Made by a program: the position numbers and the translations under genes
Notes under the pieces: model-generated
Seen by the model: the letters and a program-made list of their open reading frames with translations, nothing else
The model's database searches: none
What the model was told of the DNA's origin: nothing
Assembly: GCA_019058365.1 (NCBI GenBank)
Contig: JAHPZE010000002.1
Location: 256,001 to 320,000 of the forward strand
Direction: 5' to 3'
DNA: 64,000 bases
DNA from: Promethearchaeota archaeon
Lineage (GTDB): Archaea; Asgardarchaeota; Lokiarchaeia; Sigyniarchaeales; SOKP01
Shown here: one piece after another, positions 1 through 64,000 of the stretch
Position numbering within the stretch: the stretch's first letter is position 1
How the letters are laid out: the number at the start of each line of letters is the position of its first letter

Positions 1-629
1 GCAACATTTTGAGTTATTTCCTCTAAATAGTCCCATATATAGCCTGGATCCTCCTCTAAATAAGTATGAAAAGAGTCAATTAATAATTTTAAGTTTTTTG
101 AGCCGATTTCCTCTATTAAATTTACTGATTCGGATATTGTATTATAAGAATCTATTTCAAATCTATTAATTGGTTCAAATAATAATAACACTCCATTATT
201 TTCTGCCAAACGGCAGCATTCCTTTAGGGATGATTTAATGTTATTCTTTTCTTTTTTTAAGCTACTCTCAAAATTAAAACGCCCTCGAATTAAACCAATT
301 ATAACTTTTGATTGGATTTTTTGTGCAAAATCTAAATAGTTCTGAATTCTTTGAATTGCTTTTTCCCTTATATGCTCGCTTTGATGTCCTAGAGAATATC
401 CGAAACGAATATAGGTGCTTCCAGTTCCGATGGCAGAGATCTCAAAGTTATATGAATCCTTAATATCGTTAATCTTTTCAGTATTGATTTTTTCGGGTTC
501 AAGAAGTGATAACTCAATTCCATCATAATTTAAAGAATTTAAGAATTCACATAATTGTGAAAAATGGTTTAAGACTTCATCTTGAGTACTTTTGGATTCA
601 TTTAATCCAGAGACAATACTTAATTTCAT
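1..629 (-). CDS. iolO: Sugar-phosphate isomerase/epimerase TIM barrel, 5-keto-L-gluconate epimerase (IolO)-like; runs off the window edge
   Basis: Not in the ORF track. Manual translation from the minus-strand ATG at 629: MKLSIVSG...YDGIELSL...SAIGTGSTY...VIIGLIRGR...FEPINRFE...LLIDSFH. It matches the AP2Ec/IolO motifs and lies next to iolN. Confidence 0.75.
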   Translation of the reverse strand, partial: MKLSIVSGLNESKSTQDEVLNHFSQLCEFLNSLNYDGIELSLLEPEKINTEKINDIKDSYNFEISAIGTGSTYIRFGYSLGHQSEHIREKAIQRIQNYLDFAQKIQSKVIIGLIRGRFNFESSLKKEKNNIKSSLKECCRLAENNGVLLLFEPINRFEIDSYNTISESVNLIEEIGSKNLKLLIDSFHTYLEEDPGYIWDYLEEITQNV

Positions 630-767
630 GATGTAAATATCTATTGAAATTTGAATAGGATAGTGCTTTAATCATATAATAATATTAAGCAAAAATATTT
701 TAAAATTCTAAAAAAAGAAAAATGAATCATCCTTAAATTAAGTTAAAAACCTAATGAGATCTTAAAA

Positions 768-1586
768 ATGAAGGAAAACATTGCTACCAAATCTGTTATG
801 ACTTCTTATTTTTTTGAAGATCCTAAATATAGCACCGTCAATAGAGAAATTAATAGAGTAAAAGTAAGCTATTGTTATTTTGACTTAAAATTTAAATTAA
901 AAACAGAAAAAAATCAAGTATTAAATGGAAGTTTATTATTGGGAGATGCTACTTTAATTATTGACAATATAGAAACTCAATTAAATCAATTTGATATATT
1001 CTTTATTCCTCCCGAAAAAGATTTCATTATCAAAGGTAAATATAAGTCAGAATATAAAATTGCTTTAGTTATTAGTCCAACTGAAACGAAGGTAGATCTA
1101 TCTTTTAATGTACAGAAGTATAAAATAAAGAATTTTATAGCTCGAGGGGAACCTAGCTCCAGTGAAAAAATGTCAACTTATAGAACTGTATGGACAGCAT
1201 TTAGCAATGGTTTTTTTATGTCAGGTATAACAAACATTCCTACTGAATCTCTGAAAACAGGTGTGGTAACTAGCGTCAATCTAGAAAAGAATAAAAAAGA
1301 CAGAGTCGTTGAGATTTACTCACATGTTCATCCCGATTTTCCTGAATTGTATATCTTTCTCATTGATGACGATAATTATGCTATCACCCAATATTTAATA
1401 AACTCCAAGGGTCAATCTGTTTGCAAGGATCTTTCAAACGGAGATGGATTATTTTTTCCTGGACATTTAGGACATATAAATTTTGCAAAACCCTTTTATA
1501 AAAATTTAAAATTTTGTTCTTATATGTGGTTCATTCCTACATTTGGTAAAAAAAAGGGAATAGAACCAATTACTTTAAAAGTTTAA
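768..1586 (+). CDS. Cupin-fold protein, KduI/IolB-like sugar-acid isomerase candidate
   Basis: HVHPDFPELYIF...GHLGH metal-binding cupin pattern; located between iolO and iolN. Confidence 0.5.
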   Translation: MKENIATKSVMTSYFFEDPKYSTVNREINRVKVSYCYFDLKFKLKTEKNQVLNGSLLLGDATLIIDNIETQLNQFDIFFIPPEKDFIIKGKYKSEYKIALVISPTETKVDLSFNVQKYKIKNFIARGEPSSSEKMSTYRTVWTAFSNGFFMSGITNIPTESLKTGVVTSVNLEKNKKDRVVEIYSHVHPDFPELYIFLIDDDNYAITQYLINSKGQSVCKDLSNGDGLFFPGHLGHINFAKPFYKNLKFCSYMWFIPTFGKKKGIEPITLKV

Positions 1587-1631
1587 ATTGATGGATCATT
1601 CTATTACTTAAACAATTTTTTGTGATTAAAT

Positions 1632-2603
1632 ATGACAGATTGGAATTTACCCCCTAAAGAGTTTGGCCATATGGATAAACCTAGTGGTATCTATCTTCAA
1701 ACAATGTCTATAGCAGAAATTAAAGAAAGGGTGAAAAAAAATGATGTTATTATCATTCCGTGTGGGTCTACTGAAAATCATGGTCCTGCAGCTTGTATTG
1801 GAGAAGACACTTTCTTAGTCACTCGAATGGCAGAATTAGTAGCTCAAAAAACTGGATGTACAGTTGCTCAACCAACCTGGTATGGTTCTCACCCTTATCA
1901 TCATTTAGGAATGCCAGGAACTATTATGATCCCCGAAGAAACTTTTAAATCTCTATTAAGATCAGTAATGGCGGGATGTTGGAATACAGGTTTTAGAAAA
2001 ATGATATTATTAAACGGACATGGTCAAGAATACGTTATTCCAAGTGCAATACACGAGTTTGCGAAAAATTATCAATTACCTATGGTTGTATGTAATCTCA
2101 ATTGGTATCACGCAATTCCTCAGCATTGTATGGATCAGGAACATGGTGGCCCTTTTGAAACACCTTTTATTCATGCAGATGAAGCTGAAACTTCATTCTC
2201 AATGACATTATTCCCTGAAATGTTGAAAAAAATAGATATATGTGAGGATAATACCCCTATAGGTTGGATGCCAGAGGGTCATGTAGATAAAGCAGGAAAC
2301 ATTTATCAACGACCTATTAAATGGTATGGTCAAGTTGGATTTGGACCTATTGAAGTGTCTGCTTATCCAGAAGGTCATGTTGGTTGTCCCAGCAAAGCAA
2401 CTTTTGAGAAGGGAAAACCTGGTATGGAAGCATTTTTAGATTATTTAGAAAAACTTGTTAATGATATACTGAAAACATTTCCCCCCGGAAAACTTCCCCC
2501 AATTGAAGGTATCACTCAACGAGATCCAAAAGAAATTGAAAAGTATATTATGGGGCCGCTTAATGGTGGAAAAAGCATTTATGAATTAAGGTACCCTCCT
2601 TAA
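1632..2603 (+). CDS. iolN: 3-dehydro-scyllo-inosose hydrolase (creatininase family)
   Basis: GSTENHG, EDTFLVTRMAE, LNGHGQE, FIHADEAETS and IEVSAYPEG motifs closely resemble Thermotoga IolN as recalled. Confidence 0.85.
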   Translation: MTDWNLPPKEFGHMDKPSGIYLQTMSIAEIKERVKKNDVIIIPCGSTENHGPAACIGEDTFLVTRMAELVAQKTGCTVAQPTWYGSHPYHHLGMPGTIMIPEETFKSLLRSVMAGCWNTGFRKMILLNGHGQEYVIPSAIHEFAKNYQLPMVVCNLNWYHAIPQHCMDQEHGGPFETPFIHADEAETSFSMTLFPEMLKKIDICEDNTPIGWMPEGHVDKAGNIYQRPIKWYGQVGFGPIEVSAYPEGHVGCPSKATFEKGKPGMEAFLDYLEKLVNDILKTFPPGKLPPIEGITQRDPKEIEKYIMGPLNGGKSIYELRYPP

Positions 2604-2669
2604 AATCTCTATTCAATTTTTTTTATCTTTCTTTATATTTTTATGTAAAAAAAATAGTTTTAATATTGA

Positions 2670-3164
2670 TTATATTTGTGCTCCACAATATGAACAAAAC
2701 TGTGCTGTGTCTTTACTAATAGGTGTTCCACAATTAGGACAATACTTTGCGCGTTCTTCTGAAACTTCTTCCTTCGTTGATAATGATAAATGCTTTATTT
2801 GTCCTGTTGTTGTATTAAAATTTCCCCGTAGTTGACCTGATGCTTTTAAATCTAAAATTATGGCTTGTATATCTTTTGGTGTAATTCCTGTACTTTGTCT
2901 AATGTCTTCTATAGTAGCTTCTGGAGTTACTTGAAACTCTGATAAAACTACATTCCTTAGTTTACTTCTATTAATTATTGCAAATATTTGACCTACCAAA
3001 ATAGCTACTCCAATTCCAGTAGATATAAATCCCCACCATGACCAATAATCCCATGGGATAAATGAGCTGATCCCCCAATATAAGAAAGCACCTGCGATAA
3101 TTAAAGCACATATGGAAAAACCTTCAGAATATTGATTTTTTTTATACTTCATATTAAATCCCAA
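2670..3164 (-). CDS. Membrane protein with winged-helix and C-terminal zinc ribbon
   Basis: Two N-terminal TM segments, a wHTH-like middle and a CPNC...CSYC double zinc ribbon. Confidence 0.7.
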   Translation of the reverse strand: MGFNMKYKKNQYSEGFSICALIIAGAFLYWGISSFIPWDYWSWWGFISTGIGVAILVGQIFAIINRSKLRNVVLSEFQVTPEATIEDIRQSTGITPKDIQAIILDLKASGQLRGNFNTTTGQIKHLSLSTKEEVSEERAKYCPNCGTPISKDTAQFCSYCGAQI

Positions 3165-3300
3165 TAATTTTCAAATATTTATATTAGATTTCACTAAATA
3201 ATTGTTAACTACCTTATAAATTTTTAGCATCATTTTATATCCCTACTATTTTAAAGAACTTAATAGAAGTGAAATAAAATAGAGGATTATCTAAACCCAC

Positions 3301-3654
3301 TCAATTAGTTATAATACATTTATTTATTATTTCAAAAACCGATGAGAAATCTACTTGATCCTCAGTAAGAAGTATAATAATTTTTTCTAAAATTTTAATT
3401 GAAAGGATATAAAAATTATCAGAATGAATAACATTGAAATCTGGATTATGAACTCCGATTTCTGATGTTATTTCTTCAGCTAACTCGTATAACTGTGACA
3501 TATTTAACCCTATAGACGATTTATTAAATTCTTGATTAATATAAGATTTAATAACAGCCCCGTTTTCTGATGTAATGATGATAAAATAAACTCCCGTTCC
3601 TAATTCCTTAACTAGATTGTCAAGAACTAAGTCGAGATTTAAAATAACAGTCAT
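3301..3654 (-). CDS. Roadblock/LC7 or longin-like small protein
   Basis: About 115 aa with the alpha-beta-beta-alpha-beta-beta-beta-alpha pattern (FIIITSENGAVIKS...ILSIKILEKIIILLT). Confidence 0.55.
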   Translation of the reverse strand: MTVILNLDLVLDNLVKELGTGVYFIIITSENGAVIKSYINQEFNKSSIGLNMSQLYELAEEITSEIGVHNPDFNVIHSDNFYILSIKILEKIIILLTEDQVDFSSVFEIINKCIITN

Positions 3655-4015
3655 TGTGATATAATTTATCGGTTTTTTAATATATAATTTTAGGTAAAAA
3701 TTATAATCTAAACTTGAAAGATTGATTTATATAAGGGGTAGATAGAAAAATAATTTGAAAGATATTGATTTTATTGTTTTTACAAATTTACACACTTATG
3801 AAAAATTAAATTATATTTCAAAATATTCATTAATTATTTCTTCAAAACTATGGAAAGGTGTTAAAAGTCCCTTAAACTCAACCATATGTGATGAATAACA
3901 CTTGCATAGAAACTCTTCTACACATTTTTCTTTTGGTATAGATGATAAATCTTTTTAATGTGTAATTTTATATCATAAAATGAATAATTCTTTTCCTATA
4001 GTATAAATTATTAAA

Positions 4016-4119
4016 TGGGCCAGGCAGGATTCGAACCTGCGACCTTGGGTTTAATGGATACATCCATTAAAAATCCCAGTCCGAAGCCGGGCACCCTATC
4101 CAGGCTAGATTACAGGCCC
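4016..4119 (-). tRNA. tRNA-Arg(TCG) with a 29-nt non-canonical intron in the variable region (4044-4072)
   Basis: The reverse complement folds as acceptor GGGCCTG/CTGGCCC, anticodon arm CCCGG-CTTCGGA-CTGGG and T arm GCAGG-TTCGAAT-CCTGC. The insert forms a BHB-like motif whose excision leaves a 5-nt variable loop ATGTC. Confidence 0.9.
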
Positions 4120-4248
4120 TTTAAATAAATAATATAAAAAAGTAAGTTATATTATTTTCATCCATTATTTCTAAAAAATTTTATTGAATTAGAATATTGA
4201 ATAATTCAATAATTTCTCGAATCTTATAAAGGAAAAGTGGAGTATATT

Positions 4249-4686
4249 TCAAATATCTTCCTTTTTAAAACCATTATTTAGATATTTTATGAATAATCGA
4301 AATAATTTTATAAATTTTAAACCTTGAGAAAGATCTCCATCAACTTTTATTATTCCTTTCATATAAGCATCAGTTCCATACATTTCACGCTTTAAAATTT
4401 TAACTAAGATATCTTCAGTGTATCTAATTCTAAATGATGCACTTCTGTTTATACCTTTTTTATAAATAATTGAACCATGAGATATGTTTAACCAAAAGTT
4501 AAAGTCAATATCCGTAATGATGATTTGATAGATATCATCATACTCTATTATCTCTTCTCGTAATTCTTCAGTAATTTTGAATTTGTTAACGGCAAACTTA
4601 ATGATTTTATCTAAAGTAGCAATAAATTCTTCATCATGATATTCCAAATAATGGATCACAGAATTATAACTCTTTGAATTGAGCAT
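4249..4686 (-). CDS. SCP2 sterol/lipid-binding domain protein
   Basis: AYMKGIIKVDGDL SCP2 signature. Confidence 0.8.
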   Translation of the reverse strand: MLNSKSYNSVIHYLEYHDEEFIATLDKIIKFAVNKFKITEELREEIIEYDDIYQIIITDIDFNFWLNISHGSIIYKKGINRSASFRIRYTEDILVKILKREMYGTDAYMKGIIKVDGDLSQGLKFIKLFRLFIKYLNNGFKKEDI

Positions 4687-4860
4687 GCTATCTATACTTG
4701 ATACTAATTCAAATATATTATATTGTTATACCTATATATTCCTTATAATCTACATCATCTTTATAGCATATAAATGTTTCTATTAGGTGGTTTAAATGCT
4801 AAACAGAATAAAATTTTTATATTCTCTTTTATTCCTTTAATTACATAACTATAATTTTTT

Positions 4861-4970
4861 GCGGCTATAGTGTAGCCCGGTCTTTAAGTATAACAAATCT
4901 GTCTACTTAACCGAAAGCATTCGGGACTGTCACTCCTGCGACGCGGGTTCAAATCCCGCTAGCCGCGCCA
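4861..4970 (+). tRNA. tRNA-Asp(GTC) with a 32-nt D-loop intron (4884-4915) and encoded CCA
   Basis: Acceptor GCGGCTA/TAGCCGC, anticodon loop CTGTCAC, T arm GCGGG-TTCAAAT-CCCGC and 3' GCCA. BHB-like motif: CGGT/ACCG helix with CTT and AAA bulges. Confidence 0.92.
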
Positions 4971-5173
4971 TTACATTATAAAATTATTTAATTTGGAATT
5001 TATAAATTAAAGTTAGTCTGAAACTTGAGAAAAAGATAATTTACATCGAAATAATTTCTAAAAAACACTAATTTTTAACTATCATTATAACTATAACAAT
5101 AAAAAAAAATGAAATGAAATTAAATAAAAAAAAAGAAAAGATTCTTTGAAAGTTTAACAGGTTGCCTTTAATT

Positions 5174-5620
5174 TTACAAATCTTCTGCTAAATCTTCATA
5201 AGCTTCTAAAGCAAGCTCGATAATCTCCTGAAAGGCCATTGCGTCCTGTAAATTACCTTCCACTGTAATATCTCCAGCCATATACGCAGAAGTTGCATCT
5301 ACTTCTCCCATAAGAATACCCGCCCCTACCTCGAGCGTGGAAGACATTGTGAATGAAGGATTATCTACATTCCCTTCACCATAATCTAAATCTCCTTCCT
5401 TTACTGTGAGCCAATACTTCTTATTATTATCCGTGATGATCATACTTATGGCGATATCCATATCCTCGAGTTCTTCTTTGAGATCTTCATTCTCTTTCGA
5501 GATTTGCTTAACAAATTCATACATCCGCATCATATCCTCAGGTGAAGCGCTTGCAGCGCCAGCATCTTGGGCCGCTTTTATACTTTTCAATAATGATTCG
5601 TCAACCATTTTAATTTTCAA
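5174..5620 (-). CDS. SCP2 sterol/lipid-binding domain protein
   Basis: DATSAYMAGDITVEGNL SCP2 signature; acidic. Confidence 0.85.
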   Translation of the reverse strand: MKIKMVDESLLKSIKAAQDAGAASASPEDMMRMYEFVKQISKENEDLKEELEDMDIAISMIITDNNKKYWLTVKEGDLDYGEGNVDNPSFTMSSTLEVGAGILMGEVDATSAYMAGDITVEGNLQDAMAFQEIIELALEAYEDLAEDL

Positions 5621-5932
5621 CCTTCTTTTGTAATTTTATTACTGATTTATAAAAATTATTTAAAAATATATTACATAAATAACAATATTAAAAGGATATA
5701 ATGATATAAAAAGGTTTTATTTCTTTTTTTTATATACTGAATAAAAAGCGGTTGAATACATAAATAAACTGAAATTTTAACCGAAAAGTGTAATATACTA
5801 ATATTATTTTCCCTTAAAACTACTTTTTAAAAATTTAATTAATTAATGCATAAAATTAAAACAATGTATTTTTATTATTAGTTTGGAACTAGATCATCGA
5901 CATATTTAGTCATTAGGTGTTTTGTAATAAGA

Positions 5933-6550
5933 ATGGTATTAGAACGTTTATACTCGGCAACTGATAATTTAATTAATCAACAGTTCTATAAAGAAAAAAG
6001 TGATATAATTATTGGGAGAACTCCCGAAATATCATTAAAGATTAGTAATTCAGGACAAATAGTAAGGAAATTTAAAGATTTATTTAACGAAAATCTACAC
6101 TTATTCCTTGAAGGCAAATACTTAGAATTTCTTAAGCATTTTCAAAGAATAAAAGGGATGGATGAAAACTATATTAGAGAAATTTACCAGGATCTTCAGC
6201 TTAAATTTGAAACATTAGAGGAATCAGAAAATATTAATAGCGTTATTGTTTACTCCCTCGTTCTAAATTCTCTAATATCAAGTATTAGAGATATTAATTT
6301 TGGAGAATCCATTAGAGAGATAAAAAGACGAGTATTAAAGAACTCAAATATTCATGAAAACAAGATCCAAGAAGAGTTAGATAAGTTATTCATGAGAAAT
6401 GATGAAAACGTTTCAATTTTATATAATATCTCTTATCTTGATACATTAGCAGAATCTTTCAATTATATGAAAGTTGCTCATATTTGTAAGATTCAAAAGA
6501 GCAAATTTATAAATCGAATTGTTAAACTGGTTTTGTCCCCAAATAAATAA
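5933..6550 (+). CDS. Hypothetical protein
   Basis: 205-aa ORF, largely helical, no recognisable motif. Confidence 0.6.
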   Translation: MVLERLYSATDNLINQQFYKEKSDIIIGRTPEISLKISNSGQIVRKFKDLFNENLHLFLEGKYLEFLKHFQRIKGMDENYIREIYQDLQLKFETLEESENINSVIVYSLVLNSLISSIRDINFGESIREIKRRVLKNSNIHENKIQEELDKLFMRNDENVSILYNISYLDTLAESFNYMKVAHICKIQKSKFINRIVKLVLSPNK

Positions 6551-6565
6551 GTTTAGAAAAGATAC

Positions 6566-7327
6566 TTAAACATTACCAATGTCCTGATATAAGATTTCAA
6601 CAAGAGTATTTAACACAATTTCTCTTAAACCTTTATCATATTTTCTTATCCTATCTGAAAATTCAAATTGAATAGTCTGACTATTTGATGAAAAGTGAGA
6701 TGCTCCATATTGTTGTGTTATATATCCTCCAGATAGTACGTATTCTTTTCTTCTAGGATGCCCCGGTGCTATCGATATTTCTAACTCAAGAAATTTTTCT
6801 ATGATTTTTCCACGTATGTTTTTATTCCAGTCTCTTTTTAGAATTGATTTAGAGAAAAGTGACTCCAAATTATTAGTGCCTAATATTATTTCTACATCTC
6901 GAAATCCAGAAGGACGATTATCTTTTTCAAATCCATGTATATCTAGAAGTAATGAACGTCCAAATGTACTTATATTGTAATTTACCAATTTTTGGATTTT
7001 TCTATGGTAAAATCTATAGATTTCTTTAGCAAGATTTGAATTTTGATTATAAGCCTCACTTTCATACCGATTTAAATCGATTTTACTTCGCCGAACTTTT
7101 GAACTAATGTAAGAGGGAGTTTTTAATTCTGAAAATTCTTTTTTAAATTTTAAGCTTATTAGTTCAATTAATTTCTTCGAAAATTCTATAGTCCCTCTAT
7201 CAATTCCAAAAATTCCTGCTGTTCTTTGAGGAATTGTCTCACATTCTAAAATTCCGCCGTGAGGTACAGATATAATTAATGGGAGACTACCCTGTTCAAA
7301 TTCTATATAATCTTTTAGATCAGACAT
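6566..7327 (-). CDS. N-formylglutamate amidohydrolase family protein
   Basis: PLIISVPHGG, IDLNR, LLLDIHG and IQFE motifs. Confidence 0.8.
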   Translation of the reverse strand: MSDLKDYIEFEQGSLPLIISVPHGGILECETIPQRTAGIFGIDRGTIEFSKKLIELISLKFKKEFSELKTPSYISSKVRRSKIDLNRYESEAYNQNSNLAKEIYRFYHRKIQKLVNYNISTFGRSLLLDIHGFEKDNRPSGFRDVEIILGTNNLESLFSKSILKRDWNKNIRGKIIEKFLELEISIAPGHPRRKEYVLSGGYITQQYGASHFSSNSQTIQFEFSDRIRKYDKGLREIVLNTLVEILYQDIGNV

Positions 7328-7595
7328 TTCTTTAAGATATAATTTTTAAAAACAAAAAATAGGTTAATTAATTGGAAAGAAGATATAATAATAAATCTTC
7401 ATGTGAATTTAAAATTCAAAAGAGTCAAATAAATCATAAAGATTAACTTATTTCACTCTGCAATGTTGCTTAAAACCAGTTAAAAATCAATTTATTTTCA
7501 CAAATTTTTATTAATTACCATAATAAAATAACGAATTATAAATTTAATTTAAAAGATATTGTATTAATATTATATCTGATTATTGAAAGTTTATT

Positions 7596-8900
7596 ATGAT
7601 AAGTAAACCCTCCTTGAAAAATATCGCTTTCATTTTTTACTATCATAGAGATAACTTTTATAGTCTAAATGCTATAGCGGGAGCTCTTGAAACAGATAAG
7701 ATATTTGAAAGCATCGATTTCTATTTTGTTCCAACACAAAATAAACTTATTATTACTCTAGAAGAAGTTGTCAAAAAATATAATAAAACCATAGTAGGAA
7801 TTTCATTTTATACAACTCAACTTTTAGAAACTCAAGATCTCATTCAAACAATAAAAAGGAAATTTAAAAATAAAACTATCATAGTCGCCGGAGGGCCTCA
7901 TCCAACAGGAGATCCTTTTGGAACTCTAAGAATAGGGGTTGATATTGTTGTTGTCGGTGAAAGTGAGGAAACTATTATCGAACTTATGCAAAGAATAGTA
8001 AATAATGAGAAATTTGATGATGTAAAGGGAATTGCTTACATAAATGAGAATAAGAAATATAATTACACAGGAAAAAGTAATTTAGTAAATTTAGATGAAT
8101 ATCCTCCCTTTCCCGTGAAAAGTACTCGATTCGGTGCGATTGAAATAACACGAGGATGCCCTTATGTATGCTACTTCTGCCAAACACCCTATCTTTTCGG
8201 CACAAAGCCTTCGCATAGAAGTATAGAAATAATTTGTAAGTATGTGCAAGAGTTAAAAAACTATTATGGAGATCTGACCTTTATACGATTCATAACTCCA
8301 AATGCTTTTTCATATGGCTCTAAGGATGGAAAGAATTTAAATTTAGAAAAACTTGAAGAATTACTTTTTAAGACTAAAGAAATTATCGGTAAAAAAGGGA
8401 AAATATTTTTAGGAACATTTCCATCTGAAGTTCGCCCTGAACATGTTACAACTGATACTTTAGATCTAGTTTTGAAATATGCTGATAATGATAATATTAC
8501 TATTGGAGCACAATCAGGTAGCCAAAAAGTATTGGATTCATGTCATAGAGAACATACCGTTCAAGATATATATAATGCAGTAGCCTTAGCATTAGAAAAT
8601 AATTTAAAAATTAATGTAGATTTTATATTTGGATTACCTGAAGAAACTGAAGAGGATATTAAATTAACAATTCAAGTAATGAGGGATTTAGCGACTAAGG
8701 ATGCAAGAATACATGCTCATTCATTTATACCTTTACCTCAAACTCCCTTTGCAAATGTACCAGTAAAAAGAATACAGGATCTTTATAAGAACGAGATTAA
8801 ATCATTAATTTCTAGAGGATTTGCATTTGGGGATTGGAAGAAACAGGAGCGAATAGCCATCAAGATAGGTAATTACATGAAAAAACTGAATTTAAAATGA
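7596..8900 (+). CDS. B12-binding domain/radical SAM protein
   Basis: AGGPHPTG B12-binding domain and EITRGCPYVCYFCQ CxxxCxxC motif. Confidence 0.9.
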   Translation: MISKPSLKNIAFIFYYHRDNFYSLNAIAGALETDKIFESIDFYFVPTQNKLIITLEEVVKKYNKTIVGISFYTTQLLETQDLIQTIKRKFKNKTIIVAGGPHPTGDPFGTLRIGVDIVVVGESEETIIELMQRIVNNEKFDDVKGIAYINENKKYNYTGKSNLVNLDEYPPFPVKSTRFGAIEITRGCPYVCYFCQTPYLFGTKPSHRSIEIICKYVQELKNYYGDLTFIRFITPNAFSYGSKDGKNLNLEKLEELLFKTKEIIGKKGKIFLGTFPSEVRPEHVTTDTLDLVLKYADNDNITIGAQSGSQKVLDSCHREHTVQDIYNAVALALENNLKINVDFIFGLPEETEEDIKLTIQVMRDLATKDARIHAHSFIPLPQTPFANVPVKRIQDLYKNEIKSLISRGFAFGDWKKQERIAIKIGNYMKKLNLK

Positions 8901-8906
8901 AGTATT

Positions 8907-9791
8907 TTATTTTACTAGTTTTACAATATTTTCCTTTATTGTAATGAAACCTTCTTTTTCTAATTGATATAGAATCTTTTCTAATCTTTTAGAGTCATTA
9001 ATTTTAATTCTTTTCTGGATTTCTAGTATATCTAGCGTTTTAGCATCAATTAACATTTTTAAAAGTTTTCCCCTAATTTGTCGTGATGAACCTTTAAATG
9101 GTGCTTGCTTTCGATAATGAACACTTTTCTTATTTAATTCTGGATGTGTTCTTTTAAGCATTACACCATAATCCATGAGAGCGTAATACCATTCACGAGG
9201 GTTATTCTTATCAACAGTAAGTTTTACAATTGGTAAAATTTCTTTATCATGAACATTAATTTTTTTAGGAAAGAAAAAGTAAATATAAACTCTTCTTACA
9301 TTGGTCTCAATGAAGGCTGTAGGTTTATTAAACGCAAATGTTATAATTGAAGAAGCTGTATTATGACCTATTTGAGGAAAAGATTCCAATATTTCTTTAG
9401 AGTCTGGAAGCTCCCCGTTATAATCTCTGATAACAATTTCTGCAATTTTTTTTAATGCTACAGCTCTTCTATTATATCCTAAACCTTTCCATTCTCTAAG
9501 AATAACATCAAGTGGAGCTTGCGATAATGTTAAAAAATTTGGAAATTTCTCTGTGAATTTCAAAAACTTTTCTGAAACCCTCTCCGTTTGAGTCTGTTGA
9601 AGCATAATTTCTGAAACTAATACATTATAGGGAGTAATATTTTCTCTGAAAGGAAATTTTCTCTTATGATTTGTAAAATATTCGTAAATAAAATTCTGAA
9701 ATGAGTTTATGACCTCATTAATTAATCCCTTTTCTTTATATGATTTGTAGAAGTCGGTGATGAATAAATTTTCACTAATTCTAAACATCAA
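8907..9791 (-). CDS. mutY: A/G-specific adenine glycosylase (HhH-GPD, no Fe-S cluster motif)
   Basis: VLVSEIMLQQTQ, WKGLGYNRRA, PQIGHNTA and ETNVRRV motifs. Confidence 0.85.
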   Translation of the reverse strand: MMFRISENLFITDFYKSYKEKGLINEVINSFQNFIYEYFTNHKRKFPFRENITPYNVLVSEIMLQQTQTERVSEKFLKFTEKFPNFLTLSQAPLDVILREWKGLGYNRRAVALKKIAEIVIRDYNGELPDSKEILESFPQIGHNTASSIITFAFNKPTAFIETNVRRVYIYFFFPKKINVHDKEILPIVKLTVDKNNPREWYYALMDYGVMLKRTHPELNKKSVHYRKQAPFKGSSRQIRGKLLKMLIDAKTLDILEIQKRIKINDSKRLEKILYQLEKEGFITIKENIVKLVK

Positions 9792-9882
9792 GAACCAACA
9801 AATGAATAGTAAATTAGATTAACTACTCAAGGAAAAATAATTTATGGATTTTAAATTATAATTATTGCTAAAGGTTACAATC

Positions 9883-11787
9883 TCAATTAAGATCAAAAGC
9901 GAACACAGTAACTCCTCCCTCTATTCTTTTAAGGTTTAGAGAATAACCCGAGCTATTAATAATATGAAGCATTGATTTATTTTCAAGCAGAATTGATCCA
10001 GAAAATGTTCTATAATTAAGCTCTTTTCCAATCTTTACTAAATAATTTAACAAATATTTAGTTATTCCTAGATTTCTCCAATCTTTATGAACAACAAATG
10101 CTAACTCAGCAATAGAAGGTTGATGTGCTTTAAAAAACGCACCTAAAGCGATAATTTTACTCTCTCCATTCTCACTAATTTCTGCTACCAAAATCATATC
10201 AGTGGAGTAATCTATATTCACCATTGGTTGAATTTTTCTATGTCTAAAATCTTTAATAGGAGTAAAAAATCTTAAGTATCTATCTCTTTCATCTAAGGAA
10301 TAATGAAGTTCTTGAATCATCCTCTCATCTGTTGGTTTAACAGGACGGATTTTTATTGTTTTTCCATTTTTAAGCTTTAAGAAGGTTTCATACTTTTCAG
10401 GATAAATACTTATTCTTCCATCAATTGAAATTGGTAATGTTTGGTCTGAATATATATACTTCCACTTTTTAGCATGCTTCAATAATCCTTCTCGAAAATC
10501 AGGGTGAGCAATATTTATCATTTCGAGTACTCTTTCTCGTATACTTTTTCCATAAAGATAAGCAATACCCCATTCAGTAACTACATAATGGATGTCTCCT
10601 CTTGTTATTACAACACCAGAACCAGGTTGAAGGAAAGGTACTATTCTAGACACTAAAGTCCCATCTTTTAATGTTGCAGTAGATGGTAGAGTCATAATAG
10701 GTTTTCCATCTATAGATCTTCCAGCACCTCTTACAAAATCAACTTGGCCACCAATTCCGCTATAAAATCTGTGTCCTAAAGAATCTGAATTCACTTGACC
10801 CGTTAAATCAACACTTAAAGCAGCATTTATAGCCACTTGCTTTTTATTTTGACTAATTATAAATGGGTCATTTGTATAATCACAAGGATGAAACTCCACC
10901 ATAGGATTATCGTCAACAAAATTATACAATCTTTTTGAACCCATGACAAATGAACAAATAATTTTATCCTTATGTAATGTTTTTTTTTTACAAGTTATTA
11001 CACCGTTTTCCACGAGATCTACAATCCCATCTGAAAAAACCTCACTATGAACGCCCAAATCTTTCTTATCTAGTAATTCTTTTGTAACTGCATTAGGAAT
11101 CTCTCCTATTCCCATTTGAATAGTTGACTCATCTTCAATTAAAGATGCAACAAATTTAGCTATTTTAGTAGAAACATCATCCAACTCACCATAGCTAAAT
11201 TCAATAATATCATGCTCACTTAAAACAAAAGCATCTATATCATCCATATGAATAAATGAATTACCTAAAGTACGGGGCATTTTCGGATTTATCTCAGCTA
11301 CAACTTTTTCAGCAGATTCAGCTATTGGTTTAACAATGTCAATATTAATTCCGTAACTACAGAAGCCGTATCGATCAGGTGGACTTACTTGAATTAATGC
11401 TGCGTCTACATGCATCTTTCCGGATGTAAATAACTTTGGAATTTCAGAAAGAAGCATTGGAGTATAATCTGCTTGGGCTCCTTCCACGTATTTACGTAAA
11501 GATTTTCCTATAAAAAATGCGTTATGTCTAAATAAGTCTTCTATACCACCCGCAGTTTCATAATAATCCAAATCACTAAGGCTGAGAAAATGTAATATTT
11601 CTACATCCGGAATCTTCAATCCAAGTTCAATTAATTTTTTAGTAAGATCAATAGGTTCAGCACACCCAGAATCGATAAAAATTCGATCTCCTGGGTTAAT
11701 ATAGTCTCTAATTGCGTTATCAAAAGAAACCTGCTTCTTACTATAATCTTGCAATGAGTGTGGGAGATCTTTGTTCATATTAGGCAA
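9883..11787 (-). CDS. Acetyl-CoA hydrolase/4-hydroxybutyrate CoA-transferase fused to a C-terminal GNAT domain
   Basis: QMGIGEIPN, LGVHSE and SGIGGQVDFVRGA motifs; C-terminal AELAFVVHKDWRNLGI GNAT. Confidence 0.9.
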   Translation of the reverse strand: MPNMNKDLPHSLQDYSKKQVSFDNAIRDYINPGDRIFIDSGCAEPIDLTKKLIELGLKIPDVEILHFLSLSDLDYYETAGGIEDLFRHNAFFIGKSLRKYVEGAQADYTPMLLSEIPKLFTSGKMHVDAALIQVSPPDRYGFCSYGINIDIVKPIAESAEKVVAEINPKMPRTLGNSFIHMDDIDAFVLSEHDIIEFSYGELDDVSTKIAKFVASLIEDESTIQMGIGEIPNAVTKELLDKKDLGVHSEVFSDGIVDLVENGVITCKKKTLHKDKIICSFVMGSKRLYNFVDDNPMVEFHPCDYTNDPFIISQNKKQVAINAALSVDLTGQVNSDSLGHRFYSGIGGQVDFVRGAGRSIDGKPIMTLPSTATLKDGTLVSRIVPFLQPGSGVVITRGDIHYVVTEWGIAYLYGKSIRERVLEMINIAHPDFREGLLKHAKKWKYIYSDQTLPISIDGRISIYPEKYETFLKLKNGKTIKIRPVKPTDERMIQELHYSLDERDRYLRFFTPIKDFRHRKIQPMVNIDYSTDMILVAEISENGESKIIALGAFFKAHQPSIAELAFVVHKDWRNLGITKYLLNYLVKIGKELNYRTFSGSILLENKSMLHIINSSGYSLNLKRIEGGVTVFAFDLN

Positions 11788-12117
11788 GAAATCACCTTTA
11801 TATTTCAGAAATATATTTAAAATAGTCTTTTTTGGATTTTAAATATAATTATGAGTAATTGAAAGTTAAGTAATTTTTAAATTAAATTACAATTAAAAAT
11901 TTATCAGTTTAATTCAGAATTACATAAAAATAAACTTAGCTAACGTGCAATTTTAACATTTTTTTTTAAACTCTTTAGTAATTTTCTTTTTTTAAAAATG
12001 TCTAGGCTATTGTTATTTAACTGCAAACAGGATTTCAAAGATAAATAATCAATAATAAATATTTAATTTCTTTTTAGAACTTATATTTCTATAAAAAATG
12101 ATTTTCTTAGATTTTAA

Positions 12118-12456
12118 ATGGGAAAAGATAAGATTGATATTGAAGATTTAGAAGCTTTCATTAATGGATTGAAAGATTCATTTGACACTTTAGAGAATAT
12201 TGATCCAATACAAACTAAGGGATTCCAAGCACAAATGGCAAAAGCTATTTCAGATTTAAGGTCTAAAAGAGCCGCAAAAATTGAACCTCTTCCAAAACAT
12301 ATAGGGCATTTTAAAAAAGAAGATCTTAAAAATTACTTATTAAAGGAACTAGAGTCTTTACAAGATCTTTTAGATTCTTCTGATTATAATAGGAGAAGAA
12401 AATTTGAATTAGTAAAAAAGATCGCTCTAATACGGGAGCAAGTAAATAATATGTAA
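12118..12456 (+). CDS. Hypothetical protein
   Basis: 112-aa helical ORF upstream of tatD on the same strand. Confidence 0.55.
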   Translation: MGKDKIDIEDLEAFINGLKDSFDTLENIDPIQTKGFQAQMAKAISDLRSKRAAKIEPLPKHIGHFKKEDLKNYLLKELESLQDLLDSSDYNRRRKFELVKKIALIREQVNNM

Positions 12457-12486
12457 ACTTTTTATTTTTGTTAATATTAAGAGGGT

Positions 12487-13248
12487 TTGAAAATGCTAAT
12501 AGATATACATTGTCATGCTAATCTCTATTTAGTTCTTGAGGAAATCATTAAAGATGCAAAAAACGTAGGAGTACAAAAGATAATCTCTGTTGGAATGAGT
12601 TTTATTAGTTTAGAAAGGATCTTAGAAATTTCCAAAAAATTTGATAACATCTATCCTGCATTAGGTATCCATCCAGAAGAAGTAAAGATGAATAAAAATA
12701 TCGGAAATCAAATAGATTTAGCAATTGATCTAATTAAAGAAAATAAAGATTATATTTGTGCCATAGGAGAAATTGGTTTGGATCATCATTTTATTAAAGA
12801 GAAAGAGCTATATACACTTCAAAAGAAAATTTTTGAAGACATGCTTTCATTAGCACAAGAATTAGAATTACCCGTTAATTTGCACACTAAGGGTGCAGAA
12901 AAGATTGTATTCGATATACTTCCATCATATAAAATACCTAATATTAATATTCATTGGTATTCTGGTCCTGAAGATCTTCTGAATGTAGGAATTGATAGAG
13001 GTTATTACTTCTCAATTACTCCTGCAATTAATTATTCTTCCGCAGTCAAAAAGACAGTTTTAAGGGTTGACAAAGAATTTCTTTTACTTGAAAGTGATGG
13101 CCCAGTTAAATATTCGGGAAAAATTGGTACACCTGCAATGATTAGAGACGTGTTAAATACAATCTCTAATATTATAAAAATCAATTCTAAAGATTTAGAA
13201 TTGCAGATCGAAGAAAATACTAAGAAAATTTTTCCTAAAATCTTTTAA
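12487..13248 (+). CDS. tatD: TatD-family metal-dependent nuclease
   Basis: DIHCH, GIHP, IGEIGLD and LLESDGP motifs. Confidence 0.9.
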   Translation: MKMLIDIHCHANLYLVLEEIIKDAKNVGVQKIISVGMSFISLERILEISKKFDNIYPALGIHPEEVKMNKNIGNQIDLAIDLIKENKDYICAIGEIGLDHHFIKEKELYTLQKKIFEDMLSLAQELELPVNLHTKGAEKIVFDILPSYKIPNINIHWYSGPEDLLNVGIDRGYYFSITPAINYSSAVKKTVLRVDKEFLLLESDGPVKYSGKIGTPAMIRDVLNTISNIIKINSKDLELQIEENTKKIFPKIF

Positions 13249-13255
13249 ATTTTCT

Positions 13256-14308
13256 TTACTTACCTTTAAGAGTTTTTTCTATACCTTCCCAAAGACCGGA
13301 TATATAAATTGAACCAAGAGCTCTATCATATAATCCATATCCAGGACGTCCTTTTTCTCCCCAAATCATTCTCCCATGGTCAGGACGAATCGCACCTGTG
13401 AACCCTACTTCTATAAAAGCTTTTATTACTTCATACATATTAATATCTCCAAATTCAGTAGGGTGTTCAACTTCATGAAAACTATATTCACCCGTATGCT
13501 TGATATTACGACAATGAGCAAATGGAATACGCTCCATAGCCCCAAACTTTCTTATACTTTTTATTAAATCTATTTTTGGATTTGCACCAAGAGATCCTGT
13601 ACAAAAAGTTATTCCATTTGATGGACTATCAACAATCTTTACAAAATGTTCTAAAGCAGCCTCATCAGTAATTATACGAGGTAAATTAAATATGGGCCAT
13701 GGGGGATCATCAGGATGAATACCCATTTTTACACCAGATTCTTCTGCAACGGGAATAACTTGCTTTAAGAAATATTCCAAATTCGACCATAGTTTCTTTT
13801 CATCAGTATCTGAATAAGCATCCAATAGGTCATCCAATTCTTTTTTTTTATATTGAGTTGCCCAACCAGGTAGTTCTAATGTACCTTCCCTAAGATTTAT
13901 ATTTTTTAATTGTTCATGATCATAACTTAGAACATTTGAGCCATCAGAAATTTCCAAATTGAGTTCAGTACGAGTCCAATCAAACACCGGCATAAAGTTA
14001 TAACACAAAACTCTAATACCAAGAGAAGCCATATTACGAATACTTTGGCAATAGTTATCTATAAATTCATCGCGAGTGGGAAGCCCTAGCTTGATATCCT
14101 CGTGAATAGGAATGCTTTCGATAACTGAAAATTTCAATCCTTCAGCTTCAATCTTTCTTTTAAGCAATTTTAATTTCTCTGTAGACCATACATCACCTAT
14201 ATTTACATCATATAATGCTGATACAATTCCAGTTACTCTCGGGATCTGTTTTATATACTTTAGTGGTATTGGATCATTATCACCATACCAGCGGAATGTC
14301 ATTTCCAT
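13256..14308 (-). CDS. uxuA: Mannonate dehydratase
   Basis: MEMTFRWYG, CYNFMPVFDWTRT, IHPDDPP, RPDHGR and GYGLYDRALG motifs. Confidence 0.95.
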   Translation of the reverse strand: MEMTFRWYGDNDPIPLKYIKQIPRVTGIVSALYDVNIGDVWSTEKLKLLKRKIEAEGLKFSVIESIPIHEDIKLGLPTRDEFIDNYCQSIRNMASLGIRVLCYNFMPVFDWTRTELNLEISDGSNVLSYDHEQLKNINLREGTLELPGWATQYKKKELDDLLDAYSDTDEKKLWSNLEYFLKQVIPVAEESGVKMGIHPDDPPWPIFNLPRIITDEAALEHFVKIVDSPSNGITFCTGSLGANPKIDLIKSIRKFGAMERIPFAHCRNIKHTGEYSFHEVEHPTEFGDINMYEVIKAFIEVGFTGAIRPDHGRMIWGEKGRPGYGLYDRALGSIYISGLWEGIEKTLKGK

Positions 14309-14335
14309 TTTGAATCACCTTAAATAATTGAAATT

Positions 14336-15193
14336 TTAGACCCCCGCATATGCAGAAAACCCTCCATCAACGGGAATAACAATTCCATTAACAAAACTAG
14401 AAGCTTTTTCATCAATTAACCATAAAAGAGTTCCAATTAACTCTTCTGGTTCGCCAAAACGTCCCATTGGAGTGTTATTAAGAATTTTTTCTGCTCGAGC
14501 GTTAAATGAACCATCTTTATTAGTTAATAGTATACGATTTTGTTCTGTTAAAAAGAAGCCTGGTGCTATAGCATTAACTCGGATTTTTACTTTAGACATA
14601 TGTACGGCTAACCACTGAGTAAAATTACTTACTGCTGCTTTTGCAGCACTGTATGCAGGGATTTTGGTTAAGGGACGAATTGCATTCATTGATGCTATAT
14701 TAATGATTATCGCATCTTTTTCGGTCATCATCTTTTTAGCAAATACTTGAGTTGCTAAAAACATTCCAATAAAATTCAAATTGAAGATAAATTCAATGCC
14801 TTCTTTTTCTAAATCAAAAAAAGTAATAATTCCTTTTTGCTTATTTGTTAAATCTTCCATGGTGAGATATTCCTTTGATGTAGTAGCTTTTGGATGATTA
14901 CCTCCTGCTCCATTTATCAAGATACTCCAAGAACCAAATTCTTTTGAAATAATCCTTTCAGCTTTCTTTAGGCTTTCCATATCTAATACATCTGCCTTAA
15001 CTGAGATTGCAACTCCTTGTTTTGAATTGATTTTATCTACTACCTTCTCAGCTGCGTCTTTATTAATATCGATAATAGCAACTTTTACCCCACACTCTGC
15101 CAGAGCTTCTGAAAAACATCCACAGAGGACTCCGGCACCACCCGTTATTATAGCAACTTTACCCTCTAAATTGATTTTTAAAGGTAAATTCAT
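14336..15193 (-). CDS. uxuB: D-mannonate oxidoreductase/fructuronate reductase (SDR)
   Basis: TGGAGVL, NGAGGNHPKATT and PLTKIPAYSAAKAA motifs; directly upstream of uxuA. Confidence 0.85.
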   Translation of the reverse strand: MNLPLKINLEGKVAIITGGAGVLCGCFSEALAECGVKVAIIDINKDAAEKVVDKINSKQGVAISVKADVLDMESLKKAERIISKEFGSWSILINGAGGNHPKATTSKEYLTMEDLTNKQKGIITFFDLEKEGIEFIFNLNFIGMFLATQVFAKKMMTEKDAIIINIASMNAIRPLTKIPAYSAAKAAVSNFTQWLAVHMSKVKIRVNAIAPGFFLTEQNRILLTNKDGSFNARAEKILNNTPMGRFGEPEELIGTLLWLIDEKASSFVNGIVIPVDGGFSAYAGV

Positions 15194-15277
15194 ATAATTC
15201 TCACGATTTTTTTATTAAATTTGAGTAATTTAAAGGAGTGAATAATAATTCTTAATTAAATATTGCATGTACTAGTA

Positions 15278-16282
15278 TTAGTCTTTTTCCATTAATTTAA
15301 TAATTTCTTCTGGGAGTTCTCCTTTATTTTTCATACGATTCAACATGTCTTTTACTTCAGAGAGTGTATTTCCATAAATATGGAGAGAATTACTAAAATC
15401 TAAATAATGCCCAATATCAACTCCTAATTGATCAGCAACGTATTTTTGGATTCTAATCATTCCATTTACATTAGCTTCCCATGCTCGAAATAAATCTCTA
15501 CTCCTCCAAGTTGTTTGGATTATTAACTTTCCCTCTTTTATACGCATATAGATTCGTTGTAAACAAGGAGGATCTACATGATAGGGATCTATTAAAGGTC
15601 TCCATGTTATTGCTTGCGCTCGACGGCTATATGGTTTTTCTCTTAATTTCTGAATTATATATTCGATTTGATTGATTCTTGGAAAATTTAAAATCCCTAT
15701 TGGTATTTTATCTATACCAATTTTATCTGAAATTTTTTTGTCTAATTCAAATTCAACACCATCCTTTAGCTTCCATATATCTGTATCTTCTGTAGATTTT
15801 ATCTTTTCTGCTTTAATTAACTTCTGATGGTGTTTTATAAAATCAGTATCCACGAATTCTAAATCATAATATCTATGAATTGTATCTTCAAGCGCAAATG
15901 GTGCATAATTGAAAATTCTATCATGATAGGAATATGGAAAACTCACACCAGAGTCATATATAAAATGATCATTGACTCCTTCCAAAATCTCTTCAATATA
16001 ACCGCTCTGTATAGATCCAACTAAATAAGTATCTGCAATACAACCATAGATTTCATAAGAATTTCCATACTTTGATTTAATTTTCATAATTTTGTCCTTT
16101 CGCATAACAGGACTGCTAAATGGATTAATGATTTCTATTAATACTGTAGCATCTTTAGAGGGTGGATCTTCAGGTTTATCATATTCAGTTTTTATATCAT
16201 CTCCTTTGAATAATACTTGCCCCACAGCTGAAAGCCATGCGTCTCGAACATTATTTTTTGAAATGAAAAAAACTTTTGCCAT
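15278..16282 (-). CDS. thyA: Archaeal-type thymidylate synthase with an internal insertion
   Basis: YSYHDRI, SRRAQAITW, catalytic PPCLQ, WRSRD and SLHIY motifs. The start is probably MAKVF (16282). Confidence 0.8.
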   Translation of the reverse strand: MAKVFFISKNNVRDAWLSAVGQVLFKGDDIKTEYDKPEDPPSKDATVLIEIINPFSSPVMRKDKIMKIKSKYGNSYEIYGCIADTYLVGSIQSGYIEEILEGVNDHFIYDSGVSFPYSYHDRIFNYAPFALEDTIHRYYDLEFVDTDFIKHHQKLIKAEKIKSTEDTDIWKLKDGVEFELDKKISDKIGIDKIPIGILNFPRINQIEYIIQKLREKPYSRRAQAITWRPLIDPYHVDPPCLQRIYMRIKEGKLIIQTTWRSRDLFRAWEANVNGMIRIQKYVADQLGVDIGHYLDFSNSLHIYGNTLSEVKDMLNRMKNKGELPEEIIKLMEKD

Positions 16283-16574
16283 TTTTGAGCACCACAAAAA
16301 AATTATTTCAATATCTATTGATATAGATATTTATAATATACAATATTAGAATGTAATTGTTAAATTTTTAATAAACTTCTATTGACTATCATAAATTTTT
16401 AATTTTCCAAAATAAGTATATTTTAGTTCAAGATTATTTTACAATTTTATAGCATTTATAATGCCCAAATTTACATTATGTTAACATAAGAATATAACAA
16501 AATTTTATCAGAATTTATTTTAAAGAAACAATTACGAATTATAAGCTAATTAACTGACAATTGGTTGAAGTATT

Positions 16575-16775
16575 ATGGGTGACGATAAGGAAAAAAAGAA
16601 AAAAAGTAAATTTGGAAAGAATTTAAAGAAAGGTTTTGCAAAAGGTTTAGGGAAAGTAGTGGAAGGAGTTAGTGGCTCAGAAGCAGCAGGTAAAGGTATT
16701 AAAAAGACTGTTAAATCTGGAAGCGTGAAAAAAGGGGTTAAAAAGGGAGTTAAGGAAGTAAAAGAGGACGATTAA
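16575..16775 (+). CDS. Small Lys/Gly-rich basic protein
   Basis: 66-aa ORF with purine-rich coding character in an otherwise intergenic stretch. Confidence 0.55.
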   Translation: MGDDKEKKKKSKFGKNLKKGFAKGLGKVVEGVSGSEAAGKGIKKTVKSGSVKKGVKKGVKEVKEDD

Positions 16776-16893
16776 TTCTATTCAAGAAATTAAAATTCTT
16801 AATAACTTCTTATTTTTTATTATAATTATATTTTTAATAATAAAATCATATTAAATTTATAGAAAATATAAATAAAAGAGTTTATATTTAAAA

Positions 16894-17184
16894 ATGAAGG
16901 TAGATCTCGAATTTTCCCCACCTTTTAATGAAGTATCAAAAAATCTGTTCGAAACACTTGAACTTGATAAAGAATTGACTTTAGATGAATTAATAGATTT
17001 TTTTGGACAAAAATATGGAAAGAAATTTATTGACTTAATCTGGGAAAATGGAGAGAAGGGAAAGTTTAACAAACTTCTTTCTATCATTATTAATGGAATA
17101 AGTTATCGAGATGATAATTTTTTAGAAACTAAAATTAAAGACGGAGACCAGATTGTTTTTATATATATTTATTTTGGAGGGTAA
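16894..17184 (+). CDS. MoaD/ThiS/SAMP ubiquitin-like sulfur carrier
   Basis: Beta-grasp pattern, IKDGDQIV motif and C-terminal GG. Confidence 0.85.
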   Translation: MKVDLEFSPPFNEVSKNLFETLELDKELTLDELIDFFGQKYGKKFIDLIWENGEKGKFNKLLSIIINGISYRDDNFLETKIKDGDQIVFIYIYFGG

Positions 17185-17226
17185 ATTTTCTTAATTCTAA
17201 TTCACTATTTCTTACCTAAAAATATT

Positions 17227-18258
17227 TTAAAGCAAATATATTATCCACATTCCAAATCCAGTTAATATTGGATTTAAAATATTATCAGAAATATTCTTTG
17301 TAAAAGCATCTACTAATAAAAATAACAAAGTAGCAATCAGACTCATAAGAATAATTTTTTCAAAACTAACCGATAACCAAGGATGATAAATCATTGAAAT
17401 TGAAAAAACTATTATAAAGGTCGCAAAACCACCAGCTATGAACCCTTCAATAGTTTTTTTATTATTTGTTTTAAGACTATGTTTCCCATATTCTTTACCT
17501 ATTAGACACGCTACCGCATCAGCTCCAGTAGTTATTAAAGCGACTGATGCAAGAATTGGAAAAGGTGCGAATATGAAAGGAACAAAAGATAGAACTAAGG
17601 GTGTAGATGCTACGAATGTGTGTAATTCACTTTGTTTCATATCTTGATACCAACTTTTAGCCCAATTAGGGAGCATGTAAAATCTATTTAAGCGTGCTAA
17701 ATCTGCAACCTGAAACATTATAACAAAACCAAATCCTACAGTGATTATCAACCAGTATGAGAAACTATAATTATCTAATCCCCATTGAGTTAAAACGCCT
17801 AGATCATTAAGGATTGTTCCTAATGTCCAAAAGAAAAAAATTACAAAACAGGTAAACAGATGCAGGAATTTTCTCCCTAATTCGCTTTTTAAATCATCTT
17901 TCCAATTTTTGTTAAATTCATCACAGAATTTACCATAATCTCTTTGAGCCATAATTTCAGGATTTTTTTTCGAGATCACAGCATTATAGATTAATGTAAA
18001 AACCCAAACTGTCATCTCGATTGAAAGAAAGAGGGATGTAAAAAGCCATAAGTAATTCAATGAATTTTGACTCAAATTGGGTGAATGAAAACGATATATA
18101 AAAGGAAATGAAATTCCTGCTAATAAAAATAGAAACGCTATTAATAATTCATTAGTAAATAAATGATTTTCAACCTTAATCTTTCTATTTTTTAAAATAT
18201 ATATTAAAGTTAAAATAAAATATCCAATGAAAATTAGGCTTGTAGGTAAAAAATACAT
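17227..18258 (-). CDS. Polyprenol (dolichol/phytol) kinase-like membrane protein, CTP_transf_1 family
   Basis: RKFLH, ADAVACLIG, KKTIEG and SDNILNP motifs. Confidence 0.8.
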   Translation of the reverse strand: MYFLPTSLIFIGYFILTLIYILKNRKIKVENHLFTNELLIAFLFLLAGISFPFIYRFHSPNLSQNSLNYLWLFTSLFLSIEMTVWVFTLIYNAVISKKNPEIMAQRDYGKFCDEFNKNWKDDLKSELGRKFLHLFTCFVIFFFWTLGTILNDLGVLTQWGLDNYSFSYWLIITVGFGFVIMFQVADLARLNRFYMLPNWAKSWYQDMKQSELHTFVASTPLVLSFVPFIFAPFPILASVALITTGADAVACLIGKEYGKHSLKTNNKKTIEGFIAGGFATFIIVFSISMIYHPWLSVSFEKIILMSLIATLLFLLVDAFTKNISDNILNPILTGFGMWIIYLL

Positions 18259-18328
18259 ATTGTTATCCTTTAAAGGTGAATAATTTAAAAATTTTTACAG
18301 CCTTAAACAAATTCGATTTCACTCCTCA

Positions 18329-19432
18329 TTAAAACCACAATAAGATAAATGAATAATAATTAAAATTAAGAAAGTATCTCAAGAGTACATATATTAAACT
18401 ACAACCAATTGGAATTAGGAGATTATCTGACAGTTTAATAGGTTTGTTTGTGAAAATATCAAAAATTAAAAATGCTAGAGAAAAAATTACACCCCAATAA
18501 ATCCCAATAAAGAATAAACATATTATAAAGGTTGTAAACATGCCTGCTAATGATCCTTCCCATGTCTTTCTTTTGTTCCACAGAATATTACTGGTTCCAA
18601 ATCTTATACCAACTTGACTTGTAGCCAAATCACTAATGGAACTTATACCTAAAATAGTAAAAAATACCATTGGAGGACAAATAAAAGCAGCAAACATTTG
18701 ACCAATTGCGAAATAAAGATACGTACCATAATTTTCTCTCTCCTCATCAGAAAGATATAGCTTTGGGAAAATAGTAAAAGGGAAAGAAAAAAAGCGAGAC
18801 TTACGTGCAAACTCATTAACAAGCATAAATAAACTTAATATATAAAAAAAGAAAAAGAGGAGATAATAAAACCACCCAAATGAAAACATAATATCCCTAA
18901 TTGAATTTGGTTCATTTAAAATTCTAAAATACACTAATAACATATTATTTTCAGTAGGAATCATTCCAGCTGAGGTTCCTGTAAAAAATATTACTAAATA
19001 TAATCCAATGTACCACACAACTAAAAGACCAATGAATATTAAAACATGATTTAGCTTTCGAAGAGTGTCTTTTTTAGCCTTGCTCCATAGTTTACGTTTC
19101 TCTAATAATTTATTAGTCAATTTCGAAAAATCTTTTATTACTTTTTTTTTACTTAGAGATACTAACCCTGTAGATATTATTATTAGTACCACTATAAAAG
19201 CCAATGGAATCCCTAAAGCAAAAAAAAACAAAGGAACTATAATTGGTGGAAACAATATTTCCTGATTCATCAATATAAGAAAAATTGTAATATGAATAAA
19301 TACAAAAAATAGAGCGCCAAATCCAAATAAGTTATTTAAAATATCTGTTTTATATGAAAAATGGATATAATTAAAAAGAATAAGAAAATAAGAGAATATG
19401 ATTAATGAAAACCAGATCAAAATATATTCCAT
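18329..19432 (-). CDS. Second polyprenol kinase-like membrane protein, CTP_transf_1 family
   Basis: RKLNH, SDLATSQVG, KTWEGS and SDNLLIP motifs. The start is likely MEYIL at 19432 rather than 19591. Confidence 0.8.
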   Translation of the reverse strand: MEYILIWFSLIIFSYFLILFNYIHFSYKTDILNNLFGFGALFFVFIHITIFLILMNQEILFPPIIVPLFFFALGIPLAFIVVLIIISTGLVSLSKKKVIKDFSKLTNKLLEKRKLWSKAKKDTLRKLNHVLIFIGLLVVWYIGLYLVIFFTGTSAGMIPTENNMLLVYFRILNEPNSIRDIMFSFGWFYYLLFFFFYILSLFMLVNEFARKSRFFSFPFTIFPKLYLSDEERENYGTYLYFAIGQMFAAFICPPMVFFTILGISSISDLATSQVGIRFGTSNILWNKRKTWEGSLAGMFTTFIICLFFIGIYWGVIFSLAFLIFDIFTNKPIKLSDNLLIPIGCSLIYVLLRYFLNFNYYSFILLWF

Positions 19433-19596
19433 AATTTTAATAACCAAATTTATAATTACTATATATTTGGTAATTAAAATAAATTTAATATTTGGATTAC
19501 TTAGTCCACTGAAATTATTAAGTTTTAATAAAAACTGTATGAATAAATTTACAGAAAAACTATTCTTATAATAAGTAGTCTTTAAATTCAAAGAAT

Positions 19597-20226
19597 GTGA
19601 AAATAAGTATGAAAAAAATCATCTTAGCTTCTAAATCAACTGATAGAAGTGAAATGTTTAACCGAGCAGGGATTTCATTTGAGATCTTTGCTACCAACAT
19701 TGATGAAGAAAAATACAAAACAACTATCTCTGATGGGATTGCCCTTGTAAAAAAACTTGCTAAAGAAAAAGCGGTATTTGCAAAAAATAAATTGATTAAT
19801 AATAAAGAAAATGCTATAATCGTTGCAGCAGATACAATAGTAGAACTTGATGGAAAAATTATTGGGAAAGCTCATAGTGAAGAAGAAGCATTCAAAATCC
19901 TTAAAATAATGATGGGAAGAACACATAGACTTATAACAGGAATTGCTATCACTGAAATTAAAAATCCAAAAATAGTCATAGATTCAGATACCACATTTGT
20001 TGAATTTCTTAAACTTTCTGATGAAGAAATAAGAAAATATGTTAAAACTAATGAATGGAAGGGACGTGCTGGAGCTTATTCAATAAGAGATAAAGCGAGT
20101 TTGTTTATTAAAAAAATAAATGGTTCTTCTTCTAATGTAATAGGCTTATCAATGCATAAATTATATCTAATATTAAAAATCGAATTTCAGATAAATTTAT
20201 TTCAACTTGATGAAAATTTTACTTAA
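19597..20226 (+). CDS. maf: Maf-family nucleoside triphosphate pyrophosphatase
   Basis: IILASKS, AADTIV, IIGK, AGAY and SNVIGL motifs. Confidence 0.92.
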   Translation: MKISMKKIILASKSTDRSEMFNRAGISFEIFATNIDEEKYKTTISDGIALVKKLAKEKAVFAKNKLINNKENAIIVAADTIVELDGKIIGKAHSEEEAFKILKIMMGRTHRLITGIAITEIKNPKIVIDSDTTFVEFLKLSDEEIRKYVKTNEWKGRAGAYSIRDKASLFIKKINGSSSNVIGLSMHKLYLILKIEFQINLFQLDENFT

Positions 20227-20296
20227 CCATGGCGAAAATTAATGTTTGAATAAGTACTTTAACTAATGTAAAGAAACTGAAAAAATAACCTAGACC

Positions 20297-20467
20297 CTAT
20301 TTACCTGAAAACTCCTTCCAAACTTTTAAATCTTCATAAAATTTTAACATCTTTTCAAATTTGGAGATTTTATTTTCATAATAAGTATGATCAGCATATT
20401 TTCTTTTAGATAACTCTTTTGCTGCTAAAATTCCATTTTTATACCGAGTTATTTTTTCATCAATCAC
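20297..20467 (-). CDS. Small hypothetical protein (56 aa)
   Basis: Manual translation from a GTG start: MIDEKITRYKNGILAAKELSKRKYADHTYYENKISKFEKMLKFYEDLKVWKEFSGK*. It is below the ORF-track cutoff. Confidence 0.45.
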   Translation of the reverse strand: MIDEKITRYKNGILAAKELSKRKYADHTYYENKISKFEKMLKFYEDLKVWKEFSGK

Positions 20468-20549
20468 ATTTTTTTTTCAATTATAATCTTATTTAAAACA
20501 CAAAAATATCACGGTATTATCCTATCGAAAGATATAAGCACTGAAGATG

Positions 20550-21494
20550 TTATTTTAATGATAAAATTTTCTTCATTTCTTCTTCTTTTACATTTAACAA
20601 CTCTGAATGAGGAAGTCTTTCTGTAAGTAAACGCCAATTTTTATCTTTTTTAAATATCCTTTTAAACAGTATTAATGCTTTATCCATCTGATTTTGATTT
20701 GCTAAAGAAACTGCGGTCCAATATGTCATTTCAAGATTCTCTGGAAACATTTTCTGCGCAGCATCATACTCTTTAAGTGCTTTAGCCATATCTCCTTTCT
20801 CTATAGCGAGATCTCCATTATTCATATGTTCATAAGCACGAAAAATTTTTAATAGTCTGCTTAATTCTTTCAATGGCTCATTATGATCCTCCACTCTGAG
20901 ATCAATTAAAGGGTCTTCCCATTTATTCTCTGTTGGTTCACCAGCAACTATTAATATCGCAGCAGATTGTTTGCCTCTTATATCACCTCCAACCGATTCC
21001 GCAGCTTCTAGGCTTTTAATTATTCGCTCTGGTAATGATAAATTATCACATCTTTTAAATGCTTCGGCCATTGCTGGCCATACTTCATCAGAAAGCATCA
21101 TATTTGCCTGAACAGAAAAACTATTACCGATTTTATGTCCAGCATGTTTTATACATTTTGGACCAGTATGTGTTGCTACACGTCCTTGTGTATCTAAAAT
21201 AGCTACTTGTCTTACATCTCTACCATCGTCATCTGAGATTAAGAGATTAATTGCTTCTTGAGGTGATTTACCTTGTCTTAGAAGTTCAAGTCCTCTAAGA
21301 CCGAAAGACTTATTAACAAGTGATTGTGTTGCTACAACACCAATTCCCGCTTCTCCCCATGAAACAACGCTTCCAACTGAAAACCAATGACTTTGCACTC
21401 CAACACCCATTTCTCCAGTTTTAGGATCTCTCGCAACTATAGAATAAGTATGTGCGAAAAAGTTATTCTTAGATCGATTATTCTTTTGATTCAT
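20550..21494 (-). CDS. DUF1028 (Ntn-hydrolase-like) protein with C-terminal TPR
   Basis: TYSIVARD, GVVATQS, GGDIRGKQSAA and DLRVEDH motifs; TPR tail. Confidence 0.88.
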   Translation of the reverse strand: MNQKNNRSKNNFFAHTYSIVARDPKTGEMGVGVQSHWFSVGSVVSWGEAGIGVVATQSLVNKSFGLRGLELLRQGKSPQEAINLLISDDDGRDVRQVAILDTQGRVATHTGPKCIKHAGHKIGNSFSVQANMMLSDEVWPAMAEAFKRCDNLSLPERIIKSLEAAESVGGDIRGKQSAAILIVAGEPTENKWEDPLIDLRVEDHNEPLKELSRLLKIFRAYEHMNNGDLAIEKGDMAKALKEYDAAQKMFPENLEMTYWTAVSLANQNQMDKALILFKRIFKKDKNWRLLTERLPHSELLNVKEEEMKKILSLK

Positions 21495-21635
21495 TGTTAT
21501 TAGATCGGTTTAAAAACTTAAAAAAGTTTTATTATTCCTTTTTTAATTTATTGATATTTCAGAATGAAAAATGTTAAATTCTTTTATAATTTAAAACCTT
21601 AATAAAAATCATTAATTCATATAAGATGATTTCAA

Positions 21636-21965
21636 ATGACTAAAAAGTATAAAAACGAAGGTTTGATGAAATTTTTAACCATCATTGGCGGTTTAGTAGC
21701 TTTAGCAAGTCAAATATTCGCAATCTTTGACTTTCAGTGGATACTAGGACGATACGTAGGATATTATGATCCTGTATATGCAATTATTGGAATTATTATC
21801 TCGGTTATAACAATCTACACCGCAATTAATCCTGATAACCCTTTTCCATTTCACTGGCTATTTCTTTTTGTATTAGGGGTATTAATTATTATTTTTGCTG
21901 GTGGAGTAATAGCTTGTGCACTACTAATCATTGCAGCTTTAATTGGATTAATTGAAGCTCTATAA
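21636..21965 (+). CDS. Small integral membrane protein
   Basis: Three to four hydrophobic segments in 109 aa. Confidence 0.65.
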   Translation: MTKKYKNEGLMKFLTIIGGLVALASQIFAIFDFQWILGRYVGYYDPVYAIIGIIISVITIYTAINPDNPFPFHWLFLFVLGVLIIIFAGGVIACALLIIAALIGLIEAL

Positions 21966-22031
21966 GTAGAAATATAAGAAATTAAAATCAAACAAATATT
22001 AATTTTTTTCTTTTTGTTTTATATATTACCT

Positions 22032-22904
22032 TCAAATACTAGCACTTTTTAGAAAATAATTAATTATTTCCTCCGCAATATTGAAATCTGTAACCTTTTG
22101 TAATGCTGTAAATCCGGGAATTGAATTTACCTCCAATACGGTAAGACCATTTTCGCTCTCTATTATGTCAACACCTGCAATTTCGGTTTTAGTTATTTTT
22201 GCTGACTTTATAGCAAGATTTTTCATTTCATTAGTTAATTCTATAGGTTCGGCTCTCGCTCCAGTGTAGATATTTGTTTTCCAACTATCACTTACCCTAT
22301 ACATTCCAGTAATAACTTTATCTCCCAATACTAAAATTCTAATATCTCGATTGTGATGTTCAACAAATTCTTGTAAGTAGAAAACTTGATTTATCTGGCC
22401 AAGAGAAAAAATAATATTTTCCGCAAATGCTTTATCATTCAATCTAGTTATTCCAATTCCTTTTGAACCATATAAAGGTTTTAAAACACAATCTCCTCCT
22501 AATTCATCAAAGGCTTCCAAAGCTTTATGAGGATCTTCGCAAACTACTGTTTTTGGAGTAGGAATATCGTGATTTTCCAAAAAAACTGATGTTAAAAATT
22601 TATCGCTTGCGATTTCTAATGATTCTCTTGAATTAATTAATTTTATATCATATTCTTCTAATGATCTTAAAATATCAAGCCTAAAAAATATTTTTTGAGT
22701 ATCTGCGGCACCAAATCCCCTTACAAGAGCAGCTTTAGGTTCAAGGCATTCAAATTGTTTGTAAAAATCACGCTGGAAACCAATCCCTACTTTTATCGTT
22801 GATGGAATAAAATAATGAACATTAAAGCCTCGCTTTTCTAATTCAACGGAGAGGATTTGGACTTCTGAGTCTTGTGAATTTGGAGTTATAATCATTGATT
22901 CCAT
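22032..22904 (-). CDS. RimK/LysX/MptN-type ATP-grasp alpha-L-glutamate ligase
   Basis: DKFLT, VLKPLYGSKGIG, QEFV, AGVDI and LEVNSIPGF motifs. Confidence 0.88.
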   Translation of the reverse strand: MESMIITPNSQDSEVQILSVELEKRGFNVHYFIPSTIKVGIGFQRDFYKQFECLEPKAALVRGFGAADTQKIFFRLDILRSLEEYDIKLINSRESLEIASDKFLTSVFLENHDIPTPKTVVCEDPHKALEAFDELGGDCVLKPLYGSKGIGITRLNDKAFAENIIFSLGQINQVFYLQEFVEHHNRDIRILVLGDKVITGMYRVSDSWKTNIYTGARAEPIELTNEMKNLAIKSAKITKTEIAGVDIIESENGLTVLEVNSIPGFTALQKVTDFNIAEEIINYFLKSASI

Positions 22905-22985
22905 ATCAATATCACTTTAAAATAAATTACTTAATTAATCTATAGCACTAATTTTTAAATAAATTTAAGTTCTTATAAATTATAT

Positions 22986-23612
22986 ATGAAATCAATGGAT
23001 CCTAAAGACGGTGAAAATGAAATTGAGAAATTATTACAGATACTTAGTAAAGTTCAAAATATCTACTATAAAAAAAAAGAGCAACTCGAAGAGTTGCAAT
23101 CAGAGATTAGTGAATTAAGAGAAGTATTAAATTTCTTAAATTCTCTCATATCAGGAAAATCATTTCACAGCGCAGACGAGATTTACTCAAAATCATTTAT
23201 TAAAAAAGTGGATGGACCAATTGAAGAACAATACTTCGTAGAAGATATCTCAAAAGAAAGAGTTGAGGGAACAAATATCAAAAGAAAGATTTTTTCTAAA
23301 AATAAGAATAATGATGAAGAATTATTATGTATCTTGAACTTTTATGATTTGAATCGGGTTGTAATAAAAATTGTTGAACCAGAAAAGCTGTCCATAAAAG
23401 AATCTTCTGAAGAATTTATCCGTATCTTCATTAAAGGAGCACTTGTAGAAATAATAGAGAATAATCCTAATATGAGCTTGAAATATGATTATTATAAAAG
23501 TTCGGATGTAATTAAACATATTAATATTACTAATTTGAAATCAATAAAAGAATATGATATAATTACTTCAAAAATGAGAGAGCTTTTAAGCCAAAGAGCT
23601 TGGAAAGGATAA
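22986..23612 (+). CDS. Hypothetical protein with an N-terminal coiled coil
   Basis: 208-aa ORF with a heptad-rich N-terminus. Confidence 0.6.
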   Translation: MKSMDPKDGENEIEKLLQILSKVQNIYYKKKEQLEELQSEISELREVLNFLNSLISGKSFHSADEIYSKSFIKKVDGPIEEQYFVEDISKERVEGTNIKRKIFSKNKNNDEELLCILNFYDLNRVVIKIVEPEKLSIKESSEEFIRIFIKGALVEIIENNPNMSLKYDYYKSSDVIKHINITNLKSIKEYDIITSKMRELLSQRAWKG

Positions 23613-23791
23613 AAAAATATAATTTTGCTCTTTTAATTATCAAGTTATTCAAAAGAACTCATTCAAAATGGTTGATTTTATATACAAAATATTATATTGA
23701 GATAATATATTGTTTAATTAGAATAGGAAAAATTAATTATGCAGTAATTCTTATTTAAGTTAACCAAATTACCATATGGAAAGTATTCACA

Positions 23792-24604
23792 ATGGCAAAG
23801 AAAAAATCTTGGTTACAAATGCCAAAAGTCCATTCGAAATTTCATGATGAAAAACTCGAAAGTGTATTAATTGAAAAAGCTTTAGAGTTTTTAACTGGTG
23901 AAAATGTTGATGCCCCTTCTTTTTTATTCCTTTCAGGAGCTTTTTTTGATGTGAAATCATTCGCTTATTCCGGATTAAGAGCTTGGAAAGGTATTGTAAA
24001 ACCATCAGAAGATAATGGTGGTAGAAGACCTGTATTGGAAGCCACTTTTGCTTCTTTATCTGTGTATTTAAGTTCTTTATTAGCGCTTCAAGCTGATTTT
24101 TATTTCGCGTATGATGAAATTAAGGATATTTTATTGGAAAAGAAAAGAGAGGATCTCTGGACGATTGTTTCAGAAAAGTTGCCATTTATCTCAATCCCTC
24201 CAAAAGAAATGTATGGGACTCAAGTATCTCCTATATCTCCTTATTTTGTTATTAAACAAGACGAAGAATTAACGTTAGGAGAAATATATCCATCTGCGTA
24301 TTTATCTCAAATTATAAAGAATATTAAAACAAGATTTTTTATCTTTTTTCAATACCAAGGATACTCCGCTTTTGGATTTTTTAATGCACTACCCGAACTA
24401 TCTAAATTTGGGTTTGAAGAGCACGCGAATGATTTTAATGGGGATCCAACCGCAGAAAATTTAATCAAATACGCAAAAAATGCAAAGAATGTTAAAGAAA
24501 TATTAATTGCACTTATTCATGCCTATAATAACGCTTTGCTTGAACAATTTTTAATACCCGATTATGAATTATTATTAAATAAATTACTGGAGGGAGAAGC
24601 GTAG
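23792..24604 (+). CDS. Hypothetical protein abutting a small GTPase gene
   Basis: 270-aa ORF; its TAG stop is immediately followed by the TTG start of the GTPase. Confidence 0.65.
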   Translation: MAKKKSWLQMPKVHSKFHDEKLESVLIEKALEFLTGENVDAPSFLFLSGAFFDVKSFAYSGLRAWKGIVKPSEDNGGRRPVLEATFASLSVYLSSLLALQADFYFAYDEIKDILLEKKREDLWTIVSEKLPFISIPPKEMYGTQVSPISPYFVIKQDEELTLGEIYPSAYLSQIIKNIKTRFFIFFQYQGYSAFGFFNALPELSKFGFEEHANDFNGDPTAENLIKYAKNAKNVKEILIALIHAYNNALLEQFLIPDYELLLNKLLEGEA

Positions 24605-25240
24605 TTGGTTAATATCGGTTTATTAGGAGATGTGTCCGTTGGAAAAACGAGCATCCTTCGTTTATTTGTGCGATATTTAAAGAAAGGGGATATTGAAAAG
24701 GTAAAAGGTGGATTAAAATGTTCTGTGGTTAAAGCGGATTTTTCTGGAGAAGCTACAGTCCCAGGAGGAGAAAAAGAGGATGCTCTTAATGAAAAAGAGA
24801 CAAAAACTATTCACCCTAACCGAATTGTGTTTCGGGAAGACGCAACAAATAAAGCACATACGATTTTCGCCCCTGGTGGCGACCGAGCCCGTGCTGTAGT
24901 TAAAATGGGCATTATAACAATTTCAAGAATTGCAACCCAAATAATAGCTGTTTTTTCTCTTGATAGAGAACTGGCTCCTCAATTTGAATTTTTTAATGAT
25001 GTTAGGTTTTTTCCAGATAAAATATATGTTTGTATAAATAAAATTGATTTAGTTGAAGGAAACAAAGAGAAAAAACTTAATGAGGTAAAAACGCAGATTA
25101 TTGATTTTTTTAAAACGCGAAAAATAGCGATTAATGACACATTTATAACCTGTGGTGAAACCATAGAAGGATTTGCAGATGTTGAAACGTATAATAATCA
25201 AGTCGCAGAAATGATTCTAGAAATTACTACTAAACATTAA
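24605..25240 (+). CDS. Small Ras-like/MglA-like GTPase with an atypical G3 motif
   Basis: G1 GDVSVGKT and G4 NKID present; DxxG replaced by APGG. Confidence 0.8.
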   Translation: MVNIGLLGDVSVGKTSILRLFVRYLKKGDIEKVKGGLKCSVVKADFSGEATVPGGEKEDALNEKETKTIHPNRIVFREDATNKAHTIFAPGGDRARAVVKMGIITISRIATQIIAVFSLDRELAPQFEFFNDVRFFPDKIYVCINKIDLVEGNKEKKLNEVKTQIIDFFKTRKIAINDTFITCGETIEGFADVETYNNQVAEMILEITTKH

Positions 25241-25284
25241 TATTTTTTCAATTTTGAAGTTTAAAAATTAAGTATGCTCTCATT

Positions 25285-25800
25285 TTAATTTTTCAATTTT
25301 AACGCAATTTTTAAAAATAACTTTTCTAAATCTAGTAAATATCCAATTAAAGGAGTTAAACTTACTTTATTCAAATTCTTTTCAAACAATACAAATCCCA
25401 TTTTTTTTAATTCTTTTATATCTTCTATTACCCCTTTTTTTTTACGAAGTTCTATTATTTTTTGAATTGTAGTTTCCCCAGAACTACTAAAACAACATAT
25501 TAAGGTGCAAAATAAGGTTGCAGCTAATCTAGGGTTTCCCTCAAATGGATTTGCCGAGATAATTTCAGTTGTTTCCGGATCAAAAGATATATACCAGTAA
25601 GAATTCAGAGGATTAAATCTTACTTGAAGACCTAAAGGTTCAAGATAATTAGATGCGTTATTAATTAAGTTCTGAAAATAAATCGATTTATTCTTATCTT
25701 TAACACTCAACGCGTTAAGAATTTCTTTTTTTGTCGAACCTATTATTGATATATTTTCCTTTTTGCTTAATAAATGTATTAAAACACTTAATTCATTCAC
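25285..25800 (-). CDS. Tandem winged-helix KITE-like SMC accessory subunit (Nse1/Nse3/ScpB-like)
   Basis: Two wHTH-like halves; last gene of the SMC operon. Confidence 0.6.
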   Translation of the reverse strand: MNELSVLIHLLSKKENISIIGSTKKEILNALSVKDKNKSIYFQNLINNASNYLEPLGLQVRFNPLNSYWYISFDPETTEIISANPFEGNPRLAATLFCTLICCFSSSGETTIQKIIELRKKKGVIEDIKELKKMGFVLFEKNLNKVSLTPLIGYLLDLEKLFLKIALKLKN

Positions 25801-25816
25801 TTTTCATTCATCTCTT

Positions 25817-26464
25817 TTATAAATACAAAAAATTCGTTTCTTTTTGATATTTTAATTTCCCTATCTGGAGTAGATGTAAAAGATATACAAAATATTCAAA
25901 AATTTTTATTTGATCATCTTCATCGCTAAAGATCTCATCATATGAACACGGTAACTTGTTTTTAATAGAATCAAAAAAAGCAATCATTTTCTCAGTGAAT
26001 TTTTTATTAGGTATTTCTAATAAGAAATTTCCTTTTGAATCTATCTTATCAATTGGTTCAATTGTAAAAGGTTCTCCTTTCTTAGCTACTAAGCGATCTT
26101 TAGAATATTCAAGAAATTCCAAGGAAAGCATATTAATAATAAAAGGTTCTCTCCAGCAGTCCCTAAATAATTTAAATATTTCTGTATCTTTTGGATTTGT
26201 TCTTAAAAAGGTTATAAATTTATCTTTGTTATCTAAATAGTTTAGGAAAATTTTTAATTCTTCAAATTTTTGACTGAGTAGTTGAAATGCACTCATATAT
26301 GTTATTGAATATTCATTAATGTTATAGATATTAAGAGAATCCTTCAAATTCTCAAAAATTGGTACTAATTCAATATCCAAAAGTGAAATTTCTCCTGAAA
26401 GAACTCTTGTTTTAATATCTTCAATTTTCTTATTTATCTCTTCAGAAAAATCTTGATAATCCAT
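25817..26464 (-). CDS. Kleisin (ScpA/Nse4-like)
   Basis: N-terminal ISLLDIEL helix and C-terminal wHTH (FVYLLHLLQIGKLKYQ) typical of kleisins; adjacent to SMC. Confidence 0.7.
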   Translation of the reverse strand: MDYQDFSEEINKKIEDIKTRVLSGEISLLDIELVPIFENLKDSLNIYNINEYSITYMSAFQLLSQKFEELKIFLNYLDNKDKFITFLRTNPKDTEIFKLFRDCWREPFIINMLSLEFLEYSKDRLVAKKGEPFTIEPIDKIDSKGNFLLEIPNKKFTEKMIAFFDSIKNKLPCSYDEIFSDEDDQIKIFEYFVYLLHLLQIGKLKYQKETNFLYL

Positions 26465-26477
26465 TTTTAATCATAAT

Positions 26478-29400
26478 TTATTTTTTTTTGATGATTTTTG
26501 GTTTAAATACAGAAGAAATTTCATTCTTTCCTACTCTGGCAATTCCAATTAATTTTTCAGCAAGTAAGAATAATGAATTTGACGATTTGGGCAAGAACAT
26601 AAATAATTGTATTGGATTTTGTTCCAACGTTGCCTTTATTAGTTGATATGCTACTTCAGAGTTCTTTTCATCTAAAAACATACCTGGTTCATCAAGTAAA
26701 CACAGCGGAGAAGGTTTAATTTCTTGAAGGGATAAAATTAAACAAATTGATATTAAAGAAACTTGACCGCCACTAAGAGCAGTAAATGATTTTAATTGGT
26801 CCTTTGAAGTAGCTGCTTTAATATTAACACCTAACTCTTCAAAATTTCCCGTCAACTCTAAAGAACAATAAGATTTTACCTGAGAATCTTGGAATTTTTT
26901 ATTAACTCTCTTTTGTAGATTTTCAAGTAAACCACTGAATTTTTCATAATATGTTTTTTCCATCTTATTTTCTGTTTTAATCGCTGATTTAACGTCATTT
27001 TCAAGCGCTTTTTGATTTTTCGAGATTTGCTTAAGAGATGCTAATATCTGATCTTTTTCAATTAGAATTGAATCATCAACATCTAAATATTTGAGTAATT
27101 CTTTATCTATACCAGAGATATCCCCTTTGATATCTTCTATGGGGCGAATCATGATTATTTCTTTTAAAATTAAAGGACTTATTTCAGAGTTAATTCTCTC
27201 TAAATCACTTTTTTTTGAATATAGATCTTGATTATAGGAATTTAATTTGATATTTTCTTGTTCAAAAGTTAATGTTATTTGAATAGATTTCCTCTCTAAT
27301 TCACTTTTTTTGTTTTGTATTAATAAAATTTCACTTTTTAAATTTGAAATCTTTTTTTTAGTTATTTCAAGTTCTTCTTCAATATTTTCTAATTGCCGAT
27401 ATGTGTTGAATGCTGTAGTGTCTGCTTTTTGAAAAGCTTCTTTCTTTGTTTCATACTCTTTTTGAATTAAGTTCTTTCCTAATATTTGTTTATTTAGATT
27501 ATCTTTCACTTCTTCTATGATGTCTGAATTCTCACTTAATTTCAAATCCCATTTTTTCTTATCTTCATTAAGTAAAGCTAATTCTTTAGGAATTTCTTTT
27601 ATTCTGTCATTCCATTTAAAAAATTCTGGATCAGTTTGAGATTTTAGATCTTGAATTTGCTGATCAAATTCTTTAATTTCATCTTTAAGAAACTGATTAG
27701 TCTTTTCCAACTCATGCATTTGATCGTATAATTGGTTTTTTTTTGATGTAATTCTTTGTTTTTGGTTAAAATTGTATAGAAGATCGTTAAAAGATTCCTT
27801 CTTTTTAAAGATATCTTGCTGAATTGTATCTATTTTAGCCTGTTCAACCTTCAATTCTGAAATGTTATTATTTAAAGATTTTACATCAGACTCTAGAACC
27901 TCAGACTGTTCTCTTTGTGTACCAGCACTTAATAATCCCTTTAATCTTTTTAAGTAAGGGGTTTCATATACATATTTATAAGATATTATTTGTTCTCCTT
28001 TTAGTGTAACACACTTTCCTTTGAAATTAAGAGAATTATAAATTTCTCTCCCAGAATGATAATCTTTTACAACAAGGCAATTTTTTACCTTTGAGTAAAT
28101 AACTTTCTTAATATCAATATCATCATCGATAATTTTAATTAATTCTGCTAAATAACCTAGCACACCATTAGCCGAAATTTTCATCATAAGCCTTATATCT
28201 ATATTTTTGGGTAGATAGATATTGCAATATGCACCAAATTTTTCTTTTAATCTCTTTAACAAGTTTAAAGTATCCCAATCTTCAGCAACAAAACTATAGA
28301 GTAATTTTTCACCAAGAACAGATTCAATTGCGTAACTTAACTCATCTTCATATTTTAAATAATCAATTATTGGACCCTTTACTTTTAATCCTCTTTTTTT
28401 TATCTCATCTTTAAGAATGGTTATATTTGATGGAAGAATTACTCTCCGTTCTCTAAGTGAAGCCTGCAAAATTTGTAGCTTTTTTAATTTTTTTGATTTC
28501 TCTAATGTTAAATGATTCATTTCAGAATCAATTTCATATATTCTTAATGATGCCCTTTTTAGTTCTTCATCAAGCTGAATCAATAGATTTTTTGTAGGAT
28601 TACCTAAAAACCATTTATTTTTTTCTAATTTATGTTCAATATCTTTAAAACTTTGAAAAAGTTGATTAATTTCATTATTAGATGCTTGTATTGATTTCTC
28701 ATTCTCTTGAATTCTAACTAATCGCTCTTTTTTTTCAATATTTATATGATTGTAATTATCCAAAAGGACTTTATTTTGTGCTATTTTTTTTATTAACTGA
28801 TTTTGTTCTATTATTAAGTTATCAATTTTTAAACCAGAATTTTTACTTTCTCTTCTTACTATTTTAATTTCATTTTCTAAGCTTTCTAGCTGTTTCTTAA
28901 AATTAGTGATAACCCTTGTAAGCTCGTTAATTTTTCCTGATAACTCATCTAACTCTTGTTTTGCTAAAATTTTATCTTTTTGCCAATTTTGGATTTTTGT
29001 AATTAATTCTTGCTTTTTATAAATTAATTCTCCCACTTTTTCAGATAGCTTATTTATGTTTTGTTCCTGTTTTGAAATTTTATTAGATAAAAGTTCTATT
29101 TCTTTATCTGAAAGGTCTTTCTTTTTTCTAATACTTTCTATGACAGATACGACATTTTTAATCATCTCTTCAATATTGATAATATCCTTTTCTAATTTGT
29201 CTTTATTTGCCCATAAAAGTTCGTCATTGAATTTATTTCTAATTTCTAATAACTCATTTTTTAGTTGTAAGCGTTCTAATTTTGGATTTAATAGCTCCAA
29301 GCTTATATTCAATGTGTTCTTTCTACTTTTTAATGATTGAAGGTCTTTATTCAAATTTAAAACGTTACTCTTCTGGTGTAATAATTCTTCTCTCAGATCT

Positions 29401-29945
29401 TTTAATCCAATTCCCTCCTCTAGAAACGAACATAATTCTGTTGGTTTCAAATTTTTAATTGCATCAATTTTTCCTTGACTTACAAAAGCAAAGTGATTAT
29501 CTGGATTAATTTTAAAATCAGAAATTAATTTTTGAATTTCTTGGACTGGAACTTTTTTAAATTCTCTATCTTCCTTTCTCTGAATTTTGAAGAAAGGAGA
29601 TTGTCCCCTAATTACATATCTTCTTATTTTAATTACTTTTTCGTCAATTTGAATATGAATTTCAACCATAGCATGATTTTGTCCATTCCTAATAAAGTTT
29701 GACCATTTCTTATATCGTTCATCTCTTTCATTACTACCCAAAGCAAATTTAATTGCTTGAAATATTGAGGTTTTTCCACTCCAATTTGGTCCTACTATAA
29801 TCACAAATTTAGATTTACCAAAATCCACTTCATCTTTCTGGAAAGATAAAAAATTTTCTAAAATGATTTTTCTAATAAAAATCCTTGAATTTTCTGTTAG
29901 AAATATTTCCTTTTTCTTCAAGTTAGAGTCTAATCGAGAAGCCAT
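26478..29945 (-). CDS. SMC ATPase, SMC5/6-like
   Basis: Walker A GPNWSGKT, Q-loop FVSQG, coiled coils, hinge (KGPII), signature LSGGQ, Walker B LLDEP and a His-less switch QLFMFLPK. Confidence 0.88.
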   Translation of the reverse strand: MASRLDSNLKKKEIFLTENSRIFIRKIILENFLSFQKDEVDFGKSKFVIIVGPNWSGKTSIFQAIKFALGSNERDERYKKWSNFIRNGQNHAMVEIHIQIDEKVIKIRRYVIRGQSPFFKIQRKEDREFKKVPVQEIQKLISDFKINPDNHFAFVSQGKIDAIKNLKPTELCSFLEEGIGLKDLREELLHQKSNVLNLNKDLQSLKSRKNTLNISLELLNPKLERLQLKNELLEIRNKFNDELLWANKDKLEKDIINIEEMIKNVVSVIESIRKKKDLSDKEIELLSNKISKQEQNINKLSEKVGELIYKKQELITKIQNWQKDKILAKQELDELSGKINELTRVITNFKKQLESLENEIKIVRRESKNSGLKIDNLIIEQNQLIKKIAQNKVLLDNYNHINIEKKERLVRIQENEKSIQASNNEINQLFQSFKDIEHKLEKNKWFLGNPTKNLLIQLDEELKRASLRIYEIDSEMNHLTLEKSKKLKKLQILQASLRERRVILPSNITILKDEIKKRGLKVKGPIIDYLKYEDELSYAIESVLGEKLLYSFVAEDWDTLNLLKRLKEKFGAYCNIYLPKNIDIRLMMKISANGVLGYLAELIKIIDDDIDIKKVIYSKVKNCLVVKDYHSGREIYNSLNFKGKCVTLKGEQIISYKYVYETPYLKRLKGLLSAGTQREQSEVLESDVKSLNNNISELKVEQAKIDTIQQDIFKKKESFNDLLYNFNQKQRITSKKNQLYDQMHELEKTNQFLKDEIKEFDQQIQDLKSQTDPEFFKWNDRIKEIPKELALLNEDKKKWDLKLSENSDIIEEVKDNLNKQILGKNLIQKEYETKKEAFQKADTTAFNTYRQLENIEEELEITKKKISNLKSEILLIQNKKSELERKSIQITLTFEQENIKLNSYNQDLYSKKSDLERINSEISPLILKEIIMIRPIEDIKGDISGIDKELLKYLDVDDSILIEKDQILASLKQISKNQKALENDVKSAIKTENKMEKTYYEKFSGLLENLQKRVNKKFQDSQVKSYCSLELTGNFEELGVNIKAATSKDQLKSFTALSGGQVSLISICLILSLQEIKPSPLCLLDEPGMFLDEKNSEVAYQLIKATLEQNPIQLFMFLPKSSNSLFLLAEKLIGIARVGKNEISSVFKPKIIKKK

Positions 29946-29966
29946 TTTTACCTCATTTAATATTAT

Positions 29967-31217
29967 TTATCTTCCAAAAGCTTGCTTTATTAGATCTACT
30001 CGCTTCTTAGCTTTTTCTAAATTAATCTGGGCTCTATTCGGAGAATCGTTTAAGATAAATGGATACTTTGCTAACATCTTCATATCATTATCTTCCAATG
30101 GCTCTTTTTTACTTAATTTATCAATAATAAGTATAAGTTCAGAATAGTTCTTAGAAGCAGCATTTTCATATAATTGATTTAACATAAATTCTGAAATGCC
30201 AGACTCCCGAATTCCATTAACAATATTATTAACATCCTCCGAGTTTTCAATTTTATTAACTTTTTGAATTGGGAATATTTCTCTGTCTCGATGGGATTCT
30301 GTATTTAGTTCTAAATTTGAATTTTTTTCTGAAATAAGCGGAATAGAATAAGGTATATATTCACCAGATTCAATTAAATCAATTAAAATGTCCGTTATTT
30401 CATTACTAGTCTCATTTAATTCCGAATTTAAAAAATGTTTGAATATTCCAACTTTCAATAATTGTTTAATGTCTTCTACTTCCCAATTTTCTGTGTAATT
30501 TACAATATCAGTTATATCAAACACGATCTTAGGATTTATTTCTAAAAAATCTTTTAAAACAGTTTCCCTCTCTATTTTATTTAGTAAAGGGACTTTTATA
30601 AAAAGATCAAATATATCATATAATTTGTTCGATATATTGTTAACTTCTTGAATATCATAATTTAACCATACTAGAATAATATTAGATTCAATAAAATTAA
30701 AATCAAATCCCTTATCTTGCCAAGCATTTAAAAAAACCTCTAATAAGTTTTTATCATCAAACTTCTGCTTTAGAATTGGATGTTGATTAATTAGTAATAA
30801 TCTTTTTTCCTCAATTTTATCTGGATCTCTACCATTTGCTCCAGTTTCATTTTCATTTTCTAATTTTTTACCAAAACCATTAAATATGGAAATAAAGCTT
30901 TTTAAAAATTTATTTGGAGCATTAGTGATTTCGATATCATTAAATTCAATTAAATTTAAGTAATAATTTTTAGATATTAATTTGATATAATCTAAAATAT
31001 CTGTTCCGGGATTAACATTAATTAAAACAGCTCCTTTGGGTGTTAGATAACCATTTAAAAGATTATCATGATGATTAGTTAATATTACTTTTAGATAATT
31101 TATAATATCATTATATTTATCCCGATAGAAAATATCCTCTTTATTAATCTTAATTTCTGAAGGTTTAATCATCTGAAAAAATCCTAAAAAATCCGGATTA
31201 TCGTTTAAATCTTTCAT
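29967..31217 (-). CDS. Degenerate AAA+ (Cdc48/Vps4-like) domain protein
   Basis: PKGAVLINVNPGTDI (decayed Walker A), FDLFIKVPLL...ERETVL and the lid segment DIVNYTENWEVEDIKQL. Confidence 0.55.
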   Translation of the reverse strand: MKDLNDNPDFLGFFQMIKPSEIKINKEDIFYRDKYNDIINYLKVILTNHHDNLLNGYLTPKGAVLINVNPGTDILDYIKLISKNYYLNLIEFNDIEITNAPNKFLKSFISIFNGFGKKLENENETGANGRDPDKIEEKRLLLINQHPILKQKFDDKNLLEVFLNAWQDKGFDFNFIESNIILVWLNYDIQEVNNISNKLYDIFDLFIKVPLLNKIERETVLKDFLEINPKIVFDITDIVNYTENWEVEDIKQLLKVGIFKHFLNSELNETSNEITDILIDLIESGEYIPYSIPLISEKNSNLELNTESHRDREIFPIQKVNKIENSEDVNNIVNGIRESGISEFMLNQLYENAASKNYSELILIIDKLSKKEPLEDNDMKMLAKYPFILNDSPNRAQINLEKAKKRVDLIKQAFGR

Positions 31218-31487
31218 TGAAAATTTTCCTTTATTTCTTTTGTAATTTTATGAACATTATTTACATGACATTTAACACATTTATATTTAGCGATACTCCT
31301 AGTTAGCGATAACTAGATCCCCGACAAAAATCGTAAAATTTATAAAATCGTTTTTTGGAAGAGGAACTTTAATAAAAAATTTGAGAACAATTTTTAATAC
31401 AGATATAGGGACTAAAAAGCAAAAAGTTAAAGCGATTAAAAATTCAACGAACCTTCTATCGAATTTTGATGATTTATAAAAAAAATA

Positions 31488-31937
31488 TTAAATCCTACTT
31501 AAAATAAATCTTGGTAATTTACCTTCATTCACAAGAATTTTTATCAAATTAGGCACACTATTCCATTGTTGAATAGAGAGGTTATATTCTTCTTCTGTAA
31601 TATCTTTAAATTGTGCAGCACGATAAGTTAGCATTACTAAAGGAGTTGTCATAAGATGCTTTACTTTATTACAGGGGAAATCATCACATTGTGCACAACT
31701 TTCTAAACCCTTATCTCGTGCACAAGGTCGAGCTTTGCAATTCTTATCAGCAATTTTATCTCCTTTACTCTTGCATCCCTCACAAACAACATTCTCTGCT
31801 GTATAATTTTCATGACCTAGATATTTTCTCCATGTATCAACCATTTTTTGTCGAATATAAACATCATCTGATCGAGCTGCACATAAATAACAATTATAAC
31901 CACAATAACCAATCATGTTATCATCAGGCTTTATCAA
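31488..31937 (-). CDS. DUF3795 Cys-rich protein
   Basis: CGYNCYLC, CEGC, CKARPCA and CAQCDDFPC motifs. Confidence 0.85.
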   Translation of the reverse strand: MIKPDDNMIGYCGYNCYLCAARSDDVYIRQKMVDTWRKYLGHENYTAENVVCEGCKSKGDKIADKNCKARPCARDKGLESCAQCDDFPCNKVKHLMTTPLVMLTYRAAQFKDITEEEYNLSIQQWNSVPNLIKILVNEGKLPRFILSRI

Positions 31938-32166
31938 AACTTAACACCTCATATATATGAATTAATCCTATTTTTTATACATAATCTCCTTGAGTGAGTA
32001 ATGTGTCTATATTAAATCAAATCATAATATTATGGCAATTTTCATAAAAATTTTGTTAGAAAAAGAGGGAGAAACTTTTAGAAATCTTATTTTTTAAATA
32101 ACTTTCACAAACAAACATAACTATTTTATTCGGAGCTCTACTTCATTGGAAATTCTACTAGTAATT

Positions 32167-32586
32167 TTAATGAAAAAGTACTTTTAGACCTAATTCTTTG
32201 TATAATAAATTTAGATTTAATTCAAATTGCCCTCTAACAATATCATAATGAGTGAATTTACCTTTTTTAAAACTTCTTATAAGCCCAACACTTTCAAGAA
32301 TTCGAAGATGATGTGATATAGATGGTTGTGATTTATCTAAGATTGCTTCTAGTTCGCAAACGCAATGATCATTTTCCTTTAATACAGTAATTATCTTTAA
32401 ACGCTCCTTATTTCCTAATGCATAACAAAATTGTGTTAATTTCTTAAAATTATCTTCGTTTTCTAAATTAATTCCGAAATCTTGCAAATCGTGGAAGTAT
32501 GTCTTAACATCTATTTCACTCATATCAACGCAGCCTTCCAGGGAATCCATTATTTCAATAGCACGTCTTCTATTAATAATATTCAC
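32167..32586 (-). CDS. arsR: ArsR/SmtB transcriptional repressor
   Basis: ALGNKERLKII, HCVCEL and SQPSISHHLRIL motifs; divergent from acr3. Confidence 0.88.
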   Translation of the reverse strand: MNIINRRRAIEIMDSLEGCVDMSEIDVKTYFHDLQDFGINLENEDNFKKLTQFCYALGNKERLKIITVLKENDHCVCELEAILDKSQPSISHHLRILESVGLIRSFKKGKFTHYDIVRGQFELNLNLLYKELGLKVLFH

Positions 32587-32782
32587 CCATATGATTAAAA
32601 CTATTTAAAGATTTATTATTTTAGTACTTATTAATTATAATGTATTTATTTTGATATAAATATTTTGTTTAATAATTTAAATCCAAATATTTTTATTTGA
32701 TGCATTTCATAAATATCTCAAACTGTACAAATACAATTTTAGTTTTTATAACAATAAAATGCATAAGCCTTTGGGAAGATAA

Positions 32783-33838
32783 ATGAGTATTTCAGAAACA
32801 GAAGAAATTTCAATAACAAATAAAGATGAATCAAAAAAACTCGGTTTATTCGAAAAATTACTTCCTCTATGGGTAGCACTATGCATTTTCATAGGAATTC
32901 TCTTTTCCATATATATCCCAGGTATAAGTCAAACTATGAATACATTTACCATTGGTCAAATTTCATTACCGATTGGTATTTGTTTATTCCTAATGATGTA
33001 TCCTGCAATGTTAAATTTACAAGTCTCAGAGTTAAAAAAATTAAGTAAAAATCCTAAACCTATAATTTTAACAATTCTATCTAATTGGGTGATCGCCCCT
33101 TTTGTAGGTTTGCTTATGGCACGTATCTTTCTACATGGATATGAGCAATTAATTGTCGCTGTTATTTTATTAAGCTCAAGTCCATGTACTGCTATGGTAT
33201 TAGTCTGGGGATGGATGGCAAAAGGAAATCAAGAACAGAATGTGGTAAATACGAGCCTTAATACAATAACTATAATATTTGGATATGCTCCTATGGTTAC
33301 ATTATTAACAGGTATTCAGAATATTCCCATTGATTGGAAACCCCTAGTTTTATCAACGTTTGTCTTTATTGGACTTCCATTATTGCTTGGAATAATTAGT
33401 AAAAGGTTATTAATATCTACCAAAGGTAAAGAGTGGTTTAACAATACATATCGACCTATAGTTGGAAATGTATCGATTGTTGCTCTACTCACAACATTAG
33501 TGGTTCTTTTCTCTATGAATGGAGAAGTCTTAAGTGATAATCCGGATCTTTTATTATTAGTATCAATTCCCCTATTGCTTGGATTTGTAATTGTTGTTGG
33601 ATACAACATTTTAGTTACGAAAGTATTTAAACTAAAATACAAGGAAGCTATAATCACAGTTATCATCGGGTCTTCCAGTCATTTCGAAATTGCGATAGCA
33701 ACTGCTATTGCAATATATGGGATAGGATCTATTGCTGCTTTAGGTACTACAATGGGGTTATTCTGGGAGGTTCCAGTTATGCTTTCAATTGTCTATTTAG
33801 GTAGGTGGCTAAGAAAAAGAAGTTTTTGGAAGTCCTAG
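32783..33838 (+). CDS. acr3: Acr3 arsenite efflux transporter
   Basis: MMYP, NWVIAP, PCTAMVLVW, SHFEIAIA and EVPVML motifs. Confidence 0.93.
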   Translation: MSISETEEISITNKDESKKLGLFEKLLPLWVALCIFIGILFSIYIPGISQTMNTFTIGQISLPIGICLFLMMYPAMLNLQVSELKKLSKNPKPIILTILSNWVIAPFVGLLMARIFLHGYEQLIVAVILLSSSPCTAMVLVWGWMAKGNQEQNVVNTSLNTITIIFGYAPMVTLLTGIQNIPIDWKPLVLSTFVFIGLPLLLGIISKRLLISTKGKEWFNNTYRPIVGNVSIVALLTTLVVLFSMNGEVLSDNPDLLLLVSIPLLLGFVIVVGYNILVTKVFKLKYKEAIITVIIGSSSHFEIAIATAIAIYGIGSIAALGTTMGLFWEVPVMLSIVYLGRWLRKRSFWKS

Positions 33839-33926
33839 TATTTTTGATTTTGAAATAAAATATCAATTAAAGAATAAAAATCTTGAAAAATTAAAATGAA
33901 TAAAATAAATTTCGGGTGTAATAAAA

Positions 33927-34205
33927 ATTAGTGAAGAAAATTCAGAAAAATTAAAAGTTGATATTTATGTCCCATTAGATGCTTGTTCGTGTGAATGGGA
34001 TAAATTTATGAATCGAGTATTTGTTGAACTAACACCTTATATAAAATATATTGATTATGATACTAAGAATCTAAATTCAGAGGAAGCTAGGGAACTCAAT
34101 CTTTACAATAAATGTGTAGTTGTAGATGGACAGAAAAAATTTTCGTCCTCTTTTACACTTAAAAAGGAATTACCGAACCTTCTTAAGGCTAAAGGATTTA
34201 TTTAG
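33927..34205 (+). CDS. Small thioredoxin/ArsD-like protein with a CxC motif; start codon probably non-canonical
   Basis: The frame is open from 33909, so it extends upstream of the ATG at 34008: SEENSEKLKVDIYVPLDACSCEWDKFMNRV... The only start candidates there are ATA (33921) or ATT (33927) after a GGGTG Shine-Dalgarno-like motif. Confidence 0.6.
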   Translation: MSEENSEKLKVDIYVPLDACSCEWDKFMNRVFVELTPYIKYIDYDTKNLNSEEARELNLYNKCVVVDGQKKFSSSFTLKKELPNLLKAKGFI

Positions 34206-34238
34206 ACTTTAGAATCTTTTTATTAAAATTTAATAAAG

Positions 34239-34715
34239 GTGAGTATAAAAATTAAAAAAATTAAGTTAACGGTTTTTGCTCCAGATCCCGAAAAGAAATT
34301 ATCTAATGGTCTTGATTTCAATTTAAAAGTTGCTGATGATGGCTCGATTATCGATGTCTTAAGCAATCTAGATAAATATTTTTACGATAATCCTGAAAAC
34401 TCCATTTTCCCTATCTATAAAGGACTAATACACAGTTATCTTCAGCTCATATGGGATCCTGAAACGAATTTAATTTATGATGATTGTGCTGTAAACGCTT
34501 ACGGACCAAATAAAGAATTCATGCCATTACATGAAGATATAAATTTTACTTTATATCCTGATAGTGAAATAACAATAGTAGTCCATGCTGATTGATGAGC
34601 TGATGTTATGAAAGAACGATTGGATTATGGCACATTCAAACGGATTTTATTGAAAACTTATGGAAAAAACCACGAAACTTTTGCTCATTATTTTAAAGAT
34701 AAAAGAAATAACTAA
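34239..34715 (+). CDS. Ubiquitin-like (beta-grasp) putative selenoprotein A with tandem UGA-UGA (34593-34598); 158 aa with read-through
   Basis: In-frame TGA TGA followed by a 38-codon tail homologous to the tail of paralog B, then a SECIS-like hairpin. Confidence 0.72.
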
Positions 34716-34718
34716 TAG

Positions 34719-34778
34719 GTTGAATGATGCCTTTCAAAAAATAATTGTGAAAGGTTGACAATAGGATTGCTTCCTATA
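34719..34778 (+). promoter_or_regulatory. Eukaryote-like SECIS element (AUGA...AA...GA) plus a second small hairpin
   Basis: ATGA-T-GCCTTTCA-AAAAATAATTG-TGAAAGGT-T-GA, then ATAGGA-TTGCT-TCCTAT. Confidence 0.72.
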
Positions 34779-34832
34779 AATATAAATTTTAATCGAATTG
34801 TATAAATAAGCTGTCTTATTTTTAAAACATAT

Positions 34833-35831
34833 ATGGACTTTTTCACACATATGTTTATGGGGGTTTTAGCGGGTCTATTTTCATTAACCAAGTTAAGTCC
34901 AGAAGCTATTATCCTTATGTGGATTATGACCTTTTTACCAGATTTCGATGTCTTCTTAGGGCCACTCCAAAAAATAAGAAAAGCGTATTTTCTTTCGCAT
35001 AAAGCTGGTTCTCATTCTTATATTATAGGATTTATTTTTACTGGAATTGTTAGTTTTTTTATATCTATATTTAGAAATGTTTTATTCATTGAGGTCTGGT
35101 TTGCTGGATTCATAGGATATAGTATCCATGTCTCATTAGATTTTTTTGCTGCTTCAAAAATACCAATTTTTTATCCAATCTCGAAAAGAGAATATAGATT
35201 AATTGCTGATAGAGCTGTTAATCCAATATTGATGATTTTTTCTTGTATAAATCTTCTGGTTTTAATAGCATTTTATTTTACATTACCTTATTATCAAATA
35301 CTTATGAACCTTGCTTTCTTTTATCTGTTTGTTTATCTAATATATTTTGTGATTAGAGCTTTTTTAAGAACTATAATACAGCTGAAAATTCCTAGAAATC
35401 AGAAATATATTCCTGGTCTTCTTCCATTTTACTATTTCATTTATGAAAAAATTTTGGATAATGAATCTACCACTTTTAATTTAAAAAAAAAATTTGTATT
35501 TTCATCTAAAAAACAAGATTTAATAAATCAAACAATTTCAAATGTTTCAGATGAATTCACCTTTTTTGAATTAGCTAAGCAAATTAGTCAAGAGTACAGA
35601 TTTTATCATAAATGGAATTATGTTCTTCCTTTTATTCATGAAAATAAGGATTCAGTTAATGTTGTTTTGATCTTAGCTGAAAGTTTTTCACAATCTCTCC
35701 GGCATAAATCAATTAAACGAGAAATGTCCTCTTATTATATCTCAATTCTTTTTGATAAAAGTTCAAAACAAGTAATTTCAAAAACTGAAGGATTTGGTTC
35801 TTTTAAGAAATGGGAAAACAAAGATTGGTAA
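34833..35831 (+). CDS. YdjM-like membrane metal-dependent hydrolase
   Basis: MDFFTH, LPDFD, HKAGSHS and HVSLD motifs. Confidence 0.85.
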   Translation: MDFFTHMFMGVLAGLFSLTKLSPEAIILMWIMTFLPDFDVFLGPLQKIRKAYFLSHKAGSHSYIIGFIFTGIVSFFISIFRNVLFIEVWFAGFIGYSIHVSLDFFAASKIPIFYPISKREYRLIADRAVNPILMIFSCINLLVLIAFYFTLPYYQILMNLAFFYLFVYLIYFVIRAFLRTIIQLKIPRNQKYIPGLLPFYYFIYEKILDNESTTFNLKKKFVFSSKKQDLINQTISNVSDEFTFFELAKQISQEYRFYHKWNYVLPFIHENKDSVNVVLILAESFSQSLRHKSIKREMSSYYISILFDKSSKQVISKTEGFGSFKKWENKDW

Positions 35832-35928
35832 AATCAATGTTAATAATAATTTCTATTTAATAATGAAGATAAATGTCATTTTTCTAACAATATTTTAATT
35901 ATTTTGCATAAATATTATTTACTTAGAA

Positions 35929-35994
35929 TTTTCTTCAACATTCACACTAAAGAAAGAATTACCCAAACTTCTTAAAGCTAAAGGACTTATTTAA
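35929..35994 (+). pseudogene. C-terminal remnant of the CxC thioredoxin/ArsD-like gene
   Basis: FSSTFTLKKELPKLLKAKGLI* matches FSSSFTLKKELPNLLKAKGFI* at 34140-34205. Confidence 0.8.
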
Positions 35995-36027
35995 AATTTA
36001 GATATTTGATTTGAAATCTTAATAGGG

Positions 36028-36504
36028 GTGATTATTAAAATTAAAAAGATTACTTTTAAAATTAGTATACCTTCAATGGATTTACAAAAAGGCAAAGCAT
36101 TTATTGTACAAGTAAAAGATGATGCTACTTTTGTTGAAGCTTTAGCAATGGTAGATAAATATATTTTTGAAAATCCGCATGAATCGATATTTCCAATATA
36201 TGAAGGTTATATTCATAATTATTTACAGTTGTTTTGGGACCCAGAACATAATATAATCTATGAAGATGTTGGGATAATGCCTTATGGTCCTGATGAAGAG
36301 GGTAATTTGAGAAGTTTTATGCCAATTCGAGATAATTTAGATTTCAACTTATTTCCTAACAGTGTTATAGATCTACAACCAGATTCTGGATGTTGATGAG
36401 AAAAAGTGAGAACTCGGTTAGATATAGGTAAATTTAAATCTATTTTAAGAGAAAAATTTGGAAAATATAATAAGGTTTTTGATCATTATTTTAAATCTAA
36501 ATAA
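36028..36504 (+). CDS. Ubiquitin-like (beta-grasp) putative selenoprotein B, GC-UU motif (TGA TGA at 36394-36399); 158 aa with read-through
   Basis: Paralog of the gene at 34239; 34-codon conserved tail after TGA TGA, then a SECIS-like hairpin. Confidence 0.72.
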
Positions 36505-36510
36505 TATAGA

Positions 36511-36570
36511 ATTGAATGAGATCTTTTAGAAAATATTAGTAGAAGATTGACATTAGGAGAGCTTCCTATA
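36511..36570 (+). promoter_or_regulatory. Eukaryote-like SECIS element (AUGA...AA...GA) plus a second small hairpin
   Basis: ATGA-G-ATCTTTTA-GAAAATATTAG-TAGAAGAT-T-GA, then TAGGA-GAGCT-TCCTA. Same geometry as the element at 34719. Confidence 0.72.
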
Positions 36571-36660
36571 TATTCTATTAAAAAAATAACTAAAAATACA
36601 ATAAATTTTTACTCTTTCAATCTAATTTTCTTCTATCATAATTTCTTTTAAAGCTTAAAG

Positions 36661-38070
36661 ATGGAAAAAGTCAAATTTAAAGAAATAAGAAAATCACATA
36701 AAGGCATCACTAAGCTTTCTTATGAAGTTACTCAAATTTTAGGAAATGATCCGAATAGATCTCCGTTATATTCTTTATTATATGTAATAAATAAGGAAGA
36801 AAATACTAAAGAAGAAATTTATAGCTATTTTAAATATTTCTATGTTAATGAATTTGCTAATATTAGGCTAAAACAACCTGAATTAGATGATTTATTATTA
36901 GATGGAATTACTAAAACTTTAATTCAAAAACAAAACAATACTTATTCTTTAACTGAAAAAGGAAATGAAGTTTTAACTAAATGCAAAACAGTTAATTTAG
37001 TCACAAATAAAGCGTTAGGATTCTTTTTTAGTGAAAAAGTTGTTTTAATTTTCTCTTTAATTTGCTTAATTTTTATGAGTTCACTTAAAATAATTGTTGG
37101 ATTGAATGCAGGCAGTGATGCGTTATTTAACGAGGGTATTGAGAATTTTACAGATATAATAAAGATATTTATAATTACTTTAAGTATTAAATTGGGGAAA
37201 GATAGGTTAGGGGCAATCGCAATCATTATTTTAATGTTGATAACAGGAATAAATTTGATAATAGCTTCGGTATTTTCAATTTTTCAAACCGATATTATTT
37301 CTCCATCATATTTTACGTTTATATTAATGTTTATCTCGATTTTACTAAACTTAATGTTGTTAGTTCTAAAAAATTTCGTTGGAAAATTACAAGCCAATTT
37401 TGCATTACTCTCCGATGCTAAAGATAATGTAATTAATATTAGATTATCATTAGGAGTAATAATTGGACTAATTTTTGCATTATTTGGAATTTATTGGGTA
37501 GATTCTATTGTTGGTATAGTAATTGCTAGTTTAATTATATTTGACGGGTTAGAGACACTACTAGCATTAATCAAATCTGGTGAGGATATTGATATTGACA
37601 GCTTTAAATTAAGCTTAGATAAAGCCTTTGAATTTAAAATTGCACATTGGATATTAGTGGTTATTGAAGAAGAAAGGCTTTCCATTCACCAATTAAATGA
37701 GAAATTTAATGAGTCTATTAACAAGGGATATGAAATTTTTGGTATTTGGGCAATATTTGGACTTTCTAGTATTGAAACATTTAGCATTCAATATATTTTA
37801 AACCTTATGAAAAAAAGAGGTTTATTTTTTGAACAGGATAATAAAATATATCTTACTGATAAGGGGAAAAAGCAATATAATAATGCTTTATCTCAAGAAT
37901 TAAAGAGAGTTTCAAAAGATAAGAAAAAATATAAAGATTGGAAACCTCCAAGCACGATAGTAAGAGTTTTATGGTGTATTTTTGGAATTCTCACTCCAAT
38001 TATCTTAATCATATTAACAATTTTTGTTGGACCAATTATTTATAATTTTATAATTGATTTAATTGGATGA
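36661..38070 (+). CDS. Cation diffusion facilitator-like transporter with flanking winged-helix domains
   Basis: CDF TM core (SDALFNEG, WVDSIVGIVIA); wHTH wings YSLTEKG and IYLTDKG. Confidence 0.7.
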   Translation: MEKVKFKEIRKSHKGITKLSYEVTQILGNDPNRSPLYSLLYVINKEENTKEEIYSYFKYFYVNEFANIRLKQPELDDLLLDGITKTLIQKQNNTYSLTEKGNEVLTKCKTVNLVTNKALGFFFSEKVVLIFSLICLIFMSSLKIIVGLNAGSDALFNEGIENFTDIIKIFIITLSIKLGKDRLGAIAIIILMLITGINLIIASVFSIFQTDIISPSYFTFILMFISILLNLMLLVLKNFVGKLQANFALLSDAKDNVINIRLSLGVIIGLIFALFGIYWVDSIVGIVIASLIIFDGLETLLALIKSGEDIDIDSFKLSLDKAFEFKIAHWILVVIEEERLSIHQLNEKFNESINKGYEIFGIWAIFGLSSIETFSIQYILNLMKKRGLFFEQDNKIYLTDKGKKQYNNALSQELKRVSKDKKKYKDWKPPSTIVRVLWCIFGILTPIILIILTIFVGPIIYNFIIDLIG

Positions 38071-38080
38071 AAGAATAGGT

Positions 38081-38236
38081 ATGCTAGATAATAATGTGAT
38101 TTCAAAAGTAAAGAAGTTTGCTCTTGATAACTTTGCCAAAGATGATATTTATGGTTTCATACATGTTGAACGCGTCCTAAATTTATATATTCAGTTAGGA
38201 ACCACTTTTTTTCACTTTAAATTAAGAAATAGTTAA
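38081..38236 (+). pseudogene. Truncated 5' copy of the HD-domain gene
   Basis: MLDNNVISKVKKFALDNFAKDDIYGFIHVERVLNLYIQLG matches the first 40 aa of the gene at 43079, then diverges and stops. Confidence 0.8.
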
Positions 38237-38354
38237 TCCTAATTAGGTGTTCAAATATTTAGAAGTTTACAAAATATAATTTTTATAGGTTATACAGTTA
38301 AAAATATAAGGATAAGGAGTATTTATCGTCTAAATTAATCAAGATTATGTCATT

Positions 38355-40811
38355 TTATTCAGTAAACTGTGTCTGTACTTGCTCATATAGGTTCTTCTTA
38401 TAAATAATTTTCACTCCAGCCCTAGTTGCAATAAAGATTACTGCAATAGGGATCAGAATCGTGCCGAGATATGTAAGTATTGTAAACTTCGGAAAGATAG
38501 CAAATTCTTCTTGATATGCCATTACCATATAATTCATTATAAGGGGTATTAAAAGAATTGCTATAAGGATCGCTAGTACGGTCCAAATCAGATTTTCCAG
38601 AATGATCTGTCCAAATATTTTCTTTTTCTTGAACCCAAGACTTCTTAACACTCCATATTCGTTTTCGTGCTCTGTTATCTTCATTATTGTAGAATTAACT
38701 AATATAAAAAATTCAACGATTCCTGCAAATGCAACAATAACAACGAGAAATGGGATTATTAGATCGCCGTATACTTTTATTTGATTTATTAAATCCGTCA
38801 TAGGTTGGACTACTGAAATGTTATCAGAAACATTATATATGTCATTAATGAGTTGTGATTCATCAGTAGGCATATCGGAATAAGTTAAAAAGAGAGTATT
38901 TATTTTTCCTGGCAAATTTGAAAATGATTGGGCGGAATTTAAAAACACATAGCAGGTTGACATAATCTCTTTAGAAATACCAACTATTTTGAATTGCTGC
39001 TCATTTCCAGAGGGATTATATAATGTAATATTATCTCCAATTTCTAATTCCAATTTTAATGAGATATGATCGGATATTACTATCTCGTAATTATTTTGAT
39101 ATAACCGACTGGATTTCCCATCTCTTTCAATAAGGTTGAAATGATGTAGGGTTTGATTCTGTTTCATACCCAATAAAATTCCCGACTGATTATCTACATC
39201 TTTTTGTGGATTTTCAAATAGCAATGTGAGTTTAAGTGCAGACTCCACTTTCTCAATATTTGGTAAAGCACTAATATCTTGCATTTCAGGACTCGCATCA
39301 TTAACTCCGATTGAAAATGATACGCTCGTATCCCATTTCTCCGTTAACCTTATTGCATTATTTGTTGTATATTGCATGCTGTCCCACATAACGAACATTG
39401 AGCTCACAATTAGGACGGAAAAGGTTATTCCGATCATCATTAGAGATGTGTTGCGCGGATTCATGGTGAAATTTCTCCAGAATAATTTATTTGAGGGTCG
39501 CATACCTTTCTTACCTTTTCTTTTTAAACTTTTTTTCGTTTTTCGCCGAGAAAATCCTTCGGAACTCTGTTGTTTATATACCAAATCAACCATATTTTTT
39601 TTCATCATCTTATAAATCGGAGGAATCATTGATATAAAGCCGATTGCTATACTTAATAGGAAAGCCTCAATAATAGGAATAAATGAAAATGGAAATAGAA
39701 CTGTTATCCCCAAAATCCCCGAGCCCATTTCCATAGCCATTTCCTCTAGAAATGCGTATGCAAACAAGCTACTGACTACAGTTGATATCAGTGTAATTTC
39801 AAGTAATAATATAATATATGACTTGGATATTTTTTTCTTAGAGAACCCCAAACAACCAAGAATGCCAATTTGTTTTTGTTGGGCAAAGATAAACTGTCTA
39901 TAGATCGACATATTCGAGGTTAGGGCCATGATAATTCCAAGAATCAGGATTATATAAAAAACTTCTGTACTTCCTTCTAGGTCACTCATTAAATAATGCC
40001 ATGTATAGCTATCTTCAAATTTAGTACTTGAGATCAATTGAATGCCAAGATTTTCAAATTTATCTTCCACTAATCCATTTATATCCTCTTGATTAACATT
40101 CTTATCAAATACAACCTGCAATTGGTTAAATTGATATGATACATATGGAAAAAATAGAAGAGGGTTCGAATTATTGATCGTTTGAATTAAATCATCTACA
40201 TTAACAAACCCAATACCCATTGATCCTTTAATTGGAAACAACACTTCAGGTGCACTATTGGTAAGAGTAAATTCAATGCTCCAGAAGTCTCCTTTAATTG
40301 TAAAGTTTACATTTCCCAGTGATTCAATCGAAATATTTTCTGAATTTTGCAGACTTCGAGCTTTATAAAATTCTTTTGATAATATTATTCTATGATAATC
40401 ACCAGGTTGCAGATTATGTCCAGATCTTAATTCATAGTTATATATTGGTAAATTATTTGTGTCTGAAAATGATGAGGTTACGTTAATTCCAATCAGCCGT
40501 ATCTGAAATGTCTGGGGGTCATCTTTTATTTTAATAGGAAACTGAAACACAAGACGGGGAACAACATCTTTCACACCTGGTATTGAGCTAATCTCATTTG
40601 CTGCAGTCGAATTAAATCCATAAGTAACATATTCATAATCAGCCCGATTTGCATCTATATAGAGATTTTCGAAAAGTGGTTTAACAGAAGTAAAGATTTG
40701 AAAAATTCCAACAGCAAAACCTATACATAGAGATAATATGATTATTAGAATTATCCTTCGTTTTCCTAATCTTTTTAAATCTCTCCAAGGTTTTTTAGTT
40801 AATAATTTCAT
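38355..40811 (-). CDS. ABC transporter permease, double FtsX/MacB-type
   Basis: Two FtsX repeats (IGILGCLGFSK and YGVLRSLGFKK) with large extracellular domains. Confidence 0.88.
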   Translation of the reverse strand: MKLLTKKPWRDLKRLGKRRIILIIILSLCIGFAVGIFQIFTSVKPLFENLYIDANRADYEYVTYGFNSTAANEISSIPGVKDVVPRLVFQFPIKIKDDPQTFQIRLIGINVTSSFSDTNNLPIYNYELRSGHNLQPGDYHRIILSKEFYKARSLQNSENISIESLGNVNFTIKGDFWSIEFTLTNSAPEVLFPIKGSMGIGFVNVDDLIQTINNSNPLLFFPYVSYQFNQLQVVFDKNVNQEDINGLVEDKFENLGIQLISSTKFEDSYTWHYLMSDLEGSTEVFYIILILGIIMALTSNMSIYRQFIFAQQKQIGILGCLGFSKKKISKSYIILLLEITLISTVVSSLFAYAFLEEMAMEMGSGILGITVLFPFSFIPIIEAFLLSIAIGFISMIPPIYKMMKKNMVDLVYKQQSSEGFSRRKTKKSLKRKGKKGMRPSNKLFWRNFTMNPRNTSLMMIGITFSVLIVSSMFVMWDSMQYTTNNAIRLTEKWDTSVSFSIGVNDASPEMQDISALPNIEKVESALKLTLLFENPQKDVDNQSGILLGMKQNQTLHHFNLIERDGKSSRLYQNNYEIVISDHISLKLELEIGDNITLYNPSGNEQQFKIVGISKEIMSTCYVFLNSAQSFSNLPGKINTLFLTYSDMPTDESQLINDIYNVSDNISVVQPMTDLINQIKVYGDLIIPFLVVIVAFAGIVEFFILVNSTIMKITEHENEYGVLRSLGFKKKKIFGQIILENLIWTVLAILIAILLIPLIMNYMVMAYQEEFAIFPKFTILTYLGTILIPIAVIFIATRAGVKIIYKKNLYEQVQTQFTE

Positions 40812-40824
40812 TAAGAAAGCCTCC

Positions 40825-41550
40825 CTATATTTTCAGTTGTTTTTCCAAATCAGTTACAATTTTTCCATTCCTTATATGAATTTCCCTGGATTGTAATTTT
40901 TGCGTGAGTAGAGGGTTATGGGTAACAACTATGAAAGTCGCATTATAATCCTTTGCAATTGTTTTTATTAATTCGAGTATTTGATCACCCGTTTCCTCAT
41001 CGATATTACCTGTAGGTTCATCCATAAGGATGAGGAGATTACCCATTGCAAATTCTTCCTTCGCCAAAGCTCGGGCGATGGTGACTCTTTGCTGCTGACC
41101 TCCGCTAAGTTCGGAAGGAAGATGATCCAATCGATCGCCTAATCCGACAGCTTCGAGATATTTTAAGGCAATTTTACGAATCTCTTCTTTCTTTCCAAAG
41201 GTCTCAATTGCGATTTCCACATTTTCCAATGCGGTTAAAGAAGATAGTAAATTAAAGAATTGGAAGACAAACCCCACTTTCTTTTTTCTATAGTCTGCAA
41301 GTTCATCAGGAGATAAAGTACTAATGAGTTCACCAAAAACTTTTATCTCTCCTGATGTTGGAGAATCTATTCCACCTAATAAATTTAACAAAGTTGTTTT
41401 ACCTGCTCCAGAAGGTCCAAGTAGCGTTATTAACTCTCCCGATTTGATTTGTAAATTCACATTATCCAATGCAGTAACTTTGTATTCGCCCATAGTATAG
41501 ATTTTGCTCACATTATTCAAAATTAAGGATTGTTCTTCCATGTTAATCAT
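40825..41550 (-). CDS. ABC transporter ATP-binding protein (LolD/MacB-like)
   Basis: GPSGAGKT, LSGGQQQRV, DEPTGN and VVTH motifs. Confidence 0.95.
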   Translation of the reverse strand: MINMEEQSLILNNVSKIYTMGEYKVTALDNVNLQIKSGELITLLGPSGAGKTTLLNLLGGIDSPTSGEIKVFGELISTLSPDELADYRKKKVGFVFQFFNLLSSLTALENVEIAIETFGKKEEIRKIALKYLEAVGLGDRLDHLPSELSGGQQQRVTIARALAKEEFAMGNLLILMDEPTGNIDEETGDQILELIKTIAKDYNATFIVVTHNPLLTQKLQSREIHIRNGKIVTDLEKQLKI

Positions 41551-41754
41551 TATTCTTTCATTTTTTTAACGAATTGAAATAATTCAATGTTATAATTTTT
41601 TATTATATTATAATAGTCTTCTAACAATTTAAATCTTTTTTATGATTCCAGCTATAGATTTAACATAATCGTTTTGTACCTTCACATTTTTCGATTTTTT
41701 CCCAATTTACGGACTTTCCGTAACTTTATTATATCTTCTTCAATATTTTATACC

Positions 41755-42633
41755 ATGGCAAAGAATAAAAATTTTGAGTTAAATATACTATTAAATGCAA
41801 TTTCCTCGGAAATAACTTATAATATATTAAAACTTTATGAAGATAATAGTTTTAATTTAACCGACACCGCCAAACGATTAAATTTCTCCATATCCACAGT
41901 ACAAGATAATCTTAAAAAACTTCTTCAATCCGATTTAATTTATTTATGTGAAAAAGAATACCATCTATCGAGTTTGGGAAATTATTTTTTATCAAAATTA
42001 AAAGAATTCGAAGAAGTAAATAAATTAAGGCATTTATTTGGAAAAGTCCCTTCAAAATTAATCCCTTGCGAATTTATTGAAGAGCTTATCCCGTTATTAA
42101 AAAACATAAAACTTAAAGAGACATCTTGGCATTTTCTAAATTCTTTTAATGAATTATTAGCTAGATTTAAAGATGAGATAGAAAAGGGAGTATTTACTGG
42201 AGAGATTAAAGTTTTAGGTTGGTGGGATGTTAATTTTGATTTTGAACTTTTAAAGGCTATCTTTCCTGATATGATAATGGAATATAAATCTCTGTTAAAA
42301 TACTTTAAAAATCTTAAATTTAGATTGATCTCGGATAAAAGATTCGCCACTGATTTAGTTAATAATAAATATTTTCAAGATATGATGCAATATTTTGATA
42401 TGGGTGAATATATCAGAATCGTGGAAGATGATATAATTTTTAATTTTACAATCATGGAATATGAAGAAAATTTAAGCTTATTTATTATAGAAAATAATGA
42501 TATTGATGTAAAACATCACATATTTATCCAAAATCCTAATAGACATATTTTTTTTAATGATCTTTTTAATTATTATCAAGAAAAATCTATCCCAATTGAT
42601 GAATATATGAAGAAATTATTAGTAAATCAATAG
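41755..42633 (+). CDS. Winged-helix transcriptional regulator with a C-terminal effector domain
   Basis: N-terminal HTH (FNLTDTAKRLNFSISTVQDNLKKL...YHLSSLG); divergent from the ABC genes. The start is likely MAKNK. Confidence 0.75.
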   Translation: MAKNKNFELNILLNAISSEITYNILKLYEDNSFNLTDTAKRLNFSISTVQDNLKKLLQSDLIYLCEKEYHLSSLGNYFLSKLKEFEEVNKLRHLFGKVPSKLIPCEFIEELIPLLKNIKLKETSWHFLNSFNELLARFKDEIEKGVFTGEIKVLGWWDVNFDFELLKAIFPDMIMEYKSLLKYFKNLKFRLISDKRFATDLVNNKYFQDMMQYFDMGEYIRIVEDDIIFNFTIMEYEENLSLFIIENNDIDVKHHIFIQNPNRHIFFNDLFNYYQEKSIPIDEYMKKLLVNQ

Positions 42634-43078
42634 GATTAAAATCACACATATTTTCTTCTTTTTTAATTTATGCTAATAAGTTCTGGTTCGTACATAGTAT
42701 AAATCTTGCTTTCTTAATTCAAGATCAATGATTGTTCTTTCATAATAATCATTAAATTCTAATTATATTAAATATATGAGTTAAATTTGGATTACATTAT
42801 TTCTTTAATTAATTTTTAATAAGGTTTGCATTAATTTAAAGATTAAAAATTAAAATAGTTCAACTTTTCATCATTTTTAATTTAAATTAATAAGTACTAA
42901 TAGACATAGAATAATTATAAATTAAAATTCAGACAAACCACTAAGTAAACAATCGAAAATTTAATGGGTTTCTTCAGAATTTTTGGCTCTATTTTATTAA
43001 CTTTACTGATAATATATGTTAGACCAAATATTTACAATTTTATTATCAATTTAATAGAATAAAAAAGAGAATTTTTTC

Positions 43079-43678
43079 ATGCTAGAATATAATCTTATTT
43101 CAAAAATAAGGGAATTCGCTATTGATAATTCTGAGAAAGATGATATTCATGGTTTCTTACATGTTGAGCGAGTCCTAAATTTATGTCTACAATTAGGTAA
43201 ACATTTAAACGCTAATTTATTGATACTTGAAATTGCAGCATTACTTCATGATATTGGCAGAAAATGTAAATATAATAAGATATATAGTAAGAATCATGCT
43301 GAATTATCAGCTGAGATGGCTTTTAAATTCTTAAACTCTTATGATTTTAAACTCTCTCAAGAAGATTTTGATAATATAATTCACTGTATTAGAACACATT
43401 CATTCTCAAATAATTCAACCCCTCAAACTCTTGAAGCAAAAATATTGTCTGATGCGGATAAATTGGATGCTCTTGGTGCAATAGGGTTATACCGGACAAT
43501 AGGATTTACCATAAAAAATAAAGGAAATCTTAATGATGTTATAAAACATTTAAGAGAAAAAATAATTAAATTGAAAGATATGTTATTACTTGATATTTCA
43601 AGAAAGATAGCTAGAAAAAGATACAAAATCGTGCTAGATTTTTATAAACAAATAAAAAATGAAGCAGATTTAGATTAA
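43079..43678 (+). CDS. HD-domain phosphohydrolase
   Basis: HGFLHVERV, LLHDIG and DADKLDALGAIG motifs. Confidence 0.9.
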   Translation: MLEYNLISKIREFAIDNSEKDDIHGFLHVERVLNLCLQLGKHLNANLLILEIAALLHDIGRKCKYNKIYSKNHAELSAEMAFKFLNSYDFKLSQEDFDNIIHCIRTHSFSNNSTPQTLEAKILSDADKLDALGAIGLYRTIGFTIKNKGNLNDVIKHLREKIIKLKDMLLLDISRKIARKRYKIVLDFYKQIKNEADLD

Positions 43679-43808
43679 AAAAGGAATTAAAAATTAATCT
43701 TATTTTTAAAAAAAAAATTTTTTTAATTATTCATTGCTATTTTTATTAAAGTATGAAAAAATTATAAAATAATATTAACACTGGATTGAAAGTTCAGAAA
43801 AAATAGAA

Positions 43809-45782
43809 ATGACTCATTTTAAAACTTATCCTTTTACTGCTATTGTAGGACAAGATCTTATGAAACTTGCGCTTATTCTAAACGCAATAAATCCAAAAAT
43901 TGGTGGACTCTTAATAAAAGGGACAAAAGGAACTGCAAAATCAACCGCTGTAAGAGCTTTAGCAGATTTACTTCCTGAAATTGAGATTATTAAAGATTGT
44001 CCATTTAATTGTAATCCATACGTTCTAAAAGAATCATGTCATGAATGCCAACATAAAATAATTGATAAAAAGTTGAAGAATACTGATATAGAATTTCGTA
44101 AAATGCGCGTTATTAATCTACCTATAAATGCCACTGAAGATAGAGTAGTAGGGACAATTGATATTAAAAAAGCACTGGAAGAAGGATTGAAAGCTTTAGA
44201 ACCGGGAATTTTAGCAGAAGCAAATAGAAATATTCTTTATATAGATGAAGTAAATCTACTTGCTGATAATGTGGCAGATGTATTATTGGATAGTGCGGCA
44301 ATGGGAATTAATAATATTGAACGAGAAGGTATTAGTATTCATCACCCTTCTAATTTTATCTTAGTAGGAACGATGAATCCTGAGGAAGGAAATCTGAGAC
44401 CTCAACTTTTAGATCGATTTGGATTAAGTGTGGAGGCAAAACCTATTTTAAATATCAATAAACGAGTTAAAATAATAAAATACGTTGAAGACTATCATTA
44501 TGATCCTCATAAATTTCACGATAAGTTCGAAACTAAACAAAAATTATTAAGAGAGAAGATTGTTAAGGCTCGTGAAATTCTTAATAAAGTTAAAATTTCA
44601 GATGAACAATTAGAAAACATTGCAAAATTATCTATTAAACTGGAAATTGATAGTCACCGTGCAGATATTACTATAAATATAACAGCAAAAACTATTGCTG
44701 CTTTTCATGGAAGAATCAACGTTTTAGATGAAGATATAAAAATAGCAGCAAGATTGGCATTAGCACATCGTTTAAGAAAACTTCCATTTGAAGAACAAGC
44801 AATAAATGAAGATGATATCGAAAAGATGTTTGAAGAACAAGATAAGGAAGAAGCACAGAAATTGAATATAAATAATCCAGAACATCGAAATAATAAAGAA
44901 ATTATAAATCTAAAAGAGGAAATTTTCGATATAGATACTAAGATATCTACAGATGGACTATTAGAAAAAAAAAGAATTGTAACAGATATGAACACCTCTG
45001 GTCAAAGAATATTACACCCTACTCGTGATAAAAAGGGGAAATATATTGGTGGTCAAAAACCCAAAGATTTTAATTTTAAATCGTCTTCGGATATTGCTAT
45101 TCTTGAAACTATTAATAAGGCCGCTTTAGAACCTGAAAATAAAAATGCTTTTAAAAATGGAGCAAAATTAGAAATTAAAAATGAACATATATATATTAAG
45201 AAAAGAATTGGAAAATCAAGCAATTTATTTATTTTCTGTGTTGACGCTTCAGGATCGATGGGAGCAAATGAAAGAATGATAACCGTTAAAGGAGTGATAT
45301 TTTCTATCCTTCAATCTAATTATGTATATCGCGATAAAGTCTCATTAGTTGTTTTTCGTGGAGACGATGCAGAAGTTATTTTACCTCCCACTCGAAGTAT
45401 TGATTTAGCATATAAATTATTAAAAGAAATACCTACAGGAGGTACAACACCACTAATTAAAGGGTTAGTAAAAGCATTAGATATTGCTCTTGAAGAGAAA
45501 AGAAAGAAAACAGGATATATACCCTTGATCATTCTTATTTCTGATGCCAGAGGAAATGTATTTTATAAGGACGCTATAGACGATTTAGTAAAAACTGGTA
45601 AAGAAATTTCTAAAAATCAAATTGATATGATTATTATTGATACAGAAGGCTTGGATGTCAAATTAGAAATTAATAAAAAATTATCTGAATCAGCAAATGC
45701 GAAGTATTATCATATTGATACCATGAATAAAGAAAAAGTAAATGAAATTCTGGGAATGGAAGGATTATTTGAAAATATCTAA
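43809..45782 (+). CDS. Class I chelatase AAA+ subunit fused to vWA (ChlI/ChlD-like)
   Basis: [27 protein letters not shown] and MNPEEG motifs; vWA VDASGSM. Confidence 0.9.
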
Positions 45783-45791
45783 TTGTGAATA

Positions 45792-48700
45792 TTGATTATG
45801 AATCAAAATATAGATAATACGAGAGATACACCTAAAATTACATTAATTACAGCTTCTGTTTTTTTGAAATGGTTAACCGAAGGTATTCACGAGATTTATA
45901 GTCAATTTGGAAGGTTATTCGATTTTAAAATTTTTTTTCTTAATGATTTGGACTCAGGAAAAATATCAAAAGAGGAAGTTCAAGAAGCTATTTATCAATC
46001 TAAAGTTATGTTAATTGATATCCGAGGAAATTCTCCTACAGTTGAACTATTGGTAAAATCTTATGAAGAAATGGAAAAAAATCAACCAGAATTATTTGAT
46101 ACCAAAGAAATAATAGCATTAGTGGGAGGGAATAGCGAAATAAGAGGTTTAACAAAAATGGGGCCCTTTCAAGCCCGAAAAATACCTTCTCCTCAAAATA
46201 GGGAGTATAATATCGATGAAATACCAGATTTAACGAAAGCAGTAAGATTTGGACAAAGAATGACTGAGTTTTTGAAATTTTTAGGAAAAGTATTCCCTTT
46301 TAAAGTATTAAGACATGCGCGCTATTGGGTCATAATGATGGATTACTGGGTACATGGATTGGGAGGTATCGCTGAGAATCATAAATACATGCTCCTGTTT
46401 CTTTTAAAGCACTATTTAGGATATAAGAATATTAAGGTTCCCAAACCAAAAAAGATACCCTCTTTTGGCATTTATGATCCTCAATTGAATGAATATTTTA
46501 ATAATACTGAAGATTATTTTAGAAAAAAGCCAATAGACCATAATAAACAAACTATAGGAATATTTTTTTATGGAGGATTATACTTTGAACAATCTTTACC
46601 TATAGTAAAAGAATTTATGAAAAATTTCTCAGAATTTAATACTCTTCCTGTTTTTTCTGATGTTTTAACAAATGTAGAAGCTTATCAAGAATTATTTTTT
46701 AAAGGTGGAGTAAAATTAATAAGCGCTGTTATTAATCTTCAATATTTTCAGTTAAATGGGGGTCCTTTTGGTGGAAATACCTATATAACAAGGGATTTAT
46801 TTAAAAAATTAGATATCCCACAATTTAATCCAATTATACAATATGATATGTCTTTTGAGGAATATACTAAATCAAATGAAGGGATTAACCCCATTAACCA
46901 AGTGATTGCAATTGCAATGCCCGAATTAGATGGAAGAATAGAAATGATTACTGTTGGCAGTCTTAAAAATTTAGGATATTCTGATGATTTAAAATCCAAT
47001 ATTTTAGAAGTACAACCAATAATTGAAAATGTTAAATTCTATGCTCAAATGGTTAAAAAATGGTTATATTTGAGACTAAAAGAAAATTCTGAGAAAAAAC
47101 TAGCAATTATTATTTATAACTATCCTCCTGGGGAAGATAAAATAGGTAATGCTGCATATTTAGATGTGTCTGAGTCAATCAAGAATTTAATAGAAAAATT
47201 AATTAAAGAAGGATACAATACAGAAAAAATCCCTGAAAACAAAAATTTAATGGATTTATTTATTGATTTTGGTGCTGTAAATACACCAAAATATATGAAG
47301 ATCCAAAAATATAATGGACATAAAGTCTCTTTACAAGTCTATCTTAAATTCTTTAAAAATCTTCCTTTACATCTCCAAGATGAAATTATTGAATATTGGG
47401 GACCTCCACCCGGTAAGATTATGGTAGACAATTCACATCTCAAATTACCCATTATTCAATTTGGTAATATATATATTTGTCTACAACCCTCCAGAAGTAA
47501 AGTATCTGGAGATCCTAATGAATATCATAACAAGAATTTACCCCCTCATCATCAATATTTCGCTTTTTATCGTTATTTAGAAAATATTTTAAATATAGAT
47601 GCCATAATTCATGTTGGAACTCATGGGACTGAAGAATTTCTTCCAGGCAAGGAATGTGCTGGTTGGATTTATGATTTTAATTTAAACTTAATTAGTAGTA
47701 TACCAAATATTTACTATTATCATATTACAAATACTAGTGAATCAGCTATCGCTAAAAGAAGAAGTAATGCGATTATTATTAATCATGCTGGACCTTCATT
47801 CAAAAACGCGGGATTGTATCAAGAATTTGCTCAGTTAGAGTTATTAATATCTGAATATCAAAATACCAACCTTTCTTTTAGCCTTAAAACCCAAAAGAAC
47901 AATAGAATCGATGATCTCGAAAAAGAAATTAAATATTTAGCAAAAAATATGAATATTGATTACGAACATATAGCAGAGTTGGAAGATAAATTATATAGAT
48001 ATAAAGCTTCTGTAATTCCCATGGGGCTTCACATATTAGGAAAATCTTATTCTTCTCAACAAAAATTTGATCTAATTCGAATGATTTTATTACACTCAAC
48101 TGAAAAACCGGATTATGTTGAAGAATTTCTGTCATATTTTAAGAACAAAGAAAAAATTGATGTAAAAAAGGTTAAAAATTACTTAGACACTTTTTTTAAG
48201 AGTAATGCAAATCAATTGTCTTTTGAAGATATAAATCAAAAGTTAGTATCTGAATATAGTATAAGTGAAGAAATAAATCAATTAACAATAAAATGGATAT
48301 TGTCTTTAAAAAACAGAATTGAAAATTCTCTTGAATTAGACAATATCATCCATGCTCTGGAAGGAGGATATATTGAGCCAGGATTAGGAGGGGATCCAAT
48401 CCGTTCTCCTCATATTTATCCAACTGGAAAAAATTCATATGGTTTTGATCCACGGCTAATACCTAATTCTACTGCAATAAAACGAGGAAATGAAATAGCA
48501 GAAAAATTAATTCAAAATTACAAAACTAATAATAATGAGTGGCCCGAAACTGTTAGTGTAGTACTATGGGCCTTTGAAACTATGAAAACTGGGGGAGAGA
48601 CTATTGGGCAAATTTTTAATTATTTAGGAGTTAAATCCGTTAAAAATAAATCCATTTGGACCACTGAATTAGAAATCATACCTTTAGAAGAAATGAATCA

Positions 48701-49595
48701 TCCGAGAATCAATGTGATTATTACAATTTGTGGTATCTTTCGAGATACATTCCCTTATCATCTAGAATTAATTAATAAAGCAATTGAATTAGTAGCAGAG
48801 CTAGATGAAGATATTGAAAATAATTTTGTAAAAAAATCGATGTTTACATTGAAACAGAAAGGAGTAGAGAATATCGAAGCACGTGTATTTGGTCCACCTC
48901 CAGGAAAATATAATACAAATTTAACAGAGATAATAGCAGCTGGAAAGTGGGATGATGAGACAGAATTGGCAGAAGATTACCTTAAAAATATGAGTTTTGC
49001 ATATATGAAGAACCAGAAAGTAAGACAATTAGAAAAGAATTTTAGATTAAATATTAATGAAATTAAATTAATGAGTCAAATAAGAGATTCGAGTGAATAT
49101 CAAATAACAGACTTAGATCACTACTATGAGTTTACTGGAGGATTAGCTCGTACATACAAACAAATTAATGGAAAAGACGCAAATGTTTATATAGCAGATT
49201 CTTCTAGTAAAGAAATTAAAATAAATACTTTAAGGGAAAGCATTAAAGAAGGCGCGATAACGCGTTCGTTGAATCCTAAATGGATTAATGGTTTATTAAA
49301 GCATAAGTATCATGGCGGTCAAAAAATAGCTGAAAGAGTAGAAAACTTTCTTGGCTTATCTGCTACAACTCATGAAGTAGATAACTGGATTTGGGATAAA
49401 GCATATAATCAATATATAGAAAACGAAGAATTGAGGGAACGTTTAAAGGATAATAACAGGTTTGCAATGATGGACATAATAAAAAATATGCTTCAAGCTA
49501 ATAACAGAGGTTATTGGGATGCTAATGAAGAACAAATAAATAATTTGAAAAAAATTTATCTTGAAATAGAAAATTGGGTTGAATTAAAGTACTAA
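45792..49595 (+). CDS. CobN/BchH-type chelatase large subunit
   Basis: AMPELDG, YNYPP, HVGTHG, PTGKN and LNPKWI motifs. Confidence 0.9.
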   Translation: MIMNQNIDNTRDTPKITLITASVFLKWLTEGIHEIYSQFGRLFDFKIFFLNDLDSGKISKEEVQEAIYQSKVMLIDIRGNSPTVELLVKSYEEMEKNQPELFDTKEIIALVGGNSEIRGLTKMGPFQARKIPSPQNREYNIDEIPDLTKAVRFGQRMTEFLKFLGKVFPFKVLRHARYWVIMMDYWVHGLGGIAENHKYMLLFLLKHYLGYKNIKVPKPKKIPSFGIYDPQLNEYFNNTEDYFRKKPIDHNKQTIGIFFYGGLYFEQSLPIVKEFMKNFSEFNTLPVFSDVLTNVEAYQELFFKGGVKLISAVINLQYFQLNGGPFGGNTYITRDLFKKLDIPQFNPIIQYDMSFEEYTKSNEGINPINQVIAIAMPELDGRIEMITVGSLKNLGYSDDLKSNILEVQPIIENVKFYAQMVKKWLYLRLKENSEKKLAIIIYNYPPGEDKIGNAAYLDVSESIKNLIEKLIKEGYNTEKIPENKNLMDLFIDFGAVNTPKYMKIQKYNGHKVSLQVYLKFFKNLPLHLQDEIIEYWGPPPGKIMVDNSHLKLPIIQFGNIYICLQPSRSKVSGDPNEYHNKNLPPHHQYFAFYRYLENILNIDAIIHVGTHGTEEFLPGKECAGWIYDFNLNLISSIPNIYYYHITNTSESAIAKRRSNAIIINHAGPSFKNAGLYQEFAQLELLISEYQNTNLSFSLKTQKNNRIDDLEKEIKYLAKNMNIDYEHIAELEDKLYRYKASVIPMGLHILGKSYSSQQKFDLIRMILLHSTEKPDYVEEFLSYFKNKEKIDVKKVKNYLDTFFKSNANQLSFEDINQKLVSEYSISEEINQLTIKWILSLKNRIENSLELDNIIHALEGGYIEPGLGGDPIRSPHIYPTGKNSYGFDPRLIPNSTAIKRGNEIAEKLIQNYKTNNNEWPETVSVVLWAFETMKTGGETIGQIFNYLGVKSVKNKSIWTTELEIIPLEEMNHPRINVIITICGIFRDTFPYHLELINKAIELVAELDEDIENNFVKKSMFTLKQKGVENIEARVFGPPPGKYNTNLTEIIAAGKWDDETELAEDYLKNMSFAYMKNQKVRQLEKNFRLNINEIKLMSQIRDSSEYQITDLDHYYEFTGGLARTYKQINGKDANVYIADSSSKEIKINTLRESIKEGAITRSLNPKWINGLLKHKYHGGQKIAERVENFLGLSATTHEVDNWIWDKAYNQYIENEELRERLKDNNRFAMMDIIKNMLQANNRGYWDANEEQINNLKKIYLEIENWVELKY

Positions 49596-49614
49596 TTTAT
49601 CTAAATTATTGATA

Positions 49615-50526
49615 TTATACTAAATGATGAAATTCTTCAGCATTAATAATGACTTCTTTTAAAATTTGAAAGTTTTTATCCTCTCCATGAATTAAAAATA
49701 TCTTATTTTTGATTGGAATTGCTGCTTCTTTTCCGATTAAAACCCATTCTTCTTTAATTAAATTTCTAACTATTGAACCTTCTTTAAATTTAATATAAAC
49801 TAATGCTCCTAAAAAACCATTAAATTTAGTTTCTTCAAGTTTCACATCTTCAAAGTCGGGAATTTCATTATTTTTACCTTCATTTTTAATCTCATATTCA
49901 GTTTTACTCAATAGCAAATTTAAATTAGCTTGAATTAAATTAATATCATTCTCTATATTTCTTTTATAATTGTACTCGAAAATGATAAGACCACATTCCT
50001 GTGTAAATGTTCCTTTATGACCTATCAGTTCATAATCATATACTATTCGACCTAAAGATTCTGAATGTTCGATAACTTCTGATTTTACTTTCCATCTCTT
50101 TGAAATAAGAGGTTCTATGTATTTTTGAGAACCAGGATGGATGGTATCAATCGTTAACTCTTTTTTTTCTTGATATAGTTTATCTAGAGTATCGCCAATA
50201 TACAACCTCTTTTGTTTTAGGTTCTCAATCTTTCCTTCCAGATTAACTAATATTTCATTAAAAATTTCCAAGGGGGGTTTAGCTATAAATTTCATCCTTC
50301 GAGGTTGTTTTCTTATTTCTAAAACCTCAATCCAACCTTTATCACTCAGTTTTTCTAATATTCCATATAATGTTGTTCGTGCAATTTGAAGATTATATTT
50401 TAATCTTCCTACCATATCGCCATTGTGCCCTCTTTCAACTAATGCTAAATAGACTATAGCTTCGTCAGCAGTTAAACCAAAATCTTGTAAATCTTGAATA
50501 TATATTTCTTTTTCCTTATCTTTCAT
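49615..50526 (-). CDS. TrmB-like HTH regulator; paralog of the C-terminal part of the gene at 54346
   Basis: LQDFGLTADEAIVYLAL...ARTTLYGILEKLSDKGWI HTH; shared CGLIIFEYN C-terminal domain. Confidence 0.8.
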   Translation of the reverse strand: MKDKEKEIYIQDLQDFGLTADEAIVYLALVERGHNGDMVGRLKYNLQIARTTLYGILEKLSDKGWIEVLEIRKQPRRMKFIAKPPLEIFNEILVNLEGKIENLKQKRLYIGDTLDKLYQEKKELTIDTIHPGSQKYIEPLISKRWKVKSEVIEHSESLGRIVYDYELIGHKGTFTQECGLIIFEYNYKRNIENDINLIQANLNLLLSKTEYEIKNEGKNNEIPDFEDVKLEETKFNGFLGALVYIKFKEGSIVRNLIKEEWVLIGKEAAIPIKNKIFLIHGEDKNFQILKEVIINAEEFHHLV

Positions 50527-50580
50527 ACTTTTTCATAAATTATATAATAATTAATTAACATTTTTTATTATATAAATATG

Positions 50581-50600
50581 TTGTCGAGAAAGGACGACAA
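50581..50600. promoter_or_regulatory. Palindromic operator candidate TTGTCG-N8-CGACAA
   Basis: Perfect 6-bp arms in the divergent promoter between the TrmB-like gene and the methyltransferase; same core as the site at 57089. Confidence 0.6.
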
Positions 50601-50664
50601 TAAGAATTTATTTAAATAGAATTCTTATTTTTGTTTATTTAGATAATTTAAAAATTGAAATAAG

Positions 50665-51366
50665 ATGATAATTGTGAGTAAAAGTAAAAAAATATGTGAA
50701 AGAATCCCTGAGGGTGAAGCAATATTAGATCAGATTGACTTCACAACAGAAGAATATAGTGAAGCATGCAGAAAAATGGAAGGAGAATATCGGCGTTTGA
50801 TAAATTTCATATTTAAAAAACTTGATATTAAAGAAAATTCAAAAATTTTAGAGATCGGGCCAGGACCAGGATGGATTGGAATTATGATGGCAAAACAAGA
50901 TCCTTCACTGACAATAATTGGAATTGAACTTTCTAAAGATATGATGCGTGTAGCTAATAAAAACATAAGAAAGGAAGATATTGATGATCGAATTTCTTAT
51001 ATTCACGGAAATGCTGAAAATATGTATCAATTTTTAGATAATACATTCGATGTTGTTTTTGGAAATGGTACCCTTCATCATTGGGAAAATCCTATAAATG
51101 TATTTAATGAGATTTTTAGAGTTCTGAAACCAGATGGTGTTTTTTGTATTTCTGATGGTCGACGAGATATAAGATTAGGAGCAAAAGTAATTTTTCATAC
51201 AATGAAATGGTTTATCCCTAAATTTATGAGAATTGGTTGGAAAACTTCAATAAATGCGGGATACACACCCGAAGAATTAACAGAAATATTAGATCAATCA
51301 AATCTAAAAGAAAATTATGAATTAAAAGCTGATCTTTTTGATATATTAGTTTATAATAAAACTTAA
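50665..51366 (+). CDS. Class I SAM-dependent methyltransferase
   Basis: ILEIGPGPG and RVLKPDG motifs. Confidence 0.9.
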   Translation: MIIVSKSKKICERIPEGEAILDQIDFTTEEYSEACRKMEGEYRRLINFIFKKLDIKENSKILEIGPGPGWIGIMMAKQDPSLTIIGIELSKDMMRVANKNIRKEDIDDRISYIHGNAENMYQFLDNTFDVVFGNGTLHHWENPINVFNEIFRVLKPDGVFCISDGRRDIRLGAKVIFHTMKWFIPKFMRIGWKTSINAGYTPEELTEILDQSNLKENYELKADLFDILVYNKT

Positions 51367-51386
51367 TATAAGAAAGGGAAGAATTA

Positions 51387-51854
51387 ATGCCACAAATTGC
51401 AAAGGGAGGAAAATATTTATTTGGATGGTCAAGAGTAGGAAATCAAGGTAAAATTAACATTCCTCCCGAAGCTTTTAATGAGTATAATTTAAAACTGGAT
51501 AAATATGCCATCTTATTTTCAGGTAGTAAAACTTCAGGTGGATTTGGATTAAGTTCTGTGAGGATTTTAAAAAATTCCATCATGAAAGAATTAATAGACA
51601 AATATACTTCACTAGCCAATTATAAGATACCTGAGGGAGAGGTTATCGAATTTAAAAATAAAAAATACTGTTGGGTAGCAATCCAAAAAGATAGAAGTAT
51701 AAATCTATCAGAAAAGACTTTAAATGCGTTTGGAATTAAGAAAAACGATAATTTGCTCTCCGGAAGAGGTAGCCATTTAGCTATCGGATTTATCGCAAAA
51801 GGACCAATATTTAAAGAAGCAAAAAAATATCCTGAAATTGAATTTTTTGAATGA
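51387..51854 (+). CDS. Duplicated AbrB-like (swapped-hairpin) protein
   Basis: VGNQGKINIPPEAFNEYNL and a second repeat INLSEKTLNAFGIKKND. Confidence 0.6.
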   Translation: MPQIAKGGKYLFGWSRVGNQGKINIPPEAFNEYNLKLDKYAILFSGSKTSGGFGLSSVRILKNSIMKELIDKYTSLANYKIPEGEVIEFKNKKYCWVAIQKDRSINLSEKTLNAFGIKKNDNLLSGRGSHLAIGFIAKGPIFKEAKKYPEIEFFE

Positions 51855-51886
51855 AGATAGTCGTTATATTTAAATAGTATGATTCG

Positions 51887-51924
51887 TATGATCATATTAA
51901 TATGATCATACCTATATGATCATA
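51887..51924. repeat. Three perfect TATGATCATA palindromes with a 14-bp period; putative operator array
   Basis: Copies at 51887, 51901 and 51915, with degenerate copies at 51878 and 51929, directly upstream of the AbrB gene. Confidence 0.8.
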
Positions 51925-51943
51925 TCAATATGAATCTTAAAAG

Positions 51944-52402
51944 GTGATTAAAATAACTGAATTTCCTGGTAAAAAAGGAAAATATTTTTTTGGCTCAGTA
52001 AAGGTTGGGGAACGCGGTCAAATTGTTATTCCCCTTAAAGCTAGAGAAGTTTTTGGAATTGAAGCTAAAGATGAAGTATATATTGCTGGAGAATTAAATA
52101 AAGGATTAGGTTTAGCTAAAAGTTTGGATATCGATATAAAAGAGTTAGAAAAACATGAACATTATTTTGGTACTGCTAAAGTTGGTGAGCGAGGACAGAT
52201 TGTTATTCCACAAGAAGCTCGAGAAATCTTTAAAATAAACTCTGGAGATTTAATCCTAATATTTGGAGATATTAAAAAAGGAATTGCCTTTACGAAAGCA
52301 ACAAAATTGAAAAATTTTGCTATAAAGCTATTTCAATCATTCTTAGGAGGCTTCGAGGATATTCAGGAAAACAATAGAGGTGATTTTAATGAAGAAGAAT
52401 AA
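51944..52402 (+). CDS. AbrB/MazE-family regulator with two tandem domains
   Basis: KVGERGQIVIP motif occurs twice. Confidence 0.9.
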   Translation: MIKITEFPGKKGKYFFGSVKVGERGQIVIPLKAREVFGIEAKDEVYIAGELNKGLGLAKSLDIDIKELEKHEHYFGTAKVGERGQIVIPQEAREIFKINSGDLILIFGDIKKGIAFTKATKLKNFAIKLFQSFLGGFEDIQENNRGDFNEEE

Positions 52403-52922
52403 AAATCAATCAAATATTGATTTTAGATTTATGTCATTTTTCTTTAAAATTCGTGATAAAATTCACCCTCCTATAGAAAAAATTATAAAAGCCAACATTA
52501 AACAAGGAGATATAGTTTTAGATTATGGTTGCGGATCAGGAAGTTATTCAATAGCTGCTGTTGAGATAGTAGGATCAAATGGGAAAATTTTTGCTGCAGA
52601 TATTCATCCATTAGCATTGGAGAAAGTCAGAAAAAAAGCTGAAAAAAAAGGTTGTACTAATATTGAAACAATTCAAACCGATTGTGCTACTGGATTAGAT
52701 AATGAATATATTGATAAAGTAATTTGTTTTGATGTATTTCATGACATCCCTCATAAAAATGATCTATTAAAAGAATTTCATCGAGTTTTAAAATCAAAAT
52801 CAATACTTTCCTTTGATGATCATCATATGAATGAAGATGAGATAATAGATTGCATCACTTCCAAAGGGCTCTTTAAATTAGTTGAAAAGAAGGATCAACA
52901 ATATAATTTTATTAAAATCTAG
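52389..52922 (+). CDS. Class I SAM-dependent methyltransferase
   Basis: VLDYGCGSG and EFHRVLK motifs. Confidence 0.88.
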   Translation: MKKNKNQSNIDFRFMSFFFKIRDKIHPPIEKIIKANIKQGDIVLDYGCGSGSYSIAAVEIVGSNGKIFAADIHPLALEKVRKKAEKKGCTNIETIQTDCATGLDNEYIDKVICFDVFHDIPHKNDLLKEFHRVLKSKSILSFDDHHMNEDEIIDCITSKGLFKLVEKKDQQYNFIKI

Positions 52923-53705
52923 GTGGAAACAAAAATGGAAGATAAACCTAAATATGGATGGTATGTGAAGGATCTAATTATTGGATTCAATATCATAGGA
53001 TTAATAGGATTATCTGCTTTTATTTACGGATTTTTAATAGACGGTATAGCACAAATATTTCTAATAATTTCAGGATTAGCTGTTGTTTTGGTATTTTTAT
53101 GGCCAGGTATCGGAATGATAATACTGAATCTATATTTATTACGAAAAATACCTAAAATAGATTTAATTGCTAGAATGAAAGCATTAGATGAAATAAGTAA
53201 TCCACAGATTTTAGATGTTGGATGTGGAACTGGAAGAACAGCAATTAAGATTGCTAAGGCATTAAAAAATGGAGGACATTTATTTGGAATTGATATTTAT
53301 TCGAAAATGGCAATTTCAGGAAACAGTTTAGATACTGTACAAAATAATGCTATAGTTGAAAAAGTGGAAGAAAGAACTACGTTTAAAAATGGTTCTGCTA
53401 TAGACATCCCTTTTGAAAACAATAGTTTCGATATTGTTAATGTTTCTTCAGTACTCCATGAAATACATGATCCAAACGGGCAAGATAAAGCAATGAAAGA
53501 GCTTTATCGAGTTTTAAAACCGGGTGGATATCTTTACTTGAGTGAATGGAACCGAACGTCATGGCAATTAATAGCATTTAGTGGGTTGTGTTGCTTTGTT
53601 TTTAAGCATAAGGATTACTGGGAGAAATTACTCAAAGAAAATAAATTTAAGAATATAATATATGAGAACATCACAGGTTTTGGAATTTTTACCGTAAGAA
53701 AATAA
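52923..53705 (+). CDS. Membrane-anchored class I SAM-dependent methyltransferase
   Basis: Two N-terminal TMs; ILDVGCGTG and RVLKPGG motifs. Confidence 0.88.
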   Translation: METKMEDKPKYGWYVKDLIIGFNIIGLIGLSAFIYGFLIDGIAQIFLIISGLAVVLVFLWPGIGMIILNLYLLRKIPKIDLIARMKALDEISNPQILDVGCGTGRTAIKIAKALKNGGHLFGIDIYSKMAISGNSLDTVQNNAIVEKVEERTTFKNGSAIDIPFENNSFDIVNVSSVLHEIHDPNGQDKAMKELYRVLKPGGYLYLSEWNRTSWQLIAFSGLCCFVFKHKDYWEKLLKENKFKNIIYENITGFGIFTVRK

Positions 53706-53712
53706 ATTTTTT

Positions 53713-54255
53713 TTATTCTATTTTTTTATTTTTAAAAATAATACCTTCTTCAATCCAACTCCAATGTAACATTGGTCGTCTAAATTCTCCTTCAAATTCA
53801 AAACTAGATTTTTTTATCTGTTCTTGGACTTTATTTAATTGAATTCCATAAGAACCTATATGAGTAGCATGATAAGATAAAAATCCGGATTTATCTTTTA
53901 AAACTCGATGTATTTCATTTAATAATTTGATTCTATCTTCTTTATCGAGTAAATGATACACATCATACATTAACACAACATCTATAAAATTGTTCTTCAA
54001 TGGAATCGATATTTTTTTCAAAGTCTTTATGATTTCAATATTCTTAATATTTTGAGACTTAATTTTATTAGATAATTCCTCTAAATGATCTTCATCGTAA
54101 TCAAGAGCATAAATTTTACCAGTATTTCCTATAATTCGCGAAGCAATTATTGAATATACTCCTGTTCCACATCCAAAATCTAAGATTTTTTGTCCACTTT
54201 TAATTCCAAATTCTCTAAGTATGCTTTCTCCCTTTGAATTTAACCATTCTTCCAT
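53713..54255 (-). CDS. Class I SAM-dependent methyltransferase
   Basis: ILDFGCGTG and EIHRVLK motifs. Confidence 0.88.
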   Translation of the reverse strand: MEEWLNSKGESILREFGIKSGQKILDFGCGTGVYSIIASRIIGNTGKIYALDYDEDHLEELSNKIKSQNIKNIEIIKTLKKISIPLKNNFIDVVLMYDVYHLLDKEDRIKLLNEIHRVLKDKSGFLSYHATHIGSYGIQLNKVQEQIKKSSFEFEGEFRRPMLHWSWIEEGIIFKNKKIE

Positions 54256-54345
54256 GTTTATTTCTACTTTTTATTATTTATTAAAATAAAGGATATGAAA
54301 AATTTCTATAATAAGAAAGAATTGTGAAAAACATAAAAATAGCCT

Positions 54346-55596
54346 TTAAAGTTTTAAGATAATACTCAATAAAATTGGAAATTGTTCTTCAGAACCCCAA
54401 ACGACATAGATTTTATTTTGAATAGGAACAGCTACATGCCTAGCTGCTACAATCCAATCCAATCCAACATTATTTCCCGTCTCAGTTCCTTCTTTAAATT
54501 TAAAATACATTGTCATTCCTAAATAATCTTGAATTTTTATATCCTCAATTTTAATATCTTCAAGATCAAGAATCGTAAATTCTTTTATATCAAGATCGGG
54601 TTGTATTGGTTCTCTCATTTTTTCTGAAGAAAGTTGTAATGCTGCTCTGATAATAACTTCTTCCTTTACTTTTTTATTATATTCAAAAATAATAAGACCA
54701 CAATCTTTTTCCTTTCCCGTTATTCCAAGGGTGTTAAAATCAAACGATTTTTTGCTGTATAATTGAAAATCTTTCTTTATTTCTGAGATATCCATCCATC
54801 CATTCTCAAGCGTCTCACCCATTATATACCGAAAACTCTTTAAAATTTTTAATTCCTCTTCTTTTTGTTGAATTCTTTCATCAAATATGCTTGTTAAGGG
54901 TCTTGCTACAAAATATTGTGCACTTTTTGGTAATAATGGCAATTTTATTATCCATTCTTTGCTAATTAAACGATCAATAATACGATAGATAGTTGTTCTT
55001 TTAATGGATAAATCTTCATCTAACTCACCTACTTTTGCCCCTTTATTCCCCTTTCTTAGCAAAGCTAAATAAACTTTGGCCTCTTCAATACTCAACCCAA
55101 ATTTAAGTAATCCAAGCTCTTGCAAATTATTTGTATCATCAAGAAGTATTCTTGGAGTTGCCCATTTTAATTCTTCTACTTTTCCTAACTGGGCATCTAA
55201 ATCCATATAAGGCTTTTTTGAACTTAAATTGTGTAATGTTCGAGATGCTTCCATCATTCCGAGTCGCATTATTCCATCTGGAGCAATTTTACAAATAATC
55301 TTCCTCTCTTCATCTTTAAAACCTAAAATTCTTCCTTTTTGAATAGGATCTATCCCAATCAATCTTTCAGGAGTACACTGTATTATTACGTATTTAATAT
55401 CTGAAATTGTAAGATAAGTATGCTTCATTAATTTCCAAACCGAGATAATTTCATCAATATCTTCGCTAATATTCCAATTCTCTGTTGAATATTCTATTTC
55501 TCTATCTCCTTTAATTATTGCGGCTGAAATTGTTTTTGATTCAGATTCTATGAGTTTATTTAGAGCATATTTTACCTTTTCCATATTTAGCTTCAT
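54346..55596 (-). CDS. Profilin-like domain fused to a TrmB-like HTH regulator
   Basis: The N-terminal ~125 aa carry Asgard-profilin hallmarks (AAII..D..I.YSTENWNIS, IKYVIIQCTPERLIG...KGRILG). These are followed by FGLSIEEAKVYLAL...RTTIYRIIDRLISKEWI and the CGLIIFEYN domain. Confidence 0.72.
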   Translation of the reverse strand: MKLNMEKVKYALNKLIESESKTISAAIIKGDREIEYSTENWNISEDIDEIISVWKLMKHTYLTISDIKYVIIQCTPERLIGIDPIQKGRILGFKDEERKIICKIAPDGIMRLGMMEASRTLHNLSSKKPYMDLDAQLGKVEELKWATPRILLDDTNNLQELGLLKFGLSIEEAKVYLALLRKGNKGAKVGELDEDLSIKRTTIYRIIDRLISKEWIIKLPLLPKSAQYFVARPLTSIFDERIQQKEEELKILKSFRYIMGETLENGWMDISEIKKDFQLYSKKSFDFNTLGITGKEKDCGLIIFEYNKKVKEEVIIRAALQLSSEKMREPIQPDLDIKEFTILDLEDIKIEDIKIQDYLGMTMYFKFKEGTETGNNVGLDWIVAARHVAVPIQNKIYVVWGSEEQFPILLSIILKL

Positions 55597-55643
55597 CTTC
55601 TCTTTTTATATTAAGTTAAAAAAAAAAAATATTTTACAATTAG

Positions 55644-55850
55644 TTATTTTTCTCCAAATTTTTTTTTTATTTCATCTAATACCTTTTTAAAATAGCTTTT
55701 TTCTTTAGATTCCTGAATTTCTATAAAATAGTCAGGCACGATTAATTTCTTAGATTCTCTTTTTATCTCTACGTCTATCCAAATTATCCCATCATCCAAC
55801 ACGATACAAGGTATACCTTCCAAAAGTTTTATTCGTGTCATTTTCATCAC
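55644..55850 (-). CDS. Small hypothetical protein downstream of actin
   Basis: 68-aa ORF starting 27 bp after the actin stop on the same strand. Confidence 0.55.
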   Translation of the reverse strand: MMKMTRIKLLEGIPCIVLDDGIIWIDVEIKRESKKLIVPDYFIEIQESKEKSYFKKVLDEIKKKFGEK

Positions 55851-55877
55851 TTTTAATTAATTTTTAATTGAAAGAGT

Positions 55878-57023
55878 TTAAAAACATCGATGGATAACTT
55901 GAGGCCCCATCTCCTTGTATTCTCTTCGAGTAATCCACATTCTATGAAATGTTTTTAAGGAACTTAAGATAGATCCTCCTATCCACACAGAATACATTCT
56001 TTCTGGAGGAGCGATTATCTTTACATCTATAGATTCAGCAACTTGTTCCTTTATTTCTCGAGTTAGACGTTCTTTAATTCCCGGAAACATTGTAGAACCA
56101 CCTGAAAGGACAATATTACTATAAAGATCTCTTCGTAAATCTACATCGCATTCAGAAATTGCTCCTACTACTACATCATCTAAAGGAGCTAATTCCTTAC
56201 CAACCACAGAAGGATTAAATAAGCACTCTGGAGCTAAGAATCTTTCAATCCCTATTGTAATTGTTTCACCATCTGGAAGCATGAAATTCTTTGCCATACC
56301 AGCTACTTTATTTGAAAGTAAAATCTCTTTTTCAGGTTCAATAGCAACATAGCAAAGTTTTTCTTTTATTTCTCTTACAATCTGTTTTTCTGCAGAAGTA
56401 TAAAATGAGTATCCATTTTGCCTTAATAATCTTTGTAAGTACGTTGTAACATCCCTTCCAGCAAGATCAATTCGCTCTATTGCATGGCTTAATGCAAATC
56501 CCTCAAAAATTGGTACAATATGTGCTACTCCATCCCCTATATCTACTACACATCCAGTAGTTCGACCAGAAGCGTAAAGTGATAAGACTGCTTGTGTTGC
56601 GATATAAAGAGCAGGAACATTGAATGTCTCGAACATTATTTCGGCCATTTTTTCTCTATTCGATCTTGGATTTAAAGGAGCTTCTGTTAATAACACTGGA
56701 AATTCTGAAGGATCGATTCTTAGATCAGTATAGAATGTATAATGATATATTCTTTCCATTGCTGGCCAATCCTCAACGACTCCATGTTCAATAGGAAACT
56801 GTAAATTCATTATTCCTTTTAATTCCATAGCTTCCTCACCAATATACCACTCACGGCTATAATCCTTTACATCAGGCATAATATTTCCATATTTTGGTTT
56901 ACCGATAACAGTAGGGAATACTGAACGAGGTTGATCTTCTCCTCCAAATCCATTTTTTGATATCCCTGTCCCATTATCTATAACAATTGCTCTATTTTTT
57001 CTAAAATCCCCGTTGACTGAAAT
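55878..57023 (-). CDS. Actin (Lokiactin-type), about 381 aa, probable ATT start
   Basis: The frame extends 48 codons upstream of the track ATG and includes IVIDNGTGISKNGFGGEDQPRSVFPTVIG. LLTEAPLNP, LYASGRTTG, LSGGSTMFPG and APPERMYSVWIGGSILSSL are also present. GAGGTGG precedes the ATT, and an in-frame stop lies at 57042-57044. Confidence 0.93.
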   Translation of the reverse strand: MSVNGDFRKNRAIVIDNGTGISKNGFGGEDQPRSVFPTVIGKPKYGNIMPDVKDYSREWYIGEEAMELKGIMNLQFPIEHGVVEDWPAMERIYHYTFYTDLRIDPSEFPVLLTEAPLNPRSNREKMAEIMFETFNVPALYIATQAVLSLYASGRTTGCVVDIGDGVAHIVPIFEGFALSHAIERIDLAGRDVTTYLQRLLRQNGYSFYTSAEKQIVREIKEKLCYVAIEPEKEILLSNKVAGMAKNFMLPDGETITIGIERFLAPECLFNPSVVGKELAPLDDVVVGAISECDVDLRRDLYSNIVLSGGSTMFPGIKERLTREIKEQVAESIDVKIIAPPERMYSVWIGGSILSSLKTFHRMWITRREYKEMGPQVIHRCF

Positions 57024-57088
57024 TTTAAAACCACCTCTTTTTTATTTTATTGTTTTATAGATAGAATGAAAATCATAATATTTAAAAC

Positions 57089-57108
57089 TTGTCACATAAT
57101 GGTGACAA
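57089..57108. promoter_or_regulatory. Palindromic operator candidate TTGTCAC-N6-GTGACAA upstream of actin
   Basis: Perfect 7-bp arms, 20 bp long like the site at 50581, next to a TATA-like box. Confidence 0.6.
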
Positions 57109-57187
57109 TTATGTTATGCAACTTTAACAACAATCAAGAAATCAAAAATAATTATTTTAAAATTATTATAAAGCAAAGAAGAGTATA

Positions 57188-57616
57188 ATGACGCGTTTAA
57201 CTAGTACTGAAATAAGTTGTCTTCACTGTCAAAATTCTTTTCGAGTTAATTGGGAAGCATCAATTAATACTTGGTTAAATCCAGAATTAATCCAAAAATT
57301 ACTTGATGACAAATATTACTATAAATGTCCGAATTGTAAGAATCAAATACATTTAGTTACAAAGATATTAATTAATTGTCCTAAAGGTATGTTTTGGATA
57401 TCAAATGATGAAGATTTAGAAATCAAAAAAAGAATTTTAAAAGAATATAATGTTTTAAATGAAGAGGGTAAGATTTTAACTCCTATCATAGGCATAGATC
57501 GTCCTGAGGTAAATCACACTAGTTTAATTTCAGAGATAGGTGATGAAATTCAAAAATTATATGATGAATTTTTAAAAAAAGACACAAATCAAATAAATGA
57601 AAAGAAAAATGAATAA
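57188..57616 (+). CDS. CpXC-type zinc-binding protein
   Basis: ISCLHCQ...SIN...NPEL...YKCPNC pattern. Confidence 0.75.
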   Translation: MTRLTSTEISCLHCQNSFRVNWEASINTWLNPELIQKLLDDKYYYKCPNCKNQIHLVTKILINCPKGMFWISNDEDLEIKKRILKEYNVLNEEGKILTPIIGIDRPEVNHTSLISEIGDEIQKLYDEFLKKDTNQINEKKNE

Positions 57617-57638
57617 TAAAAAAATAGAGAGTCGTTAT

Positions 57639-60494
57639 TTATTCCAATTTTTTTTGAGCGAAACTAATATTTTTCTTAATAGAAGTTGCTAAGGGTGAAT
57701 CATTAAACTCGATTTCCTCTAAGAAATTCATAGCAATATTGAATTTATCTAGAGCTTCTTGGTATTTTCCTTGTTTAAAATATATTAACCCGATTCTATT
57801 GTTATATTTAGATTTTTTTGTTTTTTGTATTTTTTCTTCTAATTCGTCAGAAATCTTTAATGCTTTTTCATATAATTTTATCGCTTCAACTTGATTCCCT
57901 AATTTGTTATTCATATTAGCAATATTACTCAAATCAGTGGCAGTTTCAGCTAAATCACCAAGAATCTCATGAACCTTCATTAATTTATCAAAATATTCCA
58001 AAGCTGCTTGAAATTCTTTTTGTTTTTCATATGTTTTTGAAAGACTATTAAGGAGTATAACTTGCCATTCAAGATTCTCTAATTTTTCACTAATTTCTAA
58101 TGCTTCTTTCCATTTTTCAATAGCAATTAAAGGATTTCCAATGGTATTATTAATTAGTCCAATTGTATTAAGACATAAAGCTTTATCAGGAAGGTTATTA
58201 TATTTTGTATATATTTCAAGAGCCTTTTCGTATGAACCTAATGCTTCATCATAATTTTCTAAGCCAGTATATAGCTGTCCAATCGCATTTAAAGTAGTGG
58301 CCTTTTCTAGGTGATTTTCTATTTTTTCAGTAATTTCTAATGAATTTTTATAATATTCTAGTGCTTTCGTATGATCTCCTTGAACTCTATAACTATTACC
58401 TATATTATTCATAATAATAGAAATTGATAATTGATTTCCCAATTGCTCAAATATTTCTGTAGCTTCTTTATAATACTCTATCGCATCAGAAAAGTTTTCT
58501 TGCCTTTCAAAAACTGTACCAATGTTGTTTAATGATACAGCAATGTCGGGTAGATTTTTTAACTTTTTATTTAATTCAAGTCCCTTTTTATACCAGTTTA
58601 GAGCTTCTGTGTACATTTCTTGATCAAAATATACACCACCAATATTGCAATACACTGCAGCTTTATCAGCCTCTATCTTTAGTTTTTCTTTAATTTCAAG
58701 AGATTGATGATATATTTCTAAAGATTTTTCGAACTTTTTGAGATGTTGATAAACTAATGCCAAATTATTTAGACTAATAGCCTTACTTGTCAAATTCCCA
58801 ACTCTTTCAGTTAATTCAAGCGCTTTTTCAAACCATTTTAAAGCTTCATAGTCATCTCCGAGATCAAAATGTATTAAACCTATATTGTTGTATGATACTG
58901 CTATTCCTGGAAAGTTAGCTAATTGTTCATCAATTGCCAGAGAATCAAGGTAATATTTTAGAGCTATGTTAATATCACCTTTGTCATAATAGAGGCTTCC
59001 AATATCGTTTAAGCATTTTGATTTTGCTGAAAGATCTCCAACTTTTTCAGTTAATTTTAGAGCAGTTTGATATTTTTTTAGTGACTCATCAAATTCTCCT
59101 AAATTTTGAAGAGTATTCCCCATATTAATTAAATATATACCTTTCCTTTGATCATCCTGCAAATTTTCTGCAATTTTCAAAGCATGTTCATAGCTTTTTA
59201 AGGCTTCATCATATTTACCCTGTTCTTCATAAATCTTTCCAATATTTGCATAGCTCCCTGGCTTTTCTGACGCTAAACCTAGCTCTTCATCAATTTGAAT
59301 AGATTCATGATATTTTTCTAAAGCTTCTTCGTAATTACTTTGATTATAATTGATAAATCCAATGTTACTTAATATCACTGATTTGTTTTCTAAATCGCCT
59401 GTATTAGATGAAATCTCAATCATTTCTTTCGCACATCTCATTGCATCATCATACATACCTAAATCAAGATATATCTTATGAGGTATAAAGTATTTCGTAA
59501 ATTTACTCGGTTTGTCAATATTAATTTTTAGCCATTCTAACGGATTCACTTCAGAATCATTATGATTAATAGGAGGTTTAGTTTTCATCATTTCTTTTAT
59601 TAATCGAGATGTATTTACATCAACTCTATATATATGTTCAGCAAAATCCATTCGCTTAATATCTGCAAGAATTTGATTTACTTTGCTTATAGTATCATAA
59701 TTTTTCAATGTCTCTTCGTCAATTTCAAAAATGTGAGCTTTATTTGCATCATCTTTAATATAATTTATCCAGATAACGTTTTTAATGTTTTTAAGTGCTT
59801 TTATAGTTGGAACGACATCAAAATCGTCACTTCCAGAATAACCCATAATTATAAATGAACGGTTTTTTGAGATATTTTCGAATAGATCCCGTTTAAATAG
59901 CTCGACTTGAAAAACATTCACCCCTTCTTTATTTGAGCCAAATGCTTGAATTGTAGCAACCAATGTATTACTAGTATCTTCACCTTTTATTAGATTTTTC
60001 TTTGAACCATGGATTTTATAAAGAGTTTTCAATCCTCTTGCATAAAGATTTTCAGGGTCATTGTATTTTTCAAAATTCTTTTGAGTTATAATTATCTTTA
60101 ATTCCTCTTTAGGAATCCCAATCTGGAGTAATGCATGTTCTATTAAAAAATCAAAATTAGTTGTCATTACAAAATTGCCGTTATTTATCATCTCAGCGAG
60201 AAAAAAGTGTTGAATATTTGGATTTTCACATTCTCCATAATAATCAATAATTTTCAAATCATCATCTATATTATCTCGCACTATTTCAACTAATGCTTCA
60301 AATCTTAGATTCTCTAATCGAGATATTTTTTCTACCTCCGATTCAACACAGGTATATTGAATGATTGCATCCATCATTGGACGTCCAGCTGGTAATCTTG
60401 AAGGAGCATCTACAGAACACCCCGCACCAACAAGAAATGTAAGTTTTTGGTCTTTCCCAATTAGTTCATTTATTGAGAAATTTACTTCTTCCAT
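57639..60494 (-). CDS. SIR2-like (SIR2_2) domain fused to a long TPR array
   Basis: FLVGAGCS, TTNFD, KIHGS and GYSGSDDFD motifs, followed by many ~40-aa TPR repeats (LNNIG...Y..AL). Confidence 0.88.
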   Translation of the reverse strand: MEEVNFSINELIGKDQKLTFLVGAGCSVDAPSRLPAGRPMMDAIIQYTCVESEVEKISRLENLRFEALVEIVRDNIDDDLKIIDYYGECENPNIQHFFLAEMINNGNFVMTTNFDFLIEHALLQIGIPKEELKIIITQKNFEKYNDPENLYARGLKTLYKIHGSKKNLIKGEDTSNTLVATIQAFGSNKEGVNVFQVELFKRDLFENISKNRSFIIMGYSGSDDFDVVPTIKALKNIKNVIWINYIKDDANKAHIFEIDEETLKNYDTISKVNQILADIKRMDFAEHIYRVDVNTSRLIKEMMKTKPPINHNDSEVNPLEWLKINIDKPSKFTKYFIPHKIYLDLGMYDDAMRCAKEMIEISSNTGDLENKSVILSNIGFINYNQSNYEEALEKYHESIQIDEELGLASEKPGSYANIGKIYEEQGKYDEALKSYEHALKIAENLQDDQRKGIYLINMGNTLQNLGEFDESLKKYQTALKLTEKVGDLSAKSKCLNDIGSLYYDKGDINIALKYYLDSLAIDEQLANFPGIAVSYNNIGLIHFDLGDDYEALKWFEKALELTERVGNLTSKAISLNNLALVYQHLKKFEKSLEIYHQSLEIKEKLKIEADKAAVYCNIGGVYFDQEMYTEALNWYKKGLELNKKLKNLPDIAVSLNNIGTVFERQENFSDAIEYYKEATEIFEQLGNQLSISIIMNNIGNSYRVQGDHTKALEYYKNSLEITEKIENHLEKATTLNAIGQLYTGLENYDEALGSYEKALEIYTKYNNLPDKALCLNTIGLINNTIGNPLIAIEKWKEALEISEKLENLEWQVILLNSLSKTYEKQKEFQAALEYFDKLMKVHEILGDLAETATDLSNIANMNNKLGNQVEAIKLYEKALKISDELEEKIQKTKKSKYNNRIGLIYFKQGKYQEALDKFNIAMNFLEEIEFNDSPLATSIKKNISFAQKKLE

Positions 60495-60584
60495 ATTAAA
60501 CTCTTAAATTAATGATTTCTCTTAAAATTATTAGAATATCATAAATGAATAAAATAAGAGTTTTGTAAGGAATAATCTATGAAT

Positions 60585-60998
60585 TTATAGAAAATTCAAT
60601 GATGAGATTAGTTGATATTGATCTTCTGATATTTTATCTTTTACTACTTCAAAAAGCTCTAAAAGCACATTGTCGGGAGCTGCTGCCATTACATAATTTA
60701 AAGGACCAAAATTCTTTATTTCATTAATAAATTGAAACCCTCTTTTTTCCATATGTACTACGAGAGCCTTTAAATCATCGGTTTCAATCCCCAAATGATG
60801 AATAGCTCCTCGTCCTTGGTCCTTAGGTGGTTGATCATAAAAATTAATTTTCGATGATCCGATTGAAATCATTACATTTCGAGCTCCTGCCATTTTTAAA
60901 TCAAATAAAACTTTAGCTCCAAACATATCCCGATAAAACTTGATACTCTCATCAAGATTAGAAGCAAAAAGATGTGCATGATGGAGTGATGTTTTCAT
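60585..60998 (-). CDS. VOC/glyoxalase family protein
   Basis: LHHAHLF, IHHLGI and PDNVLLELFE motifs. Confidence 0.88.
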   Translation of the reverse strand: MKTSLHHAHLFASNLDESIKFYRDMFGAKVLFDLKMAGARNVMISIGSSKINFYDQPPKDQGRGAIHHLGIETDDLKALVVHMEKRGFQFINEIKNFGPLNYVMAAAPDNVLLELFEVVKDKISEDQYQLISSLNFL

Positions 60999-61149
60999 AT
61001 TTTTACCTTTTATTATTCATGATATAAATTTTAATATATGAATTATGTAATGATATTATTAAATCTTTATACTTGGTTTCTTTTTGGGTTTAAATAGGAG
61101 AATAGAAATAGAAACCAGGTTATTGATTAAGCTAGAAATCTATTTAAAA

Positions 61150-61563
61150 TCAATTTTTACATTTTTTGCAATATCTATATACTTTTATTTCTTGGTTAAT
61201 TGGATGGATTTTTAATTCTTCCATAGTTAAATCCCAGAATTCTTTGATTTTATTCGAAAATAAATCTTCAATCTCATTACATTTTGGGCATATGATATGA
61301 ATGTGAAATTCCAGTTGATTTTCATATCTTTGAACTCCATCGATTTCTATTCGAGTAATTATCCCTAATTCTTCTAAAAGATGTAAAATCTGATAAACTG
61401 TAGATTTACTAATATTTTCAAATCTTTTCTCAACAATTTCAAAAATATCTTCTGCTCTAGGATGATTTTGGTTATTTAATAATGCTTCAAAAACTGCTAT
61501 TCTTTGAGGTGTTATTTTAATTCCTTTTTTCTTGAAAAGAACTTTCAAACTTTGCTTACTCAT
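61150..61563 (-). CDS. perR: Fur/PerR-family regulator
   Basis: ITPQRIAV, HPRAE, STVY, HIHIICPKC and CKKC motifs; divergent from the peroxiredoxin. Confidence 0.8.
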   Translation of the reverse strand: MSKQSLKVLFKKKGIKITPQRIAVFEALLNNQNHPRAEDIFEIVEKRFENISKSTVYQILHLLEELGIITRIEIDGVQRYENQLEFHIHIICPKCNEIEDLFSNKIKEFWDLTMEELKIHPINQEIKVYRYCKKCKN

Positions 61564-61594
61564 AAATAGATTAAAGATTTATATTTTATAAAAC

Positions 61595-61617
61595 TAGTTA
61601 TTATAAACTAATAACTA
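61595..61617. promoter_or_regulatory. Inverted repeat TAGTTATTA-N5-TAATAACTA, putative Fur/PerR operator
   Basis: Perfect 9-bp arms between the divergent perR and prx genes. Confidence 0.65.
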
Positions 61618-61672
61618 TTATCTAATATTAACTTTTAAATAATAATCATTATTAACAAAAAAAGTGAAATAA

Positions 61673-62341
61673 ATGAATAATGAAAATATTGGAATACCAT
61701 TAATAGGAGATAAATTTCCTGAAATGGAAGTAATGACGACTCATGGAATGATGAAGCTTCCTGATGATGCTAATGAAGGAGGAAAATGGTGGTTTATCTT
61801 ATTTAGTCACCCAGCAGATTTTACACCAGTTTGTACAACCGAATTCCATGCGTTTGCGAAAAGAAATGATCAATTTCAAGCAATGAATACAAGATTGATA
61901 GGTCTTTCAATTGATCAAGTATTTTCACATATTAAATGGACAGAATGGATTAAAGAAAATTTAGATACTGAGATTCCTTTTCCTATTATTGCTGATCATG
62001 GTGCAGTCGCTAATAAATTGGGAATGATTCATCCTGGTAAAGGATCAAATACAGTAAGAGCAGTATTTATTGTGGATGCTGAAGGTAAAATTAGAATAAT
62101 TTTATATTATCCACAAGAAATTGGGCGTAATATGGACGAGATTTTAAGATGTGTAAAAGCTTTACAAACTGCTGATAAAGAAAAAGTTGCATTACCTGCG
62201 AATTGGCCTAACAATGAATTATTCGGTGATCATGCTATTATCCCTCCTGCTAAAGATGTAAATACCGCTAAGGAAAGACTTGCTAACGCAGGAAAAGATT
62301 ATGAGTGCCTTGATTGGTGGCTATGTCATAAAAAATTATAA
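61673..62341 (+). CDS. Peroxiredoxin (Prx6/archaeal type)
   Basis: [28 protein letters not shown] and C-terminal CLDWWLC motifs. Confidence 0.95.
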
Positions 62342-62387
62342 TCTTTTTTTTTTTAAACTAAGATATGTATTTCTTTAAAAATGTATG

Positions 62388-63422
62388 TTAGAATCTTTTC
62401 ATTTTTTTAGGATAAGCTTGAAATGGGGTCCGTGGTTCAGTAGAAATCCATTCAGTATTCTCTTCTAAATGTGAAAGAGAATATAATAAATCAAAAGTTA
62501 ACCAATGTGTCACTTTTGGATGGTTAATATAATCCCACAATCCAAATTCTCCTCGTTCAGATTTTATAAACTCTATAAATTCAGAAACACGATTATCATC
62601 CTCACTAGCACCAATCCTCCAACAAAGATTCAATAGATGAGCAATATCAAATTTAGCCATAAATGTAATTTGTCCAATAGATTTTTCTAACCCTATAAGC
62701 CTAGCAACCACGAAACCAAGGTTACTTCTTAATTTTGTATCTGTTCCAAGGATTAGATCTAATGCTCGCTTAGCTTCTTCACTTTTTCTACGATTTGGAT
62801 GATAAGCAAAACAACTAAGAACTGCTGTTGTATTTGATCGGCATCCCCATTTTGAATGAGCTAAACGTCGATATCTAGCAATACCTCCATAATTTCCCGC
62901 AGACAAACCAACAGGCCATGCACCATCTTCTAGACGTTGTTCTATTAACCATTCAAATGCCTTTTCAGATCTTACATCAGTTGCATAACCACACATTACT
63001 AATCCTAAGAGTGGAATCGCAGTTTGAATAGGCATCATTTGATACCCAATCTCCTCATCAGTTCGTAACTTTTTACCCGGCATTGGCCAAGAACCATTAT
63101 TTTGTTGTTTTGAAAAAATAAATTCTGCAGCTTTCTGTATTACTTGATGAGACGAATCAAATCTTAAGTAACCAAGTCTCTGTAATACCATAGAAGTTAT
63201 TTGAAGGTTATCGTTATATATCAATTGATTTATCCCGAAAGAATCCCAAGATCCATTAGAATTTTGAAGTTTAAACAAAGTTTTAACAAGTGGATCTAAT
63301 TCTCTCATTTCCAATAGTTCTTGAACTTCTTTTTCATTCTCAGGAAGATGTAATAATTCAGTCAATACTAAATATCGTAAACAAGGTGATGGATCAGTTA
63401 ATAAAAGTGGAATCCAAGTCAC
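62388..63422 (-). CDS. Prenyltransferase/squalene-cyclase-like alpha-alpha toroid protein
   Basis: QNSNGSW, QQNNGSW and QRLEDGAW (QW-like repeats). Confidence 0.7.
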   Translation of the reverse strand: MTWIPLLLTDPSPCLRYLVLTELLHLPENEKEVQELLEMRELDPLVKTLFKLQNSNGSWDSFGINQLIYNDNLQITSMVLQRLGYLRFDSSHQVIQKAAEFIFSKQQNNGSWPMPGKKLRTDEEIGYQMMPIQTAIPLLGLVMCGYATDVRSEKAFEWLIEQRLEDGAWPVGLSAGNYGGIARYRRLAHSKWGCRSNTTAVLSCFAYHPNRRKSEEAKRALDLILGTDTKLRSNLGFVVARLIGLEKSIGQITFMAKFDIAHLLNLCWRIGASEDDNRVSEFIEFIKSERGEFGLWDYINHPKVTHWLTFDLLYSLSHLEENTEWISTEPRTPFQAYPKKMKRF

Positions 63423-64000
63423 TTTCCTTCCTCCAATACTTTTTTTAAATATGGTGCTGTTGGCGTATCTAATTTAGCGAGTTCATCAGGAGGACCCTTC
63501 GCAATTACTCGACCTCCTTCTGGTCCTGCTCCTGGACCAAGTTCAATTAACCAATCACATGATGCTAATACATGAGGATGGTGTTCGATGATTACAACAG
63601 TATTACCATTATCCACTAAAAGATGTAGAACATCAATTAATTTGGAAACATCCTCTAAGTGTTGCCCAATAGTCGGTTCATCTAAAATATAAAGTGTTTT
63701 ATTATTAGATTTTTTTGATAATTCCTTTACAATTTTAAGCCTTTGAGCTTCACCTCCAGAAAGGGTGCGAGCAGGTTGATTTAATTGCAAATATCCAAGG
63801 CCTACTTTCTCAGCGTAATTTAATTTTGTGAAAATAGTATCAAAATCTTTAAACAATTGATATGCTTCATCAATAGTTAAATTATTTATCTCGGGTAGCG
63901 AAATACCTTCAAAATGTATTTGCCACGCTTCCGTTTGATAACCTGTTCCTTTACAAATTTCACAAGTTTCAACAATATCTGGCAAAAATTTCATATCAAT
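63419..64000 (-). CDS. uvrA: UvrA-family ABC ATPase, C-terminal part; truncated by the window edge
   Basis: CEICKG, VGLGYL, TLSGGEAQRLK, LDEPTIG, IEHH and LGPGAG motifs. Confidence 0.85.
   Translation of the reverse strand: MDMKFLPDIVETCEICKGTGYQTEAWQIHFEGISLPEINNLTIDEAYQLFKDFDTIFTKLNYAEKVGLGYLQLNQPARTLSGGEAQRLKIVKELSKKSNNKTLYILDEPTIGQHLEDVSKLIDVLHLLVDNGNTVVIIEHHPHVLASCDWLIELGPGAGPEGGRVIAKGPPDELAKLDTPTAPYLKKVLEEGK

Follow-up and report, generated by a model that had tools for sequence, protein, structure and literature searches.

Two genes with tandem in-frame UGA codons at an arsenic locus of a Lokiarchaeial genome very probably encode members of a class-wide selenoprotein family

Two paralogous genes with double TGA codons in an acr3 locus

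The window analyzed here comprises 64,000 nucleotides of contig JAHPZE010000002.1 of a Promethearchaeota archaeon (GCA_019058365.1, positions 256,001 to 320,000), the assembly holding both genes amounting to 4.74 Mb at 29% GC; coordinates refer to the window unless a contig is named. A divergent gene for an ArsR/SmtB-family regulator (32167..32586, minus strand) is followed on the plus strand by genes for the arsenite efflux transporter Acr3 (32783..33838, TIGR00832 above cut-off), a small thioredoxin-fold protein with an invariant CxC motif (33928..34205), the first gene under study (copy 1, 34251..34715), a YdjM-family membrane protein (34833..35831), the second gene under study (copy 2, 36040..36504) and a cation-diffusion-facilitator (CDF) transporter with winged-helix domains (36661..38070). 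Copies 1 and 2 are not adjacent: in addition to ydjM, they are separated by a decayed duplicate of 126 nt (35927..36052, plus strand, 78% identical to 34138-34263) that covers the 3' end of the CxC gene and the ribosome site and appears to be the scar of the event that placed two paralogs in one locus. As the corresponding locus of close relatives consists only of acr3, the CxC gene, copy 2 and the CDF gene, copy 1 and ydjM probably arrived by insertion. The CxC gene, the usual upstream neighbor in f1, one of the seven families of the class Lokiarchaeia, is unannotated; gene calling from ATG only misses its true start, and the product matches no family. We suspected it to be ArsD; ArsD is not among its fold matches. 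A scan for sigma-70 promoters gave matches at chance level. Elsewhere in the window (43809-49595), a chelatase-type AAA/vWA gene and, after it, one for a CobN-like large subunit can be recognized from the list of open reading frames alone.

An earlier note on this DNA had described two genes that appear to stop at TGA-TGA and continue in the same frame with homologous tails, and both frames are as described. In copy 1, which belongs to a D-U-U-A subtype (U, selenocysteine by read-through), the tandem TGA occupies 34593-34598 and the frame then stays open until TAA at 34713-34715. In copy 2, of a G-C-U-U subtype, TGT-TGA-TGA (Cys-Sec-Sec, 36391-36399) directly follows the last beta-strand of a beta-grasp domain, and the frame runs on through a helical tail to TAA at 36502-36504. 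The copies are ~43% identical, and the two motifs align without a gap in pairwise and multiple alignments, the first TGA of copy 1 coming to lie opposite the Cys codon of copy 2, which is the conserved Cys of the family; the alignment of one TGA with a Cys codon claimed previously thus holds. The length of 158 residues given for each protein is correct if counted from GTG (34239 in copy 1), but in both genes this GTG is probably part of a GGTGA ribosome-binding site, and translation probably starts at ATT (34251 and 36040), yielding 154 residues each. This assignment is based on the homologs, 72 of 86 having ATT, ATG or ATA at the codon 8 nt past the ribosome site, which is ATT here (start column: ATT 56, ATG 11, ATA 5, TTG 2, GTG 2). 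ATT, the commonest codon at the family start column, is likewise the likely start after a GGTGA site at 33928, the CxC gene.

A family distributed throughout the Lokiarchaeia

Homologs are present in 137 of 161 Lokiarchaeia genomes (about 85%), in all seven families of the class, and mostly as single-copy genes. Single and profile queries did not find the family in 239 sampled genomes of other Asgard classes, save for two borderline matches (E about 9e-4). Every full-length match contains two or three TGA, and the tandem pair is TGA-TGA in all 86 genes extracted. Three motif types can be distinguished: x-C-U-U in 50 genes from all families of the class, D-U-U-A in 32 genes forming one f1 clade, and U-G-U-U in four genes whose clade is nested within f1. 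The window carries one gene each of the first and second type. The family tree has no reliable root, so that G-C-U-U is the most widespread but not a proven ancestral form. In the cultured Promethearchaeum syntrophicum, the ortholog DSAG12_01295 (WP_147662378.1) is annotated as a truncated hypothetical protein of 119 residues.

One D-U-U-A copy (L024/L138, genome G029, contig C23) is interrupted by TAA near codon 78 and keeps a SECIS that it shares with an intact upstream paralog, and the Loki-clade paralogs P0056 and P0079 have wholly lost the Cys/Sec loop and retained the tail.

A coding tail in frame with the domain

As an estimate of chance, TGA-TGA terminates only 11 of 4,847 long open reading frames in this genome, and at least 32 open codons follow 11% of the reading-frame ends. 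Conservation of TGA-TGA throughout the 86 homologs rules out a chance origin of the tandem TGA and its open tail. Over the first 30 codons past the site, frame 0 is open in 86/86 genes and the other two frames are closed in 82 and 81. Single-base differences within the tail point the same way, with synonymous to nonsynonymous ratios of 2076:806 in frame 0 and of 281:2918 and 144:2708 in the other frames; no tail was found out of frame.

Searching 1.84 billion proteins with an HMM gave 92 matches, many of which are truncated annotations that stop exactly ahead of the UGA, and a few of which were called with TGA as Trp. A separate clade among them, including the Bathyarchaeia hypothetical proteins UCH02879.1, MEM2920734.1 and MFP3985191.1, has the homologous domain, the conserved Cys and the first half of the tail in one continuous open reading frame and provides independent support for domain and tail forming one protein. 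These proteins differ from the Lokiarchaeial family in having only one Cys, no UGA, a shorter tail and unrelated gene contexts. The earlier note had looked to homologs with Cys at the TGA positions for support; no natural homolog with Cys at both U positions was found, so that a single Sec/Cys pair is shown. The first U of D-U-U-A pairs with the family Cys, and the two U of G-C-U-U lack any Cys homolog among the sequences found. One homolog of the Loki clade has C-V-S, and no SECIS match was obtained beside its gene, a single case of joint loss.

It has to be considered that the genes simply end at the double TGA and that the tail is a separate micro-ORF, a caveat raised previously, or that UGA is read as Trp. 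In the D-U-U-A type, an ATG at +5 is in fact invariant (32/32) and preceded by a GATGA-like ribosome site, truncated forms populate the databases, and some gene callers read W-W. On the other hand, 16 of the 50 x-C-U-U genes have no ATG, GTG or TTG in the first eight tail codons, the two codons following TGA-TGA are conserved with synonymous change, and the ATG inside TGATGA opens just 2-14 codons in most genes. TAA is the main stop codon, yet neither TAA nor TAG replaces TGA in any of the 86 homologs, and TGA is not reassigned, because it ends 955 of the 4,847 long open reading frames. Furthermore, a dedicated SECIS would be without a target. We therefore regard termination at the double TGA, or its decoding as Trp, as very improbable, a separate micro-ORF keeping a small residual probability in the D-U-U-A type with its invariant ATG. 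Coupling in the -1 frame via the ATG inside TGATGA was considered separately and rejected.

SECIS elements and selenocysteine machinery

Each gene is followed by a lokiSECIS core on the plus strand (34724..34758 and 36516..36550) composed of AUGA, a stem of 9 nt, an A-rich loop of 11 nt with G as its last base, and GA. The ATGA starts 8 nt (copy 1) and 11 nt (copy 2) past the stop codon, confirming the SECIS-like hairpins reported within about 10 nt of each gene. The published lokiSECIS has the same build (PMC4989117). For 76 of 86 family genes, a core was found no more than 110 nt from the stop, versus 1.1% in two controls; of the ten exceptions, three share the element after the next gene, three were found by a covariance model, one is cut by the contig end, and in three none was detected. 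In the SECIS alignment, 94.8% of cells are paired, with compensatory changes at 12 of the 13 base pairs. Because the covariance model is biased toward the family, giving only a weak hit for the HdrA SECIS (E 0.05) and missing the type II element of selD, a strict pattern scan of the genome is the better cross-check: it returned 18 matches, eight of them after TGA-containing genes, namely PrxL, three VhuD, HdrA, copies 1 and 2, and one small membrane ORF. Rfam, which has no lokiSECIS model, gave no meaningful match to the SECIS region.

A second small hairpin lies just 3' of each core on the plus strand (34762..34776, with 5 bp, GC in the loop and covariation, and 36554..36568) and appears to be present in all eight strict-scan elements after TGA-containing genes. 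A hairpin of this kind with GC in the loop also follows the SECIS of PrxL, VhuD, HdrA and selD, and it covaries across the UU family. It is possibly an unrecognized part of lokiSECIS; no description of it was found in the excerpts of the two lokiSECIS sources (PMC4989117; PMC11227280).

The genome encodes SelD, SepSecS, a PSTK-like kinase and EFSec (over cut-off, or full-length or near-cut-off matches with E 9e-44 and 3e-71), with two selD genes that contain in-frame TGA. A tRNA-Sec candidate, read by eye on contig C34 (about 23029-23185), has a UCA anticodon, 9/4 acceptor/T stems, a long variable arm and introns, because of which ARAGORN and Rfam RF01852 did not detect a tRNA-Sec in the genome. 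SepSecS lies immediately downstream of it and EFSec at a distance of about 4.5 kb, in agreement with the published description for Loki. Two introns seem to be present (D loop, T loop), compared with a T-loop intron only in the excerpted account of the published Loki tRNA-Sec. Across the class, SepSecS occurs in 152 of 161 genomes. The expected co-occurrence with the Sec machinery is thus found, and the selenoprotein reading of the earlier note has survived on the strength of the invariant TGA-TGA, the coding tail, the SECIS elements and this machinery. That both TGA of both genes are read as selenocysteine is, on these sequence grounds, highly probable.

Fold, proposed mechanism and function

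Pfam, NCBIfam and PDB sequence searches did not assign a family (SAMP1 came closest, with E 0.019 in one of 54 members). AlphaFold models the protein as a SAMP/MoaD-like beta-grasp that places the Sec motif at the usual diglycine position, in agreement with the MoaD/ThiS/Urm1-like domain proposed previously; Foldseek gave no match below E 0.001 and SAMP1 at probability 1.0, the best fold matches being SAMP1, CysO and MoaD. The family shares with SAMP, MoaD, ThiS, CysO and Urm1 a last strand leading into P-x-x-G-C where these have P-x-x-G-G, and differs from them in its helical tail, its domain insertions and the lack of any Pfam or NCBIfam match. As the earlier note had it, the C-terminal Gly-Gly is absent: G-C, D-U or U-G stands at that position and 32-53 residues follow. 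No E1 (UbaA/MoeB) was noticed in a general inspection of 40 neighborhoods.

We consider it very likely that each of the two genes encodes a full-length selenoprotein and that both belong to one Lokiarchaeia-wide family, for which a metal(loid)-related role is proposed. The lokiSECIS right past the stop would direct EFSec and tRNA-Sec to two adjacent UGA (three in the U-G-U-U subtype), and the product would be a SAMP/MoaD-like beta-grasp with G-C-U-U or D-U-U-A at the diglycine position and a helical tail, which, because this position is replaced and the tail follows, would not undergo ubiquitin-like adenylation or conjugation. Two or three neighboring selenol/thiol groups on a surface loop could bind a soft metal(loid), for example As(III), Hg(II) or some methylated intermediate, and hand it to Acr3, ArsM or an HgcAB-like methylation module, with the neighboring CxC thioredoxin serving as reductant. 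Clustered selenols acting as a high-affinity site or carrier for soft metal(loid)s are the most likely of the functions considered, although we propose this only tentatively.

Three other functions compete with such a carrier. The first is a redox relay comparable to the G-C-U-G arm of mammalian thioredoxin reductase: the vicinal Cys/Sec could alternate between a selenol and a diselenide or selenylsulfide state, and the protein, aided by the CxC thioredoxin and ferredoxin, could serve as reductant of ArsM, ArsC or corrinoid intermediates. We hold this to be fairly unlikely, since the CxC neighbor is found only in f1 and f4 and the three selenols of the U-G-U-U subtype exceed the need of a two-electron relay. 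The fold matches to SAMP1, CysO and MoaD, the near-universal, mostly single-copy occurrence and the proximity of f5 and f2 genes to aldehyde:ferredoxin oxidoreductase plus ferredoxin would suit a MoaD-like carrier of sulfur, selenium or metal for the maturation of tungsten/molybdenum-pterin or other metalloenzymes, with later recruitment into arsenic clusters; however, the free Gly-Gly end required for thiocarboxylate chemistry is missing and the oxidoreductase link extends to just three loci, which leaves such a carrier unlikely. Finally, tandem UGA could render full-length synthesis steeply selenium-dependent; the protein would then be a selenium store or sensor, with some regulatory output set by how much product is truncated relative to full-length. 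Termination at the first UGA would leave a product whose end coincides exactly with the diglycine position, in the G-C-U-U type a ubiquitin-like domain with a Gly-Cys end, the most widespread ending (50/86), but the truncated D-U-U-A and U-G-U-U products would have Asp or Ala as their last residue and the Bathyarchaeial homologs have no stop at that site; we consider this improbable.

Lineage-specific association with arsenic genes

The arsenic setting emphasized in the earlier note is common in f1, with acr3, arsM or arsC in 13 of 17 wide loci, and extends to f4 (acr3 in 2 of 5 loci), but none of the 17 loci of the other five families, P. syntrophicum included, contains ars genes. In these 17 loci, the neighbors include CDF transporters in four cases and aldehyde:ferredoxin oxidoreductase in three. 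The arsenic link is therefore lineage-specific, with a recurring metal theme, and arsenic binding is a plausible but not a family-wide role of the metal(loid) carrier.

ArsM carries a fused CxC domain in three loci (L017, L022, L027). Six of the 17 wide f1 loci hold a ferredoxin gene and a gene fusing a methyltransferase to an HgcA-like protein (the cap motif is NVWCAARG; the HgcA match falls below cut-off). The methyltransferase part is CpaM-like and the ferredoxin Cys-rich in the ars clusters of many relatives (L132, L133, L137, L182, L184, L186); in the present genome, the fusion is encoded on another contig (C26:85219-87246). A connection to arsenic is also known from a bacterium in which ArsR controls hgcAB (bioRxiv 10.1101/2022.10.17.512643).

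Relation to known selenoproteins

A 2024 survey of Asgard archaea, limited to a search for known families, lists seven selenoprotein families (Huang 2024, PMC11227280). The UU family appears neither among these seven nor in Mariotti 2016 (PMC4989117). Table 1 of a May 2026 catalogue of 119 prokaryotic families contains no UU motif and no MoaD, ubiquitin or beta-grasp entry (PMC13188914), no model of NCBIfam release 20 matches, and literature searches with limited coverage of subscription papers found no paper on the family. In line with the earlier note, which did not recognize it among known selenoproteins, we rate the tandem-Sec ubiquitin-fold family as a new selenoprotein family, overlooked so far because surveys require known or Cys homologs.

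With the known lokiSECIS selenoproteins SelD, HdrA, VhuD, VhuU and PrxL, the UU family shares the Sec machinery, the type I SECIS geometry just past the stop, the occurrence of several Sec per gene and, in some loci, one SECIS for tandem genes (PMC4989117; PMC11227280); it is unrelated to them in protein sequence and differs in its adjacent UGA-UGA. Consecutive Sec-Sec has a precedent in algal PDI_e (G-U-G-U-U; PMC7539508), whose local motif is that of the U-G-U-U subtype, but which is eukaryotic and has a thioredoxin fold, so that homology is not expected. The bacterial CU-motif proteins SaoL, SaoB, SaoC and HgcA resemble the family in their vicinal Cys/Sec and metal(loid)-handling neighborhoods and differ in fold, in-frame SECIS and C-U instead of U-U (bioRxiv 10.1101/2022.07.06.499078).

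The Asgard selenoproteome, thought to comprise seven families, thereby gains one that occurs in most Lokiarchaeia. The family implies that an archaeal eukaryote-like system without SBP2 decodes back-to-back UGA, offers a compact natural reporter of lokiSECIS function, links ubiquitin-like folds and SECIS evolution as two themes of eukaryogenesis, and points to selenium use in Asgard arsenic and mercury chemistry. The most far-reaching proposal, i.e., that it represents both the first beta-grasp selenoprotein and the first prokaryotic Sec-Sec protein, a near-universal, selenium-armed carrier for arsenic/mercury methylation modules in Lokiarchaeia whose tandem UGA possibly switches between a Gly-Cys-ended and a full product according to selenium supply, is rather doubtful as a whole.

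Two further genes deserve mention. The small membrane ORF of the strict scan, located outside the window (86 aa, contig C16:318234-318491, L140/L142), carries G-G-C-G-U-G and has a lokiSECIS to itself; its homologs, found in 12 of 61 genomes, all have one TGA (often G-U-G-C), 10 of the 12 with a SECIS and none with an NCBIfam match, making it a candidate for a second new selenoprotein. A GDCCVxC-domain protein (NF041374), which bears no archaeal mark in the 2026 catalogue, has four in-frame TGA and a lokiSECIS in 26 of 161 genomes of the class (e.g., L027:1986-2201 in G043, L154-L168, and C1:3273949 in P. syntrophicum, G021), and its gene sometimes adjoins a UU gene and uses the same SECIS.

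Follow-up and report, generated by a model that had tools for sequence, protein, structure and literature searches.

The SECIS elements of Asgard archaea are taken as a bridge to the eukaryotic system of selenocysteine (Sec, U) insertion. We know of no SECIS-binding protein that has been identified for SECIS recognition in archaea. The element described in Asgard genomes, termed lokiSECIS, comprises an AUGA motif, a 9-bp stem, an 11-nt loop and a GA (AA in VhuU), and is found near the stop codon; the first five bases of its loop favour A, and the last is an ultraconserved G (Mariotti 2016, PMC4989117). The published Asgard texts model the core, the upper stem and the loop only (PMC4989117, PMC11227280), the segments around the key regions being described as devoid of highly conserved nucleotides (Huang et al. 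2024, PMC11227280), and SBP2 is not reported in Asgard archaea (PMC4989117, PMC11227280). Euryarchaeal VhuD SECIS versions also have AUGA...GA (PMC4989117). Among other RNAs built on a kink-turn (K-turn), the k-junction of the TPP riboswitch has a helix in the non-bulged strand that forms a coaxial stack with the C helix (Wang et al. 2014, PMC4005666).

In this study, we analyzed two such elements that lie behind genes with two consecutive in-frame UGAs and that carry an additional 3' hairpin, hereafter called P3. Eukaryote-like SECIS elements of Asgard archaea have thus already been published (PMC4989117, PMC11227280), and P3 is the apparently new part: a third hairpin or junction is not mentioned in the text of PMC4989117, PMC11227280 or the 2026 review PMC13188914, though the figures or supplements of the first two papers may draw P3. 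Full-text literature searches for SECIS with a three-way junction or for lokiSECIS also returned no mention of a third hairpin.

Two predicted Sec-Sec genes in an arsenic-related locus

The window, by which we mean the whole analyzed stretch of 64,000 nucleotides (positions 256,001 to 320,000 of contig JAHPZE010000002.1, assembly GCA_019058365.1, Promethearchaeota archaeon), contains the following genes around the two elements.

32167-32586, minus strand: ArsR-type regulator (HTH_metalloreg)
32783-33838, plus strand: ACR3 arsenite efflux gene (TIGR00832 acr3, 283.7 bits)
33909-34205, plus strand: 98-aa ORF, no family assigned, directly upstream of UU1
34239-34715, plus strand: gene UU1, 158 aa, HAD-UU-AD; in-frame TGA-TGA at 34593-34598, stop TAA at 34713-34715 and then TAG
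36028-36504, plus strand: gene UU2, 158 aa, GC-UU-E; TGA-TGA at 36394-36399, stop TAA at 36502-36504

The frames of UU1 and UU2 are open only with TGA read as U. Their products are paralogues with 44% identity and have no Pfam or NCBIfam family match. Asgard metagenome-assembled genomes yielded more than 160 homologues; almost all had been called as 118-aa hypothetical proteins ending at the first TGA, and a few had been called with WW at TGA-TGA (TGA as Trp). In 55 related loci retrieved from genome records, TGA-TGA was present in every parsable gene, and it was invariant in 51/51 aligned genes. The entropy at the three codon positions was 0.82, 0.74 and 1.14 bits after TGATGA and 0.85, 0.72 and 1.20 bits before it, the third positions being the most variable on both sides. 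Since the variability after the UGAs mirrors that before them, the 38 downstream codons appear to be translated; these codons also show near-invariant residues and a coding-type substitution pattern. The UU family is therefore predicted to consist of Sec-Sec proteins. Neither the 2024 list of seven Asgard families (PMC11227280) nor the 2026 review (PMC13188914) includes it. Distant homologues have a single Cys (GC-ITE) where the others have GC-UU, which may be the reason why searches based on Sec/Cys pairs missed the family.

The AlphaFold2 (AF2) model of the protein was confident (pLDDT 88) but gave only weak beta-grasp matches, among them Urm1 and a ubiquitin-like protein of Haloferax (E ~0.004, TM 0.4-0.5), and in this predicted fold the Sec-Sec pair would come directly past the last strand, followed by a helical tail. 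The 55 related loci contained the small ORF in 45 cases, ACR3 in 29 and ArsR in 28. The UU gene usually follows the 98-aa ORF, ACR3 and ArsR, which makes a role connected with arsenic worth considering.

The genome encodes aSelB (aSelB_III domain) and SepSecS, two SelD genes with one in-frame TGA each, and two L7Ae-family genes. tRNA-Sec was not found by aragorn, whether in default mode, with introns allowed or at a relaxed threshold (which yielded only many false positives), nor by Rfam, either with RF01852 across the genome or on the Sec-machinery locus; we treat the missing match as a limit of the tools rather than as absence of the tRNA.

Anatomy of the two elements

Each element starts 5-8 nt past the stop codon of its gene, and the UGA-UGA pair lies upstream of it by 131 nt in UU1 and by 122 nt in UU2. 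Their parts, all on the plus strand, are as follows.

34720-34777, plus strand: SECIS 1, whole element, 3' of UU1
34720-34722 / 34759-34761, plus strand: SECIS 1 C stem, UUG/CAA
34723-34725, plus strand: SECIS 1 K-turn bulge, AAU
34724-34727, plus strand: SECIS 1 AUGA (from sequence reading and pairwise alignment of both regions)
34726-34727 with 34757-34758 (GA), plus strand: SECIS 1 G.A/A.G core
34728-34736 / 34748-34756, plus strand: SECIS 1 helix II
34737-34747, plus strand: SECIS 1 apical loop, 11 nt
34762-34776, plus strand: SECIS 1 P3 hairpin, UAGGA-UUGCU-UCCUA, directly after CAA; loop UUGCU at 34767-34771
36506-36578, plus strand: SECIS 2, whole element, 3' of UU2
36506-36512 / 36572-36578, plus strand: SECIS 2 helix I, AUAGAAU/AUUCUAU, 7 bp
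36513-36514 / 36551-36552, plus strand: SECIS 2 C stem
36515-36517, plus strand: SECIS 2 bulge, AAU
36516-36519, plus strand: SECIS 2 AUGA
36518-36519 with 36549-36550 (GA), plus strand: SECIS 2 core
36520-36528 / 36540-36548, plus strand: SECIS 2 helix II
36529-36539, plus strand: SECIS 2 apical loop
36554-36568, plus strand: SECIS 2 P3 hairpin, UAGGA-GAGCU-UCCUA; loop GAGCU at 36559-36563

The two RNAs are ~80% identical in alignment, and the common layout of AUGA, stem, 11-nt A-rich loop, stem and GA that the initial annotation had described was borne out by sequence reading and alignment. Helix II has 8/9 pairs in SECIS 1, the first being U.U, and 9/9 in SECIS 2. The annotation had counted the differences between the 8-bp stems exactly: two pairs have compensatory changes of both partners (C-G to U-A), and two have a wobble-compatible change of one partner. 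A pattern search of the whole genome retrieved only these two copies, with 0 matches for the reversed-pattern control.

RNAfold predicted helix II and the P3 hairpin in both elements and, in the MFE fold of SECIS 2, an outer helix around both hairpins, which makes a three-way junction. The z-scores were -1.9 for SECIS 1 and -1.4 for SECIS 2, unremarkable for a genome of 29.5% G+C. The G-C pairs of P3 are striking in so A+T-rich a genome. The helix I of SECIS 2 is kept in the orthologues L057 and L060; SECIS 1 has no helix I above chance. An alternative fold of SECIS 1, in which a eukaryote-like helix I arises from pairing between the 5' flank AAUAGG and the 3' arm of P3, was also considered and was rejected because the AAUAGG flank is not conserved in the orthologues.

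Covariation and conservation within the UU family

Two sequences prove little about selection on RNA structure, which the initial annotation had read from the stem changes; an alignment of 51 elements, namely the two from the window and 49 orthologous ones, made with MAFFT and not fitted to a structure, does show covariation in helix II and in the hairpin. In this alignment 93% of the cells assigned to pairs were paired, compared with 87% in shuffles (0/500 reached the observed value) and 43-57% for slid partners, although the shuffle controls overstate significance given that the orthologues are related. Changes on both sides were seen at 5/9 pairs of helix II and at 3/5 pairs of P3, and 96% of the P3 stem cells were paired.

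Among the 51 elements, AUGA is present in 51/51, positions 3-5 of the apical loop are A in 51/51 and its last position is G in 51/51; the dinucleotide 3' of helix II is GA in 45/51 (including both window elements) and AA in 6/51, and the bulge is AAU in 35 and GAU in 16. In the C stem, 51/51 elements have G-C as the -1b/-1n pair beside the bulge, and five standard pair types occur at the second pair. The distance from the UGAs to AUGA ranges over 119-135 nt with a mode of 131. Apart from the SECIS 2 clade, helix I is not above chance in the family (5.5 bp versus 5.4 bp in shuffles), and SECIS 1 and most orthologues have no helix below the K-turn other than the C stem and P3.

Built on the UU family alone, a covariance model (R1) scored SECIS 1 at 91.5 bits and SECIS 2 at 76.4 bits, and it also matched two HdrA genes (53-54 bits) and one VhuD gene (36 bits) at their 3' ends. 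The genes upstream of these further matches encode multi-Sec HdrA and two-Sec VhuD, so that the model led to the 3' ends of selenoprotein genes, as the initial annotation had foreseen, and not mainly to genes lacking an in-frame UGA. Since R1 was too sequence-specific for the VhuD elements of other genomes, their cores and hairpins were parsed by script with decoy and shuffle controls.

P3 is found behind selenoprotein genes of several families

The stem of P3 is 4-6 bp long, and its loop, about 5 nt in size, contains an invariant G that usually forms part of GC. On the non-bulged side, P3 begins 2-5 nt past the GA/AA of the core, right behind the strand of the C stem. In the UU family, its loop reads N-U-G-Y-N, where G is found in 51/51 and is followed by C in 41 or U in 10; the hairpin as such is present in 51/51 elements, compared with 21% of shuffles, and 41/51 have a GC loop, compared with 1.9% of shuffles.

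Nine SECIS elements were found in this genome, of which six have the lokiSECIS format (strict scan), a seventh was found with R1 and two are SelD elements of type II. P3 is present in 9/9, that is, in both window elements and in 7/7 others (HdrA/VhuD, SelD), and 8/9 of the loops contain GC (UUGCU, GAGCU, UUGCA, GUGCA and, in SelD, UGC-containing loops), the exception being GGUGA. When an objective rule was applied (4 bp or more in the stem, 4-7 nt with GC in the loop, start at 8 nt or less), it was satisfied by 6/7 true type I elements and by 5/323 decoy cores (1.5%) that have this format elsewhere in the genome.

Outside this genome, VhuD orthologues have AUGG-NNGCN-CCAT at the same position in 25/25 elements from 25 genomes (shuffles 1.4%); the stem is invariant within this VhuD clade and shows no covariation. 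P3 is also carried by 16/17 more distant VhuD elements, which come from further families in the order and phylum (shuffles 9.4%); their loops, such as UGCGA, CGCAA, GGCAA and UGCAA, consist of N followed by GCAA or GCGA, both GNRA-like. The SelD elements of four families carry P3 as well. These counts apply to loci in which the parser found a core, several sampled VhuD/SelD loci of other families having given none, and they cover the UU, HdrA, VhuD and SelD genes; this genome encodes no VhuU selenoprotein, its hydrogenase large subunit having Cys.

The P3 stem sequences are wholly different among gene families (UAGGA, AACCCA, AUGG, CCCC, GUCC, CCAC and others), whereas its position and the G(C) of its loop are constant. 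This change of stem sequence between families, with position and loop G(C) retained, is the best evidence for selection on the hairpin itself. In the VhuD, HdrA, SelD and SECIS 2 types, the 5' flank pairs with the sequence after P3 to form a helix I of 5-7 bp, and since this helix encloses P3, these types would be three-way junctions. Inspection by eye across families gave no sign that the P3 loop covaries with the apical loop, so a base-paired kissing contact between them is not supported. As judged from these comparisons, P3 is real, conserved and general, and is not peculiar to consecutive UGAs.

Proposed function and alternative explanations

We consider it likely, on comparative evidence, that both elements are working Asgard type I SECIS that insert adjacent Secs, with a canonical K-turn core and with P3 as an integral third arm. 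From the sequences we infer the insertion of Sec, the folding of the core into a K-turn, the coaxial stacking and any contact made by P3. Each element would cause the upstream UGA-UGA to be decoded as two adjacent selenocysteines, recruiting the Sec-specific elongation factor once the ribosome meets these codons, in line with the established function of SECIS. The core would be a K-turn made of a short Watson-Crick C stem, an R-A-U bulge, tandem G.A/A.G pairs, the 9-bp helix II and the 11-nt loop. With a C stem of only 2-4 bp, P3 may stack on the C stem and thereby fix the kink, standing in for the helix I that most members of the UU family lack and for which the stop codon would leave no room. 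The G(C) of the P3 loop, which is often GNRA-like, together with the G-C pairs could provide a second recognition surface or contact, and candidates for the partner are an archaeal SECIS-binding factor, aSelB, or helix II or the A-rich loop brought alongside by the kink. A 226-aa gene adjacent to SepSecS is a candidate for encoding such a binding factor.

One alternative is that P3 is a separate element of the 3' end, acting in termination, processing or mRNA stability and located near the SECIS merely because both lie at the end of the transcript. P3 does sit in 3' untranslated regions, and a T-run of at least 5 follows within 45 nt in 21/51 UU elements; however, such runs are present in only 3/25 VhuD elements and absent from 22/25, and no terminator-like site was found. 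Moreover, P3 keeps a fixed distance of 2-5 nt from the K-turn, comparable hairpins stand beside only 1.5% of the decoy cores, and the helix I of the VhuD, HdrA, SelD and SECIS 2 types encloses P3, which places it inside the SECIS fold. We regard this explanation as improbable, and the transcript-stabilizing role suggested in the initial annotation as unlikely, in view of the missing terminator-like site and the inconsistent T-runs.

The same annotation had proposed that the hairpin helps to decode consecutive UGAs, and P3 was indeed first noticed behind two UGA-UGA genes. An adaptation to two consecutive UGAs is nevertheless very improbable, because the same hairpin occurs in several families behind SelD, which has a single UGA, and behind HdrA and VhuD, whose UGAs are far apart. 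That TGATGA is a true double stop followed by 38 untranslated codons, the hairpins being K-turn regulatory sites unrelated to selenocysteine, would agree with gene callers ending the UU proteins at 118 aa and with the lack of a match to Rfam SECIS families, but is hardly credible against the coding-type substitutions and near-invariant residues after the UGAs, the constancy of TGATGA, not changed to other stops in 51 genes, the same RNA behind known selenoprotein genes and the Sec machinery of the genome.

The reading of both elements as functional type I SECIS with P3 as a third arm could be extended further. P3 might be obligatory and ancestral, with the K-turn keeping helix II beside a stack of C stem and P3, and with the G(C)/GNRA-like P3 loop and the G-C pairs of P3 serving as a tertiary lock with helix II or the A-rich loop, or as a specific dock for the archaeal SECIS-binding factor, and eukaryotes might later have substituted a long helix I and SBP2; we offer this extension tentatively and consider it rather less probable than its opposite. 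If it were true, P3 would give a defined RNA bait for the archaeal SECIS-binding factor.

Irrespective of this extension, a third helix with a conserved loop beside the K-turn in almost all examined elements leads to a three-way-junction picture of the Asgard SECIS. P3 could serve as a handle, in the form of mutants and RNA baits, toward the missing factor, and could improve the prediction of SECIS and selenoproteins in Asgard genomes; better prediction matters, as illustrated by a widespread, predicted Sec-Sec family in arsenic-resistance loci that homology-based surveys have not listed.

Comparison with known SECIS and K-turn elements

The euryarchaeal SECIS of Methanococcales shares with the window elements its location in the 3' UTR, whereas the GAA_A bulge and the consecutive G-C pairs of the upper stem that characterize it are absent from both window elements on reading of the sequence.

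With eukaryotic SECIS, the window elements have in common the non-Watson-Crick core of AUGA and GA, the unpaired As in the apical loop, the 3' UTR location and the predicted action at a distance. On the other hand, their helix II is shorter, and a 3-nt bulge with a short C stem takes the place of the larger internal loop and the long helix I; a long helix I of the eukaryotic type below the internal loop was not found, and the 7-bp helix I of SECIS 2 encloses the extra hairpin. Rfam SECIS families (SECIS_1 and relatives) gave no match at gathering score, and none at E<=10 on either element; standard SECIS models likewise failed on lokiSECIS (PMC4989117). The initial annotation was right that the extra 3' hairpin is conserved and lies outside the canonical eukaryotic SECIS, in which P3 has no counterpart.

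Simple K-turns such as Kt-7 and box C/D, which are bound by L7Ae-family proteins, resemble the window elements in the C stem, the 3-nt bulge and the tandem G.A/A.G; these features are present here at the level of sequence, GA facing GA or AA among the 51 elements, and in SECIS 1 the tandem G.A/A.G is followed by U.U as in the box C/D K-turn. In contrast to simple K-turns, the putative K-turn here is located in an mRNA 3' UTR and is accompanied by a third helix. The closest relative in architecture would be the k-junction, in which a K-turn is likewise turned into a three-way junction by a helix in the non-bulged strand, with coaxial stacking that for the window elements is a prediction. The third helix of the k-junction is directly opposite the loop, whereas P3 comes after a C stem of 2-4 bp, sometimes with 2-nt linkers; because the insertion in k-junctions faces the bulge directly, we do not class the window elements as k-junctions.

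By their format, the window elements belong with the published lokiSECIS rather than with the eukaryotic SECIS families. They and the 49 orthologous ones have every point of its format, namely AUGA, the stem, the loop, GA/AA and proximity to the stop codon, which agrees with the eukaryote-like, Asgard-type identity first proposed for them, and as in lokiSECIS a single element just past the stop would serve several UGAs in a genome with Sec machinery. What distinguishes them from Asgard type I SECIS as published is the third hairpin with its loop G(C), which is present in nearly all elements examined here.

Sec-Sec proteins and duplication of their cassette

The Sec-Sec family, represented in the window by the paralogous genes at 34239-34715 and 36028-36504, is widespread in Lokiarchaeia (loci L007-L061 from genome records), and its adjacent Sec-Sec pair, in the motif HAD-UU-AD or GC-UU-E, is invariant; the two SECIS elements serve the two window genes. 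In distant homologues a single Cys (GC-ITE) takes this position. Structural modelling weakly suggests a beta-grasp, Urm1-like fold. The family is absent from the Asgard selenoprotein families given by Huang et al. 2024 (PMC11227280) or in the 2026 review (PMC13188914). Two contigs bearing an Asgard Sec-Sec gene with its SECIS, L033 (DATKTW010000069.1) and L034 (DATKTW010000027.1), are filed in a MAG labelled 'Candidatus Nanopelagicaceae bacterium', probably through a mistake in binning or labelling.

The second Sec-Sec gene is preceded by the following feature:

35899-35994: short remnant of the 98-aa ORF, ending …SSTFTLKKELPKLLKAKGLI and then a stop

Its intact counterpart, the 98-aa ORF at 33909-34205 (+), precedes the first Sec-Sec gene; therefore, the cassette consisting of small ORF, Sec-Sec gene and SECIS is duplicated, and the small ORF of the second copy is truncated.

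Flanking genes, spacers and a tRNA

34779-34832: spacer from SECIS 1 to the YdjM-like gene, including …AAATTTTAATCGAATTGTATAAATAAGCTG…
34833-35831: YdjM-like membrane gene, beyond SECIS 1
36661-38091: cation-efflux (CDF) protein carrying a winged-helix domain at its N terminus, after SECIS 2
4016-4119, minus strand: Rfam tRNA match, 104 nt

The listed spacer stretch, which is almost identical in many related loci (e.g. L007, L011, L013, L020, L029 and L056), is probably the promoter of the YdjM-like gene (TATA-like box). The CDF reading frame runs on for 6 codons beyond a TGA at 38068-38070, which is most likely simply the real stop. Since 104 nt exceeds the length of a plain tRNA, the tRNA probably contains an intron; genome-wide, Aragorn counted 12 tRNAs without intron mode versus 31 with it.

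Candidate SECIS-binding factor

C34:24707-25387 of the same genome, beyond the window (also L136:7707-8384): 226-aa ORF, directly downstream of SepSecS

At this locus, aSelB lies ~5 kb upstream, and the 226-aa ORF had no match in Pfam. Huang et al. 2024 (PMC11227280) found an Asgard-only hypothetical protein near Sec machinery genes; the ORF may be this protein, which makes it a candidate SECIS-binding factor.

HdrA with its own SECIS

C16:344000-347200 of the same genome (L004): HdrA gene whose 678-aa frame contains two in-frame UGAs

This gene stops 14 nt ahead of its own SECIS. No separate VhuD gene follows downstream, in contrast to published HdrA-VhuD pairs.

Follow-up and report, generated by a model that had tools for sequence, protein, structure and literature searches.

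Genes and features of the locus

The window, the whole stretch of DNA analysed here, comprises 64,000 nt of the Promethearchaeota archaeon assembly GCA_019058365.1 (contig JAHPZE010000002.1, positions 256,001-320,000 of the forward strand), whose host GTDB places in Asgardarchaeota; Lokiarchaeia; Sigyniarchaeales; SOKP01. It contains two TrmB-like regulators, a second actin gene and two palindromes, arranged as follows.

49615..50526, minus strand: TrmB1, a regulator that has a winged helix-turn-helix (wHTH) and shares the C-terminal domain of the fusion regulator but lacks profilin; the two form sister clades
50569..50576, minus strand: trmB1 TATA box, 5 nt from the putative operator; BRE overlapped, a geometry of autorepression
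50582..50599: putative TrmB1 operator core, TGTCG-N8-CGACA, in the divergent trmB1/methyltransferase promoter
50611..50618, plus strand: methyltransferase-side TATA box, separated from the putative operator by 11 nt; BRE free, an activator geometry
50665..51366, plus strand: MT1, a SAM-dependent methyltransferase that TrmB1 likely targets; it is the divergent partner in all 8 loci of the TrmB1 clade
51387..54255: variable cluster (a 155-aa ORF, a double-AbrB protein and three more methyltransferases); a frequent neighbour
54346..55596, minus strand: fusion regulator of profilin-TrmB type, a single ORF of 416 aa that spans profilin, wHTH and C-terminal domain
55644..55850, minus strand: small ORF of 65-68 aa separating actin-2 from the regulator gene; many loci have it, though not all
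55878..57023, minus strand: actin-2, second Lokiactin paralog (PF00022), 381 aa, ATT start
57032..57037, minus strand: Shine-Dalgarno sequence GAGGTG, 8 nt before the ATT start
57079..57086, minus strand: actin-2 TATA box TTTAAATA, 3 nt from O1
57090..57107: O1, the putative actin-2 operator, TGTCAC-N6-GTGACA, one copy per genome in 16 of 16 genomes with an intact fusion
57112..57129: O2, a putative and degenerate repeat of the operator, lying two helical turns (22 bp) upstream of O1 as read on the minus strand
57188..57616, plus strand: CpXC zinc-ribbon gene, divergent from actin-2; a neighbour in some loci only and thus not a fixed target

A second actin and a fusion regulator

Actin-2 matches PF00022 with an E-value of 7e-129, retains intact nucleotide-binding and phosphate-loop motifs, and shares 84% identity with the main Lokiactin, which lies on contig C39. 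The C39 copy is the near-invariant Lokiactin present in all genomes, while the window copy belongs to a separate and patchy group; it forms its own branch (100/100 within the genus; SH-aLRT 99 for 42 rows), and by sequence actin-2 is its own clade. It also evolves faster, with a mean identity within the genus of 90% versus 99.6% for the main actin. Thirteen of the 23 fixed differences between the two fall in subdomain 2, D-loop included, and the profilin-facing surface is almost unchanged. The ATT start aligns with ATG or TTG starts in relatives. A -1 frameshift from an upstream GTG into actin-2 was rejected on this alignment and on a stop in that frame in genome G007.

The fusion regulator consists of a profilin domain (about residues 5-128), a wHTH (154-232), a coiled-coil helix (234-259) and a C-terminal alpha/beta domain (about 297-416). 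This three-domain architecture is kept in more than 100 homologs, so the first domain is not a stand-alone profilin. The PF01978 wHTH is found in both regulators of the locus (40.9 and 41.7 bits; gathering cut-off 25.6), and TrmBL2 (5BPD) aligns over residues 155-261, coiled coil included (Z 11.0, rmsd 3.4). The C-terminal domain has no Pfam match and no Foldseek match at E<=0.001; its model (pLDDT 92) weakly resembles Mog1/PsbP folds (Z 8.5 at best, with an rmsd of 3.6 over 114 aligned residues), and the TrmB sugar-binding fold is not among the structural matches listed.

The predicted structure of the first domain is clearly that of a profilin: it matches a Loki profilin by sequence (phmmer E 1.5e-7) and profilins by structure (Foldseek E 1.4e-8; Z 18.9, rmsd 2.1 over 118 residues), and the domain is kept across four genera. 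Roadblock folds also score a Z of about 12 against it. When modelled together with actin-2, the profilin domain docks at the canonical barbed-end site with a score of 0.65 against 0.00 for the best control; the runs share at least 87% of their contacts, the partner has a pLDDT of at least 80, and the mark applied is reached by 58 of 80 solved and 2 of 110 mismatched pairs. This pass may nevertheless be memorised from the solved Loki and Odin profilin-actin structures (5YEE, 5ZZB, 5ZZA). The predicted actin interface shows no greater conservation than the remainder of the domain (0.53 vs 0.60, p 0.17), and profilin is the least conserved domain of the fusion (0.58, versus 0.73 for the wHTH; 0.70 for the C-terminal domain). 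An LCM methyltransferase that has no actin neighbour carries a fused profilin domain of similar kind, and the domain may be a general module.

Actin-2 and the fusion gene travel together. All 41 actin-2-type matches in the order sit on the contig of a fusion gene, an actin lies directly upstream of the fusion gene in 29 of 30 loci of three other genera, and overall 45 of 46 loci have the fusion gene behind an actin. In G099 the fusion is present and the actin absent. The operator, actin-2 and the regulator are physically linked, however, so that such co-occurrence partly reflects inheritance of a cassette, and related genomes are not independent. We infer that actin-2, the small ORF (no match in Pfam or the Atlas) and the regulator are co-transcribed. 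In most loci a T-tract precedes the regulator gene, and it may separate this gene from the actin transcript.

Two conserved palindromes

The palindromes were first noticed in a sequence-only reading of this DNA, which proposed TTGTC-N10-GACAA as the shared site of both TrmB-like regulators. Both 20-mers are present as it described, at 50581-50600 and 57089-57108, and each adjoins a TATA-like box for a minus-strand gene (50569-50576 and 57079-57086, 5 and 3 nt from the respective 18-bp cores). The window has no further match; shuffled sequence gives a mean of 0.05 exact matches, and none of 100 shuffles reaches two. A post-hoc null that counts any 5-bp-arm palindrome pair of equal arm and spacer within 7 kb yields about five pairs per 64 kb; if both members must adjoin a TATA-like box, the window pair and one repeat on contig C36 are all that the genome contains. 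The genome-wide enrichment envisaged by that reading is absent, with 3 exact copies of the 20-mer against 1.9 expected and 0-4 copies for spacers other than N10. The third copy, on contig C30, was dismissed as a regulon member.

The exact 18-mer of O1 occurs as a single copy in each of the 16 genomes of the genus whose profilin-TrmB fusion gene is intact and in 1 of the 38 others (G059). The G059 copy sits between genes in an unrelated setting, where neither an actin nor a TrmB gene lies within 1.5 kb, which fits chance; reversed controls gave no match. Within the window genome, a single one-mismatch copy on contig C45 lies inside a gene and was dismissed. The arms of O1 are fixed across genomes and its spacer is variable. 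O1 stands 3 nt from the TATA box in 33 loci and 4 nt in 6, a gap that puts the operator arm on two BRE adenines that are both kept in 39 of 39 promoters; the TATA-side end of O1 thus overlaps the predicted position of the BRE. Out of sample, an arm followed by 3-4 nt and a TATA box recurs in 24 of the 26 promoters with available DNA from three other genera (as the whole site or its TATA-side arm). The motif is absent from two distant loci (G149 and G153), and none of 29 main-actin promoters carries the O1 motif. The short arm-plus-TATA pattern is unspecific, occurring in 70 of 154 genomes, many without a fusion, and only the full palindrome is specific. A 27-copy IS-like repeat in G149 carries the same arm and TATA string. 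Upstream of O1, the half-site letters of O2 recur at -22 (C 0.77, A 0.72) and from -40 to -36, and near-perfect second copies of the operator are found in G069, G143, G108 and G151. Neither O2 nor the TATA box on the methyltransferase side (50611-50618) had been described in the sequence-only reading.

The TrmB1 site has its own record of conservation. TGTC-N10-GACA is kept in all 8 genomes of the TrmB1 clade (47-100% identity); its gap to the trmB1 TATA box is 5 nt in 5 of 5 close orthologs, and its gap to the methyltransferase TATA box is exactly 11 nt in 8 of 8 loci. This site tracks the clade of the sister regulator and persists where the actin cassette is lost: G005 retains it although actin-2 and most of the fusion are gone, and G042 retains it without an intact fusion regulator. 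Conversely, no TrmB1-clade gene was found in 11 of the 16 genus genomes that carry the actin site. Neither operator has a copy in the variable cluster at 51387..54255. The outer TGTC-N10-GACA frame is common to both operators and the inner arm positions differ, being fixed within each lineage; the A/T versus G/C difference at position 6, read earlier as covariation within one motif, is real, but what it marks is a fixed distinction between two operators.

Real and conserved as both palindromes are, they do not define one regulon. On the comparative sequence evidence, conservation across four genera rules out a chance origin, and both sites, which are conserved in orthologous promoters, are very probably operators of the TrmB-like family, as had been proposed; the part of that proposal that gave way is the single operator shared by both regulators. 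The regulon of actin, regulators and methyltransferases that it implied is not supported, since the two sites are distributed independently, each follows one regulator, and the genome has no further copies. Some cross-binding by the two sister proteins is conceivable. More distant family members have related palindromes in their own promoters, with an N11 spacer in outgroup clades, and an altered recognition helix (RTNIY) accompanies an altered operator arm. The recognition helices of TrmB1 and the fusion regulator are similar.

Proposed mechanism and alternatives

As the best overall explanation, and with moderate confidence, we suggest that each palindrome is the cognate operator of a different one of the two sister regulators, both TrmB-like wHTH proteins; the pairing of protein and site is proposed with good confidence. 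The common outer frame would be a legacy of descent. A profilin-TrmB dimer would bind TGTCAC-N6-GTGACA and the weaker copy 22 bp upstream, in the promoter of the regulator's own cassette of actin-2, small ORF and regulator. Because O1 ends on the BRE, its occupancy would most likely block TFB and repress the cassette. TrmB1 would occupy TGTCG-N8-CGACA between its own gene and the methyltransferase, from that one site repressing its own promoter across the 5 nt gap and activating the methyltransferase promoter across the 11 nt gap. The geometry favours repression of actin, through the BRE overlap, and activation of the methyltransferase, and we propose this sign of regulation with moderate confidence. 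Activation of the minus-strand genes, which the earlier reading had suggested, is doubtful: their sites overlap the BRE position, and the activator-like spacing of 11 nt belongs to the plus-strand methyltransferase side.

The N-terminal profilin domain would read a signal, most likely monomeric actin, that alters DNA binding and so sets actin-2 output. That actin is the ligand is plausible but tentative, and more tentative still is the full one-component feedback in which the free actin pool, read by the profilin domain, switches the regulator at the promoter of a variant actin whose D-loop is altered. Our literature search on Asgard profilins in connection with TrmB, HTH, fusions or MRTF found no description of such a system, subscription journals being mostly outside its coverage.

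Profilin is related to the roadblock/longin sensor folds, and the domain could sense a lipid, a proline-rich partner or a small molecule, or the C-terminal domain could take the signal as in TrmB1, leaving the operators as proposed and actin-2 as the inducible output of an unrelated cue. The lack of extra conservation on the actin face, the roadblock matches, the methyltransferase fusion and the good conservation of a C-terminal domain that TrmB1 has without any profilin are all consistent with such a cue. We nonetheless think it the less likely case, because the sole family member to have gained a profilin sits behind actin almost without exception, has retained the domain across four genera and is modelled with actin at the canonical site. 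About equally unlikely is activation of actin-2 by the fusion protein, which would recruit TFB or TBP from tandem sites, in the style of TFB-RF1 or TrmBL1. The sites do lie upstream of TATA, as a tandem array on one helical face, where archaeal activators bind relative to BRE/TATA (PMC5937170, PMC4706686); yet the 3-4 nt gap lays an arm on the invariant BRE adenines, and the same family uses 11 nt on its target side and 5 nt on its own.

A shared operator serving one local regulon, with both regulators or heterodimers on both sites co-regulating actin, regulators and methyltransferases, would account for the identical outer 5-bp arms and 20-bp span, the similar recognition helices of two sister clades and the adjacency of the TrmB1 unit and the actin cassette in G000, G046, G008 and G111, and cross-regulation between TrmB and TrmBL1 is known (PMC4706686). 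Lineage-fixed inner arms, unequal TATA spacings, the lack of other genome copies and the genomes that keep one site without the other regulator make this improbable. That the palindromes are recombination sites, mobile-element ends or chance is largely refuted and very improbable indeed: the cassette is patchily distributed and the IS-like repeat of G149 has the arm and TATA string, but spacers differ between sites and genomes whereas crossover cores must match, the TATA distance is fixed, there is one copy per genome across four genera, and the segment has no recombinase or transposase gene.

Comparison with known systems

The closest parallel is with TrmBL1/Tgr and Pyrococcus TrmB, which share the PF01978 wHTH, the coiled-coil helix and a palindromic box with very similar arms, the Thermococcales glycolytic motif (TGM) bound by TrmBL1/Tgr being TATCAC-N5-GTGATA (PMC4158304). 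There too, the position of the box relative to BRE/TATA sets repression or activation, TrmB repressing where its site overlaps BRE/TATA and activating from upstream sites (PMC4706686), and the regulator controls itself, as is predicted here. The present system differs from TrmBL1/Tgr in its N6 spacer, its one site per genome versus a regulon of at least 30 genes, its N-terminal profilin, its actin target and the lack of a detected sugar-binding domain. TFB-RF1 (PF1088) of Pyrococcus likewise uses a small palindrome just upstream of BRE/TATA and has very few targets (PMC5937170); its motif is a different one, TCTG-N5-CAGA, and by analogy it is likely the model for the 11-nt methyltransferase side.

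The profilin domain resembles Asgard profilins (Loki profilin-1 and -2 and Odin, 5YED, 5YEE, 5ZZB, 5ZZA; Thor, 7PBH) in sequence (E 1.5e-7), fold (Z 17.6-18.9) and predicted barbed-end site, but it is fused to a DNA-binding protein and evolves faster, and its actin binding is a prediction. Actin-2 has the near-unchanged nucleotide-binding motifs and profilin-facing surface of Lokiactin, the conserved main Asgard actin (PMC12993045), and departs from it in being a second copy with a differing D-loop, an ATT start and its own operator. Work on Asgard actin regulation has so far dealt with protein-level regulators only, profilins and gelsolins (PMC12993045). The locus offers a candidate regulator with its putative operator and target, and the sister protein, which lacks profilin and has an operator to itself, provides an internal control; all are testable without culturing the organism, as the proteins can be expressed for EMSA and actin-binding assays. 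If the signal is not actin, the locus would still provide a second Lokiactin under regulation and a well-defined pair of operator and regulator from Asgard archaea; if actin does alter DNA binding, this would be the first prokaryotic case of a cytoskeleton feeding back on transcription. In eukaryotes, MRTF-SRF couples a G-actin-binding module to transcription of actin genes. The likeness is one of logic only: RPEL and MADS domains were absent in the Pfam scan, and a single polypeptide acting in a cell with no nucleus would have arrived at this logic by convergence.

Results

The 20-mer TTGTC-N10-GACAA, which the sequence-only reading had noticed at 50581 and 57089 and taken for one operator uniting actin, two TrmB-like regulators and a methyltransferase cluster, was verified in the window sequence and exceeds local chance (0/100 shuffles). 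Under a post-hoc null, palindrome pairs with the same arms often arise, at about 5 per 64 kb; only the window pair and one repeat have a TATA-like box beside both members. A genome scan recovered 3 copies against 1.9 expected, showing no enrichment and therefore no global regulon. The observation stands and its interpretation survives in part: we consider the two sites best explained, with fair probability, as separate cognate operators of two sister regulators. The region, within the window on contig C34 (256001-320000), is laid out as follows.

49615-50526, minus: trmB1, profilin-less sister regulator, at the left end of the region
50582-50599: TrmB1 site
50665-51366, plus: methyltransferase MT1, divergent from trmB1, in the methyltransferase/AbrB cluster that lies between trmB1 and the fusion gene
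51944-52402: double-AbrB protein within that cluster
54346-55596, minus: TrmB-like gene of 416 aa (the profilin-TrmB fusion), right of the cluster
between the fusion gene and actin-2: small ORF
55878-57023, minus: actin-2, second Lokiactin paralog, right of the small ORF
57090-57107: O1, the actin-2 operator
right of actin-2 and divergent from it: CpXC gene
57639-60494: 951-aa repeat protein adjoining the CpXC gene, in which visual inspection suggests a SIR2-like N-terminal region

Orthologous promoters narrow the actin-2 site to TGTCAC-N6-GTGACA, in which the arms are constant and the spacer varies. The full-length, 416-aa fusion gene occurs in 16/54 genomes of the genus, with remnants in 2 more, and each of those 16 holds a single copy of the exact 18-mer; one further genus genome has it in an unrelated context, and the reversed 18-mer gave 0 matches in the genus genomes. 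Across the order, 47/154 genomes carry the fusion gene, all within one family and spread over four of its genera; three of these genera were left out of motif derivation and served as an out-of-sample test. In these three, actin lies immediately upstream of the fusion in 29/30 loci, the TATA-side arm stands 3-4 nt before the TATA box in 24/26 promoters with sequence available, and the full palindrome is present in 17 of the same 26; neither arm nor palindrome was found in main-actin promoters (0/29). Conservation in orthologous promoters is thus borne out for the actin-2 site (16/16 genomes and 24/26 out-of-sample promoters), and genome-wide enrichment is not. Additional half-sites repeat 11 or 22 bp upstream of the actin-2 operator across promoters, a spacing that suggests cooperative binding in an array along a single face of the helix; the window member of this array would be O2, a degenerate second copy at 57112-57129.

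GTGACA/TGTCAC half-sites also flank the TATA box of another divergent pair, encoding a 338-aa regulator-like protein and a 207-aa product (L181:767-2720 on contig C18 of the source genome, G000, and locus L184 in genome G053), which suggests that regulators of the lineage often use such half-sites as their box. Genome G115 carries two actin-2/fusion cassettes (L159 and L158) differing in recognition helices (RTTIY, RTHIY) and promoter arrays. At contig ends of genome G149 (L177-L179), a repeat that combines a GC hairpin with the arm-plus-TATA string occurs 27 times; it looks like an IS200/IS605-type left end and has no relation to the cassette.

The TrmB1 site accompanies a different set of genes, those of the TrmB1 clade. 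Every genome that encodes a TrmB1-clade protein (8/8; 47-100% identity) has a TGTC-N10-GACA palindrome separating the clade gene from a divergent methyltransferase, and the gap from palindrome to methyltransferase TATA is invariably 11 nt (8/8). On the other side, the gap to the TATA of the regulator gene itself is 5 nt in the five close TrmB1 orthologs. Genome G005 (100% complete) has kept the TrmB1 site although actin-2 and the greater part of the fusion gene are gone; in G042 a TrmB1-clade gene is present together with its site, and no fusion was found; and 11/16 actin-site genomes, several of them incomplete, gave no match to a TrmB1-clade protein. These independent distributions argue for two cognate operators in place of one shared operator and one regulon. 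TrmB1 and the fusion form sister clades in a midpoint-rooted tree with long branches. Because the more distant TrmB-like proteins have related palindromes whose centre is 11 nt long, and the arms differ in a clade with an RTNIY helix, the outer arms common to both operators are best explained as inherited.

Residues 5-128 of the fusion match solved Asgard profilins in sequence (E 1.5e-7) and in fold (Foldseek E 1.4e-8; Z 18.9, rmsd 2.1, 118 residues). A TrmB wHTH, a coiled coil and a C-terminal alpha/beta domain follow, the last common to TrmB1, confidently modelled (pLDDT 92) and with weak Mog1/PsbP-like matches only (Z 8.5). Both regulators have a wHTH by the criteria of the TrmB family; the sugar-binding domain of that family was looked for in them and not found. 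The predicted complex of the profilin domain with actin-2 scored 0.65 (best control 0.00), passing a mark that 58/80 solved pairs and 2/110 mismatched pairs attain, with at least 87% of contacts shared among runs and partner pLDDT of at least 80. The predicted interface, actin 173-180, 293-296 and 358-381, corresponds to the canonical profilin site. This pass may be memorised, because like complexes have already been solved, and the predicted interface residues show no excess conservation over the rest of the profilin domain (0.53 vs 0.60, p 0.17). The actin face is almost identical in actin-2 and main actin, so the profilin domain could probably not tell them apart.

A second profilin fusion (L141:1877-3184, source-genome contig C16) joins a profilin-like domain to a leucine carboxyl methyltransferase (PF04072, E 1.5e-33); 14 genomes in the family have it nearly complete, and no actin gene lies close by. 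It is conceivable as an actin-directed carboxyl methyltransferase, because profilin binds beside the actin C-terminus. Stand-alone profilin-like proteins of 211 and 231 aa, with C-terminal extensions, are encoded at L140:2062-2697 and L142:1443-2138; the L140 protein has a post-profilin linker motif in common with both fusions and may be their source.

The source genome has six actin-family genes, which together with the names attached to homologs (Promethearchaeota) mark it as a Lokiarchaeia-type Asgard genome. The main Lokiactin is on contig C39 and is 84% identical to actin-2. Cassette actins fall on one side of a branch (100/100 with 14 rows; SH-aLRT 99 with 42 rows), and the midpoint-rooted tree allows a single origin, short of proof. 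Mean identity within the genus is 90% for cassette actins vs 99.6% for main actin, and all actin-2-type matches in the order (41/41) lie on a contig bearing the fusion gene. Fixed differences from main actin number 23; residues 38-76 hold 13 of them and the D-loop 7. Because residues 38-76 vary among actins generally, altered filament contacts in actin-2 are a hint rather than proved. Actin-2 starts with ATT at 57023, a strong Shine-Dalgarno, GAGGTG, lying 8 nt before it (the two together spanning 57021-57037, minus); all 16 loci of the genus use ATT, and relatives from other genera have ATG or TTG at the aligned position. A gene call from the first ATG would shorten the protein by 48 residues and remove its first phosphate loop.

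Many actin-2 promoters (L064, L094, L098, L102, L103, L158, L160-L165) have a TATA-to-start leader of 160-190 nt in which blocks of sequence are shared; in the window the leader is some 55 nt. The long form may contain a regulatory RNA element that this lineage has lost. Locus L065:3900-4350 of G005 shows a clean deletion of actin-2, the operator and the first 300 fusion codons, and G053 has a similar remnant.

Discussion

The TrmB-like proteins are the predicted binders mainly on the family-wide palindrome pattern and the resemblance of these operators to the TrmBL1/Tgr motif TATCAC-N5-GTGATA (PMC4158304); co-occurrence of operator and regulator is by itself weak evidence, because the cassette parts are linked. 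BRE adenines occur at -34/-33 and TATA at about -26/-27 (PMC4158304), which puts the adenines 3-4 nt ahead of the box. In actin-2 promoters these positions are the arm's last A and the next base, an A in 39/39, so that a bound dimer would be expected to clash with TFB, as TrmB does at the malE promoter (PMC4706686), and from this we infer autorepression of the actin-2 cassette. The sequence-only reading had noted that a position upstream of TATA would fit activation, and sites upstream of the BRE do activate (PMC4706686; PMC5937170). This fits the methyltransferase side, at 11 nt; with gaps of 3-5 nt at actin-2 and trmB1, activation of actin-2 by the fusion is less probable, though still a serious competitor to repression.

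In the autorepression model, the fusion dimer on O1 would collide with TFB and hold down its own cassette, and whatever ligand the profilin domain binds, with G-actin the simplest candidate, would relieve or tune that repression; TrmB1 would repress its own gene and activate the methyltransferase from one site. Actin-sensing transcriptional feedback through the profilin domain is a serious possibility that we hold tentatively. Most orthologous loci have a T-tract ahead of the fusion gene; in the window it is some 12 T long and follows the small ORF (55597-55640, minus). It is a candidate terminator that may attenuate read-through into the regulator.

This analysis separates the two operators and adds their 11-nt vs 3-5-nt geometry, the tandem array, an out-of-sample promoter test and, with its caveats, a model of the profilin/actin-2 complex. 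Within limited literature coverage, we found no paper on a profilin-TrmB/actin cassette. As operators, these sites would follow the usual pattern of TrmB-family boxes; the new element is a true profilin domain coupled to a TrmB-like regulator on an actin promoter.

Follow-up and report, generated by a model that had tools for sequence, protein, structure and literature searches.

A second Lokiactin-like actin gene (actin-2) and the gene of a regulator that joins a profilin domain to a TrmB-type winged helix-turn-helix (HTH) lie side by side in a Lokiarchaeial genome, forming a cassette that represents a new variant of one-component regulator and that, on balance, reads best as an autoregulated circuit for a spare actin. 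The window, meaning the whole 64,000-nucleotide stretch of DNA that was analysed, comes from a genome of 4.74 Mb with 29.5% GC. As the original prediction had it, three ORFs on the minus strand share one orientation, namely the actin, a 68-aa ORF (ORF68) and a 416-aa protein, and actin-2, the optional ORF68 and the regulator would form a single operon, which the palindrome-bound fusion very probably controls. The features of the locus are listed below.

57089-57108, no strand: putative operator palindrome TTGTCAC-N6-GTGACAA, promoter-proximal arm over the BRE position
57079-57086, minus strand: TATA box TTTAAATA, 2 nt past the palindrome
57031-57037, minus strand: Shine-Dalgarno-like GAGGTGG, 7 nt ahead of the ATT codon
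55878-57023, minus strand: second Lokiactin-like actin (actin-2), 381 aa from the likely ATT start
55644-55850, minus strand: ORF68, 68-aa protein with a conserved IDGIPCI-like motif and a C-terminal helix
55618-55629, minus strand: 12-T run ahead of the regulator gene, probable leaky terminator
54346-55596, minus strand: profilin-winged HTH-C-terminal domain fusion regulator, 416 aa (412 from Met5)
55213-55584, minus strand: profilin domain, residues 5-128, derived from the extended-profilin subfamily
54820-55116, minus strand: TrmB-type winged HTH (residues 161-232) and dimerisation helix (233-259)
54352-54705, minus strand: C-terminal domain, residues 298-415, confidently modelled
49615-50526, minus strand: profilin-less relative (winged HTH and the same C-terminal domain), member of the parent regulator family
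50581-50600, no strand: related palindrome TTGTC-N10-GACAA, between the profilin-less regulator and a divergent methyltransferase gene (50665-51366)

The T-run ahead of the regulator gene is where it had been claimed to be and is rare by chance, 12 T being found in only 0.3% and 9 T, the median length at homologous loci, in 4% of 310 comparable co-oriented gaps of the source genome. ORF68 is present at 19 of 31 loci and shows a dN/dS of 0.30, and an ESM Atlas feature search with it gave no usable match. The cassette sits in a variable region with many methyltransferases.

Domain architecture of the fusion regulator

The 416-aa protein was confirmed to consist of a profilin domain, a TrmB-type winged HTH and an uncharacterised C-terminal domain. 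The resemblance of its N-terminus to Asgard profilins, proposed from the letters alone, was upheld in both sequence and fold. In phmmer, the first 125 residues match four solved Asgard profilins with E values of 1.5e-7 to 1e-4 (5yed at 1.5e-7, 5zzb, 5zza and 7pbh), and the suggested AlphaFold model of residues 1-130 adopts a profilin fold with pLDDT 70-88, for which Foldseek gives 5zza at E 9e-9 and fold comparison (VIA) gives the Odin profilin at Z 19.2 (rmsd 2.1, 118 aligned residues) and the Loki profilin at Z 17.8, with Roadblock domains lower at 12.9. Pfam PF00235 has no match in the fusion and is sub-threshold also for the stand-alone profilins of the genome. Most homologs of the fusion begin at Met5.

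The anticipated TrmB-like HTH was recovered as Pfam PF01978 at residues 163-219 (E 1e-10; 41.7 bits against a cut-off of 25.6) and is accompanied by the dimerisation helix of that family, with TrmBL2 (Z 10.9) and AbfR2 as structural matches of the region. The recognition helix KRTTIYRI is near-invariant among the fusions, being unchanged even at loci whose site reads TGTCGC. The C-terminal domain (residues 298-415) is not the sugar/effector-binding domain found in full TrmB proteins: a Pfam search of residues 220-416 with E values up to 1 gave no match to PF11495, and the NCBIfam TrmBL1 model has no match in the fusion. Many PsbP/Mog1/DcrB folds top the lists for this domain, weakly, at Z 5-6 and rmsd 4-5, with the Foldseek rows of this kind at E 0.003 or weaker, and the ESM Atlas feature search returned no usable match. 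A weak sequence match to VapS (E 0.1) was reported beside these fold searches.

Conserved linkage and distribution of the cassette

More than 100 near-full-length homologs of the fusion were found, confined to the family of the window, where they occur in four genera and in about a third of the genomes; among the strong matches of a phylum-wide search, no fusion-length frame lies outside this family. The NCBI labels Odinarchaeota, Hodarchaeota and Hermodarchaeota on homologs are misleading; two contigs match by position genomes of the window's genus in GTDB. Synteny of actin and fusion, proposed as a check, was observed in all four genera, with an actin gene directly upstream on the same strand at 44 of the 46 fusion loci and down to 37% fusion identity, a count that includes related, non-independent genomes and is to be read as a measure of conservation, since a p-value would overstate significance. 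Neighbours other than actin vary among these loci. In G049 the fusion has no adjoining actin, and in G110 only half of the adjoining actin gene is present. In G102 and G126 only a C-terminal remnant of the fusion survives; no actin adjoins it and the exact operator is missing from both genomes. G102 has lost actin, operator and profilin part together. The cassette is a derived, family-level invention and not an ancestor of MRTF-SRF.

The second actin

Judged by its sequence, actin-2 is a second Lokiactin copy with a clade of its own and a remodelled D-loop. It resembles Lokiactin (PMC9834061) in its 84% identity to the main copy of the genome (G000:C39:111968-113110) and in its intact nucleotide site, which is 96% conserved, and it differs in being far more variable, in its fixed D-loop changes, in its operator and in a start codon that is not ATG in many genomes; the description of Lokiactin as a single, near-invariant, highly expressed filament actin does not fit it. 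The genome encodes four more distant actin homologs as well; in cultured L. ossiferum a single Lokiactin is accompanied by three ARP-like homologues (PMC9834061). The phylogeny suggested for this actin, run as a quick tree, bore out a dedicated paralog: it placed the linked actins apart from every main Lokiactin, the copies from another family among them, at SH-aLRT 99. At least two Lokiactin-like genes are present in 37 of 45 fusion genomes vs 3 of 116 genomes without the fusion, and a genome with two fusions has three.

Identity is 84% within the linked actins and 98% within the main Lokiactins, and a dN/dS of 0.05 indicates strong purifying selection on actin-2, whose GC3 is lower than that of the main Lokiactin gene. 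The differences concentrate in subdomain 2, where the D-loop is 55% and the next strand 52% equal to the main Lokiactin (among the changes are T50P, E53K and E46G, numbered on the full-length protein), and the D-loop is nearly unaltered in the main Lokiactins of another family. The modelled profilin face is 91% equal to that of the main Lokiactin, with a dN/dS of 0.04. No ATG, GTG or TTG stands ahead of the first motif of the actin-2 ORF, and translation most likely initiates at the ATT at 57023, because GAGGTGG precedes it, the resulting 381 aa equal the length of the main actin, and the codon aligns with ATG or TTG at other loci.

The putative operator palindrome and the promoter

The distance of 2 nt between the palindrome and the TATA box is kept at 2-3 nt at nearly all homologous loci. 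With at most three mismatches, the operator was found in 41 of 42 linked-promoter rows (a few genomes being counted twice) vs 0 of 21 main-Lokiactin rows, irrespective of leader length. A weight-matrix scan of the genome gave a single strong operator (score 26.6, the next 15.0), and the exact TTGTC-N10-GACAA occurs only at the actin-2 operator, at the site of the paralog and at one other position. The exact core is carried by 33 of 45 fusion genomes vs 5 of 116 others, in which the sites are distant from any actin, and the profilin-less paralog is missing from 26 of the 33 core-bearing fusion genomes, so the operator follows the fusion. These comparisons strongly support binding of the palindrome at BRE/TATA by the fusion, which almost certainly would regulate the actin-2 operon solely. 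Each promoter has 2-7 half-sites, usually one palindrome, and the extra upstream half-sites of homologous promoters are phased at 11 bp in up to four positions, suggesting that binding is cooperative.

The proximal arm ends in AA, which falls at the expected adenine positions of the BRE (PMC4158304). As regulators bound within a promoter block TFB or TBP (PMC5937170), this placement favours repression, and the fusion probably represses the actin-2 promoter by blocking TFB; the alternative is activation as by TFB-RF1, which binds directly upstream of the BRE (PMC5937170).

Probable origin from profilin-less regulators

The paralog at 49615-50526, taken earlier as a sign that the profilin domain is modular, does share the HTH and C-terminal domain with the fusion at 33% identity and has no profilin. 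In its family, TTGTC-N10-GACAA lies upstream of the regulator's own gene at 20 of 20 loci against a background of 0.3%, usually facing a divergent SAM methyltransferase gene, and occurs also in genomes without the fusion. The recognition helix RTT[IL]Y is common to both groups, and the same convergent HD hydrolase gene often lies downstream of both. With a midpoint root, the fusions form one clade among the profilin-less regulators; one profilin-less row, P0139, nests among them and may be a fragment. The profilin part of the fusion is closest to the extended profilins of the genome, and a PY-x-D...G tail is common to both. The building blocks of the circuit would be a profilin, a regulator of methyltransferase genes and a Lokiactin duplicate; in the likely history the regulator gained the profilin and its site came to control the duplicated actin.

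Predicted actin binding by the profilin domain

Modelled as a complex, actin-2 and the profilin domain scored 0.63 against 0.00 for the best control. The domain docks at the canonical site on the barbed end, runs agree in 91% of contacts or more, and the partner pLDDT is 80 or higher; the mark is reached by 58 of 80 solved pairs and by 2 of 110 mismatched pairs. The proposed complex check was thus passed against its controls, but like complexes have been solved (5yee, 5zza, 5zzb), so the pass may merely echo these structures and speaks for likeness, not binding.

Differential evolution was observed for the domains of the fusion. Purifying selection acts on the profilin domain (dN/dS 0.25, with 0.23 at its interface) but is relaxed about twofold in comparison with the stand-alone extended profilin that these genomes also encode (0.12), and the HTH, linker and C-terminal domain are far tighter at 0.09-0.11; the profilin is also the least conserved part of the protein (45% vs 62-65%). 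Column conservation at the interface is 0.38 in the fusion profilin vs 0.68 in the stand-alone profilin, the interface does not surpass the remaining domain in column conservation, and a conserved interface Gly is mostly Leu in the fusions. Residues Q73, E77, R78 and D95 of the modelled interface equal those of the stand-alone profilin. Conservation of the profilin face of actin-2 gave a permutation p of about 0.07, and other profilins or gelsolins could account for it. Fold, purifying selection and the complex model support actin binding by the profilin domain, which is rated as probable; control of transcription by actin through the fusion is predicted with confidence at or slightly above the midpoint.

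Proposed circuit and alternative explanations

In the proposed circuit, the fusion would dimerise via the helix after its winged HTH and bind the palindrome at the promoter of the actin-2 operon, where the proximal arm on the BRE would block TFB and so repress, and the profilin domain would take actin by the barbed-end face. As this face is common to actin-2 and the main Lokiactin, free monomer of either is predicted to change operator occupancy. The simplest logic would be negative feedback, with actin-2 off when monomer is plentiful and on when it drops. The ATT start and the T-run would hold the levels of actin-2 and regulator low, the inherited C-terminal domain may sense a second, small-molecule signal, and actin-2, having its own D-loop, probably polymerises on its own or modifies the main polymer. 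A transcription factor that takes actin monomer as its direct ligand and controls a specialised actin gene, assembled independently of MRTF-SRF, is a prediction that we consider evenly balanced.

A conventional operon regulator whose profilin is decaying or has been repurposed would equally bind the palindrome, taking its signal via the C-terminal domain, as the parent regulators of methyltransferase genes would, or via lipid binding on the profilin surface, with actin-2 a stress-induced isoform that is not sensed. The tighter constraint on the rest of the fusion, a parent family that operates beside methyltransferases without a profilin, the nested row P0139 (if it is no fragment) and the phosphoinositide binding of Asgard profilins (PMC8410842) agree with this explanation, which is nevertheless rather unlikely given that the domain is full length and under purifying selection in 45 genomes of four genera, that its four interface residues are those of the stand-alone profilin, and that the profilin and the actin target were gained together within a single clade. 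It is very unlikely that actin-2 is a backup actin resisting a toxin or viral effector, guarded by the fusion: the duplicate evolves fast, its region is variable and rich in methyltransferases, and Asgard cell dynamics come to a halt under an actin drug (10.1101/2025.11.30.690169), but the changes cluster in subdomain 2 and spare both the barbed-end cleft and the nucleotide pocket, purifying selection is strong, and the search for defence families gave no match of note, PADLOC returning generic HTH/HD matches.

ParMRC and TubZRC consist of a polymerising NTPase gene followed by that of a DNA-binding protein, with phased promoter sites; the ParMRC centromere has about ten phased iterons, its adaptor-DNA complex stabilises filament ends, and ParR and TubR repress their promoters alongside their partition role. 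The cassette shares the gene order, phased sites on the promoter and, as predicted, an adaptor able to touch the actin, and it differs in its eukaryote-like actin, profilin adaptor, short site array and chromosomal location. A tether of this kind, in which the fusion on its phased sites would hold the barbed end of an actin-2 filament and position or segregate the DNA locus, with repression as a side function, would also suit the single site per genome, the private D-loop, which suggests a separate filament, and the patchy distribution. It is improbable: the half-sites fall short of about ten iterons, GC around the locus is uniform and no Cdc6 or integrase gene is present on its 331-kb contig, the same type of site serves plain methyltransferase regulators without actin, and about two thirds of the family do without the cassette.

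Of the original prediction of a one-component regulator, the profilin fold, modularity, synteny and dedicated actin paralog are supported, and the palindrome, which that prediction did not mention, adds a putative DNA target. A sensor of the actin pool acting on the main Lokiactin and other cytoskeletal genes in the manner of MRTF-SRF could draw on the main pool as input through the common profilin-binding face, but all 21 rows of main Lokiactin promoters lack the operator and the genome has no second strong site, its exact matches being the three named above, which leaves this reading hardly credible.

Comparison with known systems

MRTF-SRF is the actin feedback of eukaryotes, with G-actin-binding RPEL motifs and a MADS-box partner. 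The likeness to it drawn earlier holds in outline, in that the proposed logic ties a G-actin-binding module to transcription of an actin gene, and not in the parts, which lack homology (profilin vs RPEL, winged HTH vs MADS box), nor in scale, the fusion being one protein with one target and no nucleus, originating in one family. No RPEL or MADS-box Pfam domain is found in the fusion, and MRTF-SRF is an analogy only.

Asgard profilins slow actin nucleation in vitro and are sensitive to phosphoinositides. The fusion profilin has their fold (Z 14-19), 26-31% identity to Loki and Odin proteins and the same modelled barbed-end actin site, and is set apart by its DNA-binding domain, the adjoining actin gene, faster evolution and the absence of the Loki-loop insertion. 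A survey of 256 sequences describes N-terminal extensions only (PMC8410842). With TrmB, TrmBL1/Tgr, TrmBL2 and TFB-RF1 the fusion shares the PF01978 winged HTH with its dimer helix and a palindromic site, here a predicted operator, at BRE/TATA; like TFB-RF1 (PMC5937170), it is encoded downstream within its own predicted target operon, and its operator resembles the TGM, TATCAC-N5-GTGATA (PMC4158304), with a spacer of 6 instead of 5. It departs from that family in having no sugar-binding domain, another C-terminal domain, an N-terminal profilin and an actin gene as target.

Tuning of the Asgard actin cytoskeleton has so far been described only through gelsolins and profilins acting as regulators of polymerisation, with a single Lokiactin in each cultured genome (PMC9834061, PMC13716822, PMC8410842), and no description of a profilin fused to a DNA-binding domain was found in the literature outside subscription papers. 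If actin is the ligand, the circuit is of a kind without prior description in prokaryotes, combining specialisation of an actin isoform with convergent actin-to-gene feedback; as a late invention of one family, it says little on the eukaryotic ancestor. With a named protein, a 20-bp site and an actin isoform, nucleus-free control of transcription by actin becomes open to bench experiment. The genome of the window also carries a profilin-methyltransferase fusion, and actin-responsive inputs built on the profilin domain may therefore be more widespread in Lokiarchaeia.

Neighborhood of the Regulators

The profilin-less regulator, a paralog of the profilin-wHTH fusion, and a divergent methyltransferase gene form a conserved unit (window 49615-51366) that carries a palindrome of its own in all 20 of 20 loci, and this unit is an undescribed Lokiarchaeia regulon. 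The neighboring genes are as follows:

Window 43097-43663 (+): gene for an HD-domain phosphohydrolase
Window 43809-49595 (+): chelatase ATPase-vWA gene, then CobN/BchH-like large subunit, assigned by sequence motifs only
Window 50665-54255: four class I SAM methyltransferase genes clustered with AbrB/MazE-like genes, between the fusion and the profilin-less regulator
Window 51387-51854: AbrB/MazE-like gene, weakly similar to the next
Window 51944-52402: AbrB/MazE-like gene, by Pfam
Window 57639-60494 (-): protein of 951 aa whose N-terminus is SIR2-like and which carries TPR repeats (PADLOC matches weak)
L010:9238-9801 (+), a locus from a related genome: 188-aa protein with CxxC motif

In many genomes, homologs of the HD-domain phosphohydrolase gene lie in convergent orientation to the regulator, and this holds for the fusion as well as for the profilin-less type. 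The 188-aa CxxC protein, for which NCBIfam returned no match, lies directly 3' of the fusion on the same strand in many loci and is missing from the window's genome.

Second Actin and Divergent Actin Copies

The second actin, linked to the fusion, has an inferred start codon:

Window 57021-57023 (-): ATT

ATT is conserved as the start in about half of the loci, with ATG or TTG at the equivalent codon elsewhere, and 48 residues of this actin would be cut off by gene callers. The linked actin falls to 61% identity in one related genome (G156, L055:1673-2719), where the operator, the palindrome on its promoter, is degenerate. In another (G103, L080:5244-6350), a different tandem duplicate of the main Lokiactin, 93% identical to it, has altered phosphate-loop residues and is accompanied by neither fusion nor operator.

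Other Profilin Proteins of the Genome

The window's genome (G000) encodes a second profilin fusion besides the profilin-wHTH regulator, as well as two extended profilins:

C16:240376-241680 (= L084:1077-2381) (+): fusion of a profilin domain with a SAM methyltransferase of the LCM/TIGR00027 type, 435 aa
C35:120061-120693: extended profilin, 211 aa
C21:99445-100107: extended profilin, 221 aa

The profilin-methyltransferase fusion occurs at full length in about 16 of the class's genomes, two other families among them, and its occurrence is independent of the actin cassette (second actin, profilin-wHTH fusion and operator). The actin C-terminus sits in the profilin site. The two extended profilins have in common a helical domain of some 65 aa at the C-terminus. 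The C35 type occurs in 31 of the 33 tested genomes, and near the C21 profilin lies a paralog of the 951-aa SIR2-like/TPR protein.
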